Below, one piece after another: positions 1 to 28,077 of a stretch of 28,077 bases of DNA. Below the pieces are notes generated by a model, which worked only from the letters and a program-made list of their open reading frames with translations, searched no databases and was not told the DNA's origin. Every line of letters starts with the position of its first letter. Positions within the stretch are counted from its first letter, which is position 1. Origin of the DNA: Candidatus Heimdallarchaeota archaeon (GTDB lineage: Archaea > Asgardarchaeota > Heimdallarchaeia > Heimdallarchaeales > Heimdallarchaeaceae); NCBI GenBank assembly GCA_021399345.1, contig JAAFKI010000001.1:1-28077 (forward strand). The letters are read 5' to 3'. A program made the translations under genes and the position numbers.

Positions 1-2
1 AA

Positions 3-398
3 GTCAAACCTGAAGCTGAAGTTAAACCTGAAGTTAAACCTAAAGCTGAAGTTAAACCTGAAGTTAAACCTAAAGCTGAAGTTAAACCTGAAGTTAAACC
101 TAAAGCTGAAGTCAAACCTAAAGCGGCACCTGAAGCTGCACCAAAGAAAAAACCTCCTGTTAAGAAACCTGCAGAGAAAATACCTATTGCACCAAAAGCT
201 GATATTTCATCGATTAAAGGTATTGGTGCTAAAACAGCAATGCTTCTCAAAGAAAATGGTTTCAACACAGTCGATAAAATTGCTAAAGCTACAGTTGAAG
301 ATATTTCCAAAGTCCCAGGTATTGGTCCTGCCACTGCTGAAGCTATGAACAAAGAGGCTAAGAATTTATTATCCAAAAGTAAGGAGGAAGCTAAGTAG
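3..398 (+). CDS. 5'-truncated CDS: VKPE/VKPK low-complexity repeats followed by a C-terminal tandem helix-hairpin-helix domain; possibly the extended C-terminus of ribosomal protein S4
   Basis: Open frame from the window edge to TAG at 396-398, not in the ORF track. Translates to ...[48 protein letters not shown]..., with two GIG HhH motifs. The S4 identity is only inferred from the usual archaeal S13-S4-S11 gene order; no S4 core is visible. Confidence 0.75.
15..122 (+). repeat. Intragenic tandem repeat, 30-bp unit GCTGAAGTTAAACCTGAAGTTAAACCTAAA (3 perfect copies plus a partial copy), encoding [10 protein letters not shown]
   Basis: Identical units at 15-44, 45-74 and 75-104, then a shorter variant. 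Confidence 0.95.
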
Positions 399-406
399 GT
401 GATTTT

Positions 407-1162
407 ATGAGTGAAGATAAAAAAGAAAAGAAAGAATCGGCTAAGAAAACTAAGGAAGACGTTGAAACTCCCAAAGTAGAAGAGAAAGTTGAAGCTCCTA
501 AGAAAGGGAAGAAAACTTCCACTACTAAGAAGCAAGAAAAAACCGAACCTCCTAAAGAAGATAAGAAAGCCGAACCAAAGAAACCTAAAGAGACCAAAGA
601 TAAAGAAGCCAAGGATGAAGCTAAACCCAAGAAAGAAAAAACTGAAGATTCTAAAAAGGAAAAATCTAAAACCAAAGAAGAAGCTAAACCCGAAGAAAAG
701 GCTAAATCTGAAGAGAAAGCTGAACCCGAAACTAAACCTAAACCTGAATCTGAAGCTAGATCTAGATCAAGAAGAAGAGATTCTAAATACGGTGTCGCTC
801 ATATCTTTTCCAGTTACAATGATACTATCGTTCATATCACCGACATTTCAGGTGCTGAAACATTCAGCCGTAAAAGTGGAGGAATGTTTGTTAAAGCAGA
901 CAGAAACGAATCAAGTCCATATGCAGCGATGAAAGCAGCAAACTCAGCAGCACAAGAAGCGCAAAGTAAAGGAATATACCAGCTGTATGTACGTTATAGG
1001 GCACCAGGAGGACATAAGAATCGTACTCCAGGACCAGGAACACAAGCAGCATTGAGGGCGTTGAAAAGGTCAGGGATGAGAATACTAAGACTAGAAGATG
1101 TCACACCATTACCCCACGATGGCTGTCGCCGCAAAGGTGGCCGTAGAGGCCGTAGAATGTAA
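407..1162 (+). CDS. rps11: 30S ribosomal protein S11 (uS11) with a ~125-aa K/E/P-rich N-terminal extension
   Basis: Archaeal/eukaryotic uS11 motifs: [76 protein letters not shown]-like site just upstream. Confidence 0.97.
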
Positions 1163-1163
1163 G
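1134..1163 (+). repeat. Left copy of a perfect 30-bp direct repeat (attL/target-duplication-like), overlapping the rps11 3' end
   Basis: AAGGTGGCCGTAGAGGCCGTAGAATGTAAG, identical to 3473-3502. Confidence 0.97.
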
Positions 1164-1202
1164 ATTTCTACACTTTTACTCCTTTTTTATTTCATTTTTA
1201 TT
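1164..1202 (+). terminator. T-rich archaeal-type terminator tract after rps11
   Basis: ATTTCTACACTTTTACTCCTTTTTTATTTCATTTTTATT immediately after the stop. Confidence 0.5.
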
Positions 1203-1255
1203 AAGGTATTATTGGTCTTTATATCCCATTTTATAGATAATTACATGAGACTTAA

Positions 1256-2434
1256 ATGGTGGTAAATGAGAAGACCTACTCTTGTGAAGTTTGTGGTTGT
1301 AGTTTCTCAAGAAAAGATGGTTTGTATAGACATATGCGATCTGTTCATTCTGAAATAAAAAGATACAAATGTACAGATTGTGAGCTGACTTTTGCTCGTA
1401 AAGATACTTTGGATCGTCATGTAAATGATGTTCACAAACAAATTCGAAAATATGTTTGTGAAAAATGTGGAGAAAAATTCAAACAATCTGGTGCTCTAAA
1501 AAGGCATATTCAAACAATGCATGTAAAAACTGTTTCCTATAATTGCCCACATTGTGATGTAACATTTTCTCGAACTGACACTTTAAATCGTCATATTAAT
1601 GCAGTCCATCTAAACCTTCGTCCCCATATTTGTAAGGACTGTAGTGCTACTTTCAAATTACCAGGTCATCTTAAGGAACATATACTCTCTATACATACTG
1701 ACAAGCGTCCTTATGTTTGTGAAGAGTGTGGTTTCGCTTTCAAACTACGCAGTCATCTAAATGATCATGTTAGAGTTATTCACCAAAATCATAGTCCTTA
1801 TACTTGTGAGGAGTGTGATTCCGCTTTTCCACATGCTCGTGATCTTAAGCTACATATCATAGCCATGCATACAGATGAGAAACCGTTTGTTTGTGGGGAC
1901 TGTGGTAGAGGTTTTGCTAATCCAAGCCATCTATATGGTCACAAAAAGGCTGAAGCTTGTTGGTTTACTAGGACTACTGCTTACAAATGGGAAGAACTTT
2001 GTAAAGAGATAGCTGAGGTTTTGTTGGAAGGTTTAGATTGGGAGTGGAAACCTAGGATTGATACTCCTGATATTGATGAACAGAGTTGGATTCAGCCTGA
2101 AATAGTTGTATACTACGAAAATAATACGAAAAGAATCATTGATGCTAAGAGATCTACTCAAGCGATATTCAAAGAGAAGGATTTGAAAGTGTATCCGAGA
2201 ATAGCTGAGAAGGTTGAGTTCTGGTGCCTCTATGGGAAAGCTGAGGGAATGTTTGAGGAGGAAGAGGATATAAAAGCAAAAGATAGTCAAGAGATTATTA
2301 CTGAGTTGAAGAAAAAGGAAACTGAAGAGAACCAAAGTTTTGTGGATAATCTAATCATGAAAATTCAAATGCTAAAGAAAGGATTGGAATTTAAAGGACA
2401 AAAAATTCTCACTAACTTCTCTGAAGAGCACTAA
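1256..2434 (+). CDS. Tandem C2H2 zinc-finger array (7 C2H2 + 1 C2HC) fused to a PD-(D/E)xK-like nuclease domain, with a C-terminal PIP-box-like motif
   Basis: Eight CxxC-x12-H-x4/5-H/C units in residues ~8-235, with TGEKP-like linkers TDKRPY and TDEKPF. Then WEELC (E246) ... QPEIVV (P281/E282) ... IIDAKRS (D296-x-K298). C-terminus GQKILTNF. Confidence 0.9.
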   Translation: MVVNEKTYSCEVCGCSFSRKDGLYRHMRSVHSEIKRYKCTDCELTFARKDTLDRHVNDVHKQIRKYVCEKCGEKFKQSGALKRHIQTMHVKTVSYNCPHCDVTFSRTDTLNRHINAVHLNLRPHICKDCSATFKLPGHLKEHILSIHTDKRPYVCEECGFAFKLRSHLNDHVRVIHQNHSPYTCEECDSAFPHARDLKLHIIAMHTDEKPFVCGDCGRGFANPSHLYGHKKAEACWFTRTTAYKWEELCKEIAEVLLEGLDWEWKPRIDTPDIDEQSWIQPEIVVYYENNTKRIIDAKRSTQAIFKEKDLKVYPRIAEKVEFWCLYGKAEGMFEEEEDIKAKDSQEIITELKKKETEENQSFVDNLIMKIQMLKKGLEFKGQKILTNFSEEH

Positions 2435-2524
2435 GTGAAGATTGTTTTTTAGATTCTGAGTTTCTTTATTTCTACAAGAACTGAAAACCTTTAATTTAAA
2501 AGTAATAATAACATAGATTTCAAT

Positions 2525-3445
2525 ATGTTAAACCAATCTAGATTGAAGGTTTTAAAAAAACTTCAAAGCTTTAGATATCCTTCTGTTGCTGAAAGTATGA
2601 TTAGAGAACGTATGGAAAGAATAGAATATTCCAAAAATTATGAAGACGAATCTCATGCTCATTTTTGTTACAAAAGATTACAGCAATATGCAATAAACAT
2701 ATTACGATTGAAAGAAATACGTGAGAAGTTAGAACAAGAAAGGAAACTTGTTCTACCAATTTCCCCAAATGATACAGAAGGAGAGATAATTGAACGAATA
2801 CGCGAAATTAAGAACAATGTACAAACAAAAGAATCTAAAATAGAAGCAAAAGTTTCCTTACCTAAAACAGATGTAGAGATAAAAAAACTTGTTGATGAAA
2901 TTTCTCTATATTTCTCACAAGGATATGAGATGTACAAAACATCAATTGATGCAGATATTAGTACAAGTCCAATTATAGAATATTATGCAATACTGCAAAT
3001 TATTAAAGCAATCATCTTACTTGAACTTGAAGTAGATACCCGAGAATTTCTTAGTGCTCATGGATTAGAGAGAAAGAAAATTGTAAGCAACAATACAATA
3101 TTTCAAGTGAAAGCAAAAACTCATGGGGTTTTTGCTGCCTTATTACTTCGTACAACTTCTCTTAAAATAGAAGAGGATGGAACTCTTACAAGCGAGTTAC
3201 ACAAATATTATACAAATTATTATCCAAAATTTGAGGATTTTGTTGATAAACAACTACCATATTTTAGAATTCCTGAATCTTTCATTTTTCTATGGATTTT
3301 ATCTGAAATAGCTCGATATCAACCCAAGAAATGGAGAGAAATTTGCTCAGGAGTAAAAAATAATTGGATTGATAATATAGATCTATTCAGAGAAGAAGGA
3401 GTACCAAAACTTTTCTTTGATTTAATTAATTATCACTGTAACTAG
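2525..3445 (+). CDS. YaaC-like protein (uncharacterised)
   Basis: SPIIEYYAILQIIKAIILL...AHGL and C-terminal LWILSEIARYQPKKW resemble the PxxxYY..HGL and LSxxARYxPxxW blocks of the YaaC-like family as I recall them. Confidence 0.65.
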   Translation: MLNQSRLKVLKKLQSFRYPSVAESMIRERMERIEYSKNYEDESHAHFCYKRLQQYAINILRLKEIREKLEQERKLVLPISPNDTEGEIIERIREIKNNVQTKESKIEAKVSLPKTDVEIKKLVDEISLYFSQGYEMYKTSIDADISTSPIIEYYAILQIIKAIILLELEVDTREFLSAHGLERKKIVSNNTIFQVKAKTHGVFAALLLRTTSLKIEEDGTLTSELHKYYTNYYPKFEDFVDKQLPYFRIPESFIFLWILSEIARYQPKKWREICSGVKNNWIDNIDLFREEGVPKLFFDLINYHCN

Positions 3446-3472
3446 ATTATTAATTCATACATTTTTATAATT

Positions 3473-3502
3473 AAGGTGGCCGTAGAGGCCGTAGAATGTA
3501 AG
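3473..3502 (+). repeat. Right copy of the 30-bp direct repeat (attR-like; duplicate of the rps11 3' end)
   Basis: Identical to 1134-1163; a GC-rich island in very AT-rich intergenic DNA. Confidence 0.97.
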
Positions 3503-3541
3503 TTTTGTTCTTTTCTCATTTTTATTTTACTTTTCTTTTTT
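3503..3541 (+). terminator. T-rich terminator tract after the right repeat (possibly the original rps11 terminator)
   Basis: TTTTGTTCTTTTCTCATTTTTATTTTACTTTTCTTTTTT. Confidence 0.5.
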
Positions 3542-3591
3542 AATAACTCTTAAATAAATCTAAACTAGGACAGATTTGTTTGTGATAATTT

Positions 3592-4341
3592 ATGTATGAA
3601 ATGACTTTTGTTCCTAGAATAAGTGAAATTGATACTAAAGGCAAAGTGAAGATTACCGCTTTGATGGATTATCTACAACACGTTGCCTACAAACATGCTG
3701 ATCAATTAGGTATTGGTCACCGACAAATTTTCCACAAGAACTTAACATGGCTGCTTTTGCGATATACAGTTGAAATTACTAGTTACCCCAGATTAGATGA
3801 AGTACTTAAAGCATCAAGTTGGGTTGCTGAATCAGGTAGTCCAAAATATACAGTTAGAGATTTCGAAATTGTTGATGAAAACAACAATATTGTCTGCAAA
3901 GCTACAACAAGTTGGTTACTATTCAATTATCGAAAAAGACAACCAGTAGATTACATAGATTATTGGTCAAATTATTCTGTAGAAGAAAAAAGAGCTCTAA
4001 ACTATGGTTTTCCTGGTTTACAATTGCCTAAGAAAATAAATACAAGACATTCACTTAGAGTGAGAAAACAAGACCTAGATATTAATCAACATGTAAATCA
4101 CATAGCACATATCCACTGGATAATTGAAGGAATGCCAGAAAAAACAGTTAAGAGATATGAACTGGAAAAGCTGGAGATTAGCTATAAAGAACAAGTATTT
4201 CATGAAGACAACATTACTGTAGAATCAGAAATCCAGAAAGAAAAGGATAATGAAACTATCAAGGCATTTCATCAGTTAATTAAAGGTAAGAAAGAAAAAC
4301 TTGTTTCCAAAGCAATAACCCATTGGAGATTACAGAAATAA
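3592..4341 (+). CDS. Acyl-ACP/acyl-CoA thioesterase (FatA/FatB-like, double hot-dog fold)
   Basis: SEIDTKGKV..ALMDYLQ, W(L)LLRYTVEI..YP, and the C-terminal DLDINQHVNH catalytic motif. Confidence 0.88.
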   Translation: MYEMTFVPRISEIDTKGKVKITALMDYLQHVAYKHADQLGIGHRQIFHKNLTWLLLRYTVEITSYPRLDEVLKASSWVAESGSPKYTVRDFEIVDENNNIVCKATTSWLLFNYRKRQPVDYIDYWSNYSVEEKRALNYGFPGLQLPKKINTRHSLRVRKQDLDINQHVNHIAHIHWIIEGMPEKTVKRYELEKLEISYKEQVFHEDNITVESEIQKEKDNETIKAFHQLIKGKKEKLVSKAITHWRLQK

Positions 4342-4404
4342 AGTAATTCTCTCTTCTACCAAAGTCTTTTCTATATCCAATTCTTTTTGCAATTAGGTGC
4401 TTTA

Positions 4405-5235
4405 ATGTCTATTGAAAAAGTCAAAGAAAATGTTTATGCTATAACTGATGGTAGTACTCGTGGTAATGTTATTGCTTATGTTCTACCTAGTCAGATAGTT
4501 TTTGTTGATTCTGGTATGCATATCCCTCTCATAAAGGAATTTAGAGAACATATTGAACGAGAAACAGGAAAGAAAGCTTCTATTCTCTTTATTACTCACG
4601 CTCACGGAGATCATGTTTTTGGTAATCAGATCTTTGAAGATTGTGAAATCATCACTTCTGAGTTAACCCATGAAGCAATGGTTGACTCACAGAAAAATAA
4701 TTGGACTCCAGAAGCTTTAGAAGAGTGGAAAAAGAACTCAGAAGACCCCTTAGCTTTGGATGGATTAAAAATAGTTCTTGCTAACAAAACATTTGCAGAT
4801 GAATATGAGCTAGTAGATGGTGATGTAAAAGTTATTATCAAGAGAACAGGTGGACATACAGAGGGATCCAGTTATGTTTATTGCCCCAATTACAAAGTAT
4901 TGTTTGCAGGAGATAACCTTTTTAATCACAGCTTTCCATGGGGAGGAACCCCTACTTCAGACCCTTTGAAATGGGAAAAATCTATACAAGAATATCTTTC
5001 ACTAGATGTAGAGAATTATATCCCGGGTCATGGTTCAATATCTGGAAAAGAACCTTTGGAAGAGTTTTTAGCTTATCTTAACCAAGTTATTTCGCTTATG
5101 AAAGAAATGATTGCCGAAGGAAAAACCGAAGAAGAAATTCTTGAAGAAGCTGATAAAATTGATTATTATCCCCCAAAAAGAGAACAATGGAAGGCATTAT
5201 CACTAAAAAAATGGTATGAAGTTATAACAAGTTAG
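4405..5235 (+). CDS. Metallo-beta-lactamase fold hydrolase (glyoxalase II/cyclase-like)
   Basis: THAHGDH, GGHT, AGD and PGHG motifs. ATG at 4405, preceded by AGGTG, is preferred over TTG at 4387. Confidence 0.9.
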   Translation: MSIEKVKENVYAITDGSTRGNVIAYVLPSQIVFVDSGMHIPLIKEFREHIERETGKKASILFITHAHGDHVFGNQIFEDCEIITSELTHEAMVDSQKNNWTPEALEEWKKNSEDPLALDGLKIVLANKTFADEYELVDGDVKVIIKRTGGHTEGSSYVYCPNYKVLFAGDNLFNHSFPWGGTPTSDPLKWEKSIQEYLSLDVENYIPGHGSISGKEPLEEFLAYLNQVISLMKEMIAEGKTEEEILEEADKIDYYPPKREQWKALSLKKWYEVITS

Positions 5236-5266
5236 ATTTTTTTTGTGTCTTCCAACAATTATCACT

Positions 5267-6151
5267 TCAATGTTCAAAGTCTTTAAACATGACAACAATC
5301 ACAGAACCAGGACCTGTAAAACTATATGTTATACAGCTCATTGGAATGATTCCATAAAAATTTACTTCGGGAAATTGTTTAGTTAGAATCTGTTTTGCAA
5401 GAGTTGATCCCTTTTCTGCATCACCTGAAACGATATAACATCCCAAATTCTTGAAGTGTTTCATCGAGTTATATGCTTGAGTTACAATAGCTTCTACTGC
5501 TTCTTCGTATGACTTTGTTTGATTAAAAGAGTTAATCCCACCATCTTGTGTTCCTTCCAAACAAGGATAAATATTAAGAAGAGACCCCATTACGAATTTG
5601 ACAAGCCCTATTCTACCACTTCTTTGTAAGTATTTTAAGCTTTCAAAAGTAAAAGTAGTTTTTAGTTCAGTACTCTTAAAATCATTCAAATGAGAAATTA
5701 TTTCTGTGAAATCCTTTCCTTCGCTAAGAAGTTTAGCTGCTTTTATAACTGAAATACCCACTCCAAAGGATCCCTCTTTAGAGTCATATTGATGGAATTT
5801 GCTCTTTCCTCCTTGTTTTTGATATTGGATGATACTCGCTTTGACGGTGTTAATTATTCCAGTACCTCTTGATGTCATATTAATTATGAAGATATCTCCA
5901 TATCCTTCCTCTTCCAAGTGTTTGAAAGTGTTTACAAAATAATATATGCTTGGTTGAATTGGTTTGGGCATTTTTTTACTGGTATGAATTCTTTTCAAAA
6001 ATTCATCATAAGTGATTTCACTTGGGTATAATAGTTCTTCATTAGTGTCTGGAAACTCTACAGGTACTTGTATTGTGAAAACATTGTATTTTTCTATTAA
6101 ATTTGAAGGAATATCAGCTGCTATATTTGCTAAGATGACTGCACTTGTCAT
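5267..6151 (-). CDS. DegV family fatty-acid-binding protein
   Basis: AADIP, P..QPS, YDSK..SFG.G, LKYLQRSGRIG and TGPG motifs. Confidence 0.88.
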   Translation of the reverse strand: MTSAVILANIAADIPSNLIEKYNVFTIQVPVEFPDTNEELLYPSEITYDEFLKRIHTSKKMPKPIQPSIYYFVNTFKHLEEEGYGDIFIINMTSRGTGIINTVKASIIQYQKQGGKSKFHQYDSKEGSFGVGISVIKAAKLLSEGKDFTEIISHLNDFKSTELKTTFTFESLKYLQRSGRIGLVKFVMGSLLNIYPCLEGTQDGGINSFNQTKSYEEAVEAIVTQAYNSMKHFKNLGCYIVSGDAEKGSTLAKQILTKQFPEVNFYGIIPMSCITYSFTGPGSVIVVMFKDFEH

Positions 6152-6297
6152 TAAGAAATATAGTTCAACGTTTGATAAAAACCTATTGTCAAGAAAATTT
6201 CTTCTTTTGTTTTTATATTTAGATTTTTTTTGTATTAATTAAAAAGAACATTGCTTTTTTGAAGTAGATTTATATTCTAAATCCCACAACACAAGTT

Positions 6298-8094
6298 ATG
6301 GGTTATGCTAGTATTACTTTTTTATTATTTGTTGCTTATATTCCCCTTATTTGGATAATTTTCCGTATAAGACAAAGAAGCAAAGGATTAGGATATTTCG
6401 CAGCAGTTATTTTCTTAGTGCTACTACTAGGAGTTTGGATAGTTGGATTTCTCAATCGTATAATAATGGTAGGAGCTATTGAACATTTAATTATAGTAGG
6501 ATCAGTAACAACTCTTACTACGGTAATATTTGAACTAACGATTAGTAGGATTAATCTCTTAGTTAGATTTAAAAGAAGAAGGGAGGCTCTCTTATCCATA
6601 GTTATCCTGATATTTCTAGTCATTGTAGGTGGTCAAACCCTGTTGGGTGTACGGAAAACAATGCTAAGCGCAAAATATTTTGAAAATACTGTCACATATG
6701 ACGAAACAAATCTGCCTTTTCTTGTTTTCGATGAAGAAAATGAGATTGATAATCACATAAGACTTGTTACTAAAGAATTTGCAATAAGCAAAGCTGAACA
6801 GAACAAAGCTGTGTTTGGTTCTAATGCAGTGCTGACAGAAGCTAATGTGATATATGTTAACGATTCTATATACTGGTGCATGATTTATGCACCGAAGAAA
6901 TCTGCTCAAATATGGAGATCAGGACAATTTAACCTTGCTTGGGGATTGGTTTTAGTAGAGGTCAATAACCCAAATGCTGAACCTGTAATTATCAACTTTG
7001 TAAAAGGTGATTTCAATTATGCAGAAGGTCTATGGTATAATCATGACATTAACTTGAAGAATTATCGACGTGATCAAAAGGCTAAATATTGGCGTTCTTA
7101 TCCTGCATGGACCGGGACAGAGTGGGTATATATTGTTACACGATCGACTAGAAACGTCTATGGTGCGTGGTTATCAGACGGTATCGATGTATTAGATATC
7201 AAGACCGGTGAAATAATCACTCATTATGCAGCTGATGAACTAGATACGACTCCCGAATATATTCTGCAGGTTTTTTCAGAAGATTTGATAGAATTAGAAT
7301 GGATTATAAAATGGGGAAATAAGCGAGATACAACAGCAGATGGAAATATACGCTTATTGCCTGGATTTCCTCACTATAGTTCAGATAGACTTGGATTCTA
7401 CGGAGAAGGTGTTGAAGACATCAGATATGTCAAATATCAAAATTCAACTCTTGCTTTCTTCGCTACACATCCAAGAGATTCTTCAGAAACCTTAGCTGGA
7501 ATTGGGATTATAAGGAAAAATGGAACAACATTCTATAACTTGAGAGAAAGAGGTTACATTTCTGCTGTCACAGCTTCAAAGTTAGCGGAAGGTCAACTTA
7601 CAATCCCTAATGAGGGGAGTTACATTGTTCAGATGCCTGTACCTTATACTCTAAATACTTCAATAGGATTTAGGCTTGCTTGGTTTATCCCAATTTATTG
7701 GCAAAGTGGTACTGTGCAAAGATTGTCATATGTATGTGTGATTGATGCTTTAGATTCTAGCTACATCTCTATAGCAGAGGCTGAAGGTTTAACTGGTTCC
7801 CAAGTAGTAAGAGAAGCACGATTACAGTTCAAATCTTTCTTTGCTTCAGAAATCCCCCAACAAGAGTACTTAACAGCTGAAATTGATAATTTGGGTTCAT
7901 ATGTAGATAACGGAAATAGTATTTTTGTGTTCCAATTAAATAATTCAAAGATAATTCGATGCTTACAGGATTATCTCAATGAAACACATTGGAACCAAGT
8001 TGTTCTAGCTGAAATAGGAAATGTAATTCACTATACTTATACAGAAGATGATGATGGAATTCTTTGGGCAACGGAATTTTTTGTTATTTCTTAA
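6298..8094 (+). CDS. Membrane protein with ~4 N-terminal TM helices and a large, probably extracytoplasmic beta-rich domain
   Basis: Hydrophobic segments in the first ~120 aa; long ORF; no family recognised. Confidence 0.7.
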   Translation: MGYASITFLLFVAYIPLIWIIFRIRQRSKGLGYFAAVIFLVLLLGVWIVGFLNRIIMVGAIEHLIIVGSVTTLTTVIFELTISRINLLVRFKRRREALLSIVILIFLVIVGGQTLLGVRKTMLSAKYFENTVTYDETNLPFLVFDEENEIDNHIRLVTKEFAISKAEQNKAVFGSNAVLTEANVIYVNDSIYWCMIYAPKKSAQIWRSGQFNLAWGLVLVEVNNPNAEPVIINFVKGDFNYAEGLWYNHDINLKNYRRDQKAKYWRSYPAWTGTEWVYIVTRSTRNVYGAWLSDGIDVLDIKTGEIITHYAADELDTTPEYILQVFSEDLIELEWIIKWGNKRDTTADGNIRLLPGFPHYSSDRLGFYGEGVEDIRYVKYQNSTLAFFATHPRDSSETLAGIGIIRKNGTTFYNLRERGYISAVTASKLAEGQLTIPNEGSYIVQMPVPYTLNTSIGFRLAWFIPIYWQSGTVQRLSYVCVIDALDSSYISIAEAEGLTGSQVVREARLQFKSFFASEIPQQEYLTAEIDNLGSYVDNGNSIFVFQLNNSKIIRCLQDYLNETHWNQVVLAEIGNVIHYTYTEDDDGILWATEFFVIS

Positions 8095-8221
8095 TTCTCT
8101 CCTCTTTTTTTTTATTTTTTCTGAATTTTTTCGAATAAGTATCTAAGAACTTAATAATTCTTTCAGTTTCAACTAAGCCCCCAAAGTGTTTTTTAAGCTG
8201 TTAATATTTCTTTGATTTAGA

Positions 8222-9031
8222 ATGACAAAATCATTAGATGAAATTCTCGGATCAGTTGCCAATATCTGCGATAGGGAAACAAAACTTTCAAAAGACTTTG
8301 GTATTGAATTTGGTACTTTTTCCCCACATAAATTAAAAGCAACTAATGTGAAATGCATCGTTGTTTCACCTTTGATGAATCTGAAACTCGTTCATTTCAT
8401 GAATGATAACAAAGCAAATGTTGCAGTAACTTTATTACCTCTATCCATCATAGAGAATAAATTTCCTCTTTCAGAAATAGATTTTGAATTATTGAGGTCT
8501 CTAATTTCAAATAACATCAAAACAATTAGGTTACCCCATAAATGGTTTCATTCAGTAAAAGGAAGTTTTCCCTACTTCCTTCAAACTCTAGGATTAAGTA
8601 AAATGGAGGATTCAAGCCTTGTTACAGAAACTGACAAAAAATTAACAATGTGGAATTTGCCTGAAATGAGTTTTCAAGATTTTCTTGTATCTTTGAGTCA
8701 TCTAAACAAAAAATGGATTGCTCATACATTCGGAATACCAGAGAATAAGTTATCAATTGTGTTAGAAAATGAAAAATTCTCAAGTTCAGACTTTCAAGAG
8801 TTGAAAGAAGAAGGAATTAATACCATTGTAAGTTTCCATTTGGATTCAAGTTCCATTCCATTATATCAAAAAAACAGAATGAATTTTTTGTTTATTCCAT
8901 TTGTTGATTATTGTAATATAGCTTTACGTAAGTTTGCTCAAGTACTCCAGCTTGAAACAAATGAAAAAGTTCTTTTCCATTCTTTTGAAGCAAAAGAGTG
9001 GATAGGGTATCAAGATTTACAAAAACGATGA
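8222..9031 (+). CDS. Hypothetical protein, possibly a degenerate NIF3/YbgI-like protein
   Basis: Size and layout (DFGIEFG...VKCIVVS; GINTIVS; C-terminal DYCNIALRKFAQVL) echo NIF3, but the metal-binding His residues are absent. Confidence 0.5.
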   Translation: MTKSLDEILGSVANICDRETKLSKDFGIEFGTFSPHKLKATNVKCIVVSPLMNLKLVHFMNDNKANVAVTLLPLSIIENKFPLSEIDFELLRSLISNNIKTIRLPHKWFHSVKGSFPYFLQTLGLSKMEDSSLVTETDKKLTMWNLPEMSFQDFLVSLSHLNKKWIAHTFGIPENKLSIVLENEKFSSSDFQELKEEGINTIVSFHLDSSSIPLYQKNRMNFLFIPFVDYCNIALRKFAQVLQLETNEKVLFHSFEAKEWIGYQDLQKR

Positions 9032-9077
9032 TAAACTTAAGTAGTATAAGAGACCATCATAAAATTAGGGGGAGAAT

Positions 9078-10403
9078 ATGAATACATTGATTCCGTTAAT
9101 TCTAACTTCACTTGAACAAGTAGATGAAGGTCGTTCAATTAGAACTATTCTCAGATATCATATTCAAGATAATGATTTGACAAATTATGATGAATCCCTG
9201 ATATATTATCATGTTTTTGAAATATATAGAAAGCTAAACCTGATTGATTTGTATATTAAAACAAGCTCCTCCTCCTTTTCTTTGAGAAAAATTAGTTTCA
9301 GAATGAAAGCTCTCCTCAGATTGGCTACTCAACTTCTCAAAGTAGAAAAAGAAAACATAAATTATGTAATTGAATTACTTAAACCCCATTATAAGAAGAT
9401 TAACGATTTAGAACTAGAGGATATTCTTCATTCTATAAACAATTTACAAGAGGATATTCTTTATGAAAACAAGCATGATTTTGCATCCAAAGCAGCTCTG
9501 AGATATTTTACTCCTACCTGGATAATAAGGAAATTTATCAGACAATGGGGAGAGGATTTTGCAGAAAAAATCCTTTCAACCTTTCTAACAACTATTCCTA
9601 TGTACGTTCGGGTTAATGATTTAAAATCAAACATGGAGGAAATAACTCTTGGATTTGAAGAACAAGAAATTGCTTTTACAATAGATGATGGAATTCCAAA
9701 TCTGCTAAGAATTGAAAAAACCCTCATTCCAATCCCTCGCACAAGTGAGTTCCAAGATGGTAAGATTGTGATTCAACAAAAAGCTTCAGCTTTGGCTTCA
9801 CTTGTTCTGAATCCTAAATCAAATGAACTAATTCTTGATATGTGTGCTTCTCCAGGGAGCAAAACTTCACACATTGCAGCTTTGTTAGATAATAAATCAA
9901 GGATTACTGCTGTAGATATAAATGATGAGCGCATCAAAATTTTGAGAAACAGAATGAAGATACTTGGTGTTCAACCAATAGATATTATTCAAGGTGATGC
10001 TAAGGAATTCAGTAAAATAACTACCGATACTTTTGATAAAATATTACTTGATCCCCCATGTTCTAGTTCAGGGACATATTCCTCACGACCAGAAAACAAA
10101 TGGAAAATGAAGCAAAGAGACTTACGTTGGTATGTTGACTTGCAAACTGATTTGCTAGAAGAAGCCGCAAACTTAGTTAAACCTGATGGTGCTATAGTAT
10201 ATTCCACTTGTTCATTGTTTCATGATGAGAATCACAACATTATTTCATCCTTTCTACAAGAGAATGAAGATTTTTATCTAGAAAAACCTCTGCCTATCAT
10301 TGGAACTCTAAGAACTACACCACATGGAGAAGTACAAGAACTATATCCCCATTTGCATGATACTGAAGGCTTCTTTATTGCGAAAATTAGAAAAAGAAAA
10401 TAA
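9078..10403 (+). CDS. RsmB/NOP2/NSUN family RNA (cytosine-5) methyltransferase
   Basis: LDMCASPGSKT, LLDPPCS and VYSTCS motifs, HDTEGFFIA, and a NusB-like N-terminal region. Confidence 0.95.
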   Translation: MNTLIPLILTSLEQVDEGRSIRTILRYHIQDNDLTNYDESLIYYHVFEIYRKLNLIDLYIKTSSSSFSLRKISFRMKALLRLATQLLKVEKENINYVIELLKPHYKKINDLELEDILHSINNLQEDILYENKHDFASKAALRYFTPTWIIRKFIRQWGEDFAEKILSTFLTTIPMYVRVNDLKSNMEEITLGFEEQEIAFTIDDGIPNLLRIEKTLIPIPRTSEFQDGKIVIQQKASALASLVLNPKSNELILDMCASPGSKTSHIAALLDNKSRITAVDINDERIKILRNRMKILGVQPIDIIQGDAKEFSKITTDTFDKILLDPPCSSSGTYSSRPENKWKMKQRDLRWYVDLQTDLLEEAANLVKPDGAIVYSTCSLFHDENHNIISSFLQENEDFYLEKPLPIIGTLRTTPHGEVQELYPHLHDTEGFFIAKIRKRK

Positions 10404-10424
10404 ATATAAAAAGATTTCAGATTT

Positions 10425-11069
10425 CTAGTACATCTTATCTAATAAACCATCAATTTTGTCAATTAATTCATCTCTAAGCTTACTTCGTGGTGGTTTTTCA
10501 ACTTTTTTCATGTGTTCTATATTTGAATCAAACAAAATTTTGGATGCTAGGGTTTTAGCCACTTCCTCAAAATCATATTTTTCTGAATCTTGTATCGTCT
10601 GAATAGATTCTAGTTTTGGTTTTGGTTCTGGTTCTGGTTCTGGTTCTGGTAATCCCCTTTCGTACTTGATTTCACTCGTTGTTTTGCTAATGGTTGTAGT
10701 TGCAGGAACTATTTTTTCACCATAAACATAAGCGCTTCCCCCTAAACTTGTCTTTGTAGTTGTTGAGGGTTCTGAATAAGCGGTTTCTTCTAGCTTTTGT
10801 ATCAATTCAGGTAATATTCTATCCCTTTCTTCTTGTTCTATATTGATGACTTTGTATTTTGATCCTTTTTTTGTATTAAGATTCGTTGCTGCTCGTCCTG
10901 CCCAATAAGCTAAAGAGGAAGGAATCCCATCTTTTCTATAGACATAGATTCTTCTTTCTACTCTGTCTATAATCAAGTATGCTCCATTATCTTCAAAAAA
11001 ACTCTCTCTTTTTGCAGGTACTTCACTATAACTACCATCTCTCCTAACTGAAAAAATCCGAAGACCCAT
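10425..11069 (-). CDS. Gelsolin-like single-domain protein with a T/P/E-rich linker and helical C-terminus
   Basis: N-terminal LRIFSV...EVP..ESF....AYLIID....IYVY......AYWAGRAATNL.......VINIEQEE follows the gelsolin repeat pattern; EPEPEPEPKPK linker. Confidence 0.65.
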   Translation of the reverse strand: MGLRIFSVRRDGSYSEVPAKRESFFEDNGAYLIIDRVERRIYVYRKDGIPSSLAYWAGRAATNLNTKKGSKYKVINIEQEERDRILPELIQKLEETAYSEPSTTTKTSLGGSAYVYGEKIVPATTTISKTTSEIKYERGLPEPEPEPEPKPKLESIQTIQDSEKYDFEEVAKTLASKILFDSNIEHMKKVEKPPRSKLRDELIDKIDGLLDKMY

Positions 11070-11127
11070 GATGACACCCCAGTGTCAACACTATGTATGT
11101 TCACACATAAAAACATTTTTTCCAAAA

Positions 11128-11853
11128 TTATCTGTATTCTGTGGGATCATCTATACTTGCTTGATGAAAAGCTCTTTTTCTCCTTTGACACGACTCACAG
11201 GTGCCACAATGTATTGGTTTTCCTTCATTTGTCCATTCCTCTATTTGGTAGCAGGATGATGAAAAAGCCATTTTGGCATTGTTTTCAGTAAGAAATACAA
11301 CTATGTCCTTCTTATCTGAATCATGAAATGGGGCCTGAATTGTAACTTGATTTAAACACCCTAATTCAATTGATTTATTCATCCTATTAACAAAATCTAA
11401 TGTATTATCTGGAAATGTGGTTCCTTCTTCCTTATTAGCCCCAAAGATTATGTCTGTTGGTACTTTTGAACTATCAGCTAAAGAAGCTGCTATTGAAAGA
11501 AAGAGAATATTTCTTCCTGGAATCCAAACTTCTTTAGCAGTTTGCAAAGCTAAATCTTCCCTATCTAATTGTTCAAAGGAATTAACTTCTGGAGGTTTCT
11601 TTTCAGATTTTATAAGACTAGAACCAGCTTCTTGGGAAAATTCTTCTAGAAAAGGCAAATTGATAATCTTAGTTTTAACAGAGAGCAAGGAGGAAAACTT
11701 TTTGTTGACCTTGATAATGGTTTGATCTTCTTTACTACCATAAAGAAAACTTAGCAGAGTTATTTCATCATATTTTTGCATTGTCCAATATAAACATGCG
11801 GTGGAATCCATTCCCCCCGAAAACAAGACAATCGCTTTTCGCATATTTTTCAC
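11128..11853 (-). CDS. queC: 7-cyano-7-deazaguanine synthase
   Basis: SGGMDS PP-loop, WIPGRN, FPD, SCY...CGTCESC..R. Confidence 0.95.
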   Translation of the reverse strand: MKNMRKAIVLFSGGMDSTACLYWTMQKYDEITLLSFLYGSKEDQTIIKVNKKFSSLLSVKTKIINLPFLEEFSQEAGSSLIKSEKKPPEVNSFEQLDREDLALQTAKEVWIPGRNILFLSIAASLADSSKVPTDIIFGANKEEGTTFPDNTLDFVNRMNKSIELGCLNQVTIQAPFHDSDKKDIVVFLTENNAKMAFSSSCYQIEEWTNEGKPIHCGTCESCQRRKRAFHQASIDDPTEYR

Positions 11854-11906
11854 CTGTTACTACTGATATTTCTGTATTATTCACGTATTATTTTTTCTTT
11901 AAAATC

Positions 11907-12359
11907 TCATTCTGTATATGTCACAACACTTGTAGGTGTCTCTGCCATTGTAATAGTTATTTTGAATTGAGGATACTGTTTTTTTATTAGGCTGTGAAAA
12001 TATTTAGCTAATAGCTCTACAGTGGTTGCTTTTAAAGGGAGCAAAATTACATCCTCTCTTGGAAAACGATAATATCTTCCTTCACATGTGTCAACTATGA
12101 CTTGTTTGTCTGTGGTTGTTATTTTTAGATCCTTGTTAAAATCGGGAATAAGAATTCTGTGATCAAATTTTTTTACTATCTTTCCAACAGCTGTTTTGAA
12201 GATCCCAAAATCAATCAACATATTATTTTCATCTATTTTTCCTTCAACTTCAACTTCAACATCATAATTATGACCATGGAGGCGTGCACATTTATCATGT
12301 CTTGTTAACATATGTGCTGAAGCGAAAGTTAATTTGTCACCAGAGATTTTTAATTTCAA
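11907..12359 (-). CDS. queD: 6-carboxy-5,6,7,8-tetrahydropterin synthase
   Basis: FASAH, C.RLHGHNY, DH, TTVE, ETPTS. Confidence 0.93.
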   Translation of the reverse strand: MKLKISGDKLTFASAHMLTRHDKCARLHGHNYDVEVEVEGKIDENNMLIDFGIFKTAVGKIVKKFDHRILIPDFNKDLKITTTDKQVIVDTCEGRYYRFPREDVILLPLKATTVELLAKYFHSLIKKQYPQFKITITMAETPTSVVTYTE

Positions 12360-12367
12360 ATTATCAC

Positions 12368-13000
12368 CTATATTGTTCTAGTTTTTGCAATATCCTCTTT
12401 AATCCTGGATATTTCACTTATATATTTCTCAGCTATTTGAATTGCCAAGCTTTGTATTTCTTCTGTTTTTACTCCGAGGTCTGCTAAACCAATAGCTTGA
12501 ACATGTTCTGGAACTCCTGTGCTAAGGATATTTATTCCAAAGTGGATTTTACTACTTGAAATTCCTACTGTAGCGATTCCCACGTTTAGTTTTTTTCCAT
12601 CAACGAAAATATCTGTTCCTTTTCTTTCAATTTCAATACTTTTTCCCTTCAAAATATCGATGACTGTTTGAGCAAATATTCGGAGTCTATAATATTCTAG
12701 TTCCATATTTGGTGGTTGTATATCAAATTCCTCAATTATGAAATGTAGGGAATCATCAGAACTAATTAAAATATTACTCAAGTGCGATTCTCTGAGAATA
12801 TCCTTAATATCAACCATTTCCTTTGGAGAAAGCTTCATTCCTCCTCTAAAAACAAGAATACTGTCACCTATTATACCATATTTTTCAGCAGTAAAATGAC
12901 TTGAAAGTTGAGATCCATCATAAATCATTTGACTAGCAAAATCTTCTACAATGATATGATATGGCGGTTTATTGATTGTCTTCATTTCCTTCCAATCCAT
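12368..13000 (-). CDS. DUF366 family protein (biotin/lipoate-ligase-like fold)
   Basis: YDGSQL, GDSILVFRG, MVD..D, LHFIIE.FD, RKGTDIFVDGKKL.V.IAT, IHFGINI; located inside the que operon. Confidence 0.85.
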   Translation of the reverse strand: MDWKEMKTINKPPYHIIVEDFASQMIYDGSQLSSHFTAEKYGIIGDSILVFRGGMKLSPKEMVDIKDILRESHLSNILISSDDSLHFIIEEFDIQPPNMELEYYRLRIFAQTVIDILKGKSIEIERKGTDIFVDGKKLNVGIATVGISSSKIHFGINILSTGVPEHVQAIGLADLGVKTEEIQSLAIQIAEKYISEISRIKEDIAKTRTI

Positions 13001-13940
13001 TAAGTTGTTCCATCAATTTCTTTAAAGATATTTTAACTTCTGCAACTGCATTATGTTGATGAATGCTTTCATAGTTAATTTGTTTGACACAAATTAATGT
13101 TTCTGGGGGTTGATTTAAGTATTTTTTAGAAACTTTCTGCAGAATTGATCTTACAACATCCTCTACAAAGGCTGGATGTTGATGTGCATAGAGAACAACA
13201 GCTTGTTCATCTTTTCGTTTTAATACTTCATGTGTAGGTGAGCTCATCGATGTTTCTAGTATTTCAATAATATCTTCAAGTTCTATTCTTTCTGCATCTC
13301 TTGGTTGCTCAAGTACTAAAATTGATTTTGATCTCTGATTATGCGAAGCTAAAGGTATGGTTTCAATTACGTAATCTATTTGTTCCTCTGTGAACCCCTT
13401 TTCTGTAAGTTTTTCCTTAGTAAAATCCCTTGATAGTTCTTGAGAACAGGGACAGACTGTTGTTCCTTCAACCTCTGCACCAATTATTTTAGTAATCGTA
13501 ATATTTTCTCCAGTTTTATGCGCAAGAGCTCCAGCTCTTAATTTGTGAACACTGGATTTCTTCCTACCAATGGCTTCTGAATGAGTTTCCATTTCATAAT
13601 CTGCAATAAGTGTTACTTCAGCATTAGTTGCTCCAGGTTGAATAGAAAGAGCTTTTTCTGCAATCTGAGCACATAATTCTTCACAATCAGAAATAACTTC
13701 TCCTGAAAGCGTTGATATAACTTCATTAATTGCATCTAGATTTCGGGACATGTGAATTCCTCTTTTTGAAGGTAATAAATCGACATAAACATCTATTTTT
13801 GCTGATAATTCATTATATTCACCAAAACGTTTCCTACGAATAATTTTTGGAATGTCGCTTACACCTACTCTCCTAATACCTATCTGTATCTTTGATTCAT
13901 CTGCTTGAACATCTGATAGTTTTTTGCTATTTAGATTCAT
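12969..13940 (-). CDS. mptA: GTP cyclohydrolase, FolE2/MptA family
   Basis: DVQ, RVGV, RGIHMSR, TVCPCS, SHNQR, LKR.DE, FVEDVVR, ESIHQHNA. Confidence 0.92.
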   Translation of the reverse strand: MNLNSKKLSDVQADESKIQIGIRRVGVSDIPKIIRRKRFGEYNELSAKIDVYVDLLPSKRGIHMSRNLDAINEVISTLSGEVISDCEELCAQIAEKALSIQPGATNAEVTLIADYEMETHSEAIGRKKSSVHKLRAGALAHKTGENITITKIIGAEVEGTTVCPCSQELSRDFTKEKLTEKGFTEEQIDYVIETIPLASHNQRSKSILVLEQPRDAERIELEDIIEILETSMSSPTHEVLKRKDEQAVVLYAHQHPAFVEDVVRSILQKVSKKYLNQPPETLICVKQINYESIHQHNAVAEVKISLKKLMEQLNGLEGNEDNQ

Positions 13941-13949
13941 CTTTATTCC

Positions 13950-14765
13950 CTACAAGATTTCTACGGCTTTGTGCATTTGTATTGAAATCCCTATTTTTTC
14001 AGGTGAAAGAAATTTCCCAGCAATTTGAGAGAAATCATTCACTTGCTCCCATGTTGGTTGTTCAACCTTAGAATTAACTATTGGTGTAACAAATTGGATA
14101 ACAATGGGAAGATCTATGGATCCACACTTCTTTGCAATAATCTCAAAATTTTCTTTTTTTGAGGCTTTGGTTATTACAGTTTTTGCAAATACTTTAGTTC
14201 CTGCGTTTTTTAGTATCCTACTCATTTCTACTTCCTGATTTACAAGATTTTCCCATTCTAGAGCAGCATTCGCTGTTTTATCCTTTATATCTACACATGC
14301 AAAATCAATTTTTTCTGATATTTTTTCTAGAAACACAAAATTATCAGTGTATGCTGTTTCTAAATATGTTTTATATCCTGCTTCTTTGAGAAGGCTATTA
14401 ATATCTTCAAAAAATGATTCCTGATACAAGGGCTCTCCCCCTGTCAAACTTACAGAGTGTAAATCCTTAGTAGAAAGCTTTTTCACAAAATCTAAAATTT
14501 CTTCAGGTGTCAAAGGGTTAGCTATTTCCTCAAAGGATTGAGTTCCCGCTTGTGTTTCCACAAGACATTTTGATGGAGTTGTACTCCAAGATTTCGGGGA
14601 ATCACACCAGATACAACCTTTTGTTCCATGAACACCTAAAGCAAGAGGACATCCTGAGAATCTGATGAAAATCTGCCTTAATCCATAACAGCTTCCCTCA
14701 ACTGCTGCTCCTTCACCTTGGAAACTTGAGAATATTTCCTGTACGTAACCCTGTGACATTGACAT
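13950..14765 (-). CDS. queE: 7-carboxy-7-deazaguanine synthase (radical SAM)
   Basis: EIFSSFQGEG, FIRFSGC..CIWCD, SLTGGEPL, YLET, QMHK. Confidence 0.93.
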   Translation of the reverse strand: MSMSQGYVQEIFSSFQGEGAAVEGSCYGLRQIFIRFSGCPLALGVHGTKGCIWCDSPKSWSTTPSKCLVETQAGTQSFEEIANPLTPEEILDFVKKLSTKDLHSVSLTGGEPLYQESFFEDINSLLKEAGYKTYLETAYTDNFVFLEKISEKIDFACVDIKDKTANAALEWENLVNQEVEMSRILKNAGTKVFAKTVITKASKKENFEIIAKKCGSIDLPIVIQFVTPIVNSKVEQPTWEQVNDFSQIAGKFLSPEKIGISIQMHKAVEIL

Positions 14766-14838
14766 ATTATTTTCTTAACTCTAAATAAAAATTCCTTATG
14801 ATGATAGATTCAGTTATGCTGTAATAAAAGAAGGTTTG

Positions 14839-15306
14839 CTATAAATTGTACTTACCTATCTGATCAAATGTAGCATATTTTTCTACATATTCTCGAACTT
14901 TTCTAGCATATTCTTTAGGGTCTCTTTTCATCAGATTAGCAGCTGTTGAATTTAAAGGATCATCAGGATTTGGATTACTTAAAATGAAGCGAATTGATTC
15001 TATAACATCAACTAGATTGTTCGCTGGGGTCCAATCTGCTCCTAGAACCCCTACACATATTCTTGTATCAAATACATTAGCATGAAAAACCTTTGTTAGC
15101 ATTTTTACCTTTGGAGGTTTGAATGGATATTCTCTCGGAATATCGATATCAAGTACAAAAACACCATTTTCATATAAGCCTGCCCCAAAAATAAATCCCC
15201 TCCATTGAAGTGTATTTCCGTCTATTGGTTTGAATGTTGGCAATTCTTTTTTTAATTCATTGGCTTCGATTGCTATTCTAGGCCAAAATTCTTCTTCTGC
15301 TAACAT
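14839..15306 (-). CDS. Ubiquitin-conjugating enzyme E2 (UBC fold)
   Basis: YENGVF.L.I.IP.EYPFKPPKV...TKVFHANV....ICVGVL..DWTPA, and PNPDDPLN..AA; the catalytic Cys is present. Confidence 0.95.
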   Translation of the reverse strand: MLAEEEFWPRIAIEANELKKELPTFKPIDGNTLQWRGFIFGAGLYENGVFVLDIDIPREYPFKPPKVKMLTKVFHANVFDTRICVGVLGADWTPANNLVDVIESIRFILSNPNPDDPLNSTAANLMKRDPKEYARKVREYVEKYATFDQIGKYNL

Positions 15307-15345
15307 TGCTTCATATCCAGTATGTTTTTTTAAGGATGGTTGTAA

Positions 15346-15510
15346 CTAGTATCCTCCTGAACCCTTGTTCTGCATCTCTAGAAGTATCATGAGTATGGCA
15401 GCAATTAACCCTTTTTGATCGCCTGCAATTTTCTCAAATTCTTTTCTTTCTAACATCATTGCCACAGAACGCCATCTAACTAGTAATTCCACGATGTCTC
15501 TTTCGCTCAT
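15346..15510 (-). CDS. 54-aa small protein ending in GSGGY (not in the ORF track)
   Basis: ATG at 15510, TAG at 15348-15346. Translates to MSERDIVELLVRWRSVAMMLERKEFEKIAGDQKGLIAAILMILLEMQNKGSGGY. TATA-like TTAATATA ~30 nt upstream on the - strand; fills the gap before the E2 gene. Confidence 0.65.
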   Translation of the reverse strand: MSERDIVELLVRWRSVAMMLERKEFEKIAGDQKGLIAAILMILLEMQNKGSGGY

Positions 15511-15662
15511 TAGCCTTCAACTATGAAAAGTTTGCTAGATATATTAAGATTATGTCTCTCCTAAACGAAATTTGATTCCGAGGATAAAAGGAAGCTAGTT
15601 TTTGATTACGCCTAATCCAAAGATTTTTTTAATTTGATAACAATTACTATATGTGAATATGT

Positions 15663-16349
15663 ATGAGTAACCCAGAGGAAATGTTAGTTCAACTAATTAA
15701 CTCAATCAATAAGCTTTCAACTCTTGTTCAAAATGTAAACGATGCGATTTCTAAACTATCTACTCAGATTATGCAATTAGAAACAAAGATGACAGGTTTT
15801 TCTAATGTCGAAAATCAAGTTTCTGAGGTAGGTCTTAAACTCGGTGAGATTCCTGGAATTAAGGATATGATCGCAAACCTAAACACTAAGATTGATGGGT
15901 TGGGATCTATTGCTGTTGCAGCTCCTGCAAAATCCAAAGGTAAGGCCAAGAAACAATCTGCCCCTGCAGTTGCAGTACCAGCTGAACCAGCTCCAGTAGA
16001 ATATACTTCTCCAGGTATAGCTGAAGAAGCTGAAGGAGAAGGAGTTTCAGCTGAAGCTGATGCAGCTTTTAATGCTGTTTCCAAGAAATTTAAACATATA
16101 ACACAAATGGTTAGCCCCACTAGTAGTTGTGGGAACATATCGAAGATGATAGAGGATTTAAGGGATGAAGTCGAAATTCATGTCGGAATGTCACCAATGT
16201 TATATGAACTAAACTCTTGGGTTCAAAGAGTTTCAAAAATGCCTGAAGCAGATGTACTTCTTCCTGAAGTCCATTCTGAATTGATTGGTAAACTAGATGA
16301 TTGGTTAACAAGAGTAACCAAAGCAATTCACTTAAAATATCAAGATTGA
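15663..16349 (+). CDS. Hypothetical protein: N-terminal coiled coil, A/P/E-rich linker, helical C-terminal domain
   Basis: Heptad pattern in residues ~5-80; genome-typical codon style. Confidence 0.7.
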   Translation: MSNPEEMLVQLINSINKLSTLVQNVNDAISKLSTQIMQLETKMTGFSNVENQVSEVGLKLGEIPGIKDMIANLNTKIDGLGSIAVAAPAKSKGKAKKQSAPAVAVPAEPAPVEYTSPGIAEEAEGEGVSAEADAAFNAVSKKFKHITQMVSPTSSCGNISKMIEDLRDEVEIHVGMSPMLYELNSWVQRVSKMPEADVLLPEVHSELIGKLDDWLTRVTKAIHLKYQD

Positions 16350-16435
16350 TGGGCATTCTATTAGAATAGTAATACCCCCGTTCATATTGATATAATACTT
16401 ATTTTTTAACTTACTAAACCAAATATGTACATGTT

Positions 16436-17083
16436 ATGATGAATCTAAGTGATATTAAGGGCATCATAGAGATAAACGGTGAGACTTATGATCCAAAAGA
16501 GGTTCTTAGAGCTCTTCTTGAACAAGGTTTGAAAATCCATCCTTTAAATGGTTCATTACTAATTGGACGAACTTTTATTGATCCTGCCCCAAATCTTGAA
16601 TTTAGGAGCCAATCCTGTCCAATATCTACTCACTGTAAGATTTTTGAAAAACTGAACTTGTCAAAAAAGGAAATAACAGATTCTTCATTAACATCATATG
16701 ACATTGACTTAGATTCACAATCACCTAATCTAACTCATAGTCCATCTCAACCTTCCCCTAACAGATTTTATACTGATCCTGTTCAGATGGATATTGATAA
16801 TATGGATATACAAAGTCTTTTTTCAGAATCATCTATTGGAGAGACAGTTTTACCACATGATGAATTTCAGAATAGTTCGGTTCTAAGAACCAGCTTAATC
16901 GATAATTCAGAACCTGAACCTGCTGAAATGATGGGGGTGTCCCCTGTAACAAAATATGGCGAATCGATGAACATAGATGTTTCTCATATCCCGTTAGAAT
17001 ACAAGGGAAGATGTCCTTATTGCAAATCCGTTGTTAATATGAAATGGAAGTTTTGTGGAACTTGTGGCACTCATATGCAATAA
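16436..17083 (+). CDS. Hypothetical protein with a disordered S/D/P-rich middle and a C-terminal zinc ribbon
   Basis: CPYC...WKFCGTCG at the C-terminus. Confidence 0.72.
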   Translation: MMNLSDIKGIIEINGETYDPKEVLRALLEQGLKIHPLNGSLLIGRTFIDPAPNLEFRSQSCPISTHCKIFEKLNLSKKEITDSSLTSYDIDLDSQSPNLTHSPSQPSPNRFYTDPVQMDIDNMDIQSLFSESSIGETVLPHDEFQNSSVLRTSLIDNSEPEPAEMMGVSPVTKYGESMNIDVSHIPLEYKGRCPYCKSVVNMKWKFCGTCGTHMQ

Positions 17084-17102
17084 ATTAAAGGTAAGTTAAA
17101 GG

Positions 17103-18413
17103 TTAGTCTGAACTCTCTACGTCGACACAACCTTCTGGTGTTATTGCAAATACAGCTTCTGATTCTGGTAAATATGGTGAGTCATAAATTCTAATAATTC
17201 TTTTTTCACCTTTGGATTTTCTCAAATAGAATCTAGTTGTAGCCCAATGACCTAAGATATTTCCACCAATAGCTTGAGTTGGATCACCAAAAAAAGCAGC
17301 GGGATTCGACAGAACTTGGTTTGTGATGGCAACTGCTACATTGTAGGTATCTGCTAATCTTCCTAGTATCCCTAAATGATGGTTGATTGTTTGTTGTCTC
17401 TCTGCAAGGGTTCCTCTTCCTGCATATTCTGCTCTAAAATGAGCTGTGGCTGAATCAAGAACAACAATACCATATTCATCTTTGTGATTGTAAAACAATT
17501 CAAGTAATTTTTCTGCTAGAGACATTTGATGATCAGAATTATACGCCCTTGCATAAGTTATGTCTCTAAGAACATCCTCAAAATTCTTCTCCCAACCTAA
17601 ATCATTCTGCAGTTTAACATGAATTGCTTTAATTCTGCTAGGAGAAAATGTTCCCTCAGTATCTATAAACACAGCTTTCTTTCCAACTCCTCCTAATTCT
17701 GGTGGAAGTTGGGCAGTTACACAAAGTTGATGGCATATTTGTGATTTTCCAGAACGAAAAGGGCCAAAAAATTCTATAGTTTCTCCCAATCTTACTCCAG
17801 CAACATCTAGTTCCTCAATAGTAGTTAACGCGTCTAATGCTTTGATTCCATAAGAAAAAGCTGGAGATCCCTTCTGTTTTTCCATTATCTCAAAAGCGTT
17901 AATAAAATCAATTCCTCCACGTATCTCACTAAGAGCTTGTTTGTATTTTTTTGCAGCGCTTTCTGTAATTCCATACTTATCTTCTAATTCTCTTATTGGA
18001 GTTGTTTCAAGAAGATAGATATTTAGTCCCTTCTCTCTTAGCATATCTGCAGTAGTTTTTCCTACTCCAGGTAGATCTTCTAAACCGATTTCTTCTTTGA
18101 AAAACCTATACTTTTGTACTGCAGAAATTATTTCCCCCCTAATTTTCTTAGCAATAGCTCTTTGGACACCCATTGTCTGTAATTCAATAAGCCTTGTCGT
18201 CATTAATTTCTCAATAGTTGTGATTTCATTCTCAATTAATATGTCCAGGGTTTTCTTTCCTAAACCTGGAACATCCTTAAGTTTAAGTTTAACATCTACC
18301 TTTTTCTTCTTTGAGCTCTCTTGTTCTGTTATCTCAATTAAATGTTCTTCATATTTTTCCTCAATTTCCTTTGGGTCAGGTTTGGTGGTTTCTTCCTGTA
18401 TTTCTTTGCTCAT
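17103..18413 (-). CDS. radA: DNA repair/recombination protein RadA (or close paralog) with a duplicated N-terminal HhH domain
   Basis: Walker A GPFRSGKS, QLP..LGG, IDTEGTF.P.RI, VLDS, FRAEY.GRG.LAERQQ, TNQV, IGGNILGH, DSP.LPE.E.VF. Start taken at ATG 18413 (MSKE); the track's 18470 is an alternative. Confidence 0.92.
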   Translation of the reverse strand: MSKEIQEETTKPDPKEIEEKYEEHLIEITEQESSKKKKVDVKLKLKDVPGLGKKTLDILIENEITTIEKLMTTRLIELQTMGVQRAIAKKIRGEIISAVQKYRFFKEEIGLEDLPGVGKTTADMLREKGLNIYLLETTPIRELEDKYGITESAAKKYKQALSEIRGGIDFINAFEIMEKQKGSPAFSYGIKALDALTTIEELDVAGVRLGETIEFFGPFRSGKSQICHQLCVTAQLPPELGGVGKKAVFIDTEGTFSPSRIKAIHVKLQNDLGWEKNFEDVLRDITYARAYNSDHQMSLAEKLLELFYNHKDEYGIVVLDSATAHFRAEYAGRGTLAERQQTINHHLGILGRLADTYNVAVAITNQVLSNPAAFFGDPTQAIGGNILGHWATTRFYLRKSKGEKRIIRIYDSPYLPESEAVFAITPEGCVDVESSD

Positions 18414-18574
18414 ATTATGCACCACGGCTATTAATCCGAAGAGGTTAGAGTATTTAAAGATAATACTCATTCTACACTAATTATCCCTTAAATTTAACTT
18501 CTTCTAAGGGAGACTGTACTTTGAAAGTAATGAAATGGTGAAATGAAATAGTTTTTCATGGAAAAATTGTTTTT

Positions 18575-19084
18575 CTAGAATTCTATGCCTCTTCTTGCTT
18601 CGATATTCTTTGTATAAGGATGTTTAATTTCTTTAACTTCAATGATTGTATCAGCTTCTGATTTTAATCCTTCTGGAAATTTTCTTCCAGTTAAGATAAT
18701 CTCATCACTAACATAAGGAAAAATATCTTTCAATTGATTCCAAGAAATTAATCCAAATGAGAGAGCAATTCCAGCTTCATCCAAAAGAAGTATCTCAGCT
18801 TGAGCTATCTTCAGTTCTCTTTCTAGAACATTGATACCATTGTTTATCAAAGCTACATATTCATCTTTTTGATCCTTCGATTGATAAAAACCATCTTTCC
18901 CAAACGTAAACCACCTTATATCATCCTCATCCTTAAAAAAATTACATTCTCCACAGTTTTTACCAGTTTTTAGGAATTGAGCTACTAATATCGATTTTCC
19001 TTCTCTTTGCTTTTGGAAAATATAACCTATACTTGTTGTTGTTTTTCCTTTTCCTTCTCCCACTATGAAGGTAATCTTAACCAT
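18575..19084 (-). CDS. cobA: Cob(I)alamin/corrinoid adenosyltransferase (CobA/BtuR/CobO type)
   Basis: GEGKGKTT, QFLK, LDE, ILTGR, KHPY...ARRGIEF. Confidence 0.9.
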   Translation of the reverse strand: MVKITFIVGEGKGKTTTSIGYIFQKQREGKSILVAQFLKTGKNCGECNFFKDEDDIRWFTFGKDGFYQSKDQKDEYVALINNGINVLERELKIAQAEILLLDEAGIALSFGLISWNQLKDIFPYVSDEIILTGRKFPEGLKSEADTIIEVKEIKHPYTKNIEARRGIEF

Positions 19085-19186
19085 TATCTGAAAAATAGAT
19101 TTATCTCTTTTAAATATTGACTAAAAGAGTCACTGTAATCTAAATTAAAACATATTTAGATATACTGTCTTGGAAAGTTCATAGAC

Positions 19187-19651
19187 TCAGATTTGCATTT
19201 CTTCTTGTTCAAGATTGGTTTCGTTGTTTTTACGTTTCTTTTCTTCTTCTTCCCTTATTTGTCTGTTCTTTTCTTCTTCTAAATGCTTTAACCCTTTGTC
19301 TTTCAATTTTCCAGTTCCACTACAAACTGGACAAACATCTTTTCTAGCTTCTTTTTTTGGTCCAGCATCTACATATCCTGTTCCATAACAATAAGGGCAA
19401 TTTGTCCCTATAACCTTAGCACCCGATCTTGCATAAATATATGATAATAGTAAAAATAAAGCACCTAATCCAGCAGTGATGAAACCAGCTATTTCTAGTC
19501 CTCTTGCATCAATTCCGCTCTCCTCAAAAACAGCAACAGCTTTGTCATACATATATAATCCAATAATAAGCAGAATTCCACCAAATAGAAAGATGGAATA
19601 CTGGATAACATAGATTCTTATATTCGAAACTCTTCTTTTCCCTTTCATCAT
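19187..19651 (-). CDS. Two-TM membrane protein with a cytoplasmic CxxCxGxG (DnaJ-type) zinc-binding module
   Basis: Two hydrophobic helices, CPYCYGTG and CPVCSGTG, charged tail. Confidence 0.78.
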   Translation of the reverse strand: MMKGKRRVSNIRIYVIQYSIFLFGGILLIIGLYMYDKAVAVFEESGIDARGLEIAGFITAGLGALFLLLSYIYARSGAKVIGTNCPYCYGTGYVDAGPKKEARKDVCPVCSGTGKLKDKGLKHLEEEKNRQIREEEEKKRKNNETNLEQEEMQI

Positions 19652-19743
19652 TGTTTGATTATTTGTTTAAACGCTGAAAAATTTTGTGCTTTCGAAGAGA
19701 ATGAATAAAGAAGAAAATTACCAGAATGTCTATCCGGTTTCTC

Positions 19744-20295
19744 TTATCTCCCTGCTCGTTTCAAAGTTTCATTTTTTATTGCATTTCCTAGAAGAGCTTT
19801 AACTAATTCTCCTACTCCAGCTCCAGTTAATGCAGATGTTTCAAGATATCTACAACCTAGTTTTCTAGATATTCTTTCTGCATCCCCTCTTAAAACTTCA
19901 CGTTTTGCATCAGTTTTATTACCAACAATTGTAATATCCAAATCAAGGTTTTGATTTCTAAGTTCTCTAATCCAATTTGCACACTCTTTGAATGATTCTC
20001 TCCTAGATACATCAAAAATGATTGCTGCAGCATTGGTTCCTGAATAAAGGAGGTTCCTAACTACTCCAAATCTTTTTTGTCCTGCCATATCGTAAAACAG
20101 TGCTACCGCTTTTCCTTTGCCAGTTTTAAATGAATAAGTGTGGAATTCAGCCCCTACAGTTGGCTTATAATGTTTTAGAAAAATATTTTCTGTTATCCTT
20201 TTGCAAATTGTTGTTTTTCCCGATCTACCGGGCCCACATATTGCTAATTTGTATATATCGTAATCTCTAAATTTAACTTCCACTTTAGAATTCAT
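19744..20295 (-). CDS. Ras-superfamily small GTPase, Rab-like
   Basis: G1 GPGRSGKT, G2 YKPTVGAEF, G3 DMAGQ, G4 NKTD, G5 ETSA. Confidence 0.93.
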   Translation of the reverse strand: MNSKVEVKFRDYDIYKLAICGPGRSGKTTICKRITENIFLKHYKPTVGAEFHTYSFKTGKGKAVALFYDMAGQKRFGVVRNLLYSGTNAAAIIFDVSRRESFKECANWIRELRNQNLDLDITIVGNKTDAKREVLRGDAERISRKLGCRYLETSALTGAGVGELVKALLGNAIKNETLKRAGR

Positions 20296-20458
20296 ACAGT
20301 TAGCACCAAGGTAAACCTCTGAGAAATTAATAAAAGACGATGTAATACTAAGCGGTTACTTGAAACCATATGTTAATACGGGTGCTAGAATATAATTATG
20401 CTTCACCAACCATATTTCTTGCTGAATTCTTAAATAATGAAACTGAGTAAGTTGATGT

Positions 20459-21319
20459 ATGAGTTTTGAGTTCAAGAAAATTGCAGTAGTTGGTTCGGGA
20501 ACAATGGGTAGCGGTATTGCAATGGTTTTAGCACAAGCTGGAATTAACGTTAGTCTCCATGATGTAGGTGAAGAATATCTAGAAAAAGGAAAGGAACAAA
20601 TAGATAAATTTCTCAAGGGAAGTATGAAGAGGGGGAAAATAACAGAGGAAGAAGCCAATCAGATAAAAAGTAGAATTTCCTTCAATGTTGATTTAGTAGC
20701 ATCTACAGAAGATGTTCAATTAGTAATCGAAGCAATTGTTGAAGAATCTAAAGCAAAGAAAAAATTGTTTACAGAGCTTGATGAAATATGTGAAAAAGAT
20801 GTCATTTTTGCAAGTAACACTTCTGCAATCAGCATAACTGATCTTGCAGTGGTAACAAATAGACAAGAACTTTTTTTGGGACTTCATTTCTTCAATCCAC
20901 CATCGTTGATGAAATTAGTTGAAGTAATTAGAGGAAATAAAACAAATGATGAAACTGTTAGTAAAATAATGTCTCTCTGTCAGAAGCTGGGTAAAACACC
21001 AGTACCTTCAAACGAAGCTCCTGGTTTCATAGTTAATAGATTGCTTTGGGTTTTCTTGAATGAATCCTATAAACTAATAGAAACAAACGTTGCGGAAAAA
21101 GAAGATATAGACACTGCAGTAAAACTTGGACTTAATCATCCAATGGGACCGTTTGAACTTTCAGATTACATAGGTTTGGATATTATGCTAGATATTGGAA
21201 GTTACATAGCAACTAAGTATGGTGAAATGTATAAACCAGCTCCACTTCTAAAGAAAATGGTTGAAAAGGGTAAATTGGGTAGAAAATCTGGCGAGGGTTT
21301 CTACAAATATTCTTCATAG
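20459..21319 (+). CDS. hbd: 3-hydroxybutyryl-CoA / 3-hydroxyacyl-CoA dehydrogenase
   Basis: GSGTMGSGIA, EAIVE, ASNTS, GLHFFNP, GFIVNR, HPMGPFEL.D.IGLD, LGRKSGEGFY. Confidence 0.93.
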   Translation: MSFEFKKIAVVGSGTMGSGIAMVLAQAGINVSLHDVGEEYLEKGKEQIDKFLKGSMKRGKITEEEANQIKSRISFNVDLVASTEDVQLVIEAIVEESKAKKKLFTELDEICEKDVIFASNTSAISITDLAVVTNRQELFLGLHFFNPPSLMKLVEVIRGNKTNDETVSKIMSLCQKLGKTPVPSNEAPGFIVNRLLWVFLNESYKLIETNVAEKEDIDTAVKLGLNHPMGPFELSDYIGLDIMLDIGSYIATKYGEMYKPAPLLKKMVEKGKLGRKSGEGFYKYSS

Positions 21320-21351
21320 AATTGATAAGAATAAAGTAAGGAGTTAATCAG

Positions 21352-22035
21352 TTATCTCCTTCTAAAATACAATAGAAATGCAGATAATCCTGCAATTACA
21401 GCTGGCACTAAAGCAAAAATAACCCATGCCCATGCTGCGGATATTGATTTACCCAAATTCCATTGTGGTAAGATAGTGTTTATTGGTGAATCCGCAGATA
21501 TGAAGCTAACAAGTATTCTATTTTGACTATGTATCTCTTGAAGATCCCCCCAATTATCATAGTATGTTAGATCTGCAAAAGGAATAGAAATTTTTATTAC
21601 ACTATCTGATGTCAAATTATAATAAAATATCATACTTGTACTCGGTTCAAGTTGAGTAATATTGAACTCCAAATAATCTTCAGTCATAAATCCATAGGTG
21701 ATATTTACCGATGTGAAATCATATTCTAAAGGAGTTTGTATTGTTGAATTAAGAGTTACATTACCATTTATTAGCTGGCCAAGTAAACTTGAATTAAAAG
21801 TCAATGGAGATGTGTCAGTAAAATTCAATGAAACGGTTATATTTGTAATTGTATAATTGAAGTAGTTTTTAATAAAAATACCAACCTCCAAATTAGTGCG
21901 TTCTATAGCTGTTGCATTTACAACAACTTGGTCAAATACCAATTCCTGTTCAGGTATATAACTAGTTGTAAAATGAGCAAAGAGTAATGATGAAGCAAGA
22001 ATGGTTACAAAGAGAATTTTACTTTTCATTTTCAT
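21352..22035 (-). CDS. Secreted, C-terminally membrane-anchored cell-surface glycoprotein
   Basis: Signal-peptide-like N-terminus, about 10 N-x-S/T sequons, C-terminal TM helix followed by RRR. Confidence 0.78.
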   Translation of the reverse strand: MKMKSKILFVTILASSLLFAHFTTSYIPEQELVFDQVVVNATAIERTNLEVGIFIKNYFNYTITNITVSLNFTDTSPLTFNSSLLGQLINGNVTLNSTIQTPLEYDFTSVNITYGFMTEDYLEFNITQLEPSTSMIFYYNLTSDSVIKISIPFADLTYYDNWGDLQEIHSQNRILVSFISADSPINTILPQWNLGKSISAAWAWVIFALVPAVIAGLSAFLLYFRRR

Positions 22036-22109
22036 TGATTTGACTCCTTCAAAGCATAAAAAGTAGGAATGTTTTTAACTTTAACTCTTGCTGTTAGTAA
22101 ACTACAAGC

Positions 22110-22850
22110 TTACATCAAATTAAGGGTACTTTGAAAAGCTCTAACTATATCTATATTTTCAATTACTGATGATTTTGCTACTATTTCAGGAAGTTGAAGA
22201 TTAATCCAGTTCATAGCATCTTCCATTTTTTTCCGCATACTTGGGTCTGTTATTCTAAATATATCGACAAGTGTATCAAAATTAACATTAGAGTTAGTTT
22301 CGAGTGCTTCTAACCAATTTCGTAGTGTAACAATTCTTTGAGAGGGTAGAATGAACTCAACACTGTTATTGATTCGATTTGTTACTACAACTCCTTTAAT
22401 TTTTACGGGCATAAGTGAAATAAATTGACCCCCTAATTGTGATCGAAAAAGCAAGGAAAGTATCTTTGTTTTGTCATTTATTCGCAATTTAGAGTATAAA
22501 TGTTCATAATCTACCAGAGTTGTACCAAAGAAGATTTTGGTATCTCCATGTTTAATATTCAAAACTGATTTCGATTCTAGAACTGTATTAAGATTATTTG
22601 TTTTGAATCTAATTGAAATGATTCGTGGTAAATCTTGAGTTAATTTATCTAGAACTTTGTCAATATCACCTTCGATAACTAAATCATCACCTGATCTTGA
22701 GAAACGAGGATCAAACAAGCGTTTTATTGTTACGGGTTCCTCCTCAAGAGCTGAATACAAATCATTCAAGCTCTCAATGTTGAGGGATTTTTGTGATATT
22801 CTAATCATTGTAGCTTCAGGCAGTGAAAACACCCCATTTAACCAAACCAA
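22110..22850 (-). CDS. Hypothetical protein, overlapping and probably co-transcribed with polB
   Basis: 246-aa ORF on the same strand directly after the polB stop; start uncertain. Confidence 0.65.
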   Translation of the reverse strand: MVWLNGVFSLPEATMIRISQKSLNIESLNDLYSALEEEPVTIKRLFDPRFSRSGDDLVIEGDIDKVLDKLTQDLPRIISIRFKTNNLNTVLESKSVLNIKHGDTKIFFGTTLVDYEHLYSKLRINDKTKILSLLFRSQLGGQFISLMPVKIKGVVVTNRINNSVEFILPSQRIVTLRNWLEALETNSNVNFDTLVDIFRITDPSMRKKMEDAMNWINLQLPEIVAKSSVIENIDIVRAFQSTLNLM

Positions 22851-25800
22851 GAATCAAGGGATTTTTGCCCTTCAATTGATTCTTCCCAGGATATACCTAT
22901 GGCATCCAGTAGCTGTATTAATGTAGATTTAAGTAGTTCTTTAACTTTAGGTATATCTACATCTGATTTTTCAGCTAATTGGATTGGTTTTACAGAACAT
23001 TCTTTGCTTCGGCTAATTTTATCTGAAAGTTTAATGGATTGAGCTTGTATCTTAAATGGTTTAGTTTTGATAAAACTAATCAAAGTTCCTACGGTTGGCT
23101 TTTCACCATCAGGAAATGCTAACATAAGTTGAATTGCAGCTTGTAATGGTTGAGTCCAACTATCATATTGCTCAATTTTCTTAGATAGAGTTACACGAAT
23201 TGCTAAATCTTCAAGTTCAAAATTCCTTTTAGATATCTTTTGGTTAACAGCTTGTATTATTCTTATTATCTTCTTCTTAGTTTCTTCTAATTCTTCCGGT
23301 GTTTGAACATCTGTTAAAATTTCTAAAGCTCTTTCAAATGGTCTTTTTGCTAAATTTGGAGTATTTTTTTTCCTGCCCATCAAACCCTTGACTATTGGAT
23401 ATCCTTTAGTTGTGATTCCAAAGTAGTTTTTCTTTCTATCTGAAAGTCCACAATAACGGAATACATAATCCGTTCCTAGTTCTATCTGAAAGGTTTCCAT
23501 GCTCCATTTTTCCAATTCTTCGATATTTTCAGGGGTTGGTTTGTGTATGAAAATACTATCTGTATCCCCATATAGAACTTGCAATCCTAATTTCTCTTCA
23601 CTATATTTCTTTGTTTTAGAAATTGCTTCTCGAGCAAGGGCCGCTGTTGACTCTGCCACAGGAGGACAATACAAAGCAAAATTATCTGAACCAAAAACAC
23701 CATATGAGGCGTTAAGTAGTACTTTTAGAGAAGATTGTATAACATCACTAAGTTTTCTTTCTTCTTCGCTTAACGATGGATCTTTAGCTCTGTCTTTGAA
23801 CCAGTAAACCCTGATATCCCTTATGAATCCAATTAGCATGGAACTCATACCCACATGCTTTTCACATATCCAGTGACTGGTTTCTGGTATCTTGTTCTTC
23901 TTGCACTCAACATGATTACAATTCAGAGTTTCATATGATAGATTTCTAGTTTTTATGATAGAAGGATAAAGACTATTACCTGATACAGCTGGTTTTCCAT
24001 TTCGTCTAACTATTACTGTTCCATTAGTATTGGATACACACCACACTTTTCCAGTGTGCTTCTCTTTCTCGATATAGTTATGTTGATTGTTGAAGACATT
24101 TTTTCTTGTATAACTGATGAAACACCGGTAGCTAACATGGTTTTTATATTCAATTCCATTAACAATACAGTCCCGTACTTCCTTCGAAATTGAACACCCA
24201 TAACCTAATCTTAATGTTAGCTCTTGGAAATCATTTGCAAACTCCTCATTTGTAGAACTAATAGAATAACACTTGCCATCCAACCAACTTCCATCACCTA
24301 AGAGCATTGTATCAAACATTAATTTCAAGTGTTCTTTATTGAACCCAAGCAGTCTTCTAGGGATTCTTTTATTGAACTTTTTACCCGATTGTATTAATCC
24401 TCTTTCGCTACTTAACCATTCTTTAAATTTCCTAGTAAAATCAGCGTTATTGATTTGAAAGTTTCTATGCTTTCTTCCCTGTTTTGTATATTCATTTTCT
24501 TTAAATCCTAGATTAAGCTTCTCAAGGGAATCTCTTATGTTTTGAAAATTTGCTTCTTTTGATTGATGAATTATAACACTTCTTTCACCTAGAGAACCAT
24601 CAGTTAAGAACCAACCTAGAAACGGTAAGAAATCAGCAGGAGTAAATGAATATTCATCAAATGTAATATTTTCAGATTCACCTGACCACAAACCGAAATG
24701 GGGGATTCTGAACCAACTACGTTTGCTTAATTCTTCAGCGTCCAAAATTTCTATATCGTCTTTCCAAGTTGTTTTATTTCTGTTATTGGTTCTGCTATTG
24801 AAAACCATTCTGTGGTTAGGTGTGACTAGAAGATCAATGGAGTTCTTATTTTTGAAACTGTACATCTCTCCATCAAAATCATATTCATATATTTCGTCAC
24901 AATCAAGATACTCTATTTGATTAGAGGAAGCATTTACTGTTGCTAATTTAGTTTCTTGTTTCTTCTCCTTTAACCTGCTTAGCTTAAACCACCCACTATC
25001 CGTTAGAATTTCTGTGTCTTCTGAAAAACAAGCAAAATCCAATACATGAACATCCCACCATACACCAACTTGTGGATCTATTACAATGGCTCCTTGATAC
25101 TTCTTTCCTTTAATGATGGCTTCAGTTGATGTACCTCCCTTTAATTGAAGAATATCCTCTCTCCTAGGGATTAAATAATTTCGGAGTCTGTGTTCAAAAT
25201 ACATCCAATTCTGGATCCATATACTAATACTTGCTCGAGTAAAATCATCTATTGGCATTTTTGTAATTCGAGAAAGCATTACTATTAAGTTAATTACTTG
25301 ATCATTATTGAAGCTGGTTAATTCAAAGGTTATTTCAGAATCTCTTCCATTGTATTCGATAAGTTCCTCCAAATCCAAGTCCCAAATATCCTTTTCAAGT
25401 TTAAGTTTCTCCTTGCCTAGAATTGTTTTTCCAAGTTCATCAAGGGTTATTCTATCGTAAACACCTCCAAATGCGTAAATTCGAATGGCGGGTTGTCTAA
25501 AAAATCTGTATAAATCGAGATGTATCGAGTTGGAAAGGTAAACGTCCTGAGATCTTGTTCGTATAAATGGATTCAACTCTTCATCAATTTCAAGTTTTTT
25601 CGCTCTATTATCTAAATACAAGAAATCAAAACTATCACCATTAAATGTAATAACAATAGGATATTTGCTCATTTCATCAAAAACAGCTAAAAGCAACTCT
25701 TTCTCATCATCAAACTCTTTAACCTTTATTGAAATTTTACTTTGATCTATGTGTTTTTTTTCTTCATTAAGCACAAAAACAGTAGTCTCTCTTTCTTCAT

Positions 25801-26728
25801 TTGTTAAGCCTATTGAGATTACTTTCTGTATGGCCGCATGAGGATCGGGAAATTTGTTTTTTTCACTCTCAACTTCTATATCCACTGAACACCTGCTAAT
25901 TTTAGGAATAGGAGCAAAGAATATGGGCAGATACTGCTCTACTAATTGCAAAATTTCATGAGATTGTCCTTTAAAAATATCAAGTAAGTTATCTTTAGCT
26001 TCGTTTGATATTTTAGGTTCCACTCTTTGCAGTTTGTTGTTTTTAACTTCATAGAACAATCCTGGAACTAGTCCATTGTCATAGATATAATTTAAATGAT
26101 ATCTAATGTTGGCTTCAAAAGAGGGACTGATTTTTTCCCTATAACTATTATCTCTCCCCCCAATTACTAGCGGATTTGTTGCAATTACCTTTGTTAGAGT
26201 TAATTCTTTTTCATTAAGTAGACTGTATTTCTTAATAACCTCACAACCGATAAACTCTTTTTCATTTGCAAGTTTTTTTTCTACTTCAGCTTTACTTACT
26301 GTAGTGAGCAAATATGGCAGGTGATTTGTTGTATCATACCATCTGAAAACTTTACCTTGTTCTGGGTTGAACAGTTTTACATATGCCTTCTCTTTTTTAC
26401 CATCATATTTTACATCAATAAGATAGGAAGAGGATAGATTTTCGGGAGCAAGATGAACATAACTACCTCCCTTTTCTCCAAAGGATTTCCCCTTCGAGTT
26501 ATTGGTTGTTTTTTTATTTGTGTTCAGAGAAGCTACTTTAGTTGAAGTTGATTTTTTATTGTCTTTTATGCTAATCTGTGAACTCGAATCTCCTTCTTTC
26601 TCTTTATCTGAATCTGCTTTATTTGAATCTTGAATAAAACTCATTAGACTTTTATGAGAATTATTATTATCATTTTTCACGATAGATCTACCCACTTTTC
26701 CATTTTGATGTTCATCTCTAAATTGCAC
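22838..26728 (-). CDS. polB: Family B DNA polymerase (PolB1-type) containing an intein
   Basis: Exo DIE and FNGDSFDF; Pol DFA/SLYPSII, KVLLNASYGVFG, YGDTDS, KKNY; C-terminal PIP box QKSLDSWF. The N-terminal YDGKKEKAYVKLF...YDTTNHLPY and HWIC...IRDIRV segments resemble crenarchaeal Dpo1/PolB1. Start codon uncertain. Confidence 0.95.
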   Translation of the reverse strand: MQFRDEHQNGKVGRSIVKNDNNNSHKSLMSFIQDSNKADSDKEKEGDSSSQISIKDNKKSTSTKVASLNTNKKTTNNSKGKSFGEKGGSYVHLAPENLSSSYLIDVKYDGKKEKAYVKLFNPEQGKVFRWYDTTNHLPYLLTTVSKAEVEKKLANEKEFIGCEVIKKYSLLNEKELTLTKVIATNPLVIGGRDNSYREKISPSFEANIRYHLNYIYDNGLVPGLFYEVKNNKLQRVEPKISNEAKDNLLDIFKGQSHEILQLVEQYLPIFFAPIPKISRCSVDIEVESEKNKFPDPHAAIQKVISIGLTNEERETTVFVLNEEKKHIDQSKISIKVKEFDDEKELLLAVFDEMSKYPIVITFNGDSFDFLYLDNRAKKLEIDEELNPFIRTRSQDVYLSNSIHLDLYRFFRQPAIRIYAFGGVYDRITLDELGKTILGKEKLKLEKDIWDLDLEELIEYNGRDSEITFELTSFNNDQVINLIVMLSRITKMPIDDFTRASISIWIQNWMYFEHRLRNYLIPRREDILQLKGGTSTEAIIKGKKYQGAIVIDPQVGVWWDVHVLDFACFSEDTEILTDSGWFKLSRLKEKKQETKLATVNASSNQIEYLDCDEIYEYDFDGEMYSFKNKNSIDLLVTPNHRMVFNSRTNNRNKTTWKDDIEILDAEELSKRSWFRIPHFGLWSGESENITFDEYSFTPADFLPFLGWFLTDGSLGERSVIIHQSKEANFQNIRDSLEKLNLGFKENEYTKQGRKHRNFQINNADFTRKFKEWLSSERGLIQSGKKFNKRIPRRLLGFNKEHLKLMFDTMLLGDGSWLDGKCYSISSTNEEFANDFQELTLRLGYGCSISKEVRDCIVNGIEYKNHVSYRCFISYTRKNVFNNQHNYIEKEKHTGKVWCVSNTNGTVIVRRNGKPAVSGNSLYPSIIKTRNLSYETLNCNHVECKKNKIPETSHWICEKHVGMSSMLIGFIRDIRVYWFKDRAKDPSLSEEERKLSDVIQSSLKVLLNASYGVFGSDNFALYCPPVAESTAALAREAISKTKKYSEEKLGLQVLYGDTDSIFIHKPTPENIEELEKWSMETFQIELGTDYVFRYCGLSDRKKNYFGITTKGYPIVKGLMGRKKNTPNLAKRPFERALEILTDVQTPEELEETKKKIIRIIQAVNQKISKRNFELEDLAIRVTLSKKIEQYDSWTQPLQAAIQLMLAFPDGEKPTVGTLISFIKTKPFKIQAQSIKLSDKISRSKECSVKPIQLAEKSDVDIPKVKELLKSTLIQLLDAIGISWEESIEGQKSLDSWFG
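23975..25030 (-). mobile_element. 352-aa intein with LAGLIDADG homing endonuclease in polymerase motif A
   Basis: Splits DFA|SLYP. Begins CFSEDTEIL, block B LLVTPNHRM, LAGLIDADG-like LGWFLTDGS and MLLGDGS, block F VWCVS, ends VSGN followed by Ser(+1). Confidence 0.95.
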
Positions 26729-26847
26729 ACGCTAGTTTTATTGTTAGTTAAAGATATCAAATATATATTTTGACCATTATTGGTATTAAAACCAATTTAC
26801 ATAATCCAATTTATAAATATGATTTTGTCCTCTAATATTTTATTGGG

Positions 26848-26860
26848 TTTAAATATAAAA
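26848..26860 (+). promoter_or_regulatory. TATA-like element upstream of the 26.88-27.13 kb unit
   Basis: TTTAAATATAAAA lies ~25 nt upstream of where the GC-richer structured segment begins. Confidence 0.35.
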
Positions 26861-26877
26861 ATCAAGTGCAATTTATG

Positions 26878-27126
26878 GGAAAAAAGCTGATAGCTTATGT
26901 AAACTTCGGGACCACCTCCCACCATGGACTGTGGTCAAGATACAAGGGCATAGGAAACCCTCCTTATATTCAATCTATAAAAGGGAAAGAACAAGCGATT
27001 CGAAAGCACTCTCTGAGTGTGAACGGGGTAGGAGGATACGTGATTTATCCTTTAGAACAAGTAAGAGCTGGAATCAGGTCATCTTTCAGTTCTTATAATG
27101 ATTTCTATAAAAGCACCTTAAACTGA
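26878..27126 (+). ncRNA. Candidate structured ncRNA (alternatively an 83-86-aa hypothetical CDS)
   Basis: A series of hairpins, several with G-U pairs that favour the + strand (see finding). No known family recognised. Confidence 0.35.
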
Positions 27127-27208
27127 CTTCAAGATACTAAGAAATCATAACATTTATTTTCCTTATTCTTCCCACTAATTTTATTTATTACCAATTTTTG
27201 ATTATCTC

Positions 27209-27643
27209 ATGAAATCAACAATTGATAAATTGAAAAGGGTACACTATCTTAAGCTTGAGAAAGGTGATGATATACTAGAAAGCATAATTTCCTACTGTAA
27301 AGATAACGCGGTGTCATCTGGCGCAGTCCTTGGAATAGGCGCGGTATGTAATCCTTCTTTAGGTTATTTTGACTTAGAAAAAAAAATCTATCTTCAAAAT
27401 GATTATGATTTTAATGCAGAGATACTTAATTGCAGCGGTAACATTGCTAAAAACGCTGAAACTGGGGATTACATGGCACATTTACACATGTTAGTTGGTG
27501 ATCAAAAAGGAAACACCTTTGGTGGACATCTATTACCTGGTAACAAGATTACTGTTACAGGAGAATTTGTAATTTTTGAGACAGAAACAACACTTACTAG
27601 AGCACTAGATGATGAGTTTAAATTATTGTTACTTAATATTTGA
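27209..27643 (+). CDS. PPC/DUF296 domain protein
   Basis: LEKGDDILESI, GIGA, EILNCSGNI, HLHM..GD..G.TFGGHL. Confidence 0.92.
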   Translation: MKSTIDKLKRVHYLKLEKGDDILESIISYCKDNAVSSGAVLGIGAVCNPSLGYFDLEKKIYLQNDYDFNAEILNCSGNIAKNAETGDYMAHLHMLVGDQKGNTFGGHLLPGNKITVTGEFVIFETETTLTRALDDEFKLLLLNI

Positions 27644-27793
27644 TAATGGCTCATTATTCTCTTCGTAATTATTGAGTTTCATAAAATTGCTCATTTTTCT
27701 TCTTCTCTACCAACTCTTCCATGAATCAAAAAGATAATCCTCTAACAAACTTTTAATAAGGCGAAATGAGTTTATCTTATTAAAAATAACCTC

Positions 27794-28077
27794 GTGATTA
27801 TAGTGTCAGATATACTTCAGGAAATACTAAAGAGCGGAGCGATATTGGTTATTGATCCAACAGTCATTCAGACAAATCCTGATGATTTTTTAGATCATTA
27901 TGGACATATGGTGGATGCAATATCATTGGTAGCAAAAGGAAGATCAGGTTTTACTTTCTACCAAAGCAATAGTGCTCCAAAAGATAAAACAAATGGTGTC
28001 TTCTTTCATTCATTTTGTACAATTGCAGACAATATGGGAATAAAAGTGGATGCGGTTACTTATGTTCATGGGGATAG
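27794..28077 (+). CDS. 3'-truncated CDS, possibly a glycoside-hydrolase-like TIM-barrel protein
   Basis: Open frame from GTG at 27794 or 27803 to the window end (...AKGRSGFTFYQSNSAP...FCTIADNMGIKVDAV...). The K..G..FY.S..AP and A..MGIKV.A pattern is weakly GHL-like. Confidence 0.5.
   Translation, partial: MIIVSDILQEILKSGAILVIDPTVIQTNPDDFLDHYGHMVDAISLVAKGRSGFTFYQSNSAPKDKTNGVFFHSFCTIADNMGIKVDAVTYVHGD

Follow-up and report, generated by a model that had tools for sequence, protein, structure and literature searches.

Does the open reading frame that follows rps11 in this Heimdallarchaeota genome encode a natural zinc-finger nuclease, and if so, which DNA does it read and what is it doing at the end of a ribosomal protein gene? 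The window (the whole stretch of 28,077 nucleotides analysed here) is chromosomal DNA with a G+C content of ~33%, and the named homologs of the product, P0001, come from Heimdall-group Asgard archaea. A sequence-only reading of this stretch had described the gene as a fusion of eight C2H2 fingers with a PD-(D/E)xK domain, and had proposed a role in homing or defence. We consider it reasonably probable, though by no means secure, that P0001 is a site-specific homing-type endonuclease directed at the rps11 3' end and bringing along a substitute for that gene end, with cleavage itself being inferred. The features on which this reading rests are collected in Table 1.

Table 1. Features of the window, and paralogs of P0001 on other contigs of the source genome
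Feature	Position	Strand	Evidence or remark
rps11 (uS11), host gene with duplicated 3' end	407..1162	+	Pfam PF00411, E 3.5e-43
Predicted 24-bp site of the eight fingers, over rps11 codons T-P-L-P-H-D-G-C; finger 8 at 1125-1127	1104..1127	-	PWM
Left 30-nt exact direct repeat: last 9 rps11 codons and stop	1134..1163	+	repeat search
Islet, 2339 bp: replacement rps11 end, nuclease gene and YaaC-like gene	1134..3472	+	absent in relative G018
TATA-like box, 19-26 nt 5' of the ATG	1230..1237	+	read from sequence
Zinc-finger nuclease gene (P0001, 392 aa)	1256..2434	+	ORF and translation, without internal stops
Eight-C2H2-finger array, residues 10-235, finger 8 being C2HC	1283..1960	+	Pfam PF00096, E 2.3e-42
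PD-(D/E)xK-fold domain, residues 236-375: E246, P281-E282, D296-x-K298, K308-D309	1961..2380	+	AF2, Foldseek, VIA, conserved motifs
PIP-box-like C-terminal tail, G381-S389, QKILTNF	2396..2422	+	disordered in model
YaaC-like gene, islet gene 2	2525..3445	+	Pfam PF14175, E 1.4e-17
Right repeat copy, orphan rps11 3' end; similarity runs ~40 nt on into T-rich post-stop region	3473..3502	+	
Paralog	contig C175		385 aa; eight TGEKP-linked fingers
Paralog	contig C55		treble-clef form
Paralog	contig C64		571 aa; repeats match homing-endonuclease-associated repeat PF18780

Fingers, nuclease domain and C-terminal tail of P0001

The Pfam scan matched zf-C2H2 (PF00096, E 2.3e-42) to eight stretches of P0001, which comprise eight tandem C-x2-C-x12-H-x3-5-H units. 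This bears out the number of fingers counted in the sequence-only reading, with the refinement that unit 8 ends in Cys and is thus a C2HC finger; its zinc ligands (C213, C216, H229 and C235) are all invariant among 20 orthologs, as are those of the array as a whole. The eight recognition helices read exactly as had been listed there, while the TGEKP-like linkers hold for the last linkers only (TDKRPY, TDEKPF) and not for the remaining ones. The array passes into the nuclease domain with hardly any intervening stretch, the last zinc ligand, C235, being located where nuclease helix 1 starts. In the AF2 model of full-length P0001 (pLDDT 72) the fingers were predicted with pLDDT 80-92 and the junction (residues 232-241) with values below 50, so this model is no evidence for or against a rigid coupling of finger 8 and the nuclease. 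The TATA-like box upstream of the gene suggests, as an inference only, that P0001 is expressed from its own promoter as a leaderless mRNA. None of the sequencing runs listed as containing the sequence is of RNA, and no Logan contig was found to join across the islet; these contigs are fragmentary, match no more than 0.43 of the words sampled, and are silent on expression or excision.

The C-terminal domain (~160 residues, 232-392) has no match in Pfam, NCBIfam or PADLOC, and its comparison with PDB sequences, both as a single sequence and as a profile, revealed none either. The AF2 model of the domain, built from an alignment of 33 diverse family domains, reached pLDDT 89.5 and pTM 0.84, and exhibits the alpha-beta-beta-beta-alpha-beta core order of the restriction endonuclease-like superfamily, with E246 in alpha1 (model helix 2-25), P281-E282 at the start of beta2, just before model strand 52-55, and D296-x-K298 in beta3 (model strand 61-69). 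Foldseek against the PDB reported EcoO109I, McrC, R2 RLE, AF1548, Bax1, Card1/Can2, BspD6I, NucS and FokI as the top matches. VIA-align, run on the Foldseek list and separately, in an exhaustive search, on all 48,161 PDB cluster representatives, identified AF1548 as the best neighbour (Z 8.2, rmsd 3.2, 107 aligned), followed by Can1 (Z 7.7), Can2 (Z 7.2-7.6), VC1899, BspD6I and McrC. The Z scores are only moderate (8.2 at most); the leading rows of the three structure searches are nearly all PD-(D/E)xK nucleases, the motif residues of P0001 occupy the places that this fold demands, and SduA and Lamassu LmuA likewise share the restriction-like fold with this domain. At the level of the model, the PD-(D/E)xK fold suspected from the letters alone can be regarded as confirmed; DNA cleavage by the domain is inferred.

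The putative catalytic residues are present as listed, and they are kept in homologs: E246, P281-E282 and D296-A-K298 are invariant across 20 orthologs, and 33 diverse family members share the pattern W-E ... P-(E/D) ... (D/E)-x-K, in which P281, K298, K308 and D309 are invariant, while positions 282 and 296 each take either D or E. The catalytic positions (E246, 281-282, 296 and 298) are retained over ~49 clusters, all of them exclusively Asgard. The sequence-only reading had taken PE in place of PD as a reason to doubt activity. The residue is indeed there, but since 282 is D or E across the family and several members carry the classical PD, PE represents ordinary variation and not an irregularity; the activity itself is an inference.

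The same data bear on the possibility that P0001 is a DNA-binding regulator, in which a catalytically dead nuclease-like domain would serve for dimerisation or for binding of a partner. Arrays of C2H2 fingers are typical of transcription factors, PE stands in place of the textbook PD, and the predicted site (see below) belongs to the 3' end of an operon gene that is highly expressed. However, the four catalytic positions are kept over the ~49 clusters in combination with unrelated arrays, several members have PD, and no part of P0001 is better conserved than the nuclease core, with a mean pairwise identity of 83% among orthologs. We give hardly any credence to a dead domain.

The tail that follows the nuclease domain resembles a PCNA-interacting peptide. 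Compared with the PIP form Q-x-x-(L/I/M)-x-x-(F/Y)-(F/Y/L), QKILTNF-S is without the second hydrophobic residue. A PIP-like motif occurs in 11/20 orthologs and in 11/28 diverse family members; its aromatic half is missing in 9/20 orthologs, and many diverse family members have the fuller ending Q-x-x-L-x-x-F-L. The complex of the tail with the host PCNA was modelled with ipSAE 0.82, versus 0.00 for the best of three controls (of 80 solved complexes, 58 attain this mark, as do 2 of 110 mismatched pairs). At least 93% of the contacts recur among the three runs, with a partner pLDDT of at least 82, and the modelled interface has Q382-F388 on the canonical PCNA interdomain pocket. PIP-PCNA complexes have been solved in abundance, so passing this mark shows likeness only and is no proof of binding. 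With no binding data, docking of the tail to PCNA is thus a matter of modelled likeness, and any dependence of P0001 on PCNA is inferred.

The nuclease family and the ortholog group at rps11

When 1.84 billion representatives were searched exhaustively with phmmer, the nuclease domain turned up in 49 clusters only, and all members with a named source are from Asgard archaea (Heimdall-, Hermod-, Hod- and Promethearchaeota). The domain is present in 23 of 301 sampled Asgard genomes, 18 of the 23 being in the source genus; its distribution over the phylum is patchy, and the paralogs are sporadic, each of them islet-borne where seen. The readers that precede the same domain include C2H2 arrays, five DUF4379 treble-clef units, long HTH arrays, DUF6011 and HNH_repeat units, and the source genome alone encodes four paralogs with this domain, the window gene included (Table 1). 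The diversity of arrays arises via swapping of whole arrays between paralogs. We propose that these proteins form a previously undescribed and, as far as sequence searches can tell, Asgard-restricted family, in which one PD-(D/E)xK domain, with a putative PCNA-binding tail, is carried on interchangeable tandem DNA-reading arrays. In the literature we did not find a zinc-finger/PD-(D/E)xK fusion described in archaea, the nearest case being Asgard Tn7-like elements with TniQ proteins that bear C2H2 arrays (bioRxiv 10.1101/2025.07.27.667033).

Of the 24 species genomes available for the genus, 20 contain a one-to-one ortholog of P0001. No ortholog was found in 16 genomes from other families of the order, and the nuclease domain itself was not found in the genomes sampled from sister genera or from other families of the order. 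The ortholog follows rps11 directly, and on the same strand, at every one of the 19 loci examined, and it is intact in 18 of them, the remaining copy having a stop at W236. The orthologs have diverged to 60-85% identity, in parallel with the neighbouring genes. The specificity positions (-1, 2, 3 and 6) of fingers 1-4 exhibit 70% pairwise identity, compared with 47.5% at the other positions of these four fingers; the recognition residues being more conserved than their surroundings, the target appears to be conserved, and not diversifying, within the ortholog group. It had been expected from the sequence alone that recognition residues would vary around a conserved nuclease: the latter half of this expectation is met (83% identity), but the former is not.

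Nine relatives encode, between rps11 and the nuclease gene, a small protein with 4 or 5 fingers and no nuclease domain, the specificity pattern of which is the same as that of fingers 1-4(5); it is absent from the source genome. Such a protein could conceivably shield the site.

The rps11 islet and its predicted target

The islet that carries the nuclease gene is bounded by the exact 30-nt repeat, of which the 3.27-Mb genome contains these two copies only. In the close relative G018, rps11 is followed immediately by a thioesterase gene and a metallo-beta-lactamase gene, the very genes found 3' of the orphan repeat in the window, and a three-way alignment demonstrates that the filled site corresponds to the empty one with 2339 bp added. 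A second relative (G004) likewise has no nuclease gene after rps11. Orphan rps11 ends were also found in six further related species, located 3' of the nuclease gene or of the nuclease gene and other genes, and one locus of a related species contains two of them. The YaaC-like gene stands beside the nuclease gene in two loci and nearby in a third, and two other loci have inverted, distant copies. In the duplicated rps11 tail the major codon reaches a frequency of 74-79%, compared with 32-63% at the degenerate codons just upstream, and its synonymous sites are identical in 14/19 species and recoded in 5/19. Identity of the tail in 14 of the 19 species while the upstream codons drift suggests, on sequence grounds, ongoing conversion.

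The paralog on contig C175 has an islet of its own, where an 88-nt duplication of the fixX 3' end, with copies at 16880-16967 and 19532-19619, encloses the finger-nuclease gene together with a membrane-protein ORF. No integrase or transposase was detected in the 14 other window ORFs scanned (among them all large ORFs up to 11.9 kb; ~10 farther ORFs lie outside the scan).

The target of the fingers was predicted with the canonical code (-1 for the 3' base, +3 for the middle base and +6 for the 5' base of each triplet), scored as a PWM. The best site near the islet is 1104-1127, at a genome fraction of ~5e-6 and 6 nt upstream of the repeat. With a conservative pattern, for which only the strongest code rules were used and finger 8 was taken from the genus consensus, 1104-1127 is the sole site in the genome with at most one mismatch (20 sites have two), and with fingers 1-6 alone it is among the best 11 genome sites. 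The homologous site tops the scores within 90 nt on either side of the rps11 stop in 13/20 species. For the C175 paralog, the highest-scoring 24-mer of the whole genome is located in fixX, at 19600-19623, and straddles the inner boundary of the fixX duplication.

Other candidate targets were rejected. The naive exact 12-mer GNGGTAGNGGNG has 10 scattered matches in the genome, none near rps11, and it was superseded by the scoring matrix because one Leu-codon base mismatches in the source genome. The fingers were also considered as readers of the 30-nt repeat in plus-strand GNN triplets, with scores of at most ~0.6 there versus 10.4-10.8 at the minus-strand site.

On rps11 (T-P-L-P-H-D/N-G-C), each triplet of the predicted site consists of codon position 2, position 3 and position 1 of the next codon, so that -1 and +6 face bases fixed by the protein sequence and +3 faces the wobble base. 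Over 20 species, the predicted contacts pair R with G in 20/20 (fingers 1 and 4), Q(-1) with A in 18/18, D(+6) with C in 20/20 and D(-1) with C in 19/19, and L(-1) is opposite T in 20/20. Fingers 5, 6 and 8, in which a two-fold Y-ending codon (His, Asp/Asn, Cys) contributes its wobble as the middle base, have a near-constant His(+3), seen in 17-19 of 20 species. The other five fingers (1-4 and 7) lie over four-fold codons; there, +3 is highly variable, and no clear rule of covariation between the +3 residue and the wobble base was found. S11 is polymorphic for Asp/Asn, and the +6 residue of finger 5 varies with it: E accompanies C in 7/8 and D accompanies T in 5/5. It must be kept in mind that the species are related, that the code is approximate, that the register was obtained by scanning, that middle-base predictions often fail, and that finger 8 of P0001 has N, not D, at -1. 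In the absence of binding data, the inference that the fingers read 1104-1127 is a strong lead, not a measurement.

The location of these sites also weighs on the possibility that P0001 is a defence nuclease, the array of which would recognise viral or plasmid DNA for restriction by the C-terminal domain, with the varied arrays of the paralogs widening the range. Such a role would suit the restriction-like fold common to Can1/Can2, Card1, McrC, SduA and Lamassu LmuA, the existence of a genome with several paralogs that bear different arrays, and the YaaC-like neighbour of unknown function. However, a PADLOC match is absent for the domain as well as for the YaaC-like neighbour, the islet has no methyltransferase or sensor gene, the recognition residues are conserved and not diversifying, and the top-scoring predictions fall within genes of the host itself, rps11 and fixX. 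We consider defence very unlikely. Of the two roles suggested in the sequence-only reading, homing has found support in the repeat-bounded islet, the precise empty site, the islet of the paralog and the predicted sites at islet edges, but defence has found none of this kind.

Mode of action and comparison with known systems

As a homing-type endonuclease, P0001 would act in a cycle that we infer as follows. The fingers would bind ~24 bp on the antisense strand of the rps11 codons TPLPHDGC (1104-1127), with -1 and +6 contacting bases fixed by the protein code and +3 placed over wobble bases. With finger 8 at the repeat-proximal end of the site, the nuclease domain would come to lie where the duplication starts; more precisely, the near-linkerless join of finger 8 and the nuclease would put E246, E282, D296 and K298 over the last ten rps11 codons, which is where the islet duplication begins. 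A cut or nick at the end of rps11, which might be linked to replication via PCNA, would have an islet-bearing copy as its repair template, and the repair would copy in the replacement rps11 end together with the nuclease gene and its cargo, displacing the resident end as an orphan. Such a scheme would amount to free-standing homing with gene-end replacement.

One hallmark of a homing gene, a discrete element with a precise empty site, is met in G018, but another, alteration of the target in the element-bearing allele, is not: the filled and the empty allele do not differ at 1104-1127 or over the 36 bp beyond it. As the insertion leaves the site unchanged, classical homing immunity is unexplained. 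Nicking enzymes of the I-HmuI type also act on element-bearing DNA, and by analogy with them, nicking of both alleles is a possible model.

A retained target next to a near-fixed, well-preserved gene makes a domesticated role a serious rival. P0001 would then be a chromosomal factor that descends from an ancient insertion by rps11 and is now vertically inherited as a PCNA-associated site-specific nuclease or nickase with a host role at the locus, e.g. in replication-linked processing or recombination control, while the flanking repeats would be relics or merely promote occasional deletion. Several features fit here: the ortholog occupies a single position and orientation, always after rps11, in 20/24 genomes of the genus, is intact in 18/19 loci, diverges (60-85% identity) in parallel with its neighbours, has recognition residues under purifying selection (70% versus 47.5% in fingers 1-4) and keeps its target site beside it; the empty site of G018, too, can arise via recombination between the 30-nt repeats. 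A near-fixed and preserved ortholog is equally compatible with a fixed or domesticated gene and with a selfish one. On the other side, the paralogs are sporadic and reside in their own islets, the domain was not found in the sampled sister genera or other families of the order, the synonymous identity of the rps11 tail in 14/19 species, with drift upstream, suggests ongoing conversion, and no host function can be named. We regard domestication as unlikely, but not to be dismissed.

The homing-type reading can be extended to a more far-reaching picture, which we offer only tentatively and doubt more than we believe: an Asgard 'array nuclease' toolkit, in which a compact PCNA-docking PD-(D/E)xK cutter would be joined to readers of at least four types (C2H2, treble-clef, HTH and homing-endonuclease repeats), with wobble-centred C2H2 targets, replication-coupled conversion of islets into the 3' ends of essential genes, and an immunity factor, the nuclease-less 4- or 5-finger copy encoded just upstream in many species, which would occlude the site. 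Should P0001 act in homing, selfish DNA in the archaea most closely related to eukaryotes would be using long eukaryote-style C2H2 arrays to read its targets, which bears on the origin of poly-zinc-finger proteins. The reading register, with code-fixed bases contacted and wobble tolerated, and the possible PCNA coupling are directly testable, and would extend the strategies of homing endonucleases to a new combination of catalysis and recognition.

Among solved structures, the AF1548-type, Mrr-like and Can1/Can2/Card1 domains have the closest folds to the P0001 domain; they differ from it in having only 8-17% identity, no match at the sequence level and other partner domains.

Free-standing homing with gene-end replacement is known from the fungal mitochondrial GIY-YIG and LAGLIDADG enzymes at atp6/cox 3' ends, from phage T4 (Seg/Mob) and from the nicking I-HmuI. 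The locus of P0001 resembles these systems in the position of the nuclease gene at the 3' end of a conserved gene, the duplicated end, the displaced orphan, the presence/absence polymorphism and the wobble-tolerant recognition predicted here. P0001 differs from them in its catalytic family, its zinc-finger reader and its near-fixation in one genus, and neither cleavage nor an immunity mechanism has been demonstrated for it.

The R2 retrotransposon protein has N-terminal zinc fingers/Myb and a C-terminal restriction-like endonuclease. Like P0001, it combines zinc fingers with an RLE in one protein and is aimed, as is predicted for P0001, at a conserved gene of the translation apparatus, and the R2 RLE is among the structural neighbours of our model (Foldseek E 4.5e-3; VIA Z 5.6-5.7, rmsd 4.4-5.0). 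However, in P0001 the fingers abut the nuclease and the islet is DNA-only: Pfam detected no reverse transcriptase domain in P0001, and its 392 aa leave no room for one.

The TniQ-C2H2 proteins also belong to Asgard mobile elements in which eukaryote-like tandem C2H2 arrays choose the chromosomal target (bioRxiv 10.1101/2025.07.27.667033). There, the fingers are on TniQ and guide a transposase complex, whereas in P0001 they are directly on the nuclease. No TniQ match was found in P0001 with Pfam, and no Tns genes were found among the window ORFs scanned.

Finally, P0001 looks like a natural counterpart of the engineered zinc-finger nucleases, with which it shares the C2H2 array, the long (here predicted) site and the C-terminal restriction-type PD-(D/E)xK domain for cleavage; there are no cleavage data. 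FokI is among its structural neighbours (Z 5.8-6.0, rmsd 3.5-3.7, 107-108 aligned); the relationship is at the fold level only, as no sequence homology to the FokI cleavage domain (residues ~387-579) was detected in the single-sequence or profile PDB search. To our knowledge, no natural zinc-finger nuclease was known when the engineered ones were built, hence their construction. A natural family of compact, linkerless zinc-finger nucleases would show the answer of evolution to the same design problem, and may offer scaffolds for editing. Compared with the engineered enzymes, P0001 is natural and almost linkerless, has eight fingers in one chain, and ends in a PIP-like tail.

Paralogs and finger-only relatives of the nuclease

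The nuclease domain has three further paralogs in the same genome, each joined to a different DNA-reading array (see the table). Nine relatives encode, between rps11 and the nuclease gene, a small protein of four or five fingers without the nuclease domain; it is absent from the window's own genome. Its -1/+6 residues are a copy of those of nuclease fingers 1-4(5), namely R..R, R..R, Q..R, R..R and L.H..D. This small protein may be a competitor for the nuclease's site or an immunity factor. The family B DNA polymerase of the window probably carries an intein, which, if present, would be another homing element within the same window.

Coordinates of the features discussed (C, other contigs of the same genome; L, loci from related genomes)
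Feature	Location	Strand	Remark
Gene before rps11	window 3-398		KPE-type 30-nt repeats and HhH domain, both at its end
S11 N-terminal extension	window 407-780		Lys/Glu-rich, ~120 residues
rps11 last seven codons	window 1139-1159
GGCC-N5-GGCC	window 1139-1151
RadA/Rad51 homolog	window 17103-18470	-	455 aa; N-terminal extension of ~200 residues including an HhH-like match
Family B DNA polymerase	window 22838-26728	-	1296 aa; LAGLIDADG match at residues 811-850
Paralog, treble-clef DUF4379 array	C55:94412-95286		cut by contig end
Paralog, seven homing-endonuclease-associated repeats	C64:2131-3846
Paralog, eight TGEKP-linked C2H2 fingers	C175:18370-19527
Small finger protein ORFs	L008:370-819, L012:370-819, L025:370-819
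Small finger protein ORFs	L010:422-808, L018:422-805, L013:443-820
Small finger protein ORFs	L019:354-830, L022:346-792, L036:1976-2434
ORF downstream of nuclease gene	L012:2069-2815		248 aa

The rps11 tail and its orphan copies

Synonymous sites in the last seven codons of rps11 (compared at the homologous positions in L007-L025) are identical in 14 of 19 species and the same codons are heavily recoded in the other five, while the codons upstream drift freely among species. The GGCC-N5-GGCC sequence lies within the conserved version of this tail. Amino acid changes are present in the rps11 tail of genome G011, and codon 237 of its nuclease ortholog (L020) is TGA, replacing the invariant W236; this ortholog may be a decaying copy or reflect a sequencing error. 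The additional ORF of L012 has its stop within a second orphan copy of the rps11 end, from which it takes its RGRRL-stop tail. Behind each of the successive cassettes there seems to lie a gene-end remnant. In one metagenome contig from run X1, window position 3435 is joined directly to position 3510, without the orphan repeat between them. The orphan may be missing or replaced in a related strain.

The operon context of rps11

The gene preceding rps11 is predicted, by synteny with the related locus L001, to encode S4. S11 itself, extended at its N-terminus in the window, is 132-133 aa long in sister genera. In these genera (L046, L048-L050) the next gene after rps11 is an ORF of 270 aa; the window's genus has lost this linkage, and the position is occupied by the nuclease gene. 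The 270-aa ORF is probably rpoD, matching the usual archaeal operon.
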